NCBI GenBank assembly: GCA_964439595.1
Contig: CAYTOK010000006.1
Coordinates: 6,713-70,712 of the forward strand
Direction: 5' to 3'
Source: an uncultured bacterium
GTDB taxonomy: Bacteria > Chlamydiota > Chlamydiia > Chlamydiales > Rhabdochlamydiaceae
Length of the DNA: 64,000 bases
Under the pieces are notes generated by a model. The model was not told the DNA's origin. It saw only the letters and a program-made list of their open reading frames with translations, and ran no database searches. Shown here piece by piece: positions 1 through 64,000 of the stretch (within the stretch, counting starts at the first letter, position 1; each line of letters starts with the position of its first letter). Position numbers and translations under genes: made by a program.

Positions 1-1564
1 TAATCCCATCTCCAAACATAGCAACTACTTTATATTCTTTAGCCAATTCACTAACTGCTTTGGCTTTATCTTCAGGGAGAAGATTTGCTTTAACCTGTTT
101 TATACCAATAGCTTTTGCTATGGAGTTTGCTGCAGTAAAATTATCTCCTGTTAGCATAACAGAGGTCACCCCTAAAGAAAAGAGTTTAGCAATTAATTCT
201 GCACTATCCGATCTTACCTCATCTTGCAAAGCAATAATTCCATCCACTCCCTCATGTGTACTTATAACAATGACTGTTTTACCTTGACCTTGGAGCTCTT
301 CTATTTTTTGCACAATCTCTTCTGGAACCTCATGCTCTTCCAAGATAAATTCGAGCTTACCGATGCAATGGTGTTTTTCATCACAAACAAGACAATCTGC
401 TTTAGCCCCCTTTCCAACAATGCTCTCAAAATTTTCTATTTGATGTAGTGTGAACTGCTCTTTATTGGCTGACTCTAAAATACTTTTAGCTAAGGGATGT
501 TCAGAAAACGCCTCAATTCCAGCAGCGCAACTAAGAAGCTCTTCTTTTGTTCCTTTCCCAAAAGGAATGATATCAGTAACGATAGGCTCTCCATAAGTCA
601 AAGTACGTGTTTTATCTAAAGCTATCGCCTTAATCTGACCTATGATTTCTAGATATTTCCCTCCCTTTATAAGCGCTCCGACAGATGAAGCATTGCCAAT
701 TGCCGAGAAAATAGAAATAGGAGTAGAAATAACTAAAGCACAAGGACAAGCAATAACAAGCAAAATAATGGCCTGAGAAAAACCTTGATCAAACGGTCTT
801 TGCAATATAAGCCAAGGGAAAAGTGTCCAAATAAGAGCTAGTAAGATAATGCCTGGCGTGTAATATCTAGAGAATTTTTCGATGAATTTTTGTGTTTCAG
901 ACTTATTTTTGAAGGCATTAAAAGTCAGCTCTTTTATTTTAGCAAGGGTTGAGTCAGAAGAAATTTTAGTGACTGCAACCTCTAAAAATCCTTGTTTATT
1001 GACAGTGCCCGCAAAAACTAGGTCCCCTTCTCTTTTATCTTTAGCTATAGGCTCCCCCGTTATAGCTGCCTCATCAACAAAAGACACTCCCGAAATAACA
1101 GTTCCATCCAAAGGGATTATAGCAAAAGGCTTAACAAGCATAATCTGCCCAATTTGTACCTGATCGACAGGCACTTCCTCTGACTTATCTTTAATTTTTA
1201 CCATCTTGGGCATTTTATTAATTAGCTGGTCTATAGCTGACCTGCTCTTGGCAATCCCCATGTCTTCTAGCCTTTCAGCTAAGGTAAATAAAACAATAAC
1301 AATAGCTCCTTCTGGGTATTCTTTTAGATAAAAGGCTCCGGATACAGCTATAAGCATAAGGGCATTAATATTTCTAAAATTCAAATCAAGTAAAGACTGA
1401 AATCCATGCCAAAGCGTCTTATATCCAAAAAGAAAAGTAAAAATAATAAAGAAAGGCAAGGCTATTTGATCAGGTAAACGGATACCCGCTAAAGATAAGA
1501 ATTCAAAAATAGCTACAAAAACCGCACCACAACCAAGCCAAATAAGCTTTGATTCTTTCCACAT
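1..1564 (-). CDS. P1B-type (heavy-metal) P-type ATPase, C-terminal part cut off by the window edge
   Basis: The ORF track omits it because the frame runs off the left edge. My reverse-strand translation from the ATG (complement of 1562-1564) gives MWKESKLIWLGCGAVFVAIF..., a TM-rich N-terminus without an HMA domain. Motifs seen: LFTLAERLEDMGIAKSRSAIDQL, ITGEP actuator motif, LLVIACPCALVISTP (CPC), IALDKTRTLTYGEP phosphorylation loop, MLTGDN, and VAMFGDGI(N) at positions 1-25. Confidence 0.85.
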   Translation of the reverse strand, partial: MWKESKLIWLGCGAVFVAIFEFLSLAGIRLPDQIALPFFIIFTFLFGYKTLWHGFQSLLDLNFRNINALMLIAVSGAFYLKEYPEGAIVIVLFTLAERLEDMGIAKSRSAIDQLINKMPKMVKIKDKSEEVPVDQVQIGQIMLVKPFAIIPLDGTVISGVSFVDEAAITGEPIAKDKREGDLVFAGTVNKQGFLEVAVTKISSDSTLAKIKELTFNAFKNKSETQKFIEKFSRYYTPGIILLALIWTLFPWLILQRPFDQGFSQAIILLVIACPCALVISTPISIFSAIGNASSVGALIKGGKYLEIIGQIKAIALDKTRTLTYGEPIVTDIIPFGKGTKEELLSCAAGIEAFSEHPLAKSILESANKEQFTLHQIENFESIVGKGAKADCLVCDEKHHCIGKLEFILEEHEVPEEIVQKIEELQGQGKTVIVISTHEGVDGIIALQDEVRSDSAELIAKLFSLGVTSVMLTGDNFTAANSIAKAIGIKQVKANLLPEDKAKAVSELAKEYKVVAMFGDGI

Positions 1565-1642
1565 AAACCACCCTCTCTTAAGTCATAGTAAATCGGAAGA
1601 TGACAAATAAAAAATTTATCATCAAGGAAAGAAGTTATTTTC

Positions 1643-1936
1643 TTAGATTTTTTGTGCTATTTCGAGTTTTACTAAAATCTCTTTTTTATAAGAAGACACT
1701 CCATAAAGGAAAACTTCTCCAAGATATCCGGAGTTTCGCAACTGAGACGTATACTCTTTAGCTTTAATCTGTGTAAGAGCCTCGTTTGCTAAAGAATCTA
1801 ACTCCTCTTGTTTTCCTTTTTTAAATTCAAGTATAACGCCTTTATTAAGAGAAGAGTGTTGCAATTTAGGACAAAGTATAATGTCGTAGCGTCCATAACC
1901 TGATTCCAAATTAGATGTTACAACAAAAGTTTTTTC
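1643..1936 (-). pseudogene. 3' remnant of an AAA-ATPase-like / PD-(D/E)XK (PDDEXK_9-type) gene, paralog of 41466..43193
   Basis: EKTFVVTSNLESGYGRYDIILCPK..GVILEFKKGKQEELDSLANEALTQIKAKEYTSQL aligns with the last ~95 aa of the full-length ORF (EKTHEVKSNRESGYGRYDVCLIPK..GIVIEFKKTKKGISLKDTAKEALKQIEEKNYVAEL). The ~480 N-terminal residues are absent and an in-frame TGA lies at 1967-1969 (minus strand). Confidence 0.7.
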
Positions 1937-2073
1937 TTTTGATATTCTTTTGTTTCTCCATCCATTTCACGATTCCTGAATTAAAGCTTTTTTATAATCG
2001 CATTTATGAGCCCTAGTATTCCCCATAAAAACGAACTTTGCAAGGGAAAATAAACACTTTAGAACAAAAACCT

Positions 2074-2103
2074 TTGACAAAAAGAATCTCCCTTTTGCAT
2101 AAT
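2074..2103 (+). promoter_or_regulatory. sigma70-like promoter of tRNA-Leu
   Basis: TTGACA (2074-2079), 18-nt spacer, CATAAT (2098-2103). The -10 element ends 9 nt before the mature tRNA 5' end. Confidence 0.5.
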
Positions 2104-2112
2104 GTTTTATCT

Positions 2113-2194
<82 letters not shown>

Positions 2195-2197
2195 AAA

Positions 2198-2230
2198 AAC
2201 TTAGGTGATTTTTTTAAAGTCACCTAAGTT
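2198..2230 (+). terminator. Intrinsic terminator hairpin after tRNA-Leu
   Basis: An 11-bp perfect stem AACTTAGGTGA / TCACCTAAGTT with an 11-nt loop, followed by ACTTTTCTTT. Confidence 0.6.
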
Positions 2231-2350
2231 ACTTTTCTTTATGCTTTACTTTAAAAGATCCCACTTTTCACATGTAAACTAACTTCTAGGAAAAAATACA
2301 GAAATTTTGCATGATAAAATTTTTACACGCTTTTTAAGGGAGCCTCTTCG

Positions 2351-2965
2351 TTGGAAAAACCATACAAAGCCATTTTTTTTGACATGCAAAATGTACTTTT
2401 CTACTTTGATAGTAAGAAAATGCATAGACAAATAGCTAATTATTGCCAAATTGAAGAAGTTGAAGTGGTAGCGCTTCTTCAAAAGACAAAATGGGGAGAG
2501 CTCTACGAAAAAGGGGAGATCGATAGCAGGACTTTGTTTCACTATCTACCCCCTCACATCCAAGGAAGTCAAGGTTTTGTCGGTTGGTTTGAAGCTATCT
2601 CTAATGTTTTTGAACCAAACGATCTTATTACTCCCATAATCAAAAAGCTTAAGCAAACAAACATTCCCCTCTTTGTTTGTTCTAACGCATGTGAAGCGCA
2701 TTTTAGTTATGCTTACACGCATTTTCCTTGCTTGCATTTGTTCGATGGGTACATACTTTCTTATGAAATAAAAGCAAGAAAACCGGAAGAAAAAATGTAC
2801 TACTGCGCTTTGGAAAAAGCAAAAACCACTAAAGACAACTCCCTCTTTATAGAGGGGGTCAGTGAATACGCTGAAAAAGCGCATTCACTCGGTCTTGACA
2901 GCGAACTATATATTACCCCAGAAACGCTAAAAAATGAGCTTGTAAAACGAGAAATATTAAACTAA
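2351..2965 (+). CDS. HAD-superfamily hydrolase (YihX-like subfamily IA)
   Basis: 204 aa with a TTG start in the track. Motif I-like is IFFDMQNVLFYFD (compare the DLGNV type of YihX). Also present: FVCSNA (motif II region) and ARKPEEKMY (motif III Lys). Motif IV is atypical (LFIEGVSEYAE). Confidence 0.65.
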   Translation: MEKPYKAIFFDMQNVLFYFDSKKMHRQIANYCQIEEVEVVALLQKTKWGELYEKGEIDSRTLFHYLPPHIQGSQGFVGWFEAISNVFEPNDLITPIIKKLKQTNIPLFVCSNACEAHFSYAYTHFPCLHLFDGYILSYEIKARKPEEKMYYCALEKAKTTKDNSLFIEGVSEYAEKAHSLGLDSELYITPETLKNELVKREILN

Positions 2966-2972
2966 GGGCCTA

Positions 2973-5054
2973 ATGGAAAAAAAACCAACCGAACAAACGC
3001 CGAAAAAAACAGCTAAAAAACCGCATAAAAAACCATTCAAAAAATACAAGAAAAAGTCTAGTAAAAAGCCAGATGTGGTAGTGACTACAATCGAAACTTC
3101 AAAGTCTACACTTCCTATATTCACAGGGATTTTACGAATGAATCAACGAGGATTTGGTTTTGTAATAGCCCAGGATCAAAAAAGATTTCCCGAAGATGCC
3201 TTTATTGCAAAGCACCTAACAGGCACCGCTATTGATGGAGACCTTGTTGAAGTGGAACTGTTTCCTGAAAGCAAAAAAGACAAAGGACCTGAAGGTAAAA
3301 TCATCGGTATTTTGGAAAGAGGCAGATCTCACTTAGGAGGGATTGTCCGCTTTATAGAGTCCGGAAAAGCTATTATTTACTCCCCTCTTCTAGGTCCAAA
3401 CAAGCAAATAACGGCTATTTACAAAGAAGATTCTCCTCTAAAAATAGGTGATAGGGTTATTGTAAAAATAGAAGATTGGGGAAGTCACAATAAGCCGATC
3501 CTCTCTGAAATTACACAAATTCTAGGTCCTATCACAGATCCCTCTATTGATGTTATTGCAGCTGCTGAAGAGTTTCAAATTGCTAGAGCCTTTTCTAAAG
3601 AAGTTATCAATGAAGCAAAATCTTTTGGAGACAGAGTTTCCTCTAAAGACTGCAAGGGTCGTCTAGACCTTTCAAAAACAGAGTGTTTTACTATAGACCC
3701 GACAACAGCTAGAGATTTTGACGATGCACTATCCCTTTTTAAAGATGATAAAGGATTTTATCAATTGGGTGTACACATTGCAGATGTAGCCCATTATGTA
3801 AAACCGGGAACAGCGCTTGATATTGAAGCAGAAAGACGCTCTAATTCCACCTATTTTCCAGGAGCCTGCCTTCCTATGATTCCGGAAGAGCTCTCTAATA
3901 ACTTATGCAGTTTAAAACCCAAGGTAATACGCCTTTGCATCTCTGTCCTTATGACTTTTTCTCCTAAAGGAGACCTGTTACATCATGATATCCAAAGAAG
4001 TTTTATCAAAAGCGCTAAAAGATTCACCTATGAAGAAGCTAAAAAAGTTCTTGATGCAAAAAAAACAAGTAAATACAAGCCTACTTTAGAGCTTATGGTG
4101 GAGCTTTGCAGGCTTTTAAAACAAAAAAGAAGCGAAAGAGGAAGTATAGACTTTTCTTTACCTGAAATTGTCTTAGATGTCACCCCAGAAGGAGATCCTT
4201 ACTCCTTCCACCTTGTTGAATACGATATTACCCACCAGTTAGTAGAAGAATATATGTTAAAAGCCAATGAGGTTGTAGCTAAAAACTTGAGTTTGAATGG
4301 GCAGGATTTGATTTTTAGAGTGCACGATGAACCTGCAGAGGAAACAAGGGAAGATTTTTTTGCTATGGCCAGGTCTTTGGGTTTTACTTTACCACCCAAG
4401 CCCGAAAATACAGACATTCAAAGGCTGTTTGAAAGCGCAAAAAGCACTCCTTTTGCAGAGCAGCTTTCTATTGCCTTTATTAGAAGCATGAAACTTGCTA
4501 GCTACTCTTCAGATAACATAGGACATTTTGGACTATCCTTAGACGAGTACTGCCATTTTACCAGCCCTATTAGAAGATACCCCGACCTTATCATTCAAAG
4601 ACTCCTTTGTGGGGAACATGACAGCTCTAAAAATGTACAAACAATAGCAGAAGGCTGCTCAGCTAAAGAGAGAGTAAGTTTTAAAGCAGAGCAGAGTGTA
4701 AAGACACTCAAAAAATTACGTCTTTTAAAAAAGTGGCACGATGAAGACCCTGAAAGGGTCTATAATTGCCGTATCACAAAAATAAAACCTTTTAGCATAT
4801 TTTTTGAGTTAAGCTCGCTTGGTATAGAAAGCTCTTTCCACGTATCTGAAATCGGTGGAGACTACTTTGTGCATGAGCCCACGAAAAACTGCTTTCTCGG
4901 GACTAGAACTCACGTTCGCTTCTGCGTTGGAGATACTATTCAAGCTAGAATCAGTTCCTTAGATCTAGTTATTTTAGAAGTGATGTGGGAGAGAGTATAC
5001 GAAAATAGCAGATCTTCTTCTAGAGATCAAAAAAAGAAAAGGCGTAGGCGTTAA
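2973..5054 (+). CDS. rnr: Ribonuclease R (RNB-family 3'-5' exoribonuclease)
   Basis: 693 aa. Lys-rich N-terminal tail. RNB motifs IDPTTARDFDDALS and HFGLSLDEYCHFTSPIRRYPDLIIQR. S1-like C-terminal domain and a basic tail KKKRRRR. Confidence 0.93.
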   Translation: MEKKPTEQTPKKTAKKPHKKPFKKYKKKSSKKPDVVVTTIETSKSTLPIFTGILRMNQRGFGFVIAQDQKRFPEDAFIAKHLTGTAIDGDLVEVELFPESKKDKGPEGKIIGILERGRSHLGGIVRFIESGKAIIYSPLLGPNKQITAIYKEDSPLKIGDRVIVKIEDWGSHNKPILSEITQILGPITDPSIDVIAAAEEFQIARAFSKEVINEAKSFGDRVSSKDCKGRLDLSKTECFTIDPTTARDFDDALSLFKDDKGFYQLGVHIADVAHYVKPGTALDIEAERRSNSTYFPGACLPMIPEELSNNLCSLKPKVIRLCISVLMTFSPKGDLLHHDIQRSFIKSAKRFTYEEAKKVLDAKKTSKYKPTLELMVELCRLLKQKRSERGSIDFSLPEIVLDVTPEGDPYSFHLVEYDITHQLVEEYMLKANEVVAKNLSLNGQDLIFRVHDEPAEETREDFFAMARSLGFTLPPKPENTDIQRLFESAKSTPFAEQLSIAFIRSMKLASYSSDNIGHFGLSLDEYCHFTSPIRRYPDLIIQRLLCGEHDSSKNVQTIAEGCSAKERVSFKAEQSVKTLKKLRLLKKWHDEDPERVYNCRITKIKPFSIFFELSSLGIESSFHVSEIGGDYFVHEPTKNCFLGTRTHVRFCVGDTIQARISSLDLVILEVMWERVYENSRSSSRDQKKKRRRR

Positions 5055-5129
5055 TTTTTTCTCTTGAAAAGAGCCTCCCATATATGTACTCTGATTCCTA
5101 AAACCATTTACTTAGAGGGGCGAGGAGCT

Positions 5130-5783
5130 ATGAAAAAATATTTCCTTACAGGATTAGTTCTCCTACTTCCTGTAGCAGTCACGATCGTTGTTATTTTTTT
5201 TCTTGTGAATTTTTTTACACAACCTTTTATAGGCTTAACTTCAGAAATTATTCATAAATTAAACCTATTCTCTGGTGGATTTCTTTTTTTAAGCCAGGAA
5301 CAGGTTATTCAATATGGGAGCCGCATTTTAATTCTAGCTATTTTATTTTTGGCAACAGTCTTGCTTGGAATTTTCACAAGATGGTTTTTAATTAATAGCT
5401 TATTCAAAGTCTGCGATAAAATTCTTCATAGAATCCCTTTAATAAATACAGTATATAAAACTTCCCAAGAGATCATTAAAACGCTTTTTGTTTCTGACAA
5501 AAACTCATTTAAACAAGTAGTTATGGTACCTTTCCCGAGGCCAGGAGTGTATGCTATAGGTCTCATATCTAGAGAATCCCCTGCTATCTGCAGCCAAGTT
5601 GCAGGAGAGCCCCTTACCTCTGTTCTTATTCCTACAACACCTAATCCTACAACAGGGTTTCTCATCATGTTCAAAAAAGAAGAAATCATTCTCCTTGATA
5701 TGAAACCGGAAGAAGCCATTAAGTACATTGTATCTTGCGGCGTTATTTTACCAGGAGAAAAGCCTCCTATAAGCCCAATTTAA
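5130..5783 (+). CDS. DUF502-family membrane protein (copy 1)
   Basis: The track ORF is 5064..5783. I prefer the ATG at 5130, with GAGGAG upstream and N-terminus MKKYFLTGLVLLLPVAVT. Two N-terminal TM segments, then IPLINTVYKTSQEI, IPTTPNPTTGFL and VSCGV motifs. Confidence 0.75.
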   Translation: MKKYFLTGLVLLLPVAVTIVVIFFLVNFFTQPFIGLTSEIIHKLNLFSGGFLFLSQEQVIQYGSRILILAILFLATVLLGIFTRWFLINSLFKVCDKILHRIPLINTVYKTSQEIIKTLFVSDKNSFKQVVMVPFPRPGVYAIGLISRESPAICSQVAGEPLTSVLIPTTPNPTTGFLIMFKKEEIILLDMKPEEAIKYIVSCGVILPGEKPPISPI

Positions 5784-5790
5784 GGTTTCT

Positions 5791-6438
5791 GTGAAAAAAT
5801 ACTGCCTTATGGGAATTGTTTCCCTACTGCCTGTTGTTATTTCCTTTCTAATTGTTATCTGGGTTATAGAGCTTTTGACAGCTCCATTTATGTCTATCAC
5901 CGAAAACTTATTAACCCATGTCCATTTTCTAGAAAAAGAGCCCAGATTAATTATATTTATAAGCCGTATTTTAGTAGTTGCATGTCTATTTATCTCAACA
6001 CTGGTTGTAGGGTGGCTTACAAACAAGTACTTATTTTCCTTTCTTCTACAAAAAATGCACGTATTTTTCTCTAAAATCCCCGGTTTTGGAGGCCTTTACA
6101 AGTTTTCTAAAGATCTAACAAAGGCTATTTTAAGCACGGAAAGTCCCCCTTTTCAGGGGACAGTACTCATTTCTTTTCCCAATAAAGAATCGTTAGCACT
6201 GGGACTTCTTATAGACCACATTCCCCCCTCTATTAAAAAAGCAGATAAGGGAATTGACGTTGCTGTTTTTGTGCCAACAGCTCCCCATCCTATTTCCGGT
6301 TTTATTCTTATGACAGCGAAAAATTATGTTTGTCCTGTAGATATGACAACAGAGGAAGTTTTTAAATTTATTATTTCTTGTGGAGTCGTTCCACCTGCTC
6401 GAACTGAAACGCCTTTATCGAGTACAAAACATGTCTAA
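5791..6438 (+). CDS. DUF502-family membrane protein (copy 2, tandem paralog)
   Basis: 215 aa with the same architecture as copy 1: LLPVVISFLIVIWV, KIPGFGGLYKFSKDL, VPTAPHPISGFIL, ISCGV. Confidence 0.75.
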   Translation: MKKYCLMGIVSLLPVVISFLIVIWVIELLTAPFMSITENLLTHVHFLEKEPRLIIFISRILVVACLFISTLVVGWLTNKYLFSFLLQKMHVFFSKIPGFGGLYKFSKDLTKAILSTESPPFQGTVLISFPNKESLALGLLIDHIPPSIKKADKGIDVAVFVPTAPHPISGFILMTAKNYVCPVDMTTEEVFKFIISCGVVPPARTETPLSSTKHV

Positions 6439-6853
6439 AACGCAAGTTATCTTCTATACAGTGCAAAACTCCGTGTCAAAAATAAATGCTCTTATAAAGC
6501 AAGTAGATAAGCATTTATTAGAAAAAGAAAAACTAAAAATTGTTGTCCCTGATAGAGAAACCCTAACCTTTGTAGAAAAAATCCTTTGGGGACAGCCTAA
6601 AGAAAGCTTCCGTCCCCACTCTATAAATATACCACTGCTTCACCAAGATCTTCTTTTAATTACCTTAGAGGCCCCCTCTAACGATAATTACTCTATTATT
6701 TTTAACCTTTGCCAAACTCCTTATATTTCCACTTTCCCGGTTAAACTTATTTATGAGCTAGAGGATGTAAGTCACCCTCAAAAAGCAGCTGTCTTCCGTA
6801 AAAAATTTCAAATGTATCAAAAAGAAGGCTTTACCATTTCCTCAGGAATCTGA
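6431..6853 (+). CDS. holC: DNA polymerase III chi subunit
   Basis: 140 aa from the ATG at 6431, an 8-nt overlap with the upstream stop. VIFYTV..., ETLTFVEKILWGQPKESFRPHS (the LW..ESF.PH core of HolC), and C-terminal FRKKFQMYQKEGF, similar to E. coli HolC. Confidence 0.72.
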   Translation: MSKTQVIFYTVQNSVSKINALIKQVDKHLLEKEKLKIVVPDRETLTFVEKILWGQPKESFRPHSINIPLLHQDLLLITLEAPSNDNYSIIFNLCQTPYISTFPVKLIYELEDVSHPQKAAVFRKKFQMYQKEGFTISSGI

Positions 6854-6892
6854 CGCAATAAAGAGCCTGCTGAAAATAGACGTTGTAAACGA

Positions 6893-7429
6893 CTAACTCT
6901 CAGCTAGCAGTTTAGCTTCAAGAGCCTTTAGAATCGGATCTATTTTTTTGCGACGGCTTTTAGCTATTCTATCAATGAATAGCACACCGTTTAAATGATC
7001 ACTCTCATGCATACGTACTCTAGCATTATAACCGGTAAGCTCTTCTTGAAATCGATTGCCATCTAAATCCATGGCTTCAATGACTATCTGATAGGGCCGT
7101 ACCACCTTTTCTCGAATCCCCGGTATGGAAAGACATCCTTCCGTTTCTGTAACAGTTTCTTTACTACAGCTTAGTATTTTAGAGTTAATATATACTTGAT
7201 AGTTAGAGGAAAGGGCGCTTTCCCCTCCCTCTAACTCTATGTAATTTCGTAAGACGAAAATACGTAAAAGAGATCCTACCTGAGGAGCTGCTATACCAAT
7301 TCCTTTAGCAGCATCCATTGTTTCAACCATATTTTGGATAAGCTCTCGAATTTCAGGAGTTATCACTTCTACATTTTGACATTTGGTTCGTAAGGTTTTA
7401 CTGCCATATTTTACAACAGAAAGAATCAT
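6893..7429 (-). CDS. def: Peptide deformylase
   Basis: 178 aa. The three PDF motifs are present: GIGIAAPQVG, EGCLSIPG, HESDHLNG. Confidence 0.95.
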   Translation of the reverse strand: MILSVVKYGSKTLRTKCQNVEVITPEIRELIQNMVETMDAAKGIGIAAPQVGSLLRIFVLRNYIELEGGESALSSNYQVYINSKILSCSKETVTETEGCLSIPGIREKVVRPYQIVIEAMDLDGNRFQEELTGYNARVRMHESDHLNGVLFIDRIAKSRRKKIDPILKALEAKLLAES

Positions 7430-7432
7430 TAC

Positions 7433-7720
7433 CTACTCCTCCACTTCTTCCATGGTATAAGGGATCGAAGATACTCCTTTAGAGCCAGCTTCTGACCAAA
7501 TGGAAAGCAAAATAGAAACAATAAGAAAACAAAGCGCAAGCCAGGCGGTGAATTTCTTTAAAACATCGGCTGTGGATGTCCCAAATAAAGAATCCCCGGC
7601 ATCACCACCAAAAGAAGCCCCGAATCCTAAACTTTTACTTTCTTGAATTAAGATAGCAAAACAAAGAACTACACATAAAAAAAGAAAGAGAGAAATACTA
7701 AAATAAAATAAAAAACCCAT
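7433..7720 (-). CDS. secG: Preprotein translocase subunit SecG
   Basis: 95 aa with two TM segments. LIQESKSLGFGASFGGDAGDSLFG signature. Lies immediately downstream of tpiA. Confidence 0.85.
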   Translation of the reverse strand: MGFLFYFSISLFLFLCVVLCFAILIQESKSLGFGASFGGDAGDSLFGTSTADVLKKFTAWLALCFLIVSILLSIWSEAGSKGVSSIPYTMEEVEE

Positions 7721-7731
7721 AATGATGTTCC

Positions 7732-8490
7732 TTATGAAGAGTGAATAATTTCTAAAAAACTAGCAGGATTTAAAGAAGCCCCTCCGACTAGGGCACCATC
7801 AATATTTTCCTTACTAAAAAATTGTTTGGAGTTCTCCGGATTTACGGAACCCCCATATAAAATAGGAATACGTTGTGCGAACTCTTTGTTAGAAAGAGCA
7901 CCTAATTTTTCTCGACAAATAAAGTGCATCTCTTCTGCAAGATCAGCTGAAGCACTTTTTCCTGTGCCTATAGCCCAAATAGGCTCGTAGGCGATAGTTA
8001 CCTTGAGCAACTCTTCTGGTGAAAAGTTTTGTAATGCATTAACAAGTTGCTCTTCAAGAGTTTTCTTAGCTTGGCCAGCTTCTCTTTGCTCCAAACTCTC
8101 ACCTACGCAAAGAATAGGATTTAAATGACAAGAAAGAGCCCTACTAATTTTTTTTCTAATTAGCTCATCACTTTCTTTAAAAAATTGGCGTCTTTCTGAG
8201 TGACCGATGATTGTAAAGCTTGCTCCAACATCCTTTACGAGGGACGCTGACACCTCCCCTGTAAAAGCACCAGAGAGCTCTTCATGGATATTTTGCGCAC
8301 CTATTTCAAGACAACTATTAAAGGACATGCTAGCCATAGCAGATAAAAGGGGATAAGGAACTGCCAATAAAACTCTAGAATGATTTTTAGAACGATTTTT
8401 GAGATAGGGAAAAATAAAATTAAGATATTCCTTAGCAAATTCTAAGGTTCCATGCATTTTCCAATTGCCTGCGATTATCTTTTCTCTCAT
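7732..8490 (-). CDS. tpiA: Triosephosphate isomerase
   Basis: Motifs AGNWKMHG, IGHSERR, AYEPIWAIGTG, YGGSV. I prefer the start MREKIIAGNWKMHG at 8490 over the 10-codon longer track ORF. Confidence 0.95.
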   Translation of the reverse strand: MREKIIAGNWKMHGTLEFAKEYLNFIFPYLKNRSKNHSRVLLAVPYPLLSAMASMSFNSCLEIGAQNIHEELSGAFTGEVSASLVKDVGASFTIIGHSERRQFFKESDELIRKKISRALSCHLNPILCVGESLEQREAGQAKKTLEEQLVNALQNFSPEELLKVTIAYEPIWAIGTGKSASADLAEEMHFICREKLGALSNKEFAQRIPILYGGSVNPENSKQFFSKENIDGALVGGASLNPASFLEIIHSS

Positions 8491-8558
8491 AATGGCTCCA
8501 AAAAAGGTAATCATAACCAACCCCCTCTCTTCAAGGCAAGAACTATTAAGGCTTTTTT

Positions 8559-9968
8559 ATGAAAATTTTAAGTGTTTCCGAGTTAACGCAGGAAATCAAG
8601 AATCAATTGGAGAAAAACCTTGCTTCTATCTCAGTTAAAGGAGAAGTAATTAATTTAAAAACCCAATCTTCTGGCCACGTATACTTTACACTTAAAGATC
8701 GCGACGCGCAGATTTCTGCTGTGTTATTTAAGGGAGCCTCTAAATCAATTACGAGGCCACTTAAAGAGGGTGATAGCGTAGTTGTAAAAGGAGAAATAAC
8801 TGTTTATTCTCCGAGAGGAACCTATCAAATTTTAGTAAGAGAAATTACCTATTATGGAATCGGAGAGCTTTTAGCTAAACTTCATGAGCGCAAAAATAGA
8901 CTCCAGGCGCTTGGCTACTTTGCTAAGGAGCGAAAAAAGCGACTCCCCGCCTTTCCCAAAGTAATAGGGGTTGTTACAAGCCCAACGGGCGCTGTCATCC
9001 AAGATATTATCCATGTCTTACAAAGAAGACACTCCGGCTTTCAGCTTCTTTTAAATCCTGTTAAAGTACAAGGAGAAGGGGCTAAAGAAGAAATAGCCAG
9101 GGCTATTGATGACTTTAATAAACATCATTTGGTAGACCTTATTATAGTAGGAAGAGGTGGAGGCAGCTTAGAAGATCTCTGGGCATTTAATGAAGAGATT
9201 GTAGTAGAGGCTATCGTGCGCTCTGTTATTCCTATTATTTCTGCCGTGGGACATGAAACAGATTTTTCTTTAAGTGATTTTGCTGCAGATATTAGAGCTC
9301 CAACACCTTCTGCTGCTGCAGAGATTGCTCTTACAGCCAAAGAGCAGCATGTTAAATTTCTTGAGCAAACAAAAGAAAGGATACACTCCCAAGCAAAATC
9401 TCTTTTGCTTCGCTTAAAAAAACAAATAGAAGGAGCTGTAAAAAACCCTTACATAGTTTCCCCTTATCTTCTTTTATCTCGAAGAATCCAGGGACTTGAT
9501 GATATTAAGGGGCAAATCACACATTCCACAAACTCTTTTTTAAAACAGAAAAAGCTAGAGCTTTTGTCTTTAGATAAGCAAAAAAAAGCTTTAGAGCCTT
9601 CTTATCGCATTCAAAACACTAAAAACAAACTCTCTTCTTTACGAAATGCTTATGTTGCTACTTTAAAGCAGCTTCTTAGGGAAAGAAAAAAAATATTTAA
9701 CAAAGATGACCTGCAAAAAAAACTCGATAGTGCTTTTTCAATTTCAATAAAAAAGAAAAAAGAAAACTTATCCAAGCTTACCGCTCACCTAGTCTCTATA
9801 GATCCAAAAAATCTTTTAGCAAAAGGTTACTGCATTCTCTTTTCGGAAAACCAAGATTCAGTTATCCTTTCTACAAAGCAGGTTTCTTTAGAAAAGAACC
9901 TAAAAATCCAGCTAAAAGATGGTGTTATTACAGCCAAACCGCAAGAGGTCATTTATGAGTCCCCCTGA
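8559..9968 (+). CDS. xseA: Exodeoxyribonuclease VII large subunit
   Basis: 469 aa. N-terminal OB fold (VKGEVINLKTQSSGHVYFTLKD), GVVTSPTGAVIQDI, GRGGGSLEDLWAFNEE, SAVGHETD, and a long helical C-terminus. Confidence 0.93.
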   Translation: MKILSVSELTQEIKNQLEKNLASISVKGEVINLKTQSSGHVYFTLKDRDAQISAVLFKGASKSITRPLKEGDSVVVKGEITVYSPRGTYQILVREITYYGIGELLAKLHERKNRLQALGYFAKERKKRLPAFPKVIGVVTSPTGAVIQDIIHVLQRRHSGFQLLLNPVKVQGEGAKEEIARAIDDFNKHHLVDLIIVGRGGGSLEDLWAFNEEIVVEAIVRSVIPIISAVGHETDFSLSDFAADIRAPTPSAAAEIALTAKEQHVKFLEQTKERIHSQAKSLLLRLKKQIEGAVKNPYIVSPYLLLSRRIQGLDDIKGQITHSTNSFLKQKKLELLSLDKQKKALEPSYRIQNTKNKLSSLRNAYVATLKQLLRERKKIFNKDDLQKKLDSAFSISIKKKKENLSKLTAHLVSIDPKNLLAKGYCILFSENQDSVILSTKQVSLEKNLKIQLKDGVITAKPQEVIYESP

Positions 9969-10224
9969 CACACTAAGTTTTGAAAAAGCATTCTCTCGTC
10001 TAGAAGAAATTTTAGAAAAAATGAATGGAGGATCTCTATCTTTAGAAGACTCTATTCGACTTTATGAAGAAGCAGATAAACTCATTCAACTTTGCAGCGG
10101 GAAACTTATCCAAGCCGAAGCTAAAATTGAAATGCTCGTTAAAAATAGAGAAGGAGATCTTCTACTTTCTGAGGCAGGAACACCTTTAACTCAGCCACTA
10201 CTTTCCTCATCGAGGCTTGATTAA
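9955..10224 (+). CDS. xseB: Exodeoxyribonuclease VII small subunit
   Basis: 89 aa from the ATG at 9955, a 14-nt overlap with xse[41 protein letters not shown] is typical XseB. Confidence 0.88.
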
Positions 10225-12116
10225 TGAAAAAAAAGCTATCCTCCATTACCTGTCCTAAAGACCTTAAGCTTCTTTCTATTAATGACCTAGAAGAAGTAGC
10301 CTCGGATATTAGGCAAACAATTATTGACGTTCTTTCTGTTAACGGAGGACACCTAGCTTCTAATCTAGGCATAGTAGAGCTAACTTTAGCAATGCATTAT
10401 GTATTTGATTCTCCTAAGGATCAATTTCTTTTTGACGTAAGTCATCAAACATACCCGCATAAACTGGTAACAGGACGACAAGCAAAATTTGCTAAAATTA
10501 GACAAACGCAAGGGCTTTGCGGGTTCAGCCACCCAAAAGAATCTCCCCATGATCTTTTTTTTGCAGGTCATGCAGGCACAGCCCTTTCTTTAGGACTCGG
10601 TCTTGCTAAAGCAAGAGACCTTCAAAAAGAAGAATATCATGTCCTTCCTGTTTTAGGTGACGCAAGTCTAACCTGTGGTCTTACATTAGAAGCCTTAAAT
10701 AACATCCCTAGGGAATTACAAAAATTTATAGTCATCTTAAATGACAATAACATGTCTATTTCTCAAAACGTAGGAGCCATTACAAATATTTTAAGTCGTT
10801 TTCTTTCTAATCCCACCTCAAATAAAATATTTCATGACATAGAAACTCTCCTTTCAAAGATTCCGAATGTGGGAACAAAACTTGCTAAACAGGGACAAAA
10901 ATGTACGGAGTCTCTTAAGAACTTAGTAAGCACAGCTCCCTTTTTTGAGCAATTTGGGCTCTCCTATATAGGACCTATAGACGGCCATGACATAGGAAAG
11001 CTAGTTGATGTATTACAGGCTTTAAAAAACAACCCCAAACCCACTTTGCTTCATGTGCTTACCACTAAAGGCAAAGGTCTTAGTACAGCAATAGAAAATC
11101 CCACCGGGTACCATGGGTGTAAACCTTTTGATAAAACAACAGGGGTTTTTCATGCTTCCCCACCAGTTCCTACTTTTCCTCAAATTTTTGGCAAGCATCT
11201 ACTGCAAATGGCAGAAAAAAACCCTTCTATTATAGCAATCACTCCAGCTATGACAGCCGGGTCTTGCTTAGATGCCTTTTTACAAAAATTCCCAGAAAGA
11301 TGCTTAGATGTAGGTATAGCAGAAGGTCATGCAGTAACATTTGCAGGAGCGATTGCCTCACAAAAAAAAGCTAAAGTTTTTTGCAGCATCTACGCAACTT
11401 TTCTACAAAGAGCTCTTGATAATGTATTCCATGATGTATGTTTACAAGACTCCCCCGTCATCTTTGCTATTGATAGAGCAGGAATTTCAGGACCCGATGG
11501 ATCTACACACCACGGAATCTACGATATAAGCTTTTTGCAGGCAATGCCTAATATGGTGATTTGTCAACCAAGAACAGGGCATGTACTCAAAGAACTTTTA
11601 GAAAGTAGCCTTAGCTGGAATAAAGTAACAGCGATCCGTTATCCTAATATGGCAACAGAGGAAAGTGACTCTCCTTTGCAAAATAGAGAGTTAGGCAAAG
11701 GGGAAATTTTATCTAAAGGAGAAAATATTTTACTTATTTCCCTTGGACATATGAATATAGCGGCACTAAACATAAAAGAGAAACTCTTAAAAGAAGGACT
11801 TAACCTAACAATTGTTGATCCTATTTTTGTAAAGCCTCTAGATGCAGATCTTTTAATAAGTCTTATCTCTTCTCATAAATATGTGGTCACTTTAGAGGAA
11901 CACGCAGTGCAAGGAGGACTTGGTACTGCCATCAATAAACTCATCATAGAAAATGAACTTACTCCTGAAAAAATACTAAATTTAGGAATTGGAGATGTGT
12001 TCTTAGAGCATGGCAGCTATAAAGACGTTCTTTTTGAAGCAGGTCTATCCGATGAGCAGGTTATCCAATCGATTTTATTAGAATGTAGCGACTTGCAATT
12101 AGTGAACTCTCCATGA
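10224..12116 (+). CDS. dxs: 1-deoxy-D-xylulose-5-phosphate synthase
   Basis: 630 aa. [48 protein letters not shown] motif [33 protein letters not shown] overlap with xseB. Confidence 0.95.
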
Positions 12117-12952
12117 TTATAGCTCTTTTTGTAAACACTTCCAAAAATCAAGCCAAAAGTTTGGCTTTAGGTGTTGTAGAATTTCTTCTGACCCATCATA
12201 TTAGCGTGGTAGCAGAAGATGAAACTGCAACAGCTTTGGGCCTTAAATCTCTTAAGGACACAGACCCAACGCTAATAGATTTTTGCATCTCTATGGGTGG
12301 AGATGGAACTATACTGCAACTCATTCACTCTTATCCTAATCTAACAGCTCCTGTTTTAGGGATCAATTTAGGCCATTTAGGATTTATGGCAGATGTTCCT
12401 ACCTCCGATCTTTATCCAAGCCTGCAAGATCTTATCTCCGGACAGTATAAGATAGATAAACGTTTGATGATCCAGGGAGAATCTCCCCATAAAGACCGGT
12501 GCTTTGCTTTAAACGACATTGTAATTCATAGAGCGAAAAACCATAGTCTTGTAGAGATCTCTATTCATGTAGATGGTGTCTATGTAAATACTTTTGAAGC
12601 TGACGGTATTATCATTGCTACGCCAAACGGCTCTACAGCATACTCTTTAGCAGCAGGAGGCCCTATCCTTAGCCCCAATTTAGAAGCTTTAGTTCTCACT
12701 CCGATAAGTCCTCACACCATTTCTAATCGTCCCATCGTTCTTACAGCCAATCAAGAAATCCAAATACAATATTTAAGTGATTATGAAGAAGTAGAGGTAC
12801 GAGCTGATGGACTGGAGAGCTTTTGCCTAAAACCGGGAGAGGTATTTAAAATAACTAGATACGCCAAACCTTTTCAATTAGTAAGCCTTTTTAGAAGAGA
12901 CTACTTTTCCACACTCCGCACCAAACTAAGCTGGTCCGGAAAGTTACGATAA
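12113..12952 (+). CDS. nadK: NAD(+) kinase
   Basis: 279 aa. [41 protein letters not shown] overlap with dxs. Confidence 0.93.
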
Positions 12953-13097
12953 TTTTACTTTTACAGCAGGGAGAATGGGACACGCTGCTTTGGAAGCGGT
13001 GCTAGCTCTTTTCCCTTAATCTACAGCTTAACTGAGCTAAGATCTTGGTTTTTAGAGTATTCAACTAAAATGCCTGCATAAATATTTCCTTCAATAA

Positions 13098-13129
13098 AAA
13101 CACTATTAATATTGATATTAATAGTGTTT
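13098..13129. promoter_or_regulatory. Perfect 32-bp palindrome (15-bp arms, 2-bp centre); candidate operator or 5'-UTR hairpin
   Basis: AAACACTATTAATAT-TG-ATATTAATAGTGTTT, ending 44 bp upstream of the ATG at 13173. Confidence 0.5.
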
Positions 13130-13172
13130 CCTGAGAAAATAGTTTTTAAAAAATGACTATATAAGGAATTCT

Positions 13173-15263
13173 ATGGATATTAGAGTATATCTTCCAAGAG
13201 AAAGAATAGAACTACCCAGAGTCCAGGATTGTTTACGGGAAAACCTACTAGCTGCAAAGGAAAGGACTGCCTCAGAAATAACAATCTTTGCTCTTGGAAT
13301 CCTATTTTCTGCAGCATTTTTCCCCCTTCTTCCACTTAGATCACGCTTCTGCTGCTACATGAATTCCCATTTTTTTACGATTACTTCGGCAGATAACCTG
13401 AATAGATTCAAAAATGAAATAGGCACTAAAGCTGCGCGTTTTTTACACTATTTAGACACTTGTACCGCACAAGCTGTAGGAATGTTCTTTTTATTAAAAA
13501 CTCTTGAAGTTTCTTTTATAGCGCTATCTACTTTAAATCCTGTTGCAGGGCTATATGGTTTAGCTTTTTTTGCTGTTACAGGTGGACACTTGCTTCCTAT
13601 TGCAAAGGAGAAACTTTTTCACACTCTTTACTTTTCTGAGTCAAGTCAAGAAAAAGAAAATAAAGTTACTGATTTATTAACTTTTGCAACCAATCTTTCC
13701 CAAAAAGAAATCCCCGCATACCAGGATTCCATAATTGCTGAAAAAGCACTTTCTGCACTTCCTATAGAGAGCATTAAAATTTTAGTAGAGCAAGCGCCGC
13801 AAGTATATACAAAAGAGCTTCTAGAAAGGTATTATTTAACTCCGGAAAGGCGAAAGTTGCTACACCTAGAAGAAATAGCAGAGCCCACTTCTTTAATCGA
13901 GAGTGAGGTCTTAAAAGACTGGAATGAGCGAGTCGAAGCGGTGATTCAAGAAGACATTTCAAATGAAGAAAAAATAGCAGCTCTACGTGAAGAAAAAAAA
14001 TCTTTACACAAAGAAGAAGAAAATGTAGTCACCGACTTATTAGCCTTTGCTAAGAAAATTCAACAAGGGCAACCTGCCCAATACAGCGTTTTAAACTTAC
14101 TAAAGAAACCTTGCCCAGAGAAAATCCCCGCATACCAAGATTTTATAATAGCTCAAAAAATACTTTCTATACTTTCTCCAGAAAGCATTAAAACTTTAAT
14201 GGAGAAAGCTCCACATGTATACGAAAAAGCTCTTATACAAAGAGCTAAATTGTCTACTGCAAGGCAAGAGTCGTTACAAGTAGACGCTGATTTCACACCC
14301 TCTCATAGAGTCTTTAGCGAATGGAATAAGCGATTAAACGCCGTTTCTGAAAACGCCATTTTACATGAGGAAAAAAGAAATCTCTTGCGCAAAGAAAAAG
14401 ATCTTCTCCATAAAGAGTGGCGAATGAAGTATAAAACAATCGTAAATACAGTCTCCCCACAGCAAAGAGTAGGGTGTTTATCAAATCTAGAAAGACTTGA
14501 TTTCCAGGGTTTAGAGGAAGGTTTTCTTACTTTTACTAGTAATGAGTGGGAGACAATATCTTCAGCGTTAAAATTCCCTAAATCTGCTAATTTCTCATTA
14601 AATATACAAAATGGATTTGCAGCCTACGGCCTTTACATAGCCCAAGACTTTCTTGATACTAAAGTAGAGGTTATGAATCCTGATACAAATGAAGTGGAGC
14701 TTAAAACGCTACACTGGCTTAGTGTTCAAGAAAATCCATTTAACCTACGAAAAAACCTCACTCCCTTTATTGATGCGATAAAAGCGCTAGCTACTGATTC
14801 GAGAGAACTTCCAAGTGTAGCTCCACAAATTTTCCCCTATCAAAGAACATTTCACCACGTCATTAAATTAACTTCTGTAGCTCTTTGGATTGCTCTAAAT
14901 CCTATACCGGTTATAGCTGGAATTGCAATAGCCACTTTTTTACAATTTGGTCTTAACTTACGCGTAAGTTCTTTAGAAGACTTTCTAAGAACAAGAACTC
15001 TAAGCTCTGATATTCCAAACTCTTATGAAATAATTTCAATAGATAATCGCTTACAGGTACTCTTTGCAAAAACCGTATGCCTTTCAATCGGATTTTTTGG
15101 AGCTAGTCTTCTACCTGGAATGCTCGGAGCTATCGCTCCAGGGTTGTTTGCAGGATTCTTTTTAGGTTCAGAGGTTAAAGAATATACAGAGCAACTCTTT
15201 GGTTCCCATCCCCCCTCGCGCGAAAATTCCCAATCAGACTTTACTCTAGGAGAATTTGTATAA
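13173..15263 (+). CDS. Lineage-specific polytopic membrane protein with an internally duplicated helical module
   Basis: 696 aa. Hydrophobic hairpins lie near the N-terminus (ITIFALGILFSAAFFPLLPL; FIALSTLNPVAGLYGLAFFAVTGG) and the C-terminus (LTSVALWIALNPIPVIAGIAIATFLQ; LSIGFFGASLLPGMLGAIAPGLFAGFFLG). The central part is hydrophilic and duplicated. I recognise no family. Confidence 0.6.
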   Translation: MDIRVYLPRERIELPRVQDCLRENLLAAKERTASEITIFALGILFSAAFFPLLPLRSRFCCYMNSHFFTITSADNLNRFKNEIGTKAARFLHYLDTCTAQAVGMFFLLKTLEVSFIALSTLNPVAGLYGLAFFAVTGGHLLPIAKEKLFHTLYFSESSQEKENKVTDLLTFATNLSQKEIPAYQDSIIAEKALSALPIESIKILVEQAPQVYTKELLERYYLTPERRKLLHLEEIAEPTSLIESEVLKDWNERVEAVIQEDISNEEKIAALREEKKSLHKEEENVVTDLLAFAKKIQQGQPAQYSVLNLLKKPCPEKIPAYQDFIIAQKILSILSPESIKTLMEKAPHVYEKALIQRAKLSTARQESLQVDADFTPSHRVFSEWNKRLNAVSENAILHEEKRNLLRKEKDLLHKEWRMKYKTIVNTVSPQQRVGCLSNLERLDFQGLEEGFLTFTSNEWETISSALKFPKSANFSLNIQNGFAAYGLYIAQDFLDTKVEVMNPDTNEVELKTLHWLSVQENPFNLRKNLTPFIDAIKALATDSRELPSVAPQIFPYQRTFHHVIKLTSVALWIALNPIPVIAGIAIATFLQFGLNLRVSSLEDFLRTRTLSSDIPNSYEIISIDNRLQVLFAKTVCLSIGFFGASLLPGMLGAIAPGLFAGFFLGSEVKEYTEQLFGSHPPSRENSQSDFTLGEFV
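13656..14420 (+). repeat. Intragenic tandem duplication (363 nt / 121 aa, then ~402 nt)
   Basis: Copy 1 is ENKVTDLLTFATNL..KEIPAYQDSIIAEKALSALPIESIKILVEQAPQVYTKELL...WNERVEAV...EEKIAALREEKKSLHKEE. Copy 2 is ENVVTDLLAFAKKI..EKIPAYQDFIIAQKILSILSPESIKTLMEKAPHVYEKALI...WNKRLNAV...EEKRNLLRKEKDLLHKEW. Similarity is also visible at the nucleotide level. Confidence 0.85.
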
Positions 15264-15303
15264 ACACTCTTATTATACTAGTAACAATTTATAAGGGATT
15301 TCT

Positions 15304-16434
15304 ATGATTGTAACACCCACGCAGATACCAAGAACTCAGATTAAAGAATGTTTAGAAGAAACACTCCTTTCCGTACAAGAAAAAACAGTTACTGAAATAG
15401 CTCTGACTTCTTTAGCGCTAGTTGCTCTTATTGCAGTAAGTGTTTTTTCAACCACCCTAGTTGGTTTTGCTATAGGAACTGGAATTCCGCAAATAGTCCT
15501 AAGAAATTCTTCACCGCTCTTGTTTCACCCCCATATGTTTTTTAGAGGAATCGCAAATGTGTTTTGGGGGAGCCTTTTTATAAAGATCGCAATTTTTACA
15601 GCTACTATCGCTATAAACACCTTAAATCCAGCTGCAGGTCTTATAGCTTTAGGTTGCTTTGCTGTTGCGGGCGGGTATGCCTTTCCTTTTGCTAAGGCAC
15701 ATTTACTTCCTGTTTTAATACCATTTTTAAAAACAAAAGAGCAAGAAAACGAAATTATTACCTCTTTAATGCATGACGTAAGATCTGTAGAGCACTACAA
15801 CGAAATTGTCACCGTACAAAATGAAATAGCTACAAAGAGAACTCTTTCTACTCTAACAACAAAAATGATCCAGTCGCTTATGCAAAAAGCGCCTCATGTT
15901 TATACAGAAGATTTCGTCCGCTTGCAGTTGAGCCCTTCTAGATTTAGTAAATTGGAGAATCTACCGCCACCGGCTGATAATGTAGAAGAGCAGCCTGAAA
16001 TAGTCACTATTCATCCGTATCAGAAGGTATTTCACCACGCTATCTTTCTTCTTAGTTTTTCTCTTTTTGTGGCTTTAAATCCCATCCCTACAATAGCAGG
16101 AGTGGCTTGCATGATTTTTTTACAGCAAGATGTAACATTTAGACAGTGGGCCCAAAATCAAGAAGCTACTCTTGATCCGGAGCAACGAGCTATTTGGACT
16201 CAAATACAACCTATTGATACCACCTTACAAAAGGTTTTCTTTCGAACTACAGTAGCAACGGCTGCTACTGGAGTAGCATTTATTTTGTTAGGGTCAATAG
16301 GTGCAGGCTTAGCAACGAGCTATTTTATAAGCTCAACTATAACAGTCTATACTAAACCGCATCTACCCACATGCGACATACTTGGCCCCTCTTACTCTTT
16401 TATGGAAGCTCCTATAGGAAGCCATTTTACTTAA
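15304..16434 (+). CDS. Paralog of the 13173..15263 membrane protein (single-module version)
   Basis: 376 aa. The N-terminus IPRTQIKECLEETLLSVQEKTVTEIALTSLALV matches LPRVQDCLRENLLAAKERTASEITIFALGIL. It carries one copy of the module (IATKRTLSTLTTKMIQSLMQKAPHVYTEDF). HPYQKVFHHAIFLLSFSLFVALNPIPTIAGVACMIFLQ matches FPYQRTFHHVIKLTSVALWIALNPIPVIAGIAIATFLQ. Confidence 0.6.
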   Translation: MIVTPTQIPRTQIKECLEETLLSVQEKTVTEIALTSLALVALIAVSVFSTTLVGFAIGTGIPQIVLRNSSPLLFHPHMFFRGIANVFWGSLFIKIAIFTATIAINTLNPAAGLIALGCFAVAGGYAFPFAKAHLLPVLIPFLKTKEQENEIITSLMHDVRSVEHYNEIVTVQNEIATKRTLSTLTTKMIQSLMQKAPHVYTEDFVRLQLSPSRFSKLENLPPPADNVEEQPEIVTIHPYQKVFHHAIFLLSFSLFVALNPIPTIAGVACMIFLQQDVTFRQWAQNQEATLDPEQRAIWTQIQPIDTTLQKVFFRTTVATAATGVAFILLGSIGAGLATSYFISSTITVYTKPHLPTCDILGPSYSFMEAPIGSHFT

Positions 16435-16455
16435 AAAATCTTTAAAAATAGATGT

Positions 16456-16485
16456 TTGACAATATCCCTAAAAGATGAGTAAAAT
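16456..16485 (+). promoter_or_regulatory. sigma70-like promoter upstream of glnS
   Basis: TTGACA (16456-16461), 18-nt spacer, TAAAAT (16480-16485), ~57 nt upstream of the glnS ATG. Confidence 0.4.
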
Positions 16486-16542
16486 GCCTCCATATCTAGA
16501 AAAACAACACTCCTATATAACTATTTTTATGAAGGACTCCTC

Positions 16543-18243
16543 ATGCAAGACGTAGAAAAAACAGATGACCACTTACCCGGCAAAGATTTTATTCGTAAGG
16601 TGATAGAAGAAGATGTAAAACGAGGAGTAAATGCTGGTAAGGTGGTGACACGCTTCCCCCCCGAGCCTAATGGCTTTTTACATATAGGTCATGCAAAATC
16701 CATCTGTCTAAACTTTGGTATTGCCGAAGAATATAACACGGTATGCCACCTGCGCTTTGATGATACGGATCCCACCAAAGAAGATGCAAAATATGAAGAG
16801 GCTATACAAGAAGATGTTCATTGGCTCGGATTTGATTGGCACGGGAAACTTTTTCATGCTTCTGATTACTTTGAAAAAATGGTTGAATTTGCCATAGATC
16901 TTATCGAATCAGGGAAAGCGTACGTTTGTGGATTAACTGAAGAAGAAATCCGTGAATATCGAGGCACAGTCACAACCCCAGGAAAGATAAGTCCTTTTGC
17001 CAAACAGTCTGTAGAAGAAAACAAAAAACTATTTGCTCGTATGAGAGCCGGTGAATTTCCTAATGGAGCTTATGTTCTACGCGCCCGTATTGACATGGCC
17101 TCTTCTAATATGAAAATGAGAGATCCCCTCCTTTATAGGATACGCCATGCACACCACTATAGAACAGGAAATACCTGGTGCATATACCCTATGTACGATT
17201 ATGCGCATCCTATATCTGATGCCCTTGAAGGGATTACCCACTCAATCTGCACCTTAGAATTTGAAAATAATAGAGAATTGTACAACTGGGTGTTAGATAA
17301 TATTACAGCAAAATTCCCCTCAAGACCTTCTCAATATGAGTTTGCTAGGTTAGATCTACAAAGTACGGTTATGAGCAAACGAAAACTTCTTCAACTTGTA
17401 GAAGGAAATTATGTAAAGGGATGGGATGACCCTCGACTACCTACCATTGCAGGACTACGAAGAAGGGGCTGCACTCCAGAGTCTCTTAGGAAATTTTGTG
17501 AACTTGTCGGAGTAGCTAAAGCTAATAGCTCTATTGAGATGTCTCAATTCGACTTTTGTCTACGTGATGATTTAAATTCCAAAGCCCCTAGAGTTTTGGC
17601 CGTATTAAACCCTTTAAAAGTCATTATTGACAACTGGGAAGAAGGCTATGTAGACTCTATAGAAGGATCTTACTGGCCCCATGACATCCCTAAAACAGGA
17701 TCTAGAAGCATCCCCTTTACGCGTGAACTCTATATAGAAAAAGAAGATTTTCTAGAAAACCCACCTAAGGATTTTTTTAGGTTAGCGCCAGGAAAAGAAG
17801 TAAGACTTCGCTATGGCTACTGTATAACATGTACCCATGTGGAAAAAGACGCCACGTCTGGTGAGATTATTGCAGTGCATTGCACGTATGACCCCGAAAC
17901 ACGCAGTGGAGGCGCCCCTATAACTCGTAAAATAAAAGGGACGATTCATTGGGTATCTTCTTTAGGTATTTCTGCAACAGTACGTCTTTATAATCCTCTA
18001 TTAATAGATTCAGAAGTGCCTGATGGGGATTTCCTTTCTCACATCAACCCCCATTCTTTAGAAATTTTATCTAACTGCCGACTCGAGTCCTCACTAGAAA
18101 ATGCTAAGCCAGGAGAGCACTATCAGTTTGAAAGGCAAGGATACTTTTTTGTAGATCCGATAGATTCTAAGCCGGGAGCTCCCGTATTTAATAGGGTTGT
18201 AACTCTTAAAGACTCTTGGAGTAAAAAAACTGCTAAACCATAG
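16543..18243 (+). CDS. glnS: Glutaminyl-tRNA synthetase
   Basis: 566 aa. PEPNGFLHIGHAKSICLNFG (HIGH), VMSKRKL (KMSKS type), YPMYDYAHPISDALEGITHSICTLEF, and a GlnRS-type C-terminal anticodon-binding beta-barrel region. Confidence 0.92.
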   Translation: MQDVEKTDDHLPGKDFIRKVIEEDVKRGVNAGKVVTRFPPEPNGFLHIGHAKSICLNFGIAEEYNTVCHLRFDDTDPTKEDAKYEEAIQEDVHWLGFDWHGKLFHASDYFEKMVEFAIDLIESGKAYVCGLTEEEIREYRGTVTTPGKISPFAKQSVEENKKLFARMRAGEFPNGAYVLRARIDMASSNMKMRDPLLYRIRHAHHYRTGNTWCIYPMYDYAHPISDALEGITHSICTLEFENNRELYNWVLDNITAKFPSRPSQYEFARLDLQSTVMSKRKLLQLVEGNYVKGWDDPRLPTIAGLRRRGCTPESLRKFCELVGVAKANSSIEMSQFDFCLRDDLNSKAPRVLAVLNPLKVIIDNWEEGYVDSIEGSYWPHDIPKTGSRSIPFTRELYIEKEDFLENPPKDFFRLAPGKEVRLRYGYCITCTHVEKDATSGEIIAVHCTYDPETRSGGAPITRKIKGTIHWVSSLGISATVRLYNPLLIDSEVPDGDFLSHINPHSLEILSNCRLESSLENAKPGEHYQFERQGYFFVDPIDSKPGAPVFNRVVTLKDSWSKKTAKP

Positions 18244-18272
18244 ACCGGCTTGCTTAAAATAGTCTTTTTTAG

Positions 18273-18308
18273 CTAGCGAAAAGTGATAATACTGTTACTT
18301 TTCGCTAG
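18273..18308 (+). terminator. Hairpin downstream of glnS
   Basis: A 12-bp perfect stem CTAGCGAAAAGT / ACTTTTCGCTAG with a 12-nt loop, 30 nt after the glnS stop. There is no clear U-tract. Confidence 0.4.
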
Positions 18309-18464
18309 ACTAAAGTTCAGAGCACGAGAAATCAAAATAAACTTCTTAACACCTTTCTGCTGCAGCTTGTTGCCTACTTCAATAACAAGAAGTTTATAAA
18401 AAAAATATTTACTTTATTAAGCCATATACTTTATATTAAATTTATAACGCTATTATAGGGAGAT

Positions 18465-19037
18465 ATGATGAGTATTGGAAATGATTTTACAAATTTAAAA
18501 GCCGTAGATAATGTATGTGATTACATTCCTATTGTTAGCACTTTCAGCAACATAACGGATCTTTTTATTAAAGCTGTTATTTTACCAAATATGGATAATG
18601 CAGATATCAAAAAGAGTTCTTACTACTCCCATATTCAAAAAAAAGATACAGCCCGCTGTATTGTTTTATTAATTCCGCTAATCGGAAATCTTGCGCTAGG
18701 ACTTTTAGATTATTGTAAATATTTAGAAAATTTTGAAACAGTGATTGAAAAAGACATTAAGAATCATGGACCTTTTTCCCTAAAGTTTGCCAGTGAAAGG
18801 CTTAAAAATGATAAAACATTTATCCTAAAAATTTTGGCAACTTATCCTAAATGTTTAGAATTCGTTGGCCAAGAACTTTTTAAGGATGAAGAATTTGCTC
18901 TAAAAGCTGGGGAGATACTTGAGACCCGCCAGAAACAAGAATTATCTTCTTTGCAGGAAAAACATGCCTCAGAAACTGGTGCCTTAAAACAGCGTATCAG
19001 AGAGGCAGCCGAGACAAAAGACTCAGCAAATGTCTGA
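18465..19037 (+). CDS. Hypothetical protein: N-terminal hydrophobic segment plus a DUF4116-like repeat
   Basis: 190 aa. Hydrophobic CIVLLIPLIGNLALGLLDY. LKFASERLKNDKTFILKILATYPKCLEFVGQELFKDEEFALKA resembles the DUF4116 repeat consensus (yAs.eLknDkefvl.Av). The C-terminus is charged and helical. Confidence 0.45.
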   Translation: MMSIGNDFTNLKAVDNVCDYIPIVSTFSNITDLFIKAVILPNMDNADIKKSSYYSHIQKKDTARCIVLLIPLIGNLALGLLDYCKYLENFETVIEKDIKNHGPFSLKFASERLKNDKTFILKILATYPKCLEFVGQELFKDEEFALKAGEILETRQKQELSSLQEKHASETGALKQRIREAAETKDSANV

Positions 19038-19047
19038 AATTGTTTTG

Positions 19048-20022
19048 TTATCGAAGGGATTTCTCTGTTAAATAAAAAAGACGCTCTAAAACAACCTTAG
19101 GTTTGCTATATCTTTGGAGGGCAAGCCTTGCTTCTTCTATTAAAAAGTACATTTTTTCTAAAGAAGGAATTTCTCCTTGAGCTTGCCTTTCTAGCTCTAT
19201 CAGATGCCCTATATGAAATAAAGCATCAGAATTGCCCTCTATTTTTATATAGTGAAGATCTCTTACCCAAAATAATAAGTCAGCAAAAAGCAAATCTACT
19301 ATTTGAGAAGCTGCTTCCTCTTCTTTTTTTTCTATAAGTTTATCTAAAGAGTCCAAAGAAACGAGTAACGCTTGCGATGGCTCTTTAAGAAAAAAACGAC
19401 TTACAATTTCTAGGAACTGTGTTTTAATTGGGTCTTCCACTCCTTCTAATAACTCTAAAGCTCTAGAAAAAGAGCCACCGGAAGCTATAGCAATTTGGCG
19501 AGAATCTGTCGTTTTGGCTTGAAGAGCTTCTATTAAAGACGTCTCTCCTATAGGATAAAAAGGAACTTTCGTACATCTAGAAAGAATCGTTGGAAGCATC
19601 TCTTCTTCATGCGCTGTTAAAAGCACAAAAAGAATATGGGCAGGAGGTTCTTCTAAAATTTTAAGTAAGGTATTGCTCGCTGCTGGAAGCATCCTTTCCG
19701 CATCTTCTATTACATAGACTTTTTTATTTGCTTCATAAGGAACTAAAGACACTTCTTCTAACATTTCTTTAATGGCAGCGACGGAATGTAATTTGGTTTT
19801 CCCTTCGGGTCTAATCCACTTTACATCAGGATGATTTTCTGCAGCTATCTTGACAGCATGTTCTTTTCCTAAGAAATCCTGTAAAAAAGCCACAGCAAAG
19901 GCTGTCTTACCAACTCTTGGTGGCCCTGAAAACAATAAAACTTGCCTAGTAGCGGAATCCTTAAGTAAATTCCTTAAAAAGGACTTGGCAGAATCATTAC
20001 CTATAAGAGGGGTCAAGTGCAT
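19048..20022 (-). CDS. holB: DNA polymerase III delta' subunit
   Basis: 324 aa. Clamp-loader AAA+ motifs LLFSGPPRVGKTAFA, VYVIEDAERM, ASNTLLKILEEPP, LSRCTKV. Lies downstream of tmk, as is usual. Confidence 0.88.
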   Translation of the reverse strand: MHLTPLIGNDSAKSFLRNLLKDSATRQVLLFSGPPRVGKTAFAVAFLQDFLGKEHAVKIAAENHPDVKWIRPEGKTKLHSVAAIKEMLEEVSLVPYEANKKVYVIEDAERMLPAASNTLLKILEEPPAHILFVLLTAHEEEMLPTILSRCTKVPFYPIGETSLIEALQAKTTDSRQIAIASGGSFSRALELLEGVEDPIKTQFLEIVSRFFLKEPSQALLVSLDSLDKLIEKKEEEAASQIVDLLFADLLFWVRDLHYIKIEGNSDALFHIGHLIELERQAQGEIPSLEKMYFLIEEARLALQRYSKPKVVLERLFYLTEKSLR

Positions 20023-20623
20023 ATAGTATATCTATAGTTTGCTTTAAAAGGATTTCAGGAGGAAGCATGGCATCGAGTTTTTTAATGCGTTTAGGGTTTT
20101 CAAGGGCTAGATCACAAAAAGCTGTTCGAATTTTCTCATGAAAAGCTAAAGCCTCTGATTCTATTCGATCTTTAGCAATAGAAGACATAGCAACTCTAGA
20201 AAGACCCACTACCGGGTCTATGTCTAAATAAAAAGTGACATCTGGTTCAAGATTTTCTGTGGCAAAAAGACATAAGGAGCGCACAAAAACAGGGTCTAAC
20301 TCTCTAGCTGATCCCTGATAAGCTACAGTAGAATCGTTAAACCGGTCAACCAAGATAATTTGACCGGCCTTAAGAGCCGGTCTTATTATTTCTTTTACCT
20401 GATAGGCCCTATCTGCTAAAAACAAAAATAGCTCAGAACGAGGGTCTAATATTTCCCCATGAAGGAGCATGTTTCGTATTTGTTCCCCAAAAGGAGTTCC
20501 GCCAGGGGCCCTTGTTTGCAAAACAAACTTACCCCTTGCTAAGAACCACTCATGAAGTCCTTTCATAAGCGTGGACTTACCAGCTCCGTCTCCCCCTTCA
20601 AAGGAAATTAATAGCCCGTTCAT
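19997..20623 (-). CDS. tmk: Thymidylate kinase
   Basis: 208 aa. ISFEGGDGAGKST P-loop, DRFNDSTVAYQG, LDIDP. Confidence 0.93.
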   Translation of the reverse strand: MNGLLISFEGGDGAGKSTLMKGLHEWFLARGKFVLQTRAPGGTPFGEQIRNMLLHGEILDPRSELFLFLADRAYQVKEIIRPALKAGQIILVDRFNDSTVAYQGSARELDPVFVRSLCLFATENLEPDVTFYLDIDPVVGLSRVAMSSIAKDRIESEALAFHEKIRTAFCDLALENPKRIKKLDAMLPPEILLKQTIDILYALDPSYR

Positions 20624-23100
20624 TCGGAACTAGTAGGCTCTTCTTTTTCTTTAGATGCCCCCTCTACAACGCTGATCTTTTGAATTCCGACAATGGTGCT
20701 TCCTTCATGTAAATTAACAAGACGAACACCTTGTGTCGACCGCCCCATAACCCGTACTTCTTCTAGAGAAATTCGAACAGTTTGGCCTCCTGTTGACATT
20801 AAAATCACACTGTCATCGTCTTTTACAGAAATAGCTCCAACCACGCCCCCATTACGATCGCTTGTAATAATAGAGCGAACTCCGACGCCTCCTCGATTAG
20901 TTTGCCTGAATTCTTCTACTTTAGATCTTTTACCAAAACCGTTTTCACAAACAATAAGAAGAGAGTCATCTTGATTGACAACTTCACAAGAAACAACGCT
21001 ATCTTTTTCACTGCGCAGAGTTACTCCTTTAACACCTCTAGCTACTCTTCCTATAGGACGAGCAAGGCTTTGATCAAAACGCACAGCCATCCCTTCTTTT
21101 GTAAAAAGCATTACTTGCTGATTTTCAAAAGTAAGACGAGCAGCTATGACTTCATCGCCTTCGTCAATGTTAATAGCATAAACTCCCTTTCTACGAGGAG
21201 AGTCAAAGGCTTTAAGTTCTGTTTTTTTCACCACCCCTTGACGTGTGCAAAGAAGGATATAAGCTGGATCTTCAAAACTCTTCACTCGAAGTACTGCGGC
21301 AATCTTTTCTCCTTCTTGGATCCCTTCTAGTAAATTGATAACCGCTTTTCCTTTAGATCTTCGGCTACCTTCTGGAATCTGCCATACTTTTAACCAGTAA
21401 CATCTTCCAAAGCTGGTGAAAATAAGTAGGGAATCATGAGTAGAAGCAACATACACATCTTTTAACCCGTCGGCTTCTTTCTTCATCTCCATGCCAGTAA
21501 CACCCTGGCCGCCTCTTCTTTGCTCTCTAAAAGTATCTACAGGCATTCTCTTAATGTAGTCATCTTCTGACATAGTAATAATCACCTGCTCATCAGCAAT
21601 GAGGTCTTCCATATTGAATTCCCCTTCAGCAGCGATGATTTTTGTACGACGGTCAGATAAATGATGCTTTTTAAGCTCTAAAAGCTCCTCTTTAATAATG
21701 CCGCGAACAAGCGCTTCACTAGCTAAAACAGCTCTAAAATGGGCTATCTTAGCCAAAAGGTCTCTATATTCATTTTCAATTTTCTCTCTTTCTAAACCAG
21801 TTAACTGGTACAGTCTTAGGTCTAGAACCGCACCGGCTTGTCTTTCCGTTAAAGAATAAAGATCCATAAGCTGCATCTTAGCTTCATCTTTACTAGAGCT
21901 ACTTCTAATGATTTTCACTACTTCATCTAGATGATCTAGCGCTTTAAGGTAACCTTCCAGGATATGAGCTCTTGCTTCTGCTTTAGCCAGTTCAAAGCGA
22001 GTCCTTCTACGGATCACTTCAATTCTATGTTCAATCCAAGCTACAATGAATTGTTTCACATTCATTGTGCGTGGTAAGCCCTTATCTAAGGCTAGCATAT
22101 TGCAACCAAAAGTTACCTGCATATCCGTGAACTTATAGAGTTGATTCACTGTTACATCAGGGATCTCTCCCCTTTTTAGTTCTACAACAACGCGCATACC
22201 ATCTTTATCAGATTCATCACGAATATCAGATACTCCCGTCATGGCTTTATCATTGACAAGCTCTGCTACCCTTTGAATCAGATTGGACTTACTGATATTA
22301 TAAGGAATTTCATCAATAACAAGCCTTTGTCGATCAGTCCCTTCCATATCTTCAATACGGATAACTCCACGAAGAGTAATTTTCCCTCTTCCTGTATGGT
22401 AGGCTTCTTTTACTCCTCGATATCCACAGATAATACCGCCTGTAGGAAAGTCTGGAGCCGGCATTAAATTCATAATATCTTCAATACTCGCTTCTTGATT
22501 ATCTATGCAAAATAAAGTAGCAGCTATCAACTCTCCCATATTATGAGGAGGAATATTTGTTGCCATCCCTACAGCAATACCGGAAGAACCGTTTGCTAAT
22601 AGGTTAGGAAATTTTGCAGGAAATACCGTCGGCTCCGTCTTTGTTTCATCATAGTTAGGAACTAAATCCACGGTGTCTTTTTCTAGGTCTTCCATAAGAG
22701 CCATAGATGAATGCGTTAAACGAGCTTCTGTATAACGCATAGCGGCCGGAGGGTCACCATCGACCGAACCAAAGTTTCCTTGGCCATGTATCAAAGGATG
22801 TCTCATAGACCAATCTTGGGCCATACGCACAAGAGTAGGATAAATAACAGTCTCTCCGTGAGGATGGTAATCCCCTGAGGTATCCCCGGAAATCTTAGCG
22901 CATTTACGATGCTTAGACGAAGGAGATAAACTCAACTGTCTCATAGCATATAAAATACGCCTTTGTGAAGGTTTAAGCCCATCTCTCACATCGGGAAGAG
23001 CTCTTGAAATAATAACCGACATGGAATAGCGTAGGTAGCTTTCCTTAACTTCTTCTTCCACATTCTTTGGAAGGATAATTTCTCCATCTGTATACGACAT
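20620..23100 (-). CDS. gyrA: DNA gyrase subunit A
   Basis: 826 aa. SRALPDVRDGLKPSQRRILYAM, catalytic region AAMRYTEARL, HPHGE, and C-terminal beta-pinwheel repeats. Confidence 0.96.
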   Translation of the reverse strand: MSYTDGEIILPKNVEEEVKESYLRYSMSVIISRALPDVRDGLKPSQRRILYAMRQLSLSPSSKHRKCAKISGDTSGDYHPHGETVIYPTLVRMAQDWSMRHPLIHGQGNFGSVDGDPPAAMRYTEARLTHSSMALMEDLEKDTVDLVPNYDETKTEPTVFPAKFPNLLANGSSGIAVGMATNIPPHNMGELIAATLFCIDNQEASIEDIMNLMPAPDFPTGGIICGYRGVKEAYHTGRGKITLRGVIRIEDMEGTDRQRLVIDEIPYNISKSNLIQRVAELVNDKAMTGVSDIRDESDKDGMRVVVELKRGEIPDVTVNQLYKFTDMQVTFGCNMLALDKGLPRTMNVKQFIVAWIEHRIEVIRRRTRFELAKAEARAHILEGYLKALDHLDEVVKIIRSSSSKDEAKMQLMDLYSLTERQAGAVLDLRLYQLTGLEREKIENEYRDLLAKIAHFRAVLASEALVRGIIKEELLELKKHHLSDRRTKIIAAEGEFNMEDLIADEQVIITMSEDDYIKRMPVDTFREQRRGGQGVTGMEMKKEADGLKDVYVASTHDSLLIFTSFGRCYWLKVWQIPEGSRRSKGKAVINLLEGIQEGEKIAAVLRVKSFEDPAYILLCTRQGVVKKTELKAFDSPRRKGVYAINIDEGDEVIAARLTFENQQVMLFTKEGMAVRFDQSLARPIGRVARGVKGVTLRSEKDSVVSCEVVNQDDSLLIVCENGFGKRSKVEEFRQTNRGGVGVRSIITSDRNGGVVGAISVKDDDSVILMSTGGQTVRISLEEVRVMGRSTQGVRLVNLHEGSTIVGIQKISVVEGASKEKEEPTSSE

Positions 23101-23117
23101 AGATGTACACTTCTCCC

Positions 23118-25589
<2,472 letters not shown>

Positions 25590-25628
25590 TTACACCTTAA
25601 AATCCTTTACTTTAATCTTTTTGGCTTC

Positions 25629-25967
25629 TTAGCCAAGACGAAATACAATATTTAAAATCTTAACCGACGGGAACTTTTTCTGCATTTGGCTAAGTAACCT
25701 CGTCCTTTCATGTTGTAACAACAAGCTGTAAAGTGAAGAGTTTTTCACCTTTACAGTTAGCAGTCCATTAATAAAGGATACAGCCGTCGTCATAGGAGAT
25801 AACTTCTCTCCTATAATTTCAGGCCACGCGAGTAAAATCAAATCAGGCCTATCTTGAAACCGAAAGTTAGCTTTAGCTATCCATTCGGGTAAAAGAGCTG
25901 AAAGCTCTTTTCCTGTAGGCTCAATTTCATCATAATTTTTAGGCGTCCTTCGCAATTTCCTAGCCAT
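25629..25967 (-). CDS. DUF721-family protein
   Basis: 112 aa from the ATG at 25967 (MARKLRRTPKNYD...). LLAWPEIIGEKLSPMTTAVSFINGLLTVKVKNSSLYSLLLQHERTRLLSQMQKKF is typical DUF721. Sits directly upstream of gyrB. Confidence 0.7.
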   Translation of the reverse strand: MARKLRRTPKNYDEIEPTGKELSALLPEWIAKANFRFQDRPDLILLAWPEIIGEKLSPMTTAVSFINGLLTVKVKNSSLYSLLLQHERTRLLSQMQKKFPSVKILNIVFRLG

Positions 25968-26150
25968 AAGCACCCATCGCATTAGACTCAAACTATAGAG
26001 AAATACCAGGCAAAATAGCAACAAAAATTATCCAGGAATCTTGCTTTTATCATAATCAGGAAATTTGTATGTCTTTTGAAAAATTTACATAGAAGTATTT
26101 AAACTTTCAGGAATCTGACTAAAGATAAAAAACCTAATTGATCAGAATAA

Positions 26151-26168
26151 GGAGAGCATAGACTCTCC
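26151..26168 (-). terminator. Weak hairpin after mgtE
   Basis: On the minus strand, GGAGAG-TCTATG-CTCTCC followed by TTATTCT, ~20 nt after the mgtE stop. Confidence 0.25.
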
Positions 26169-26189
26169 CCTATCCTATCAAACCATTTA

Positions 26190-27662
26190 TCATAGCAGCC
26201 AGGATCTTAATCCCATAGCAATAAGAAAATAGATTAACATAGATAAAAAGTCATTAAGCGCTGTAACAATAGGGCCGGACGCTACGGCCGGATCTATCCC
26301 TATTCGCACAAAAAATAAAGGAGAGAAAACACCAAGAAGCGTTCCTGTTAAACACGCACCTGTTAACCCCATACCTACAATAAGACCGACAGCAAAAGGA
26401 CCTAGCGAAGATTCAGGGGTTCCAATAAAATCTAAAAGATATACTAGAGTTCCGCAAAGGACCCCAAAAATTACTCCAGCAATAGAGCCGATGGAAATTT
26501 CTTTAAAAATAGCTTCAGCTTTATTTTTCTTGGATAACATCCCTGTTGCCATATTTCTCACCAAAATCGTACTACATTGGATGCCAATATTGCCAGACAT
26601 CCCGGTAATCAGAGGGACAAAAAAAAGGGCAAAAGTTAGGAATCCATCTTCGTATCTTTGAAACCAGGTCATGACTCCCACATTTAAAAGTCCGGCGCAA
26701 AGGGTAACAAAAAGCCAAGGAGCTCTATAAAAAAAACGTTTTCCTAAAGACTCTTGCTCACTGACTTTTTCAGCAGTACCAGCCATATTAGCAATGGTTT
26801 CATCAGCAATGTCTTCAATAGCTTCTATAATATCTTCATGGGCAATCACACCAACCAAAAGATTTTCCCCGTCAACTACAGGAATTGCTGAAAGCTGATA
26901 TCTTTCAGCAAGCTCCACCACTTCTTCTCTGGAAGTTTCAGGAAAAACTTTGTGGGCAATGGACTTCATCACCTGTCTTAAAGGCAAGCTAGGTGGGTTA
27001 ATAATAAGATTACGAGCTGGAACATAACCTTGTAGCTCACCGTGGGTATTTAAAACAAAAATACGATCAGTGAGACCTATACCAGGGTTATTTCGTATAA
27101 ATCCCGCTACCTCCCCAATAGACATCTCCATCTGAAAAGCAAAAAATTCATTCGTCATGAGACGGCCAGCCGTATTTCTTTGATGTTTTTTGATTTCTCG
27201 GATTTTAGAAGCCTTTATAGGGTCTAGTAGATCTAAAATCCTCCTAAATCTTCTTTCTGAAACATCTTCCAGAACATAAAAAGCATCATCCGGAGGCATG
27301 CTTTCTACTAATTGTTTTGTCTCTTCGTCTGAGATATGCTGAAAAACAGCGACGCGGGTCCTACTGTCAGTGTTAATTAAAAACTCCATTTTAGCAAAAT
27401 GACCGGAAAGATTGTCATATAAAATGGGCCTTTCCACGGCAGGAAGCCTTGAAGCTGCGTAAGCAAGATCTATAGGGGAATGCTCTGAAACTATTTTAGC
27501 TATGTCGTGCAAAATAAGAGTTGACGTTTGCTTATGAAAGGCTTGCTCTAATTTTTCTCCTAAAATATCTGCTAATTGAGCTATTTTAGATTCTAATAAA
27601 TTAGCTGAAGCGGGAACTTCTTCTTCAAAAGTAGGAGAATCCTCCTCTATAAATCCTTTCAC
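26190..27662 (-). CDS. mgtE: Magnesium transporter MgtE
   Basis: 490 aa with a GTG start. MgtE-N domain, tandem CBS domains (SAIPVVDGENLLVGVIAHEDI), and a five-TM C-terminal channel with PLITGMSGNIGIQ and ASGPIVTALND. Confidence 0.92.
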   Translation of the reverse strand: MKGFIEEDSPTFEEEVPASANLLESKIAQLADILGEKLEQAFHKQTSTLILHDIAKIVSEHSPIDLAYAASRLPAVERPILYDNLSGHFAKMEFLINTDSRTRVAVFQHISDEETKQLVESMPPDDAFYVLEDVSERRFRRILDLLDPIKASKIREIKKHQRNTAGRLMTNEFFAFQMEMSIGEVAGFIRNNPGIGLTDRIFVLNTHGELQGYVPARNLIINPPSLPLRQVMKSIAHKVFPETSREEVVELAERYQLSAIPVVDGENLLVGVIAHEDIIEAIEDIADETIANMAGTAEKVSEQESLGKRFFYRAPWLFVTLCAGLLNVGVMTWFQRYEDGFLTFALFFVPLITGMSGNIGIQCSTILVRNMATGMLSKKNKAEAIFKEISIGSIAGVIFGVLCGTLVYLLDFIGTPESSLGPFAVGLIVGMGLTGACLTGTLLGVFSPLFFVRIGIDPAVASGPIVTALNDFLSMLIYFLIAMGLRSWLL

Positions 27663-27832
27663 AAAACACCCCCCCCTAGGACATACTCAAAACTATAGAC
27701 AAATTGAAGATATTCATAAAGATAAATATTATTAAAATACCGATCCCTTTGCTAATTTAAGAAATTCAAAATTTTTGGTGGCTTTTTAAGGTAGAATCTT
27801 TTAACATCCTCTTTTCTTTTAACAGGAGACCT

Positions 27833-29662
27833 ATGTCCACACCAAAAAAATTTACACCAGAAAAGATTAGAAATATAGCTATTATTGCCCACATTGACCA
27901 TGGAAAAACAACCATGCTAGATGGTCTTTTAAAGCAATCCAACGTTTTTCGTGAAAATGAAAAAGTACCAGAAAGAGCCATGGATAGCTACGACCAAGAA
28001 AAAGAACGCGGTATTACTATTTTCGCGAAACATACAAGCATATTCTTTGAAGATTATAAAATTAATATTATAGATACTCCTGGGCATGCGGACTTCTCTG
28101 GAGAAGTAGAAAGAGTTCTAGGTCTTGTTAACTGCGTACTTCTTCTTGTTGACGCACAAGAAGGTCCTATGCCACAAACTCGTTTCGTACTTTCTCAAGC
28201 ATTAAAAATGGGATTAAAGCCTATTGTTGTCTTAAACAAGATAGATCGTCCTTTCGCAGATCCAGATAGAGCTTTAAATCTTACTTTTGATCTTTTCGTA
28301 GAACTTGGCGCAACAGATGAACAGTTAGACTTTACCGTATGCTACGCATCAGGCCTTGGAGGCTTTGCGATTAAAGAACTTAAAGATCCTCGCGTTGACA
28401 TGAGACCTCTTTTTGAGTTAATTATAGAAAAAGTACCTCACCCACCCGGAAACATTGACCTGCCCTTTTTAATGCAAGCAACAACTCTAAGTTACGATGA
28501 TTTTGTGGGAAGACAAGCTTGCGGAAGAATTTTAGAAGGAGTGGTAAAAAAAGGACAACTCCTGACTCGTGTAGATAAAAACGGGCACCCAACACAACAT
28601 AAAATTGTCCGCATTGAAGGATACTTCGGTCTTAAAAAAATAGAGATGGACGAAGGAAGTGTTGGAGACATCGTCAGCCTTTCAGGCATCCCTGATATTA
28701 TGATTGGCGACACTCTTTGTGATCCAAGCCACGTAGTCCATCTTCCCCCTATCACTTTAGCAGAACCAACTCTTTCTATCGAGATGATGGTTAACAACTC
28801 TCCTATGGTAGGAAAAGATGGTAAACATGTCACAATGAATAAAATTAGAGATAGGCTTCTACTAGAAAAAAGAGCAAATATTTCTCTTAAAATTGAAGAA
28901 ATAGAAGGAGCTGATGATTCAATACGTGTTTGTGGAAGAGGAGAACTGCATCTAGCTGTTCTTATTGAAGCTATGCGAAGAGAAGACTATGAATTCACCC
29001 TTTCCAAGCCTAAAGTTATTATTAAAAAAATAGATGGCGTAGATCATGAGCCTCTTGAAGCGGTACATATAGAAGTTCCTCAAGAATTCTCCGGACCTGT
29101 TATTGAAGAAATGTCAAAAAGAAAGGGAGAAATGCGTTCCTTAGATACAAATGAACACGATATCACAACCATGGAATTTCTTATTCCTACAAGAGGTCTT
29201 ATGGGATATCGCAATGAATTCCTAACTGTTACAAGAGGTCTTGGAATTCTAACTTCTGTATTTGATAGTTATGTGCCTTGGAGAGGAGCTATTCCTGGCA
29301 GAGCACGTGGAGTACTTATCTCCAATGGATCCGGTAAAGCAACAGCATACTCCTGCTATAGTGTGCAAGAGCGAGGATCTCTCTTTGTAGGTCATGGAGA
29401 TGAAGTGTATGAGGGGATGATTGTAGGACAAAATAGTAGAGATAATGATCTTATTGTCAATGTTACCAAAGGAAAAGCTCTAACAAACGTAAGAGCCTCC
29501 GGTAGCGATGAAAACATTATCCTCGTTCCTCATAGAAGATTTACTCTTGAGGCTGCCATTGACTTTATTGAAGATGACGAACAAATTGAAGTTACCCCCC
29601 ACTTTATTCGTTTAAGAAAGCGCTTCTTATTAGAAAACGATAGAAAACGCTTTTCTAAATAA
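27833..29662 (+). CDS. typA: Translational GTPase TypA/BipA
   Basis: 609 aa. [28 protein letters not shown]-like domains and a BipA-specific C-terminal domain. Confidence 0.95.
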
Positions 29663-29679
29663 TAGTTTCTCTTTTTATA

Positions 29680-29708
29680 AAATGCCTCTTTTTTCAAGAG
29701 GCATTTTT
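29680..29708 (+). terminator. Intrinsic terminator after typA
   Basis: An 11-bp perfect stem AAATGCCTCTT / AAGAGGCATTT with loop TTTTC, running into TTTTTGCATTTT. Confidence 0.65.
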
Positions 29709-29813
29709 GCATTTTAATCAACTGATTTCAAAATATTTAAGATCATATTCTCTTGTAATTTAAGTAATTATAAATCCGAGAGATTATGCCTTTGGCAAGT
29801 GAACTATGCACAG

Positions 29814-30536
29814 CTAAAGCACCGACCTGGATCTAGCTAAAAGCTCTCCGATTTTCCCCGATAAGGAGTTTTTAAACTCTTCTTTAGTCGCTGTTTCAAC
29901 TACCATCCCCTCTTCCATTAGTAAAATTCGGTCCGACACCTTAAATGCAAAATCCATATCCTGACTAGCGATGACAATTCCTTTTTTCTGCTTTTTAAGA
30001 CAATTTAAGATAGTAATCAGCCGGTCCACATTTTCTGGATCAAGAGCCGAAGTCGGTTCATCTAGAAATAAGAATAGAGCGTTAGAAGCTATCGCACGAG
30101 CAATTGCTACCCTCTGCTGCTGACCACCTGATAACGTCTGGGGATGAGCCTCTATCCAAGGCACCATATCTAGTAAGCTCAGGATTTCTTTGGCTTTCAC
30201 CGCCGCTTCTTTTTTCGTAAGGCCATGGATAATTTGTAAAGGAAAACTGCAGTTTTCCAAAACATTCATATGAGGAAAAAGTGCATATGTTTGAGGAACA
30301 AATCCAATCGCTTTCCCTCTTTGTTTTGGTGGCAAATCTACTAAAGATTGCCCATCCAAAACGATCGTTCCCTCATAAGAGCTTTCTATTTGGGCAAGGC
30401 AGCGTAAAAAGGAAGTTTTTCCGGATCCACTTTTTCCTAAAAGAACAGTAATTTCACCCTGTCCTATTTGACAGCTTACCTGCTTCAAAATACGAACTTT
30501 TCCTTTCATTAAAGACACCTCTTTAATTTCTAGCAT
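29814..30536 (-). CDS. Polar amino-acid ABC transporter, ATP-binding protein
   Basis: 240 aa. GKSGSGKTS (Walker A), LSGGQQQRVAIARA (signature), LFLDEPTSALD (Walker B). Confidence 0.92.
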   Translation of the reverse strand: MLEIKEVSLMKGKVRILKQVSCQIGQGEITVLLGKSGSGKTSFLRCLAQIESSYEGTIVLDGQSLVDLPPKQRGKAIGFVPQTYALFPHMNVLENCSFPLQIIHGLTKKEAAVKAKEILSLLDMVPWIEAHPQTLSGGQQQRVAIARAIASNALFLFLDEPTSALDPENVDRLITILNCLKKQKKGIVIASQDMDFAFKVSDRILLMEEGMVVETATKEEFKNSLSGKIGELLARSRSVL

Positions 30537-31182
30537 AGGAAAGTCTCCTTTCTAACATCCTGCTGATAAGATTAAATACGGCCGATAAAATTAAATAAAA
30601 AAAGGCAACCATCAAATAAATAGGAACAGGCTCCATTTCTTTACTTACTAGATTCATTCCGACCCGTGTCAACTCCAAAAGCCCAATAGAAGAAACAATA
30701 GATGTGCTTTTCAACAAAGAATCCATCTCGCTATTAAATGCAGGAAGCACATTACGAACCATCTGTGGCAAAATGACATAACGTAAGATTTGCCACTTAC
30801 TGTATCCAAGAGTAAATGCCACCTCCCATTGAACAGCAGCAATCGAATTGATTCCTGCCCTTATGATCTGAGAAACATAGCCAGAAGAACACATTCCAAG
30901 CGCTAAAACAGAAGCAGGGAAAGGCTCTAAGTTAAAGCCAAAAAGATCCGGTAAAACAAAGTAGACAATTAAAAGCTGCACGTAAAAAGGAACTGCCCTA
31001 TAGATAAAGGTAACAACATCGATAACTTGTGATAGAATCCGCACTCTGAGTCGATCAGAAGACAATATTCCCCAAATAAGCCCTAAAGAAAAACTCAAAG
31101 GAGCAGCTATCGCAAGCACTTGAAGTGTCATCAAAGTCCCCTTTATAAATAAAGGCTGAGACCGCAAAAATAGCTCGATCAT
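30523..31182 (-). CDS. Polar amino-acid ABC transporter, permease
   Basis: His/Glu/Gln/Arg-type permease (VAFTLGYSKWQILRYVILPQMVRNVLPAF..., 5 TM). I prefer the ATG at 31182, which has an ATGA overlap with the SBP stop and GGGGGA upstream. The track start at 31197 is also possible. Confidence 0.88.
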   Translation of the reverse strand: MIELFLRSQPLFIKGTLMTLQVLAIAAPLSFSLGLIWGILSSDRLRVRILSQVIDVVTFIYRAVPFYVQLLIVYFVLPDLFGFNLEPFPASVLALGMCSSGYVSQIIRAGINSIAAVQWEVAFTLGYSKWQILRYVILPQMVRNVLPAFNSEMDSLLKSTSIVSSIGLLELTRVGMNLVSKEMEPVPIYLMVAFFYLILSAVFNLISRMLERRLSYARN

Positions 31183-31919
31183 TTGCTTATCCCCCATTTT
31201 TTTTCTAACTGAGCAACCTTCCCTTCCGCAATCAGCTCTTGAGTAGCCTTTTTTATCTGCTCAGCAAGCGCTAGTTCGTTTTTGTTGATCGCAATTCCAT
31301 TGCCTAAAGAGTATTCTTCAGGGCGTAAAGGCAAGTTCACCACCCGTAAATCAGGATACTGCGCCAGCAGAGTTTCAACTAAGGATGGGTCTGCAAGAGC
31401 TGCGCTAGATTTTCCAAAGCGGATTTCCATGACAGCATCGGTGATCTTTTCTACCTGCTTAAGATTTATCTCGGAATACCGCTTTAGTACGCTTTCTTGA
31501 AACGATCCAGCTTCAACGCTCACGGTATACTTAGCCAAGCTTGCCATAGAAGAAATTCCTATAGGGACCTTTTTCCAAAAAAGGACAGGCATTTCAGTTA
31601 CTTTTTCTCCTTGGTAGTAAACCATTTCCATCTTCTTCTCTCTCTCCTCTGTGATGGAAATAGCCCAAATAAGGACATCAACTTTATTTTGCTGTAAAGC
31701 GAGTAAAAGACTCGGCATGCTGCCACAGTCTTTTAGCACAAGTTCTCTCCCCAACTTAGCCGATAGCTCTTTAGCAAAATCAACATCAAAACCTTCGTAA
31801 TCCCCCTTGCCATTTAGACTAACATAGGGCGCGTAGCCCGATGTGGTTCCTACCACAAGGAGCTTTTCTCCTGCAAAAATTTGCGCGGACAATAGCAATG
31901 TAAATAAATATTTTTTCAT
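31179..31919 (-). CDS. Family-3 periplasmic substrate-binding protein (ArtJ/HisJ-like)
   Basis: 246 aa. Signal peptide MKKYLFTLLLSAQIFA. LLVVGTTSGYAPYVSL..GDYEGFDVDFAKELSAKLG. First gene of a three-gene operon. Confidence 0.88.
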   Translation of the reverse strand: MKKYLFTLLLSAQIFAGEKLLVVGTTSGYAPYVSLNGKGDYEGFDVDFAKELSAKLGRELVLKDCGSMPSLLLALQQNKVDVLIWAISITEEREKKMEMVYYQGEKVTEMPVLFWKKVPIGISSMASLAKYTVSVEAGSFQESVLKRYSEINLKQVEKITDAVMEIRFGKSSAALADPSLVETLLAQYPDLRVVNLPLRPEEYSLGNGIAINKNELALAEQIKKATQELIAEGKVAQLEKKWGISK

Positions 31920-32007
31920 TTAAAAATCCTTAAAAAAAATGTAAATAAAAGAAAATGCGCGCCTAACAACTAGAAACAAAAGCTAGCGTTATTCGAGCAG
32001 TAAAAAA

Positions 32008-32076
32008 TTAGATATGATGATGATGATGGCAAGCGGGTGTGAAGAGTGACATGAAAGAAAAGGAATATGTACTCAT
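32008..32076 (-). CDS. Candidate 22-codon leader ORF with five consecutive His codons
   Basis: Minus strand reads GGGGGAGATCATT-ATG AGT ACA TAT TCC TTT TCT TTC ATG TCA CTC TTC ACA CCC GCT TGC CAT CAT CAT CAT CAT ATC TAA, giving MSTYSFSFMSLFTPACHHHHHI. The Shine-Dalgarno-like GGGGGAG ends 6 nt before the ATG. The stop lies 88 nt upstream of the SBP gene start. Confidence 0.35.
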   Translation of the reverse strand: MSTYSFSFMSLFTPACHHHHHI

Positions 32077-32341
32077 AATGATCTCCCCCGTTTGAAAGAT
32101 AGAAACCACTCTATCCCATTTACTATAATTTTACAATACCATTTTTATCTATCTCAGGAGAATCTCAGCACTTGCTGGGTCAGTGAATTCTCCTCGAGAA
32201 ATAATAAGTAAAAAAATATTATTCTTTTACCCATCTAAGGATGATGCTAGAAGTTATGTCTTTTATTTCTCAAAACTCTCATCCTGAAAAATTCTAAATA
32301 CAAGACAATGCTGCTAATAAAATCAGATGTGATATTTTACA

Positions 32342-33529
32342 TTAACTCCAGAAATAAAATAACGAAGACAAAAGGAAAGTCAAAAAAACAGGAACCTTAA
32401 TCGCTTTAAACCCAGTGAAATAATATATGATATTTAAAACAGTAAGAACTATCAATCCTGGATAACAAATTTGTAAAATAGGACTTAAGAATGCAGCAAT
32501 ACTAGAAAATCCTAAATTAGCAAAGCATGTTGTGATAAAAAGAGTCACTCCTAAAGCCATCATGGGATGTATTTTCTCCTTGCATAAATCTTTTTGTAGA
32601 TAATCTGCAAAAATAAGAGAAAGCGTTATGGCCGTTGTTAAGCAGGCTGTTACTATAGCAATAGAGGCAATAAACCCGCCAATAGGCCCAAGAAGTCTAA
32701 AAGCAATAAGGCTAAGAAGATCCTCAGAATTACCACTTGAAAAGTTTCCGTGGTATACAGATATAAAGGTAAGACCTATATAAGTAAAAAGTAAAAGAGC
32801 AGCAGCAATCAAACTAGAAAAAAGCATTTTCCTAGAAAGAGCCTTCTTTTGATCTAAAGAGGGGTTAAGATCTACTTTTTTTTGAAAATGGGGAAGAACT
32901 ACCGTGGCAAAAAGAAAAGCCGCTATAAGATCCATCGTATTATAGCCGCCAAGAAGTCCCTGAAAAAAACTAGAAGAAGGGCTAACCGAAATAGATGCTA
33001 TTGGCAATTTATGAAAAAAACCTGAAAAAAATAAAAAACCAAGGGACAACAGTAAAATAGGAGTTAAAACGATGCCAAGAAGTCCAATAAGGTTTTGTCT
33101 TCTAAAACTACAAAGAAAAATAACTAAAGCAGCCCCAATACTAAAAGCAGGCAAAGATAAATTCAAGCAATAGGGTTTAAACGTTGCATGCATTAGAGTA
33201 ATAAGACGGGGAATTACCCCAAAAGGCCCTAAAATAAGCTGCAAAAGTAAAAGTAGCATAACTCCTGGAATAGCCCCTAAACGGCCAAAAAAGCGACGGC
33301 AGTCGGCTTGAAAAAAAACCATACCGGCAAGCCCCAAGAAAGGAACAATAACCGCAGTTAGTCCAAGCCCCAAAATAGCATATCCCCAATTACCACCAGT
33401 AGCTTTCCCTATAAGCAGGGGAAAAATCAAATTACCGGCACCAAAGAACATAGAAAAAAGGGCAAATCCTGTAGCAAGAAGACTCGGTGACCTTTCTGTT
33501 TTTATTATTATCTCTTGCTCTGCTATCAT
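32342..33529 (-). CDS. brnQ: Branched-chain amino acid transport system II carrier (LIVCS family)
   Basis: 395 aa, ~12 TM. GFALFSMFFGAGNLIFPLLIG is the BrnQ signature. Confidence 0.88.
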   Translation of the reverse strand: MIAEQEIIIKTERSPSLLATGFALFSMFFGAGNLIFPLLIGKATGGNWGYAILGLGLTAVIVPFLGLAGMVFFQADCRRFFGRLGAIPGVMLLLLLQLILGPFGVIPRLITLMHATFKPYCLNLSLPAFSIGAALVIFLCSFRRQNLIGLLGIVLTPILLLSLGFLFFSGFFHKLPIASISVSPSSSFFQGLLGGYNTMDLIAAFLFATVVLPHFQKKVDLNPSLDQKKALSRKMLFSSLIAAALLLFTYIGLTFISVYHGNFSSGNSEDLLSLIAFRLLGPIGGFIASIAIVTACLTTAITLSLIFADYLQKDLCKEKIHPMMALGVTLFITTCFANLGFSSIAAFLSPILQICYPGLIVLTVLNIIYYFTGFKAIKVPVFLTFLLSSLFYFWS

Positions 33530-33732
33530 AAATCCCTCAATATTTTATTGTTTTAAGCGATTTTACCCTGATTTTTTTTTATCAACAATTAAAATTTACA
33601 CAAAAATGCATTTACTATTTATAAAATAAATATTATACACGTAAAAAACTTTAATAATTAGCCAATATTATATTTAACTAAATCCTTCTTTATTTTATAA
33701 TTACGCATAAAAACTATTTAAATAGGATTTAA

Positions 33733-34605
33733 ATGATAAATTCAACTTATAATCTCCTCTTAGGACAAGAAAACCCTAACAAGTGGCATACTCCCCTCAA
33801 TATAGAAAAAATTACTATTACAAATAATGAACTTAAGTCAAAGGTTGAAAATAGCTTTTACACTATAAATAAAATTACAGGTGATGTTTACTTACAAAAA
33901 CCCCCTGTCGCGATTCGCTGTATTTCAATGGTGCTCATTCCTACGTACGCACTTTATGGAGTGGGATTTGCTACATGGCATCTTTTACGAATTCCTTTTG
34001 ATGTTATAAAAATTGCTGCTTTTACCTTTGCTGAAATTAGTCAATACTACTCAGAGCAAAAATATTTAGAAATCGCAAAAATGTTTTATAAAAAACCAAT
34101 AGAGATTCTCACTTATGGAATAGTTGTAAATTTATACAACTTAGCAAGAGATCCAATTTACACAACACTGCTTGTCGCAAGCTCAATTCTTACTTTTCTA
34201 GCTCCAGAAAATCGTTTATTAGACGGAAAAGAGTTAATAGCTTCTTTAGATCTAAAATGGCACCACGGAGTTTCTTGTAAAAAAGATCTACGTTATAAAT
34301 TGAACACTATTCAAAAAGGCTTTTCGGAAATTAAAACAGGCTCTATTTTTAATGGAATACAAAAAATCTACAAGGCACTATCAAAAGCCGAAGTCGTCTA
34401 TCTTCCGTTTTGCTTTCAAGTACAAGGCAGCATGAAAAGCGACTTCCTCACATTTGAAGGAACCACGTATAACGTTTATAAAGAAATAGACACCCGCTCA
34501 AATGGCCCGAATTTAGCAACAGAATTTAAAGAATCCAAAGTCAAATCTTTTTTAAAAAAAAGAAGTGATCATAAACCATCTACTAAACGAGATCTTTTAG
34601 TGTAG
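33733..34605 (+). CDS. Hypothetical membrane protein (orphan)
   Basis: 290 aa. Hydrophobic pair CISMVLIPTYALYGVGFATWHLL / VIKIAAFTFAEI, and ILTYGIVVNLYNL...TTLLVASSILTFLAP. I recognise no family. Preceded by a 200-bp AT-rich spacer. Confidence 0.45.
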   Translation: MINSTYNLLLGQENPNKWHTPLNIEKITITNNELKSKVENSFYTINKITGDVYLQKPPVAIRCISMVLIPTYALYGVGFATWHLLRIPFDVIKIAAFTFAEISQYYSEQKYLEIAKMFYKKPIEILTYGIVVNLYNLARDPIYTTLLVASSILTFLAPENRLLDGKELIASLDLKWHHGVSCKKDLRYKLNTIQKGFSEIKTGSIFNGIQKIYKALSKAEVVYLPFCFQVQGSMKSDFLTFEGTTYNVYKEIDTRSNGPNLATEFKESKVKSFLKKRSDHKPSTKRDLLV

Positions 34606-34636
34606 CTCAACTGGTAAATCATTAATTACTAGGCAC

Positions 34637-36739
34637 TTACTTCGTTGCCGCTTTTTTAGCAAATTTCTTAGGAGTATAAGTGACTTTCTTCTGCATTTTA
34701 ATGTTATCTAAAAGAATTTCCATAAGACATCCCTTTTCTGATATATAAAGAATAACCTTTCCTTCTGCAATTTCCAGAGGGTAGGGTAATATTTTTCTTT
34801 GTAAAAGATGTCTTATGTGCAAAGGAGTCAATTTAACGCCTTTGTACTCTTTCCAGATGACAAAGTTACACCCATCACGCCAAGAAGAGCAGCCATACCC
34901 CTTCTGTCCTTCAATAATGGGCTTTTTACAACGAGGACAGTCCCCTAAAATAGATTCGTTTACGCGTGAAGAATCACTTTTAGCTATTAGATCCCTTATA
35001 TAAGAGGTAATTTCTTGCATAAAAGTAGACGCCTGTAGTTTCCCATGCTCCACCTCTTTTAATTTAGACTCCCATTCTCCGGTTAACTCAGGAGACTTTA
35101 AACTAGGATCTTGTATTAAAGCTATTAGATAACGACCAAGATCTGTTGCTACAAGAGATTTTTTTTCTCTGACAATATAGCTACGCTTTAATAGGGTTTC
35201 TATAATAGCAGCTCTTGTAGCTGGCGTTCCAAGACCCTTTTGTTTTAAAGCTTCTTTTAATTGTTCATCATCTACAAGCTTACCTGCAGTTTCCATAGCT
35301 CCAAGCAGCGTCCCTTCGGTAAAATGACGGGGGGGTTCTGTTTTTCCTTGTTTTATAAAAGGAGCGTGGGGCCCGTCTTCTCCTTTAACAAAGACAGGAA
35401 GTTCCTGTTCTTCGTCTTTTTGCTTTTCAGGATCTTCTACTTCTTTTTCTTTAGCGTAAAGAAGAGTCCACCCCGACTCTACAATTTGGACACCTTTAGC
35501 TTGAAAAGACACTTCATTACAAGATCCCTCTACAGAAGTTATGCTTTTAATGCAGTGGGGATAAAAAGCAGCGATAAACCGTATTACAATTGCACTAAAT
35601 ACTTTTTCTGCAAAAGCAGAAAGAGACTGAGGAGGCTTCCCTGTTGGAATAATAGCATGATGCTCCCCGGTTTTTTGGTTGTTAATAATACGAGGGGTAA
35701 AAGATAAAGAATTTAAGTCAAGAAATCCTATTTCCGTCGGTCTTATAGAAGCAAGCTGCTGTAAGATTTTTGGCACCTCTGCCTTCATGTCACTACCTAA
35801 AAATTTAGAGTCTGTACGAGGATAAGATATCACCTTACTTTCATAAAGAGACTGGGCTATCTCCAGAGTTTCGCTAGCAGACATGCCATACCTTTTATTC
35901 ATATCACGCTGGAGATCCGTTAAATCATAAAGAAAAGGCGGAGCCACCTTTTCCGTTTTCCCTTCTACTTTCTGTATTTTAAAAGGGTGGGACTCAATTT
36001 TCTCTAAAAGCTCTTTAGCTTGGGTCTCAAATTTAAACCGGTCTCCCTTATATTTGAATACTGTATTTCTATATTTTGTTTTCAACTCCCAAAAGGGTTC
36101 TGAAACAAAATTACGTATTTCATCGTCTTTTTGGACTATCAAAGCTAATACAGGAGTTTGTACACGGCCAACGCTCCAAAGGATCTCACTGCGGCCATAG
36201 CGCACTGTAAAATTGCGCGTTGCATTTAAGCCAACAATCCAATCAGACTCACTGCGACATTTAGCAGCAGCATACAGGTTATCATAATGGCTTCCTGGAA
36301 GTAGCTGCTCAAAAGCTTTTTTCATGGCTTCATCTGTTAAAGAAGTTAGCCAAAGTCTTTTAAAATCTTTTTTCTCTTGCCCTGATAATGACAAGATATA
36401 ACGAAAAATAAGCTCACCTTCCCTTCCTGCGTCCGTTGCTGCTATAATCTCTGTAGAAGAACGGATAAGTTTTTTTATGACGTTAAATTGCTTAGAGACT
36501 CCGGGATTATCGACAAGCTTTAGTTCAAAAACAGAAGGAATAATGGGCAAGGTTGCTAAAGACCATTTTTTTAAAATAGGATCATATTCTTCGGGTTCCT
36601 TTAAGCTTACTAGATGACCAAAAGCCCAGGTCACTTGAAAGCCACAGCCTTCAAAATACCCATCCAAACGATTTTTAGCCCCTAAAAAGGTAGCGATTTC
36701 CTTAGCAACTGAGGGCTTCTCAGCTATTATTACTTTCAT
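34637..36739 (-). CDS. topB: Type IA DNA topoisomerase, topoisomerase III-like
   Basis: 700 aa from the ATG at 36739 (AGGAGAAAAA upstream). MKVIIAEKPSVAKEIATFL, VTWAFGHLVSLKEPEEY, Toprim ATDAGREGELIFRYI, catalytic SYPRTDS, and a C-terminal zinc ribbon GDCPRCKKPIIEGQKGYGCSSWRDGCNFVIWK. Confidence 0.85.
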   Translation of the reverse strand: MKVIIAEKPSVAKEIATFLGAKNRLDGYFEGCGFQVTWAFGHLVSLKEPEEYDPILKKWSLATLPIIPSVFELKLVDNPGVSKQFNVIKKLIRSSTEIIAATDAGREGELIFRYILSLSGQEKKDFKRLWLTSLTDEAMKKAFEQLLPGSHYDNLYAAAKCRSESDWIVGLNATRNFTVRYGRSEILWSVGRVQTPVLALIVQKDDEIRNFVSEPFWELKTKYRNTVFKYKGDRFKFETQAKELLEKIESHPFKIQKVEGKTEKVAPPFLYDLTDLQRDMNKRYGMSASETLEIAQSLYESKVISYPRTDSKFLGSDMKAEVPKILQQLASIRPTEIGFLDLNSLSFTPRIINNQKTGEHHAIIPTGKPPQSLSAFAEKVFSAIVIRFIAAFYPHCIKSITSVEGSCNEVSFQAKGVQIVESGWTLLYAKEKEVEDPEKQKDEEQELPVFVKGEDGPHAPFIKQGKTEPPRHFTEGTLLGAMETAGKLVDDEQLKEALKQKGLGTPATRAAIIETLLKRSYIVREKKSLVATDLGRYLIALIQDPSLKSPELTGEWESKLKEVEHGKLQASTFMQEITSYIRDLIAKSDSSRVNESILGDCPRCKKPIIEGQKGYGCSSWRDGCNFVIWKEYKGVKLTPLHIRHLLQRKILPYPLEIAEGKVILYISEKGCLMEILLDNIKMQKKVTYTPKKFAKKAATK

Positions 36740-36861
36740 TTTTTCTCCTATAGAACTCTTAGAGTATAAGAAAGGAAGGAAAAAAAACACATGAATTTGC
36801 AAAAGCTTTACAGACAAATACCAAAAAGTGTTTTTTTTTGGATGATGATTTTATAGTAAAA

Positions 36862-37698
36862 TTATATATAAGGACGGAACTCCGGATCAGGCTCTCTAGT
36901 AAAAACCATAGGTTTTAAAAAAATCGGGTGTTGAAATCCTAGCTTGCAAGCTTGAAGAGCTACTCTATCATAAAAATCCCACTTAGATCGGTATTTTTTA
37001 TCTCCTAAAATAGAAAAACCTGCTTCTGAAGTGTGTACACGAATTTGGTTTTTACGACCGGTCTCTAAAGTAACCTTTAAGGCTGTCGTTCCAGATTTTT
37101 GTTTAATCACTTCATAATGAGTTACGGCGTGCTTTCCTCTTGAAGCTTCTTTTACACTTCTTACATAATAAATTCCATCTTCTAAAAGATAACTCTGCCA
37201 AGTGCCTTTTTCTGGGGTCAAGTTTCCTTCTACAACAGCCAAGTACTCCCTTAAAATAGAATGCTCCTCGAATTGGCTTTTCAACTTATAAAGAGCTTCC
37301 TCTGAAAAAGCAAATACCATAATACCGGAAGCTTCTCTATCCAATCTATGTACCGGATGAACAGTTCTCCCCTTAAAAGCGATTTTTAAGTGTTCATGTA
37401 AATTTTCAGAAAGATCTGTTTCGGTAGCAACACTTAAAAGACCTGCAGGCTTATACACAACTAGTAGATGTTCATCTTGATATAAGATCTCAAATCCTTC
37501 TCTAAAATACTGCCTTTTTTTTTGCAGCTCCACCTTATCCTCAGGATTGACAATAACTCTAGGATCTTTTACCTGCTTACCCGCTACCAAAATACGGCCC
37601 TCTGAGAGCCAGGAACGTAACGTTGTTTTTGAACTATCTGGAGCAAATTCTTTTAATGCTTCCAATATAGGCTGCGTTTTTTGAACAATCCAAGTCAT
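36862..37698 (-). CDS. RluA-family pseudouridine synthase with an N-terminal S4-like domain
   Basis: 278 aa. LRSWLSEGRILVAGKQV (S4-like), LLVVYKPAGLL, HRLDREASGIMVFA (catalytic Asp), GRKNQIRVH. Confidence 0.88.
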   Translation of the reverse strand: MTWIVQKTQPILEALKEFAPDSSKTTLRSWLSEGRILVAGKQVKDPRVIVNPEDKVELQKKRQYFREGFEILYQDEHLLVVYKPAGLLSVATETDLSENLHEHLKIAFKGRTVHPVHRLDREASGIMVFAFSEEALYKLKSQFEEHSILREYLAVVEGNLTPEKGTWQSYLLEDGIYYVRSVKEASRGKHAVTHYEVIKQKSGTTALKVTLETGRKNQIRVHTSEAGFSILGDKKYRSKWDFYDRVALQACKLGFQHPIFLKPMVFTREPDPEFRPYI

Positions 37699-37824
37699 AA
37701 AATCCCTTGTTTTTTTATCATAAATTATAAGGAATTCCTTAAAAAAAGCAAGAAATTTACAGTAAAACTTCTTTATAAAATAAAACGTCGAATTTAATTT
37801 CTTCTTTTGCTATAAACAAGACTT

Positions 37825-39087
37825 ATGCAAAAGAAAAAAATACAACACTATCTAAGCTATCTAGCCTTGCGAAGTTTTTTTTATCTAATTTCGCTTCTCC
37901 CCTATGCATTTCTACATAAATTAGGAGAAAAACTAGGTGTTATTTTATTTTTTACTGTAAAGAAGTACAGAAAAAGAACTCTTAGCAACTTAAAATTAGC
38001 TACAGACCTAATAATAAACCCCAAAGAGCTCATTCCCCTTGCTAAAAAATCTCTTGGGAACTTGGCTATAACCTGCTTAGAATATGGAAAACTTGCTAAA
38101 GAAAACCAAATCGAAAATATTGTCCAGTGCATTAACCCCTTAGAAGCAAAAAAAATCTTATCGACAGGAAAAGGCGTTATCTTCCTCTGCGCGCACCAAG
38201 CTAATTGGGAACTATTTTTTTTAGAGGGAACCTCAAGAATGCCAGGCGTTGCTATTGGACAGCCCGTTAAAAACACCTACCTATATAACTGGATTTTATC
38301 TATTAGAGAGAAATTCGGAGGAAAAATTGTTCTTCCCAACCAGGCAGTTAAAGAAGGACTCCGAGCTTTAAAACAAGGGAAGTTTTTGGGTATAGTAGGA
38401 GACCAGGGAATGCCAGGATCAGGTTTTAGCTCTCCTTTTTTAGGAAGAGAAGCATGGACATCTCCCCTCCCCGCACTTTTATCCTATCGTAGTGGGTGCC
38501 CCATTATAACAGCTACTATGACAAGAGAAAATGGTAAATATTTTATCCACTACTCAGATCCCATCTGGCCTGTGCAAAGTACCCCCTCAGCAGAAGAAAT
38601 TCCCAACCTTATGAAAAAAGCCTTACTCCCTTTGGAAGATAGCATAAAAAAAACTCCTTCACAGTGGCTTTGGCAACATAATCGCTGGAAACAGCAGCTC
38701 TTAGGGAGAGTCAAAAAAAACTATAGACAAGACGCCATAGCCGTTCTTCTTCCTAAAAACACTATGGAGAACGAAAACCTCAAGCAGTTACTACAAACCT
38801 TTAAAGAAATATATCCCTTAGAGCTTCTTGCCTTTTTTTCCCCTATTGCTTTAAAAATGGAAGGAATCGAAGAACACCTTTACCAAGAATATAATGAAAT
38901 AGAGGTCTTAGATTACAGATACAAATTAGTATTTAACTTTAGTGGAGAAGAGTCTTTAAGTAAGCACTTTTTACAGCTTGCAGCCTTAAAAGCTGTTAAT
39001 GCCAAAGAGCTTAGCAAAGAGGCCAACCTACCTGTAAATACCCCGCTACCCAAACTCCTTAAAGAGGTCCTTCTCTATGCCCATTGA
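37825..39087 (+). CDS. LpxL/HtrB-family lipid A (Kdo2-lipid IVA) acyltransferase with a C-terminal extension
   Basis: 420 aa. N-terminal TM, HQANWE (HX4E acyltransferase motif), GIVGDQG, and the usual family end SQWLWQHNRWKQQ at about aa 295, followed by ~125 extra residues. Confidence 0.75.
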   Translation: MQKKKIQHYLSYLALRSFFYLISLLPYAFLHKLGEKLGVILFFTVKKYRKRTLSNLKLATDLIINPKELIPLAKKSLGNLAITCLEYGKLAKENQIENIVQCINPLEAKKILSTGKGVIFLCAHQANWELFFLEGTSRMPGVAIGQPVKNTYLYNWILSIREKFGGKIVLPNQAVKEGLRALKQGKFLGIVGDQGMPGSGFSSPFLGREAWTSPLPALLSYRSGCPIITATMTRENGKYFIHYSDPIWPVQSTPSAEEIPNLMKKALLPLEDSIKKTPSQWLWQHNRWKQQLLGRVKKNYRQDAIAVLLPKNTMENENLKQLLQTFKEIYPLELLAFFSPIALKMEGIEEHLYQEYNEIEVLDYRYKLVFNFSGEESLSKHFLQLAALKAVNAKELSKEANLPVNTPLPKLLKEVLLYAH

Positions 39088-39808
39088 ACGATTTTATGTT
39101 AATGACCCACTAGAGCAAGGCTCTACAGTTTTCTTAAAAAACGAAGAATTTCACCACCTAGCGCATGTTGTTAGGTTAAAAAAAGGGGAAGTAGCCGATC
39201 TTATTAATGGTAAGGGAATTTTAGCTAAGAGCAGGCTAGAAGAAATCGGAAATAAACAAGCAGCATTCTCTATTCTTTCCTTAGAAAAAGAGGAAAAACC
39301 AACTTATGAACTTGTTTTAGCTCAAGCACTGCCACGGCAACCTCGACTGGAATACATTTTAGAAAAAAGTGTAGAACTTGGAGTAACCAAACTCTGGCTT
39401 TTCCCTGGAATGCTTAGTGAAAAAAAAGAATTCAGCTCTTCACAAATTGAAAGAATTAATCATATTATCATTGCAGCCACTAAGCAGTGCGGAAGACTCC
39501 ATCTTCCCGAGCTGACCTTGTCGCCTCCTCTGCTCTCCTGGAAAAACTCTACCCCTCCTAAAAACTCCTTTTTTGGTGATACAGCAGCCTTAGACTCTTC
39601 TTCTTTTTTAAAGCAGCTATCTAAACTAGAAGAAAAATCCTTACTAATCGCAATTGGCCCAGAGAAAGGATTTCACATAAAAGAAACAGTGCATATGAGA
39701 GAAGATTTAGGAATGCAAGGTGTTTTTTTACACGAAAATATCTTAAGAACAGATACGGCTGCCATCTTCTCGCTTTCTTTAGCATCTGCCTTTCTCATCG
39801 AAAACTAA
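39077..39808 (+). CDS. rsmE: 16S rRNA (uracil1498-N3)-methyltransferase
   Basis: 243 aa. RFYV...FHHLAHVVRLKKGE, LEKSVELGVTKLW, ATKQCGR, IGPEKGF, LRTDTAA. Confidence 0.88.
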   Translation: MPIERFYVNDPLEQGSTVFLKNEEFHHLAHVVRLKKGEVADLINGKGILAKSRLEEIGNKQAAFSILSLEKEEKPTYELVLAQALPRQPRLEYILEKSVELGVTKLWLFPGMLSEKKEFSSSQIERINHIIIAATKQCGRLHLPELTLSPPLLSWKNSTPPKNSFFGDTAALDSSSFLKQLSKLEEKSLLIAIGPEKGFHIKETVHMREDLGMQGVFLHENILRTDTAAIFSLSLASAFLIEN

Positions 39809-39860
39809 GATTTCACTCAAAATAACGAAAATTGAAAAACGGGATAAAAAAACACCAAAA

Positions 39861-41285
39861 TTAAGGCATTTTTTCTACGACCATCATGTTCGTTGTGCCA
39901 CTTATGCCAAAAGGAGATCCGGCTGTAATTAATACAGAGTCTCCTTTCTTTACTAAGTCTAACTCGCGAATAAAATCACTTACCTTCATAAAAGCTTCTT
40001 GCATATTCGTTGCTTGGTAAGGCGGAACTGAAACAACGCCCCATAAAAGAGCCATGCGATGATAAGATTCTTTGGTTGCAGTCAAAGCAAAAATAGGGAT
40101 TTCTGGACGAAATCGAGATAAAAGCCTAGCTGTAAACCCGCTACTAGTAAAGACAAAAACAGCCTTAGCGTTAAGACTATAAGCTGTATTTACCGTTGCA
40201 AGAGCAACAGAAGAAGGAACATCATACACCGCTTTTCTCGTGTTTTGATAAAAGAAGGTCCTATAATCAAATTCCTTTTCGGACTCAAGAATAATGCTCT
40301 TCATCATTTTAACAGTCTCAACAGGATATTTTCCTACAGCAGTTTCTCCTGAAAGCATTACTGCAGAGGTACTATCATAAATAGCATTAGCTACATCAGA
40401 TACTTCAGCTCTTGTAGGCCTTGGGTTTTGAATCATAGACTCAAGCATCTGTGTTGCTGTAATTACAGGCTTTCCTAAAGTATAACACTTATGTATCATC
40501 ATCTTTTGCAGCCCTGGAACCTCATAAAGGGGAAGCTCTACTCCTAAATCTCCCCTAGCTACCATAATGCCATCAGCCACCTGCAAAATAGCATCAAAAT
40601 TTTCTACTCCCTGTCTATTTTCAATTTTTGCAATAACGGTGATATCAGGGCGTCCTTGACTAGCTAAAAGCTTTTTAATTTCTAGAACATGTTCAGCAGA
40701 TCGAATAAAAGAAGCTGCAATGACATCAACCCCATGCTTACATCCAAAAATAAGAGCATCTATATCTTCCGTAGTCATTGCTGGAAGGGGAACTTTAACG
40801 CCTGGAAGGTTCACTCCTTTTTGGCTTTTTAAAGTTCCTGCGTTTTTGATTTCTATTAAAGCTCCCTCTTTTGTTTTTTCTACTACAGTAGCAGCTATAT
40901 ATCCATCATCGAAAAGAACAGTGTGACCAGCTTCCAAATAATCAAATACCACCTCAGGGGTGACTAAAATCCCTGCATCTTCTTTTGTTCTTACAAGATG
41001 CACTCTTTCCTTACAAGAAACCGGCAGACTTCCATCCGGAATTTTGCCAAGGCGGATTTCAGGACCTTTCGTATCCAACATAATAGCAAGGGGAATCCCT
41101 TTTGCATCCCTTGCTTTTTTTAACTTTTCAATGACAGCTAAATGTGTATCAAATGTTCCATGACTAAAATTCAATCTGGCTACATTCATCCCGGCGTCAA
41201 TAAGTTCTAAAATTTTCTCATACTCATTTACAGCAGGACCCATCGTACAGACTATTTTCGTGCTAATCCTATCCTTCACTTTCAT
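39861..41285 (-). CDS. pyk: Pyruvate kinase
   Basis: 474 aa from the ATG at 41285 (MKVKDRISTKIVCTMGPA). MNVARLNFSHG, MLDTKGPEIR, IAKIENRQGVENFD, MVARGDLGVELP, ATQMLESM. Confidence 0.95.
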   Translation of the reverse strand: MKVKDRISTKIVCTMGPAVNEYEKILELIDAGMNVARLNFSHGTFDTHLAVIEKLKKARDAKGIPLAIMLDTKGPEIRLGKIPDGSLPVSCKERVHLVRTKEDAGILVTPEVVFDYLEAGHTVLFDDGYIAATVVEKTKEGALIEIKNAGTLKSQKGVNLPGVKVPLPAMTTEDIDALIFGCKHGVDVIAASFIRSAEHVLEIKKLLASQGRPDITVIAKIENRQGVENFDAILQVADGIMVARGDLGVELPLYEVPGLQKMMIHKCYTLGKPVITATQMLESMIQNPRPTRAEVSDVANAIYDSTSAVMLSGETAVGKYPVETVKMMKSIILESEKEFDYRTFFYQNTRKAVYDVPSSVALATVNTAYSLNAKAVFVFTSSGFTARLLSRFRPEIPIFALTATKESYHRMALLWGVVSVPPYQATNMQEAFMKVSDFIRELDLVKKGDSVLITAGSPFGISGTTNMMVVEKMP

Positions 41286-41465
41286 ATAAATCCCCTGTTT
41301 ACGAGCTATAACAGCTAAACAAAGCATACCGAGAGCTCTGCTCTTTGTCTATTTTTTTCTGAAACTTGCTGATATTGAAGACTTATGGGCTATTCTAGCA
41401 CATAACTGAAATTTTTTTATCACATAACTCATAGCAATCTTGACCGAAAATAAAAACAATAAAAT

Positions 41466-43193
41466 CTATGTCTTAAAACCTTCCTGCACTAAGACTTTCT
41501 TCCCTTGAAATACAATGCCAAGAGTCAAGACTTTTGCAACTCCCCTGCTATGTAGCTCCGCTACGTAGTTTTTCTCTTCGATCTGTTTTAGAGCTTCTTT
41601 AGCTGTGTCCTTTAAAGAAATCCCTTTTTTTGTTTTTTTGAACTCTATAACAATTCCTAATTCTTTAGAGTTTTTAGGAATAAGACATACATCATAGCGC
41701 CCATACCCACTTTCTCTATTAGACTTCACTTCATGAGTCTTTTCTAAAGCCACCAAAAGCCCAAGGACAAAAGCGTGGTAGACTTTTTCTGAACTATTAC
41801 TATCAAGATCCTGAGAGCTCATAGCATTTACAATTAGCTTTTGGAATAACTCAGCAAAAAGCTCTACATCCCCCGTAGTTAAACCTGTAAGCATTTTTGA
41901 TAAATTAGAACCAGGAAGATTATTTGTAAGCCAATTTTGCATAAAGCCTTTATATAAAGTGAGCACTTCTTGATTAGGAATAGTCACACTACGCATCGGA
42001 CCGGCCGGATCTGAGTCTTTAGTAAGTGTTAAATAACCACTAAAGAAAAATAGACTCCATACAGTATCTTCTCTTCTTTCTAAATCAGAAAATATAATTC
42101 CCTCTTCAATAGATTTTGTGATTGATTTCCCTTGCAAGAGCTTTTCCATATCTTCTTTAAAAGAGTCTTCCCCTTTCCAAAGAAGTTTTTTAATAAGCTC
42201 ATTAGAGCTAGTATTTACCCAGTAGGGCTGGAGCTTACCACTGCTTTTAATACATTGAATAATAGACCAGGGATTATAAATAGACACATTCCCTATCAAA
42301 TAGCCATTATACCACTTTCTGATCTCCTCTATTTTGAAAGAAACCTGCTGCTCTCTAAAAAGGCTCTCAACCTCTCCCTCTAAAAGACCAAATTTATCAA
42401 CAAAATAATCTTCTAAGATGGTATAGCAAGTACCATTATTAAAACCGGAAAAAATACTTTCCTTACTAACACGAAGGATTCCAGTTAAGACTGCTTGTTG
42501 CAGTAACGAATTATCTTTTAATCCATCACCAAAAAAACCGCGCATAAATTCTACAATTTTATCATAATATCCATGTAAATAGCCTGCATGAATCGGCGCA
42601 TCGTATTCGTCTATTAAAACAATGACCTTTTCCTTATAATAACGTTGTAGCCAAAGAATAAGATAAAAAAGGCTTTTTTCCAAAGTCCCTTTAGAAGCAG
42701 TTTTATGTAAAATATCTAGAAAATTTGTTCTTTCCGGATTGCTTAAAATAGGTTTGGATTCTCCTGTTTCAGTATTAATACTAGTTGCTTCCAATAAAAA
42801 CTGATGCTTTTCAAATTCGGTTGCAATACAAATTTTCATTTTCTCATAAGCGTCTTCCCAAGAACTATGATGAACTTCTTTCAAGGTAAAGAAAATAGTA
42901 GGAAACTGTCCCCTATAATCTTGAACACCTTTTTTGCCTTTATCGTCTTTCCAAGTAGACTTCGTTATCTTTAAGCCCTGAAAAAGAGCTTCAGAATCTT
43001 TTTCTTTATTAGAAAAAAAATAGTAAAGCATAGAAAGATTTGTAGTTTTCCCAAAACGTCTTGGCCTTGGGATTAAAGCAACTTCTGCGCCACTGCGCAC
43101 TATTTCTTCTATAAATAATGTTTTGTCTATATAAGAATAGTCACCCTGGATAATTTTCTTAAAATCACTTACGCCTAGAGGGAGTTTTTTCAT
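41466..43193 (-). CDS. AAA-ATPase-like domain protein with a C-terminal PD-(D/E)XK nuclease domain (DUF1703/PDDEXK_9 type)
   Basis: 575 aa from the ATG at 43193. MKKLPLGVSDFKKIIQGDYSYIDKTLFIEEI...IPRPRRFGKTTNLSMLYYFF (P-loop-like), VLIDEYDAP (Walker B-like), and C-terminal SGYGRYDVCLIPK...IVIEFKK (D...E.K nuclease motif). Confidence 0.8.
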   Translation of the reverse strand: MKKLPLGVSDFKKIIQGDYSYIDKTLFIEEIVRSGAEVALIPRPRRFGKTTNLSMLYYFFSNKEKDSEALFQGLKITKSTWKDDKGKKGVQDYRGQFPTIFFTLKEVHHSSWEDAYEKMKICIATEFEKHQFLLEATSINTETGESKPILSNPERTNFLDILHKTASKGTLEKSLFYLILWLQRYYKEKVIVLIDEYDAPIHAGYLHGYYDKIVEFMRGFFGDGLKDNSLLQQAVLTGILRVSKESIFSGFNNGTCYTILEDYFVDKFGLLEGEVESLFREQQVSFKIEEIRKWYNGYLIGNVSIYNPWSIIQCIKSSGKLQPYWVNTSSNELIKKLLWKGEDSFKEDMEKLLQGKSITKSIEEGIIFSDLERREDTVWSLFFFSGYLTLTKDSDPAGPMRSVTIPNQEVLTLYKGFMQNWLTNNLPGSNLSKMLTGLTTGDVELFAELFQKLIVNAMSSQDLDSNSSEKVYHAFVLGLLVALEKTHEVKSNRESGYGRYDVCLIPKNSKELGIVIEFKKTKKGISLKDTAKEALKQIEEKNYVAELHSRGVAKVLTLGIVFQGKKVLVQEGFKT

Positions 43194-43339
43194 AGATAAC
43201 CTTGTTTTCTCGCAAGTATAACAAAAGATCACTTTTTTAAACTAGGATTTATACATTTCAAAAATCTAAATATTTACATATATAGAAAATCCTGTTAACA
43301 AAAAGAAAAACAACATTTCAGGTGGCTTAACTACAAGTT

Positions 43340-43753
43340 ATGACTAAAAAAGAAACCGTAGACTCTCCTCTTCAAAAAAATCAAATAAACCACATGGCAA
43401 ACGAAAGAACTTTCCTTGCTTGGATAAGGACATCCATTGGAATTATGGCACTTGGTTTTGTTTTAGAAAGATTTGCTCTTTTTATCAAACAATTAGCAAA
43501 TTTTTTTACAGCAGCAAGGGGTCCTTCAGATGTGCTGATCTCTTCTCATCCTCAAAACTATTCTTCTTTATTTGGAGTAATACTTGTAGGCTTTGGGGCT
43601 TTGATTGGTTTATTTTCTTTTTTTAATTATAAAAAAACAGAAAAGCAAATAGAAAACGACAGTTATAGCTACGGCCCAATACTGCCTACCATTTTAACAC
43701 TATCTATTTTCACTATTGGAATTTTTCTAGTTATCTATTTGCTTAACACCTAA
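43340..43753 (+). CDS. DUF202 (YidH-like) membrane protein
   Basis: 137 aa. MANERTFLAWIRTSIGIMALGFVLERF is the DUF202 hallmark. Three TM segments. Confidence 0.75.
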   Translation: MTKKETVDSPLQKNQINHMANERTFLAWIRTSIGIMALGFVLERFALFIKQLANFFTAARGPSDVLISSHPQNYSSLFGVILVGFGALIGLFSFFNYKKTEKQIENDSYSYGPILPTILTLSIFTIGIFLVIYLLNT

Positions 43754-43832
43754 AACCTTAACATCTTTCCTTGTATGTTTTTTTTACATGCTATAAGCTG
43801 ATAAAAAAAACACAACAAAAAGGAATTTTTTT

Positions 43833-44165
43833 ATGAAAAATGCAGCGATAATTCTTCTTATTTACGGTATAACCGTCCTTTTAGGAGGGGTTTTTGGTTT
43901 TGTGAAAGCTGGAAGCTTGGCTTCTTTATTTTCTGGCGTAACCTCTTCTTTGCTTCTTTTTGCAGCAACTACTTTGCTTTTCACAAAAAAGTTTTCAGGA
44001 TATTGGCTAGGACTTGGAACAGCGATGCTTTTAGAGATTGTTTTTATTTTACGATTTGTAAAAACACTCCACTTTCTCCCAGCAGGACTACTCAGCATCC
44101 TTAGCTTAGCTGTGATTTTTGTCTTATTTTTTAAAATAAGACAAAACCAAAAACTCACATCTTAG
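43833..44165 (+). CDS. Small four-TM membrane protein, TMEM14/UPF0136-like
   Basis: 110 aa. LIYGITVLLGGVFGFVKAGSLASLFSG resembles the TMEM14-family N-terminal motif. Confidence 0.5.
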   Translation: MKNAAIILLIYGITVLLGGVFGFVKAGSLASLFSGVTSSLLLFAATTLLFTKKFSGYWLGLGTAMLLEIVFILRFVKTLHFLPAGLLSILSLAVIFVLFFKIRQNQKLTS

Positions 44166-45124
44166 GTGTGCCAATCAGAAACAGGATGATCATTTTCGTA
44201 ATACGGCTCCACATGAACAATCACATCCCTTACTGCCGGCCACGACTGTTGAATTTGTAGACGCACCTTTTGCGTAATGGCATGGGCATCTTCTACTGAA
44301 AGCTCCGGGTTCACCTCAATGTCGACGCTGACATGAGCATCTGGTCCATAAGATTGAATCCGCAGCTTTTCCGTTGCCATAACTCCTTCAACTTGCATTG
44401 CAGCATCATGAACTCTCTTAAAATATTCAAAGGAAGGAGCTCTATCCAAAATTTGATGTAAGTTGTTCCATCCAGCCTTTACTCCTATGATAATCATTAA
44501 AAAAGCGATAAAAAAAGCGCCAATATGATCTAAAAGCAGGCTATACTTGGGGAAATATGCTCCCGAACCAAGAGCTATAACAGCAAATAAGCAACCAAGC
44601 CCATCAATTCTATAGTGTACTGCATCAGCTAAAAGAGCCGGACTATTTTGTTTTTTCGCAACAGCCTTTAAATGCTGATAAGCAATTTCAAGAAGGAGAA
44701 CAGCTCCAAGAGGGATAATCCAAGCGTAAGAATTGATAGCTTGCAAAGAATTTTCTTCCAAGGCGCTAGCAAGCTGTTTACAACCTAAATACCCACCTAT
44801 AATGACAAGAAAGACACCAAGCTGCAGCCCTGCAATAGGCTCAAAGCGTCCGTGCCCAAAAGGATGATGTCGGTCTGGAGGCTTGTCCGCAAGACCTATA
44901 CATAGCATTAAAAGAAGACTAGCTCCAATATCTAATAAACTAGAAAGCCCATCTAAAAGAAGGGAATAACTTCCCAAATAATAAAAACCCAAAATTTCAG
45001 AAAGGATAATAATTGCCCTTAGCCAAATCCCCTTTAAAATAGTGGAAACAATTTGCTTTCTCCTCTCTTGCCTTTTTTCGTACACCTCACCAGGCAAAGA
45101 CATTCTATCAGGAAACTTCGTCAT
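44162..45124 (-). CDS. Cation diffusion facilitator (CDF) family transporter
   Basis: 320 aa, six TM. LLLDGLSSLLDIGASLL, DRHHPFGHGRFEP, ADAVHYRIDGL. C-terminal cytoplasmic domain with VHVEP. Confidence 0.88.
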   Translation of the reverse strand: MTKFPDRMSLPGEVYEKRQERRKQIVSTILKGIWLRAIIILSEILGFYYLGSYSLLLDGLSSLLDIGASLLLMLCIGLADKPPDRHHPFGHGRFEPIAGLQLGVFLVIIGGYLGCKQLASALEENSLQAINSYAWIIPLGAVLLLEIAYQHLKAVAKKQNSPALLADAVHYRIDGLGCLFAVIALGSGAYFPKYSLLLDHIGAFFIAFLMIIIGVKAGWNNLHQILDRAPSFEYFKRVHDAAMQVEGVMATEKLRIQSYGPDAHVSVDIEVNPELSVEDAHAITQKVRLQIQQSWPAVRDVIVHVEPYYENDHPVSDWHT

Positions 45125-45405
45125 AATCCTATTCTATACCTTTATTAAATTAAATAAATTCATAATATGTAGTGGATTTTGAAAAAATATTCTTTTTTTG
45201 TCAACGATTTTATTTCAATTAATTATCTTAAACTACTCAGTTATAATTTTTATTTAAAGATCACGTTTTGATAGATAAAGGATCTTATTTTAAAGGACTT
45301 AAAACTTATAGATTTTCTTAAAAAAATTATGCCGCCTATTTCGAAATCTGGAATTCAGATTAACGAATTTACTATATTAACAACCTGACCAATTTTTAAT
45401 AATTA

Positions 45406-45434
45406 TTGAATTAAATCGCAATTTAATGTATAAT
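45406..45434 (+). promoter_or_regulatory. Near-consensus sigma70-like promoter
   Basis: TTGAAT (45406-45411), 17-nt spacer, TATAAT (45429-45434), 37 nt upstream of the ATG at 45471. AAGGAAAG RBS. Confidence 0.5.
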
Positions 45435-45470
45435 AAATTTTACAAAAACAATTAAACAAGGAAAGTTAAA

Positions 45471-46088
45471 ATGTTAATCCCAGGATCAGCAGGACTTCTG
45501 CTAATTAATATTATAGATATGCATCCATTAGTTCCCTCCATAGGCAGTGGCGATCCTACACCTAAATACCTCAACCAGTTAAAGCTACTATCAACTTTAT
45601 CAGAAACTTCTGACTTAAAAGATAAATGTGAGCGTTATTTTAGTTTAGCAAAAGCCCCCTTTCTTGGTTCTACAATCTTCGCATGCGTTACCCTAATAGC
45701 ACTCAACATCTTATTAGTTGGAACTGTCACCGGAATAGCTGCTTCCGCTGCACCTCTTTGCACTGGGGCTGTTATTACTATAATAGGGATTGTAGCAGGC
45801 TTTGCTGCTAACTATTTTTCCTCTAAAAGGATTAAAAACGCCAAATTAGAGTTAGAAAACTATCTCAACACTAATAAATTAGAATTAAGGCTTTCACTAG
45901 AGCGAACAATTAACGATGAGAAATTTGAAATAGCAAAAATTATAGATAGCCAAAGTGATATTAAAAAAGCACCTGTAGTAGCACTTGAAAAACTTCTCTC
46001 TGCCCGAAAAAATATCAACTTAGCAGAAAAAACTTTAGAAGATTTCTTTAGTAATGAAGATACTGCTGTTAGAGAAGAGGTTGTATAG
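45471..46088 (+). CDS. Inc-like protein: bilobed hydrophobic domain plus a coiled-coil tail
   Basis: 205 aa. STIFACVTLIALNILLVGTV - TGIAASAAP - LCTGAVITIIGIVAGFAANYF forms two TM helices with a short loop. This is followed by a charged helical C-terminus. I recognise no family. Confidence 0.55.
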   Translation: MLIPGSAGLLLINIIDMHPLVPSIGSGDPTPKYLNQLKLLSTLSETSDLKDKCERYFSLAKAPFLGSTIFACVTLIALNILLVGTVTGIAASAAPLCTGAVITIIGIVAGFAANYFSSKRIKNAKLELENYLNTNKLELRLSLERTINDEKFEIAKIIDSQSDIKKAPVVALEKLLSARKNINLAEKTLEDFFSNEDTAVREEVV

Positions 46089-46243
46089 CTATGTATGTTT
46101 TATAGCAATTGCAGAGGAACAAAAAAAAATTGATAAAAAGTAATAGCTAGAAAACCCGAGTTTTATTTTCTCTCCCTAAAAATTATAGGCGAAAATAAGA
46201 CTTCTGTATAACATATGTGCGAAAAACAATTCAAAAGAGGCAT

Positions 46244-47197
46244 ATGAATACAAATTGTTGGTCAAATATCTGCACATCAGCTTGCCAAAACATGTCTTCA
46301 GGATTCCTCTATGCTCAGCAGCAAGCGACTGCAACATTGGATTTCATAAGAGTTAAAATTTCAGAAATTCAGGTGCAAGCGCCTATCATAGCGCCCTCTA
46401 TCGGACACTGGGCAGTTTTAACTGGCTGGGGAGATTTAAAAAATCACGCAATCAGCTTTCTTCAAGCAGTAGATAGACAAGAGCGGAATAATGCCTTACA
46501 GCTATTAGGGATAGACCTGATCAACTTCACTTACAGCACGATCTCCATAACAGAACTTTTTTTAACAAGAATTCACAATAGATCGATACAAAACATAGTA
46601 GCCTATCTTCACCCTATTGGAGCCTTTAGCTCTTTACTCGGCTTTTATTTTGAACTAAGAGAAGTAAAGCGCAGCCTAGAATTCTTACAACTGCTTTCAA
46701 CTGCAAATACCATTCAAGGAGTGTTCGAAAACCTGGCACGTAATTATTTCCCAGAAACTATACTGACACAGCAAGAAGGCCAAGACCTAAGCGCCCGCCT
46801 AGCATTGAGAGTACAAGTTTGGTGTAGAGATGAATTTGTAGAAAAATTAGATGACATCTTAGAAGACTTAAAATCTAAAGACCTCGAGACTCAAAAAGAC
46901 GCTAAAATCAAAGCAAAAGAACTCCTTACCACTATACGAATACAAGGAGAAAAAACTCTTTATATCCACATTTTTTCCATGATAGGGTTTGCTCTTAGCT
47001 CTTTAGGCTTCCTAGCCTTAATAGCTGGATGCTCCCTCGCTACAATTCCTGCAACCACAGTTATTTTAATGGGTAGTTTAGTTTGTCTTACTTCTTCTAG
47101 TTATGCTACAGTAAGCTTACCTTGCAGTGGTTGGAAGATCGATTGCAAATATTTCCTTCCTAACTGCCTTAGGTACTGCCTTGAAACTGAGGCTTAA
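46244..47197 (+). CDS. Inc-like protein with a C-terminal bilobed hydrophobic domain
   Basis: 317 aa from the ATG at 46244 (AGAGG upstream). IHIFSMIGFALSSLGFLALIAG - CSLATIP - ATTVILMGSLVCLTSSSYA lies near the C-terminus. A further hydrophobic stretch is AYLHPIGAFSSLLGFYF. Confidence 0.5.
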   Translation: MNTNCWSNICTSACQNMSSGFLYAQQQATATLDFIRVKISEIQVQAPIIAPSIGHWAVLTGWGDLKNHAISFLQAVDRQERNNALQLLGIDLINFTYSTISITELFLTRIHNRSIQNIVAYLHPIGAFSSLLGFYFELREVKRSLEFLQLLSTANTIQGVFENLARNYFPETILTQQEGQDLSARLALRVQVWCRDEFVEKLDDILEDLKSKDLETQKDAKIKAKELLTTIRIQGEKTLYIHIFSMIGFALSSLGFLALIAGCSLATIPATTVILMGSLVCLTSSSYATVSLPCSGWKIDCKYFLPNCLRYCLETEA

Positions 47198-47300
47198 AAT
47201 ACGCGTACGCTTTCAAAAATACAACATTTAAAGCCAATATTCCCTACAAGCTGTCAAAAATTCCTAACTTCAGGTTATACTGATAGAAAGAAGAGATCGT

Positions 47301-47714
47301 ATGATAACTAAAGAAAAATGGCTGCAAATTCAAGCAAAAATGGAAGAGCTTTCGCTCTTTGAAAGCGACTTGATAGAAAAATTCATTCTAGGCTCTGGCA
47401 AGGGAGGCCAAAAAATCAATAAAACTTCTTCTTGTGTATATTTAAAACATATTCCTACAGGAATTGAAATTAAATGCCAAAAAGAACGCTCTCAAGAGAT
47501 GAACCGCTTTTTTGCAAGAAAAGAGCTTTGCAACAAAGTAGAAGAAATCATCTTTCAAAAAAAATCAGAAAAACAACAAGAGCAAGAAAAAATACGCAGA
47601 CAAAAAAAACGAAGATCCAGAAAATCTAAAGAAAAGATCCTCGTCAATAAAAAAAATCTATCAGAAAAAAAATCGCTTAGAAAACCTCCTTCTTATCCAA
47701 GCTCTCAGGAATAA
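47301..47714 (+). CDS. GGQ-motif RF-1 domain protein (ArfB / MTRFR-like ribosome rescue factor)
   Basis: 137 aa. DLIEKFILGSGKGGQKINKTSSCVYLKHIPTGIEIKCQKERSQEMNR, and a long basic tail KIRRQKKRRSRKSKEK. There is no codon-recognition domain. Confidence 0.75.
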   Translation: MITKEKWLQIQAKMEELSLFESDLIEKFILGSGKGGQKINKTSSCVYLKHIPTGIEIKCQKERSQEMNRFFARKELCNKVEEIIFQKKSEKQQEQEKIRRQKKRRSRKSKEKILVNKKNLSEKKSLRKPPSYPSSQE

Positions 47715-47990
47715 TTAAATTTCTATTCCATAAGTTTTCAAAATATCCGTCCTGGATCTAAAAAAAAGCAAAATAGCTCTGATCCAAATACCGGCAACAA
47801 CTCCTCCTTCTAGGAGTAGTGACTAAAGAGGTCCCTTCAAATCCGTAATATCTTTTTGTGCACAAAGAGAAGATCTATTGCAATACCTAGGAGGGAAATA
47901 TTCTTATTTTTGAATGTTTTTTTAAAAGAAGCCTATTGCAAAAAGTATATTTTTTTTGCATGATGCGAAAAAAGGAATTAGAGGAGTTGC

Positions 47991-50363
47991 ATGACAGATC
48001 CCGTTGTTACCGTTGCTTTAGTAAATCCCATTCCAAGAAGCTTGCATTTTTATAAGGCTCCTCCGAGTTATCCCGGGCTTTTCCTTGTTCAGCCGAGTCC
48101 AAATGCTGTTATGGCTCCTTTAGGCCCTGTGCAAGATCTGCAACCCTCAGAATATGTCGCAGCAGCGGCCATTATTCAATCATTTAAAGTTCTCTCCGAG
48201 GCTGTCTTAGCTTATTCTCCGACGCTGCCGGGCCAGCCCGCACTACCAAAGCCCTCTTTAAAGACGTTAGAAGAGTTTAAAGGGGCTCTATTGAAATTAC
48301 AGGCTGAAATAAAAATAGCTTTTGAAAACAAGCCTCCCACGGCTTTTCCTAAAGAATTCCTTTCCGTGTTTGTCCAAATTACTGCACTTCTTGAACAAGT
48401 GGAGGTCTTAATTAAGCAAGAACCACCTAACACCGAAAAGCCTGTGCAAACTCCACAAAGCCCTATTTTACGGGGAGAAAGTACTCAACCGCCACAAACT
48501 CCGCAAAGTCCTGTTTTGCGAGGGGAAAGTAATCAACCGACGCAGACTCCTCAAGGTCCTGTTTCACGAGGAGAAAGTAATCAACCTGTACTTCCTAGAG
48601 CTACTCCTCTTCCTTTAGGACCTAATTTACAGGAATTAGCTTTACCTAATTCTCCTCCTCCAAGGGAAAAAGAGCCCCCTATTTTAACACCTAAGCAAGC
48701 GCCCTTTTTAAAAGAACCTTTCGTACAAAAACCAAACCAGGAACCTACTGCTTTACCAAGACAAGAACCTATTTTAAGTCCTGTAAAACCAGAGGTGGGA
48801 GCGCAAGAAGTAAAGCAACCTGTAGTACAGCAAAAAGAACTCCCGAAAGAAGTGGAAATAATTCCAAGACCTATTTTACCCTCTTTACCTCCTGGAAAAC
48901 CAGCTCCTTCGACCGGAAATATTCCACCTCCTTTAAAAGAAGGGCAACCTCCAACAGAAAATCCTCCATTAGAGGAATTACAAAAAAACATTCCTATTTT
49001 AATACAGAGTCTTGTGAAAGCCTTACCAGCAGCCCCAAAATCGGCTGTTAATCTTCAACCGCAGTTTGAGTCTTTTATTAAAGAGCCCGTTTTAACGTTA
49101 CTTACTAAAGAAGTTCTCTTGCCCTCACCATTACCTTTTGCTAGTAAAGCACAAATTAAAGAACAACCCCCTTTCCAATCTCCTATAAGAAATGAAATCA
49201 TACAACCCCCTAAAGTTTTTGTGGCAGAACCAGCTGTGATTCAAAGAACTTATCCTAATTATGTGCCGGGAATAATTACGCCGGCGCCGATTAAAGTAGC
49301 CGCGCCGATTAATGTGCTTGCTCTACCTCTTTCTTTTGAAGTGCCTTTTGTAGTCGGTAATAAAATTGTTCCTCATATGGAAACAGTTATGAGAACACCT
49401 CCTTTTTCTACAGAGATTCCTTTCGCCTTTATCGTTCCTTATACCCCCGCTTTTCCTATAATAACATCGGCACCGTCTCCTATGAAAATAAAAAGAGAAG
49501 TAGCTAGTGAGGGAGAAGAAGACCAGGTGGGAGAAGGAGAAATGAGCATTCAACTACTTGCTTATGTACCAGAAGGACCCACTTGGTACGGAGATCCTTT
49601 CGAAGAGGGTGCTATAGATGAACGGCCTCTTAGAGTTCTTCCTTTAAAGAAATTTGCTATAGGAGTTTATTTAGTAACTAATGAGCAATTTGTTGAGTTT
49701 TTGAATGCTGAATCAAAAAATGGAAAATTGCACCAAGGAGAAAAAGGATTTATTTTTTCTGCAGAAGGAAAGCTACTTTGTCAGGTGAAAAATGGCAATC
49801 CAGCAAGTGATATTGAAGTAGAGGCTCATAAGAGATATCTAGGATTTAAAGTAACAGAAGGCAAAGAATCTTATCCTATCATCTGCGTTACTTATTTTGG
49901 CGCAGCCTCTTTTTGTGAGTCAGGAGGATTTAGGTTGCCAACAGAGGTAGAGTGGGAAAAGGCTGCTTCCATTATAGTAAATGAAGAGAGAAATCCTACC
50001 CAGAAGTTTCGTTACGGCTTTAGCCAAGATGCTATTGATGCTTCTTTGGCAAGCTACGGAGCCAATAACCCGAAAGATCACGCCCTGGATGCGCAGTCAA
50101 CACCTGTTGGCTTTTATAATGGAAAAAACATCTGTACAAAAGGGGGGCATACATTTCCCACGTCTAATGCAGTTAGTCCTTTTGGTTGTTACGATATGAG
50201 TGGCAATGTTTGGGAGTGGACTACAACAGCAGATGGAGAAAACCGAATTATTAAAGGAGGATGCTTCCAGAGCTCTGAAAAAGAGTTAAGGGCATCTGCT
50301 AGAGCTTGGAAAAAAGAAGGCTCTCTTGATAAATTTACAGGGTTTCGCGTAGCTATTTCCTAG
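47991..50363 (+). CDS. Proline-rich protein with a C-terminal FGE-sulfatase (SUMF1/EgtB/PvdO-type) domain
   Basis: 790 aa. Roughly the first 500 aa are Pro/Gln-rich and low-complexity. The C-terminal domain carries VYLVTNEQFVEFLN, YPIICVTYFGAASFCESGGFRLPTEVEWEKAA, SPFGCYDMSGNVWEWT, IKGGCF and FTGFRVA. Confidence 0.8.
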   Translation: MTDPVVTVALVNPIPRSLHFYKAPPSYPGLFLVQPSPNAVMAPLGPVQDLQPSEYVAAAAIIQSFKVLSEAVLAYSPTLPGQPALPKPSLKTLEEFKGALLKLQAEIKIAFENKPPTAFPKEFLSVFVQITALLEQVEVLIKQEPPNTEKPVQTPQSPILRGESTQPPQTPQSPVLRGESNQPTQTPQGPVSRGESNQPVLPRATPLPLGPNLQELALPNSPPPREKEPPILTPKQAPFLKEPFVQKPNQEPTALPRQEPILSPVKPEVGAQEVKQPVVQQKELPKEVEIIPRPILPSLPPGKPAPSTGNIPPPLKEGQPPTENPPLEELQKNIPILIQSLVKALPAAPKSAVNLQPQFESFIKEPVLTLLTKEVLLPSPLPFASKAQIKEQPPFQSPIRNEIIQPPKVFVAEPAVIQRTYPNYVPGIITPAPIKVAAPINVLALPLSFEVPFVVGNKIVPHMETVMRTPPFSTEIPFAFIVPYTPAFPIITSAPSPMKIKREVASEGEEDQVGEGEMSIQLLAYVPEGPTWYGDPFEEGAIDERPLRVLPLKKFAIGVYLVTNEQFVEFLNAESKNGKLHQGEKGFIFSAEGKLLCQVKNGNPASDIEVEAHKRYLGFKVTEGKESYPIICVTYFGAASFCESGGFRLPTEVEWEKAASIIVNEERNPTQKFRYGFSQDAIDASLASYGANNPKDHALDAQSTPVGFYNGKNICTKGGHTFPTSNAVSPFGCYDMSGNVWEWTTTADGENRIIKGGCFQSSEKELRASARAWKKEGSLDKFTGFRVAIS
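48447..48590 (+). repeat. 3 x 48-nt in-frame tandem repeat
   Basis: QTPQSPILRGESTQPP / QTPQSPVLRGESNQPT / QTPQGPVSRGESNQPV. Units start at 48447, 48495 and 48543. Confidence 0.9.
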
Positions 50364-50429
50364 AATATTTTTCACAAATCTACCATACCCGTTAGCAGGG
50401 CTTTTAGAAAAGATAACTTTTAAAAGAAA

Positions 50430-50452
50430 GAGGGCTTCAGGTTGAAGCCCTC
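50430..50452. terminator. Bidirectional terminator hairpin between convergent genes
   Basis: A 10-bp perfect GC-containing stem GAGGGCTTCA / TGAAGCCCTC with loop GGT, flanked by A-rich sequence on both sides. Confidence 0.6.
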
Positions 50453-50461
50453 ATAAAGTAT

Positions 50462-50632
50462 TTAAGCCTCGTCTTCAAGTAAGGCTTTAGCAGCAAGCTT
50501 TAAACTTTCAATCCCTTCAGGAAATCCACATTTTACTAGTAACTCCTGTAAAAAAGCCATTTCCGTTTGCATGTAATCCATCTTGGTTTCTAAGCAGGCT
50601 ACCTCTGTTAACAAAACAGCCACTGTTTTCAT
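50462..50632 (-). CDS. Small hypothetical protein (56 aa), paralog of 50659..50841; absent from the ORF track
   Basis: My translation is MKTVAVLLTEVACLETKMDYMQTEMAFLQELLVKCGFPEGIESLKLAAKALLEDEA. It shares LL(V/K)(K/R)CGF..GI..LKLA.K.(L/V)L with the neighbouring 60-aa ORF. Confidence 0.55.
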   Translation of the reverse strand: MKTVAVLLTEVACLETKMDYMQTEMAFLQELLVKCGFPEGIESLKLAAKALLEDEA

Positions 50633-50658
50633 AAAATACTCCTTGTTATTATTTATTA

Positions 50659-50841
50659 TTATAAAACATCACCTGCTTCTCTACTTTTTAAAACTTCCTT
50701 TAAGGCCAATTTTAAAGTCCTTATTCCGCCTCGAAAACCACAACGTTTAAGCAGGTCATCTATGCACTGCAGTTCTGTTTCTAAAACATCCAACTTCGAC
50801 TCTGAAATAGCTAACTCAGACATTAAATATTTATCTTTCAT
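50659..50841 (-). CDS. Small hypothetical protein (60 aa), tandem paralog
   Basis: MKDKYLMSELAISESKLDVLETELQCIDDLLKRCGFRGGIRTLKLALKEVLKSREAGDVL. Helical N-terminal half and a conserved C-terminal CGF..GI..LKLA motif. Confidence 0.55.
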   Translation of the reverse strand: MKDKYLMSELAISESKLDVLETELQCIDDLLKRCGFRGGIRTLKLALKEVLKSREAGDVL

Positions 50842-51202
50842 ATTACTCCTATTAGTTATTATACACTCAATTATAACGTTAATTAAAATTTAAATCAACG
50901 CAAATGTTAAAGAATTATTAAGAAAACAAACGAACTAAAAACAGTAAGTCGTTAATTGTAAGAGCAATATAAAAATCAAAAAAAACACTTCCCTTGGCAA
51001 CACGAAAAATATCAGTTAATACCGCTTTTTTAAATAAGGTGTTCTCCTTAAGAACGGACTCAAAAAAAACCTAGCATCAATTATTTGTATAACATTAAGA
51101 ATTTTCGTAATTAAAATTAATTATTGATTCATTTAGTGTTTAAATAAATCATTCAATCATGCTAAACTTTATCAAATATAATATTAATTTTTAGGGAACG
51201 TC

Positions 51203-54200
51203 ATGGACACCAATACCTATGAATACTTCTATCAAAAAAACTGGAATACTTTCTTAGAAGAACTTGATACAAAATCCCGCGCAACCCCACCCGGTTTTCA
51301 ACAGAAAATACATAGGGCCTCCTACCATGCAATTAGGATGACCATTCGAACTATACAGACCGTAGCTAACGCCATCTTCTTTTCTTATAATAAGATTAAA
51401 GGAGCATTAGAGTATACTGCAATTCAAATAAAAAGAGTTTGCATTTTATTTTTAAATATGCCCCTTAACATAAAAAAAATATTATTTCCTTCTACCGCGG
51501 ATATTTTAGAAAAAAAAATTGAATCCTTTACTTATTTACTAGAAAAAGACTCGCATACAGGTTCAACTTTAAAGGAAATCAAAAAACTACCCCACGACGA
51601 AAAAAAAGAGCTCATGCTTGGTTGGCTTGAAAAATCCCTAGGTGAAGCTATCCAAAAACCTACTATCCAAACTCTTTATAAAAACATGAAACTTCTAGCT
51701 GAAGGAGATCTTCCCATAGAAGATCTAACAAAGCTTAGAGAAACCACAAGCGAAATAAGCAAAGAAAAAGCCACTAATTCTCGCTTTCCTCATATTTCAC
51801 AGGCGGTTGAAATCTTTATTCAAGCATTTGAGGTGGAAAGAATCTATGAAAACTCCATTACCCCTTCTTCTGTTCAAAAAAACTTTAAAATCTTATTAGA
51901 AAATCCCAATCTCTTAAAACGATCTGAAATTGCAAAATTAGTAGTAGAGGCTCCTTCTTCTTTACGCAGCGCAATTGAAGAAAAAAAAACAAGAGTTCAG
52001 CAGCGATTCATTCAATGCATCCATCAACAGGAACTGCATTTTCTAAAGCAATTACCTAGTTTATTAAAACAATTGTCCCTACAAGAAGTTCAGCAAAACT
52101 ATCTTTCTAAGGAAGAAGATATTTACTTAACACGCCGGATTAATTTAGTTAATAACCAAATTGAATCCCTAAACGAAGATGATACTACAGAAATAAGCTT
52201 TAAAAAATGCGTTCCCCTTTTTGAGAAGACTCATCTAATTCAGCAACAAGAAAAGAAAGAAAAAGCCGCCTCAGTTTGTAGGGAAATCAGTGAAAATATT
52301 ATTAGCCAAGCAAAAGAAACTGTTTATCAGTCCTCTTTAATGGTTTTTAAACCCATCAAAAAAAGAGTTGATTTAATATTCGAAATGTTGCCTCAAACAG
52401 CCAACTACAAGTTAGAAAAAACAAAAATCCTAAAAGATATTGAAAGCATAGAAAAAAAACTTAATCCCTCTAAATCCCTATCCTCAGTTTTCCCCTCCAT
52501 ACACAAAATTATAGATGAAATACAGGACCTAGAAAAAAAATTAATCCGAGATGAAGTATTAACGATATCTCATGTAGATAGCGTCAAAACGATTCTAATC
52601 GAATATCGCGGCTTTATTGAGAACGAAAGCAAGGTGCAACAAGGATCTTCTCCTTGGAAAGACCTTGCAGAAATAGACACCGTGAGCAAGAGGAATCACG
52701 ATCGCAAAAGTGGATTTGCCAAAGATGTACTTTGTTTAATTTTAGAAAAAATACCCAGTTGCCAGCTGCCCCTCCTTTTAGCCAAGCAAGATGCGAGAAA
52801 CCTATTTAACCGTAAAGAAAATCACCCCACACCTACAACAGGCGTGGAAAAAGAATTAGAAGATGCAGCCAAGGCGTTTATTAGTTCTTTGCAAAAAAAA
52901 CATAGCCCTCACATTGAAGCTATCCTTAGCTCTTTTACTGAATTTGCAGCAGGACTTGAAAAAGAAAAAGACTTAGAAATCATTCAAGAAGTTAAAGAAG
53001 CTGAAGAGCAAAAAGCCAACGAACCCGATTTTACAGATCTAGCAGCAAAACTAGATATAACAACAGAGCTAAATACCTGGCATACAAATCTTCAAGAAAT
53101 TTGGATACAGCACATATCAGAAGATCATAAAGAAAAAATCAAAGCTGCTAAAAGCGCCTCTGCGATGCAAAAAACCATGCTCGAATGTTTTAGCATATGG
53201 CTCCAAAAAACCACAGGGCACAACCCGAAAAAGCTCCCCTCTTTAGAAGAAATTGTTTTCTCTAGCAGTGAGGCTAAAAGAAACAGTGCCCTAAAGAAGT
53301 TAGCTACGCATGCCAAATTCAAAGAAGGTCTTCTCTCTTATTTACAAACTATAAGAACTAACCTTTCTAGCGAGCACGCGCAAAAAAAAACCCAAGCCCC
53401 AAGCAAAGGCTTTAGTTTAGAACTATCTTGCAACCCACCTAGGGAAATTGCTTCAGGAGCTTGGGGATTTGAAGAAAGCCATTTCGATAAGGATATTGGA
53501 AATGGCATAGTGGCCAACTTTGAAAATATTATCTCAAGCCTAAAAGCAATAAGAGACCGTCTCTCTACGGAGGGATTCACCTCTGAATTTGACTTTGAAT
53601 TAGCATGGATAAAAAGTCTTGATAGAAATCCCCGGTTAAAAAGCAATAAATCCATTTCTTGGATAACTTTAAGCATCTGCCAGAAGGCTGCTGCAAGTCA
53701 TTTTGCAAGTAATACCCCCACACCACCTGAAATTCTTGAAATATTCCTAAATCAATATAAAAATCTCGAAGGTAAATTTGCACTAGAAACACTCACAAAC
53801 TCCGGGCGCTCTAGTTTCTTAAAAACTCTACTTTTGATGGTTTTTTCAGAAGACCGTAATGTGGAAGTCACCTACAAGCAAAGATCGTATGCAATACAAT
53901 TGCTTAGCCTATCCGACCTTCCTCTAGCAGATATCGAAAAAATTAAAAGTAAGCTAGTGCCCACTTCATCAGATCCAAAATCACCTGCTACAGCTATCCT
54001 ACAAGAAGTAGGAGCGGCATTGCAAAAAACCTCCATTAGTCTAGAAGGAGTAGAAGAGAGTACTTTGCAAAAATCTTTCCAAAGAGCCGGTCTAGCTAAG
54101 AGCTCTGAAACAAGAGCTCTTCTTGATATATATCGAGCAAGAGCCGGGGAATCCCTCAGTTTACACCTTATGACTTACCTGGAAGGTCTTTCCTTAAGTC

Positions 54201-57200
54201 ATGATGAACAAAGAGAGCTAGCTGAAAGAGCACTTTGTAGAGCGTACTCTTTCAACCCTGAAGAAACACGATCCTATTTAATAAGTAAAACACCCCAAGG
54301 AGGCAGCTTTGGTAGCGTTGATCTAAAGACGTTAGCTACTCCCTTAGAAGTGTTTTTTTCTGATGTCGTTGCTAAAATTGATCCAAGTTACTATTTTTTC
54401 AACGCAGATTCTCCTAGAGAAAAAATAAGACTATTTAATGAAAAGCTCATAAACAGCAAAGAAACACACAAGATGTTGATGGGATATGCTAGAATCATTA
54501 CAGACCTAAGCCTATTAGCTAAGCAAGGCACCTTAGATGAAAATGATTTTTATCTCCTTTTTAGAAGTAAGCTAGCCTATCAAGACCTTAAAATAAACTA
54601 CTTTGAAGGCAAAAAAGCCATTGGAGGGTTTTTAAAAATAGCAACGGATTCTGCAGAATCAGAAATGGTCCAGTCAGCAGAAATAATCCAAAGACTCTTA
54701 GAAAAACCTACCTATCTAGAAAGAATCAGTGATCTTATAACTAAAAATGAAGGGATCGATTATGCAACTCAAATAATCGAAAGGTCTATTAAAAGTGGCA
54801 ATTCCGTATTAAGTTTTACCTTAACCAGTATCCCTGGTTTTGCTTCTCTTGGAGCGAAAATTCAAGTTGACATGGTGACAGGTGTTATTTATCAAAATGG
54901 AAGACAACAAATAAATCTCCCTCCTAAGCTACAAAACCATCCAGATACACGCTTTTTACAAATACATACCTTCCCCTATACATGGGATACGAGCGAAAAT
55001 GCCTATATCTACTACACAAAAGAAAATGGAAAAAATATCCCCCAAGTTCTTGTAAAAGAAGTGGGCGATGACACCCCCCCTGTCATAAAAAAAAGACTCT
55101 CTGTAGGATCTAGAGAGTTACTTCTACAATTTGTCCCCAAAGAGCAGATTAAATTCCCCAAAGTAGCACTACACCGCATGGGAATCAAAAACTTCTGGCA
55201 AAAAGCTGAAGGAGAGCTTTTAGGATACGACACAAAGGGAAATCTAGTTGCTACCTTTAAAAAAGATAATAAAAGCGAAAGCTATGTTATAACGACTCCG
55301 CAAGGAATAAGGTATCGATTTTTAAAACAAGAAAGCCTTTCATCCTATAAAAGCCATCCTGTTTTATCGCGCCTTCTGAGTGTTTTCTCTTCTGAAGAGA
55401 TTCTTATAGAAGAAAAGGGAAAAGAATTTTTCGTCCCCGCTATTAGTCTAACGATAAAAGAAGAACAAACACCTGAATCTACCCGCTGGGTTTTAGAACT
55501 TAAAGGAATGACAAAAAAAATTCTAGACACAAGTTCTGAAGGATCTTCCTCACTCATTGTAAAAAATGACATCAATAGCCAAGAGCTTGAGGGAACTCGA
55601 AAAGAATTACTAGAAACAACCGTCCGCCTTGATTTACAACTGCAAAAAGAAAGTTCTCTTTCTTCTAAATACAATATACGCCAGCTTGAAAAAAAAATAG
55701 AAATGCTCCAAGAGAAAATCGCTACTATAGAAGAAAAGCTCTTTTTATCAACACTACCTGAAAACACCGACTACCTGAATGAAACAGCTATTTTAGAAAT
55801 GGTTCCAGTCTCTATACGACCGTCTCCAAGAGGACTTGTTAATGCAACAGAAATTTTCTCATCCCTATTAAATTTCTTACGGAAAAACAACTCTTTAAAT
55901 CCTTTTGACCCAGAAATCCTCTCCTCATATCTTGCAGTGAAAGAGACCTATGAAAAAGAGTGCGATACAGAATTAGAAGCTGTTTTCTTCTCTAAATCCA
56001 TAAATGACACAGGTCTCTTCACAAGAAATTTATCAGGAGCTCTTAAAATCACGTATATGAGCTTTGCAAAAGGTAGCGAAGCTGCTATCCCAGCAGAGAC
56101 TCTGCTTATAGAAGAGCTAGCAAAATACCCCTTAGATAAATCTTTAAAAAGCTCTGAGCTGCTCTTACTACAAAGAGCAATAGCTGCTTTAGATAACAGA
56201 ATAGAACCTCTTGAGGAATATCTTCAACTAAGCTCCTACTTAAATTTCATGCTCTATCTACATTTTTCCTATAAAAAAAGAGAATTTGCTACAATAACCC
56301 TTGGGGATAAGGTAGCAGAGAGGAATTCTGTTGAGCGTTCTTTTGAAGAAACTCTAGAAAACTGTACAGAATGCATAAGTCTTCTAGCCCCACCTTTCCA
56401 TTTACATAAAAGCCTACTAGACATCTGGGCAAAAACCAATTTATGTGGACCTCCTACAAACTCAGAAATACTAGAGACAGAGGAAGCTTCCATTACACAA
56501 AAAGAAAAACCTCTAGTACTAAAACAGATGCAGTTTTTCAGCTCGCAATCTCTTTTAGAAAGATTATTTTCGGTAGATATCATTAGTTCTATTCATAAAG
56601 AAGCCTCTTCTGAAATCTCAAGTGAGCAAAAAAGCCTGATACGATCCTTCCTTATCCATAGCAAAGATCAGGTAATTGGATTCTATCTTGAAGAAATGGG
56701 TCATTTTAATGCTGATGGTTTATACGCTGAATTTAAAGTAAATGAAGAAACAGGCAAAGCACTCTATGGGCTTACTAAAGATGATCTGAAAAACATTTTT
56801 ACATTCTTGGAAACAAAGGGCTATATTTCAAAAGCGGGAAGAGAAGCGAACTATTATCGATTATCTTCTGCTGAGATGGCAACAAAACAATTTGAAGCTG
56901 CTGAAATAAGAGCATTTCTTGCTGATAAAGCTCTTTCTGAAGAACAATTAAGTAAAACAACAGAAAAATTAAGAGCTTTTCTATATAGAGCCATGCAATC
57001 CGGATTTAAATTTTCATTTAGTGAAGGCTTTGAAGCAGAGCTTGATAAAAAGCTTGAAATAGAAAAAAAACTCCACCTTTCACAATACCTTGAAGCAGAA
57101 GCTATTTTACACGCCGGTCTATCTACTCATAAAGTATCCTGGACAGAGCTAAAATACGCCGTACTATCGGGAGATTACGGTAAATTTCCTATCGCCGATG

Positions 57201-64000: not shown

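Follow-up and report, generated by a model that had tools for sequence, protein, structure and literature searches.

Upstream of an ArtJ-like ABC importer operon in the genome of an uncultured member of the Rhabdochlamydiaceae, we describe a leader ORF that ends in a run of five His codons, one further codon and a stop, and we found homologous leaders both before orthologous importers and before the histidine biosynthesis operons of other Chlamydiota. The element is well supported as an amino-acid-sensing leader, and its wiring is not that of the textbook attenuators. Judging from sequence comparison, it is very probable that this uORF senses charged tRNA-His and would raise the expression of the importer when histidine is low, because the leader is conserved, stands before 5/5 his operons and belongs to a genome without hisD and hisG. 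An earlier note on this DNA had read the ORF as a hisL-like leader tying the importer to His-tRNA charging, and this reading is supported by the same three lines of evidence (conservation, auxotrophy and the position before his operons). The ArtJ-like importer is, in turn, most likely the histidine uptake system of this auxotroph.

The leader and the importer operon

The window, that is, the whole stretch of 64,000 nt that was analysed, is part of contig 6 of a 1.99-Mb genome that is 97% complete. On its minus strand, 422 nt separate the stop of brnQ from the start of the gene encoding an ArtJ-like periplasmic binding protein (SBP), and the leader ORF lies inside this gap (Table 1), which had been given as 420 bp. 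The description of the leader in the earlier note (22 codons, an RBS, five CAT codons near the stop, the same strand as the operon) was accurate on re-reading. From the leader stop to the ATG of the SBP gene there is a spacer of 88 nt. Among the short ORFs of the 1.99-Mb genome, a contiguous run of at least four His adjoining the stop is unique to this leader, and no convincing leader for another amino acid was found in the same genome, the region upstream of brnQ included.

Table 1. Positions of the leader elements, the importer genes and the upstream neighbour in the window
Feature	Position	Strand	Remarks
BrnQ-type transporter gene	33529-32342	minus	Upstream neighbour of the leader
Putative -35/-10 pairs CTGAGA-18-TAAAAT and TAGATA-18-TATAGT	32122..32157	minus	Overlapping; 9/12 consensus matches each
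P1 5' arm CAAACGGGGGAGA	32082..32094	minus	Contains the leader SD; present in the MFE structure
Leader SD GGGGGAG	32089-32083	minus	6 nt before the ATG
Leader ORF MSTYSFSFMSLFTPACHHHHHI, 22 codons	32008..32076	minus	Stop included; homologous ORF in 56/74 orthologous loci
Leader start codon ATG	32076-32074	minus	
P1 3' arm UCUUC...CCCG.UUG	32030..32045	minus	Pyrimidine-rich codons that immediately precede the His run
Five consecutive CAT (His) codons	32014..32028	minus	Putative ribosome stall site
Leader stop TAA	32010-32008	minus	Single ATC codon between His run and stop
U-run	32002..32007	minus	Immediately 3' of TAA
P2 hairpin UGCUCGAAUAACGCUAG...CUAGUUGUUAGGCGCGCA	31956..31999	minus	Terminator-like; -12 kcal/mol
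U-tract UUUUCUUUUAUUU	31943..31955	minus	Directly 3' of P2
SBP gene, ArtJ-like periplasmic binding protein, 246 aa	31179..31931	minus	SD included; Pfam SBP_bac_3 3e-24
SBP ORF	31919-31179	minus	ATG at 31919; SD AAGGA at 31931-31927
ABC permease, 224 aa	30523..31197	minus	Pfam BPD_transp_1; NCBIfam HEQRo_perm_3TM above cut-off
ABC ATPase, 240 aa	29814..30536	minus	Pfam ABC_tran 1e-34

The genes that follow the leader make up a complete polar amino-acid ABC importer set, with an SBP_bac_3 protein, a HEQRo permease and an ATPase, as assigned by Pfam, NCBIfam and structural homology to ArtJ. When the SBP was compared with solved structures, the nearest ones were those of chlamydial ArtJ (3DEL, 3N26 and 3QAX; E 1e-40 to 1e-35, full length), and HisJ and the LAO-binding protein followed with E of ~1e-13 to 1e-11. 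No NCBIfam equivalog scored above its cut-off for the importer, and therefore its substrate is not readable from homology. The arrangement of binding protein, permease and ATPase is shared with ArtJ and with the HisJ/LAO family, but the solved chlamydial ArtJ proteins are named arginine-binding, whereas for the SBP of the window we infer histidine as the substrate because of the leader and of the co-regulation with his operons.

HisD and HisG were not found in this 97%-complete genome by searches that were positive in 14/14 control genomes. Since hisD and hisG are absent, the organism must import histidine, as had been supposed in the earlier note for a bacterium that imports this amino acid and does not make it.

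Conservation and association with histidine biosynthesis

A further 77 loci were gathered, of which the 74 whose upstream DNA reached 250 nt or more were counted. Taking as a leader any short ORF with at least four His within its last 12 codons, we found one in 56 of the 74 orthologous loci (76%), distributed over several chlamydial families, against 7/1291 random windows of the same loci (0.5%) and 0/74 in the reverse complement. The mini-ORF thus occurs far beyond chance, and conservation of the ORF together with its His run, which the earlier note had named as a check, is borne out. All of the orthologous loci come from environmental Chlamydiota, namely MAGs of Rhabdochlamydiaceae, Parachlamydiales and Simkaniaceae. 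In the ten relatives of our panel, a His-tailed short ORF lies 77-143 nt before the SBP gene at each orthologue with enough upstream DNA, and SBP paralogues at 34-36% identity have no leader. The loci that lack it (18/74) are mainly the more distant ones. At one leaderless orthologous locus, a transposase fragment occupies the place of the leader.

The 57 leaders compared have a median length of 25 codons and are followed by a median spacer of 85 nt. Each leader contains 3-8 His codons, 85% of which are CAT, and the CAT:CAC ratio is 252:44 in leaders versus 45:30 in the adjacent SBP genes. The last His is placed one codon before the stop in 43/57 leaders, and the stop is TAA in 53/57. The N-terminal part of the peptide is not conserved; what is kept is the His run, the single codon that follows it and the TAA. 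Besides the His run, the peptides share only a pyrimidine-encoded stretch rich in Ser, Leu, Phe and Pro, and the number and spacing of the His residues differ from one leader to another (HHHHHI, HSHHRFHHS, HHHGHSSK). A conserved arrest peptide of the tnaC/speFL/cruR kind is absent from the leader peptides compared.

We also searched 401 Chlamydiota genomes for a pattern of four His codons, one codon and TAA, which gave matches in 107 genomes versus roughly 25 matches for the reversed control. Chance matches without a start codon made up most of the first 30 pattern loci, and the HHHH-stop matches in Chlamydiaceae-sized genomes (L114-L117) were likewise due to chance and lie within an opposite-strand gene. 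About 90 matches were inspected, and the genuine leaders among them precede three kinds of genes. One is the ArtJ-like SBP operon (10 cases among the ~90 inspected matches) and another is a sodium:solute symporter (SSF), with one case, in genome G278. The third is the operon purH-hisI-hisG-hisD-hisC/HAD-hisB-hisH-hisF-hisA, whose gene identities were confirmed by Pfam and whose hisC is fused to a HAD phosphatase. HisG was present in no more than 5 of the 400 Chlamydiota genomes sampled, and in every one of the five the leader is found directly upstream of purH, 2.0-2.1 kb before hisG.

In genome G392 the two kinds of leader, before the his operon and before the importer, occur together. Furthermore, the importer leader of genome G161 and the his-operon leader of genome G124, which belong to the same genus, could be aligned over the whole ~290-nt regulatory region, with 79% mean column identity when a third sequence was included. 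The homology of the module stops just before the RBS of whichever gene follows. The same homologous module is therefore present on his operons and on importers, so that one portable module serves histidine biosynthesis and uptake. It spans ~200-290 nt, and in nearly all loci its elements come in a constant order: a promoter-like site, the SD, the leader ORF with its His run, one codon, UAA, a U-run of 5-9 nt, a hairpin (P2), a U-rich tract, and then the SD and AUG of the first gene.

RNA structure of the module

Promoter-like sites precede the leader in the window (Table 1). Across loci, -35/-10 matches of at least 10/12 were found for 26% of leaders versus 0% of control windows, and the promoter-like -10 ends a median of 32 nt before the leader ATG. 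Promoter-like sites close to the consensus stand at the same position in the his-operon leaders.

A first helix, P1, which the earlier note had not mentioned, pairs the SD region of the leader itself with the codons preceding the His run. The paired strands of the closest clade are GCAAGGAAG(A) and (U)CUUCCUUGC, and in the window both arms are changed together relative to these relatives, which gives a compensated version of the helix. The mean duplex energy of P1 is -11.3 kcal/mol, versus -7.9 for coding 24-mers (p=3e-10) and -9.5 when the pre-His segments of other loci are used (p=5e-8). The 24 nt before the His run are 79% pyrimidine, and the Ser/Leu/Phe/Pro-rich composition of the peptides would be a consequence of this pyrimidine-rich tract, through selection at the RNA level for pairing with the SD.

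The second element, P2, is a terminator-like hairpin that begins a median of 8 nt after the leader stop. It was found by analysis of MFE domains, and a strict finder that demands an immediately adjacent U-tract misses many P2 hairpins. Across loci its energy averages -10 kcal/mol, with a mean z of -2.3 against dinucleotide shuffles (p=2e-18). In an alignment of 17 sequences, 87% of the cells of the upper helix are paired and 7/9 pairs show compensatory changes, as determined by explicit pair counting; this pairing exceeds that of each of the 500 shuffles and of every shifted register. The covariation includes G-U pairs, which are possible only in the sense-strand RNA. RNAalifold returned no consensus for the same 17-sequence alignment, three rows of which are poorly aligned, and P2 was not called by a consensus terminator scan of the window. 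U makes up 70% of the 8 nt that follow the stop and 62% of the 12 nt that follow P2, compared with 49% of the whole spacer. With a coarse detector, a hairpin followed by a U-tract was recorded in 28% of leader spacers, compared, in this genome, with 21% at true convergent 3' ends and 5% in ordinary 5' UTRs. The earlier note had pointed to a possible pairing UGCUCG...CGCGCA followed by UUUUCUUUUAUUU, and this hairpin is real (31999-31956, -12 kcal/mol); its caution that no clean terminator and antiterminator pair was visible was also justified, as we found a conserved terminator-like hairpin and no antiterminator.

Three ribosome positions were modelled by constrained folding. P1 is opened when the first His codon occupies the A site of the ribosome, and it is closed in the model with the ribosome at the stop or with no ribosome at all. 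P2 keeps a modelled pair probability of 0.83 with and without the stall at the His codons, and the probability of its three bottom pairs is lowered, from 0.64 to 0.35, solely by a ribosome placed at the stop. Regarding an antiterminator, the SD/N-terminal, pre-His and His-to-U-run segments pair with the arms of P2 no better than with the P2 arms of other loci. Two further candidates for a switch were rejected: pairing of the released SD strand with the U-run and the 5' arm of P2 (-6.4 vs -7.3 kcal/mol for random coding windows), and P2 as an antiterminator opposed to a mini-terminator made of the 3' arm of P2 and downstream sequence (3/49 loci vs 9.4 expected).

The SBP gene itself showed no response in these models. 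Pairing between its SD and the pre-His tract equals that of the control (-4.96 vs -5.09), the accessibility of its RBS is the same at the three ribosome positions (0.44, 0.43 and 0.46), and this accessibility equals that of ordinary genes (0.435 vs 0.436). As for composition, the stretch of ~60 nt that begins with the pre-His tract and ends with the U-run has 29.5% C and 6.4% G (C/G 4.6), a skew matched by ~1% of control windows. In part, this abundance of C and scarcity of G follow from the CAU codons, the U-run and the anti-SD tract, and some of the stretch is sequestered in P1.

No Rfam family matched in the window. The family His_leader (RF00514) gave no match at its gathering score over the whole window, nor at E<=10 between 31850 and 32350.

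Proposed mechanism and its place among known leaders

We propose that, when histidine is scarce, the ribosome would stall on the five CAU codons of the leader, and that, when histidine is plentiful, it would run on to the UAA one codon later. The stall would raise the expression of the downstream ArtJ-like ABC importer. We infer the stalling, the output step and the direction, which would be ON under starvation because a his biosynthesis operon must go up when histidine is scarce. The output would act on the transcript and not on the downstream RBS. In this sense, premature termination at P2 and its U-tract, relieved by the stall via some route, is our tentative candidate for the output step, held with slightly less than even confidence.

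The same sensor may instead have an output that depends on Rho or on an RNase, with no RNA switch, which we consider possible but rather doubtful. Here, the ~60-nt tract would be a candidate Rho loading site. During a stall, the ribosome would cover the tract, while the opening of P1 would free the SD and queuing ribosomes would coat the leader; with plentiful histidine there would be one round of translation, P1 would reclose, the tract would be left bare and Rho would terminate at the pause of P2 and the U-tract. The C/G of 4.6, which only ~1% of control windows match, speaks for such a site, although the lack of G is for the most part dictated by the CAU codons together with the U-run and the anti-SD tract, and CAU is favoured over the more C-rich CAC. 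Similarly, in the folding model P1 is opened only by the His stall, as this reading needs, but the closed helix sequesters about one third of the tract when histidine is replete, and just ~30 nt stay single-stranded. The genome does encode Rho (Rho_RNA_bind match 3e-33 in a 447-aa ORF), an antiterminator was not found, the physiological direction comes out correct, and there is a precedent in uORFs at which a rut site is shielded by the stalled ribosome (PMC12360218). Against it, the leader is separated from the first gene by a short spacer (median 85 nt), and the covariation of P2 would be left unexplained. A related and broader idea is that Chlamydiota own a family of histidine attenuators without antiterminator RNA, in which the stall opens P1 and ribosomes shield the tract from Rho or RNases; we put it forward as a minor possibility.

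Three further readings were considered. The ORF might encode a functional small peptide with a Cys/His-rich metal-binding tail at its C-terminus, or a CruR-like nascent peptide that senses metal, and would then be no histidine sensor. His-rich tails bind Ni, Zn and Cu, which counts for this alternative. In addition, cruR is a known copper-sensing leader peptide (PMC12360218). However, the peptide is unconserved outside its His codons, whose number and spacing vary, its Ser/Leu/Phe/Pro-rich composition is explained by RNA-level selection for SD pairing, and the linked operons are those of an amino-acid importer and of his biosynthesis, not metal genes. The earlier note had offered the C-HHHHH end as a metal-binding peptide; with an unconserved peptide and no linkage to metal genes this is unsupported, and we regard it as extremely improbable. 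An inverse logic would follow if the ribosome at the stop codon melted the base of P2, as in a pyrBI/pyrE-like occlusion attenuator that is ON when tRNA-His is charged. It draws on the only structural effect on P2 in the models, namely that the bottom pairs weaken (0.64 to 0.35) under a stop-codon ribosome but not under the His stall, and on the tight spacing, since P2 begins a median of 8 nt after a stop that is one codon past the last His. Yet the same module precedes 5/5 his operons, where being OFF under histidine starvation makes no physiological sense; this logic also contradicts all known his regulons (PMC9413887) and would be a lethal positive feedback in an auxotroph. Because of the association with his operons we reject it as very unlikely. 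Finally, in translational attenuation of the ermC kind, the stall would remodel the RNA and unmask the RBS of the SBP gene. The pre-His tract does resemble an anti-SD, and in some attenuators an RBS-sequestering helix replaces the terminator (PMC9413887). Nevertheless, pairing of the SBP SD with that tract stays at control level, and the RBS, as accessible as in ordinary genes, is unresponsive to ribosome position, which together with the end of module homology before the RBS argues against translational attenuation and makes it highly unlikely.

That a leader peptide can carry a regulatory run of codons is a long-established concept. The chlamydial element shares with hisL (Rfam His_leader, RF00514) and with the trp, thr, leu and phe leaders a short ORF with its own SD and a codon run near the stop, and with hisL also a downstream hairpin and U-tract before the first structural gene and, in five chlamydial genomes, the his operon as a target. 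It differs from hisL in that our tests found neither an antiterminator nor a chain of alternative helices, the ~85-nt spacer having one hairpin, in the extra helix that sequesters the leader SD against the pre-His codons, in the importer as main target and in the phylum, Chlamydiota. His-leader attenuators have been described in silico in Proteobacteria, Actinobacteria and some Firmicutes, also before histidine ABC transporters (PMC2965389, PMC9413887). Those predicted in the Bacillus cereus group, Peptostreptococcaceae and Erysipelotrichales are associated with his operons and hisXYZ-type transporters (PMC9413887), and in bacilli others lie upstream of hisS/hisZ (PMC2965389). In other phyla, his operons and histidine transporters are placed under one control element (HisR, a T-box or a His-leader attenuator), and such co-regulation is the standard ground for assigning a transporter to histidine (PMC9413887). 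As in the Firmicutes, one leader type is found on biosynthesis and uptake genes within a lineage, but the Firmicutes leaders were described as having terminator and antiterminator hairpins, and the transporter family and the phylum differ.

The Rho attenuators tnaC, speFL and cruR resemble the chlamydial leader in the end of a short uORF beside a pyrimidine-rich, G-poor tract. They need no RNA antiterminator, and none was found for the chlamydial leader. In them, the stalled ribosome gives read-through, and their targets include transporters (PMC12360218). Their stall takes place at the stop and needs a conserved nascent peptide and a small ligand, whereas in the chlamydial leader the stall would occur at the His codons. 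Within the phylum, the WWW motif of C. trachomatis YtgCR is comparable, since there, too, a run of codons for an amino acid in short supply links translation with downstream transcription. Nevertheless, this motif lies inside a long coding gene, involves a trans-acting repressor and lowers downstream transcription upon stalling, whereas the element described here is a cis-acting leader. Termination in the YtgR/WWW system is reported to be Rho-independent, and C. trachomatis is described as being without TrpL-type attenuation, its annotated TrpL being atypical and unvalidated (PMC7755916).

We found no literature report of a His-leader attenuator in Chlamydiae. Chlamydiae are regarded as poor in cis-regulatory RNA and as being without leader-peptide attenuation, TrpL of C. 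trachomatis being the one leader peptide proposed for them. The leader has been reused on three kinds of operons, those of the importer, of his biosynthesis and of the symporter, in several chlamydial families. It provides a regulon-based prediction of the substrate, histidine, for a widespread ArtJ-like importer of environmental chlamydiae, and it may be taken as a marker of how host-dependent bacteria sense the amino-acid supply of the host. Additionally, a compact module of ~200 nt with an SD-sequestering helix, a hairpin abutting the stop and no antiterminator may reveal another route by which a stall is transmitted. If a family based on shielding from Rho or RNases is indeed present, it would constitute the first cis-acting amino-acid sensor in Chlamydiota and a hybrid of a hisL-type hungry-codon input with a rut-shielding output of the tnaC/speFL type, and the ArtJ-like importer of environmental chlamydiae would be assigned histidine as its substrate.

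Histidine biosynthesis in Chlamydiota

Histidine biosynthesis is rare in the phylum: a hisG gene turned up in 5 of the 400 Chlamydiota genomes that were sampled. Where present, the his genes form one single operon headed by purH, whose product is an AICAR-consuming enzyme, and including a hisC-HAD phosphatase fusion. The gene order purH-hisI-hisG-hisD-hisC/HAD-hisB-hisH-hisF-hisA was identical in all three genomes in which the whole operon was read.

Features described in this part (coordinates in the window unless a locus is named)
Feature	Location	Strand	Details
Divergent spacer upstream of brnQ	33530-33732		very AT-rich, GC 0.23
Strong imperfect hairpin UCUCGAGGAGAAUUCACUG...CAAGUGCUGAGAUUCUCCUGAGA	32135-32215	minus	-20.9 kcal/mol over 81 nt
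His-leader MKTKYLKKCPSNSPQANFAFISSVHHFHHHHS	L202 (G278:C86), oriented positions ~97-195		upstream of sodium:solute symporter
his operon loci	L199, L200, L201, L203, L204		genomes G124, G273, G392, G270, G288

Surroundings of brnQ

The hairpin lies between the stop codon of brnQ, a BrnQ-type transporter gene, and the promoter-like site of the leader, whose candidate -35 it overlaps. It has no U-tract on its 3' side, and it could either belong to the 3' end of brnQ or be an inverted repeat of the operator kind. On the other side of brnQ, the divergent spacer contains no leader-like ORF with branched-chain amino-acid codon runs.

The importer locus in relatives

The leader is absent from the orthologous locus L010/L082 (G018:C65, positions 1-230). 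Here, at the contig end, the SBP gene adjoins an integrase/transposase-like ORF, of which the C-terminal part is present (…DETIALVEERLNNRPRKVLQFRTPIEVF). The regulatory region thus seems to have given way to an insertion sequence. In two other loci, L058 and L069, the spacers between leader and SBP gene are long (178-182 nt) and carry, after the conserved terminator-like hairpin P2, extra GC-rich hairpins such as CCAAAGGGCGCCAGCCCUUUGG and UUAAGGACGAAGUCCUUAA, which look like inserted repeat elements. Also, two MAGs whose taxonomic labels read 'Candidatus Dependentiae' and 'Pseudomonadota' (L097 and L099) encode a chlamydial-type SBP (45-46% identity) alongside a typical His-leader (…YHHHLHHYSH and …LSHHHHHHTH). 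This points to either mis-binned or mislabelled chlamydial contigs, or a transfer of the operon together with its leader.

A symporter gene downstream of a His-leader

The His-leader of G278 has a perfect TTGACA-17-TATAAT promoter and is followed, after a spacer of ~150 nt, by a gene for a sodium:solute symporter of 449-473 aa (Pfam SSF). This symporter is a candidate for a second kind of histidine transporter that shares the importer's mode of control.
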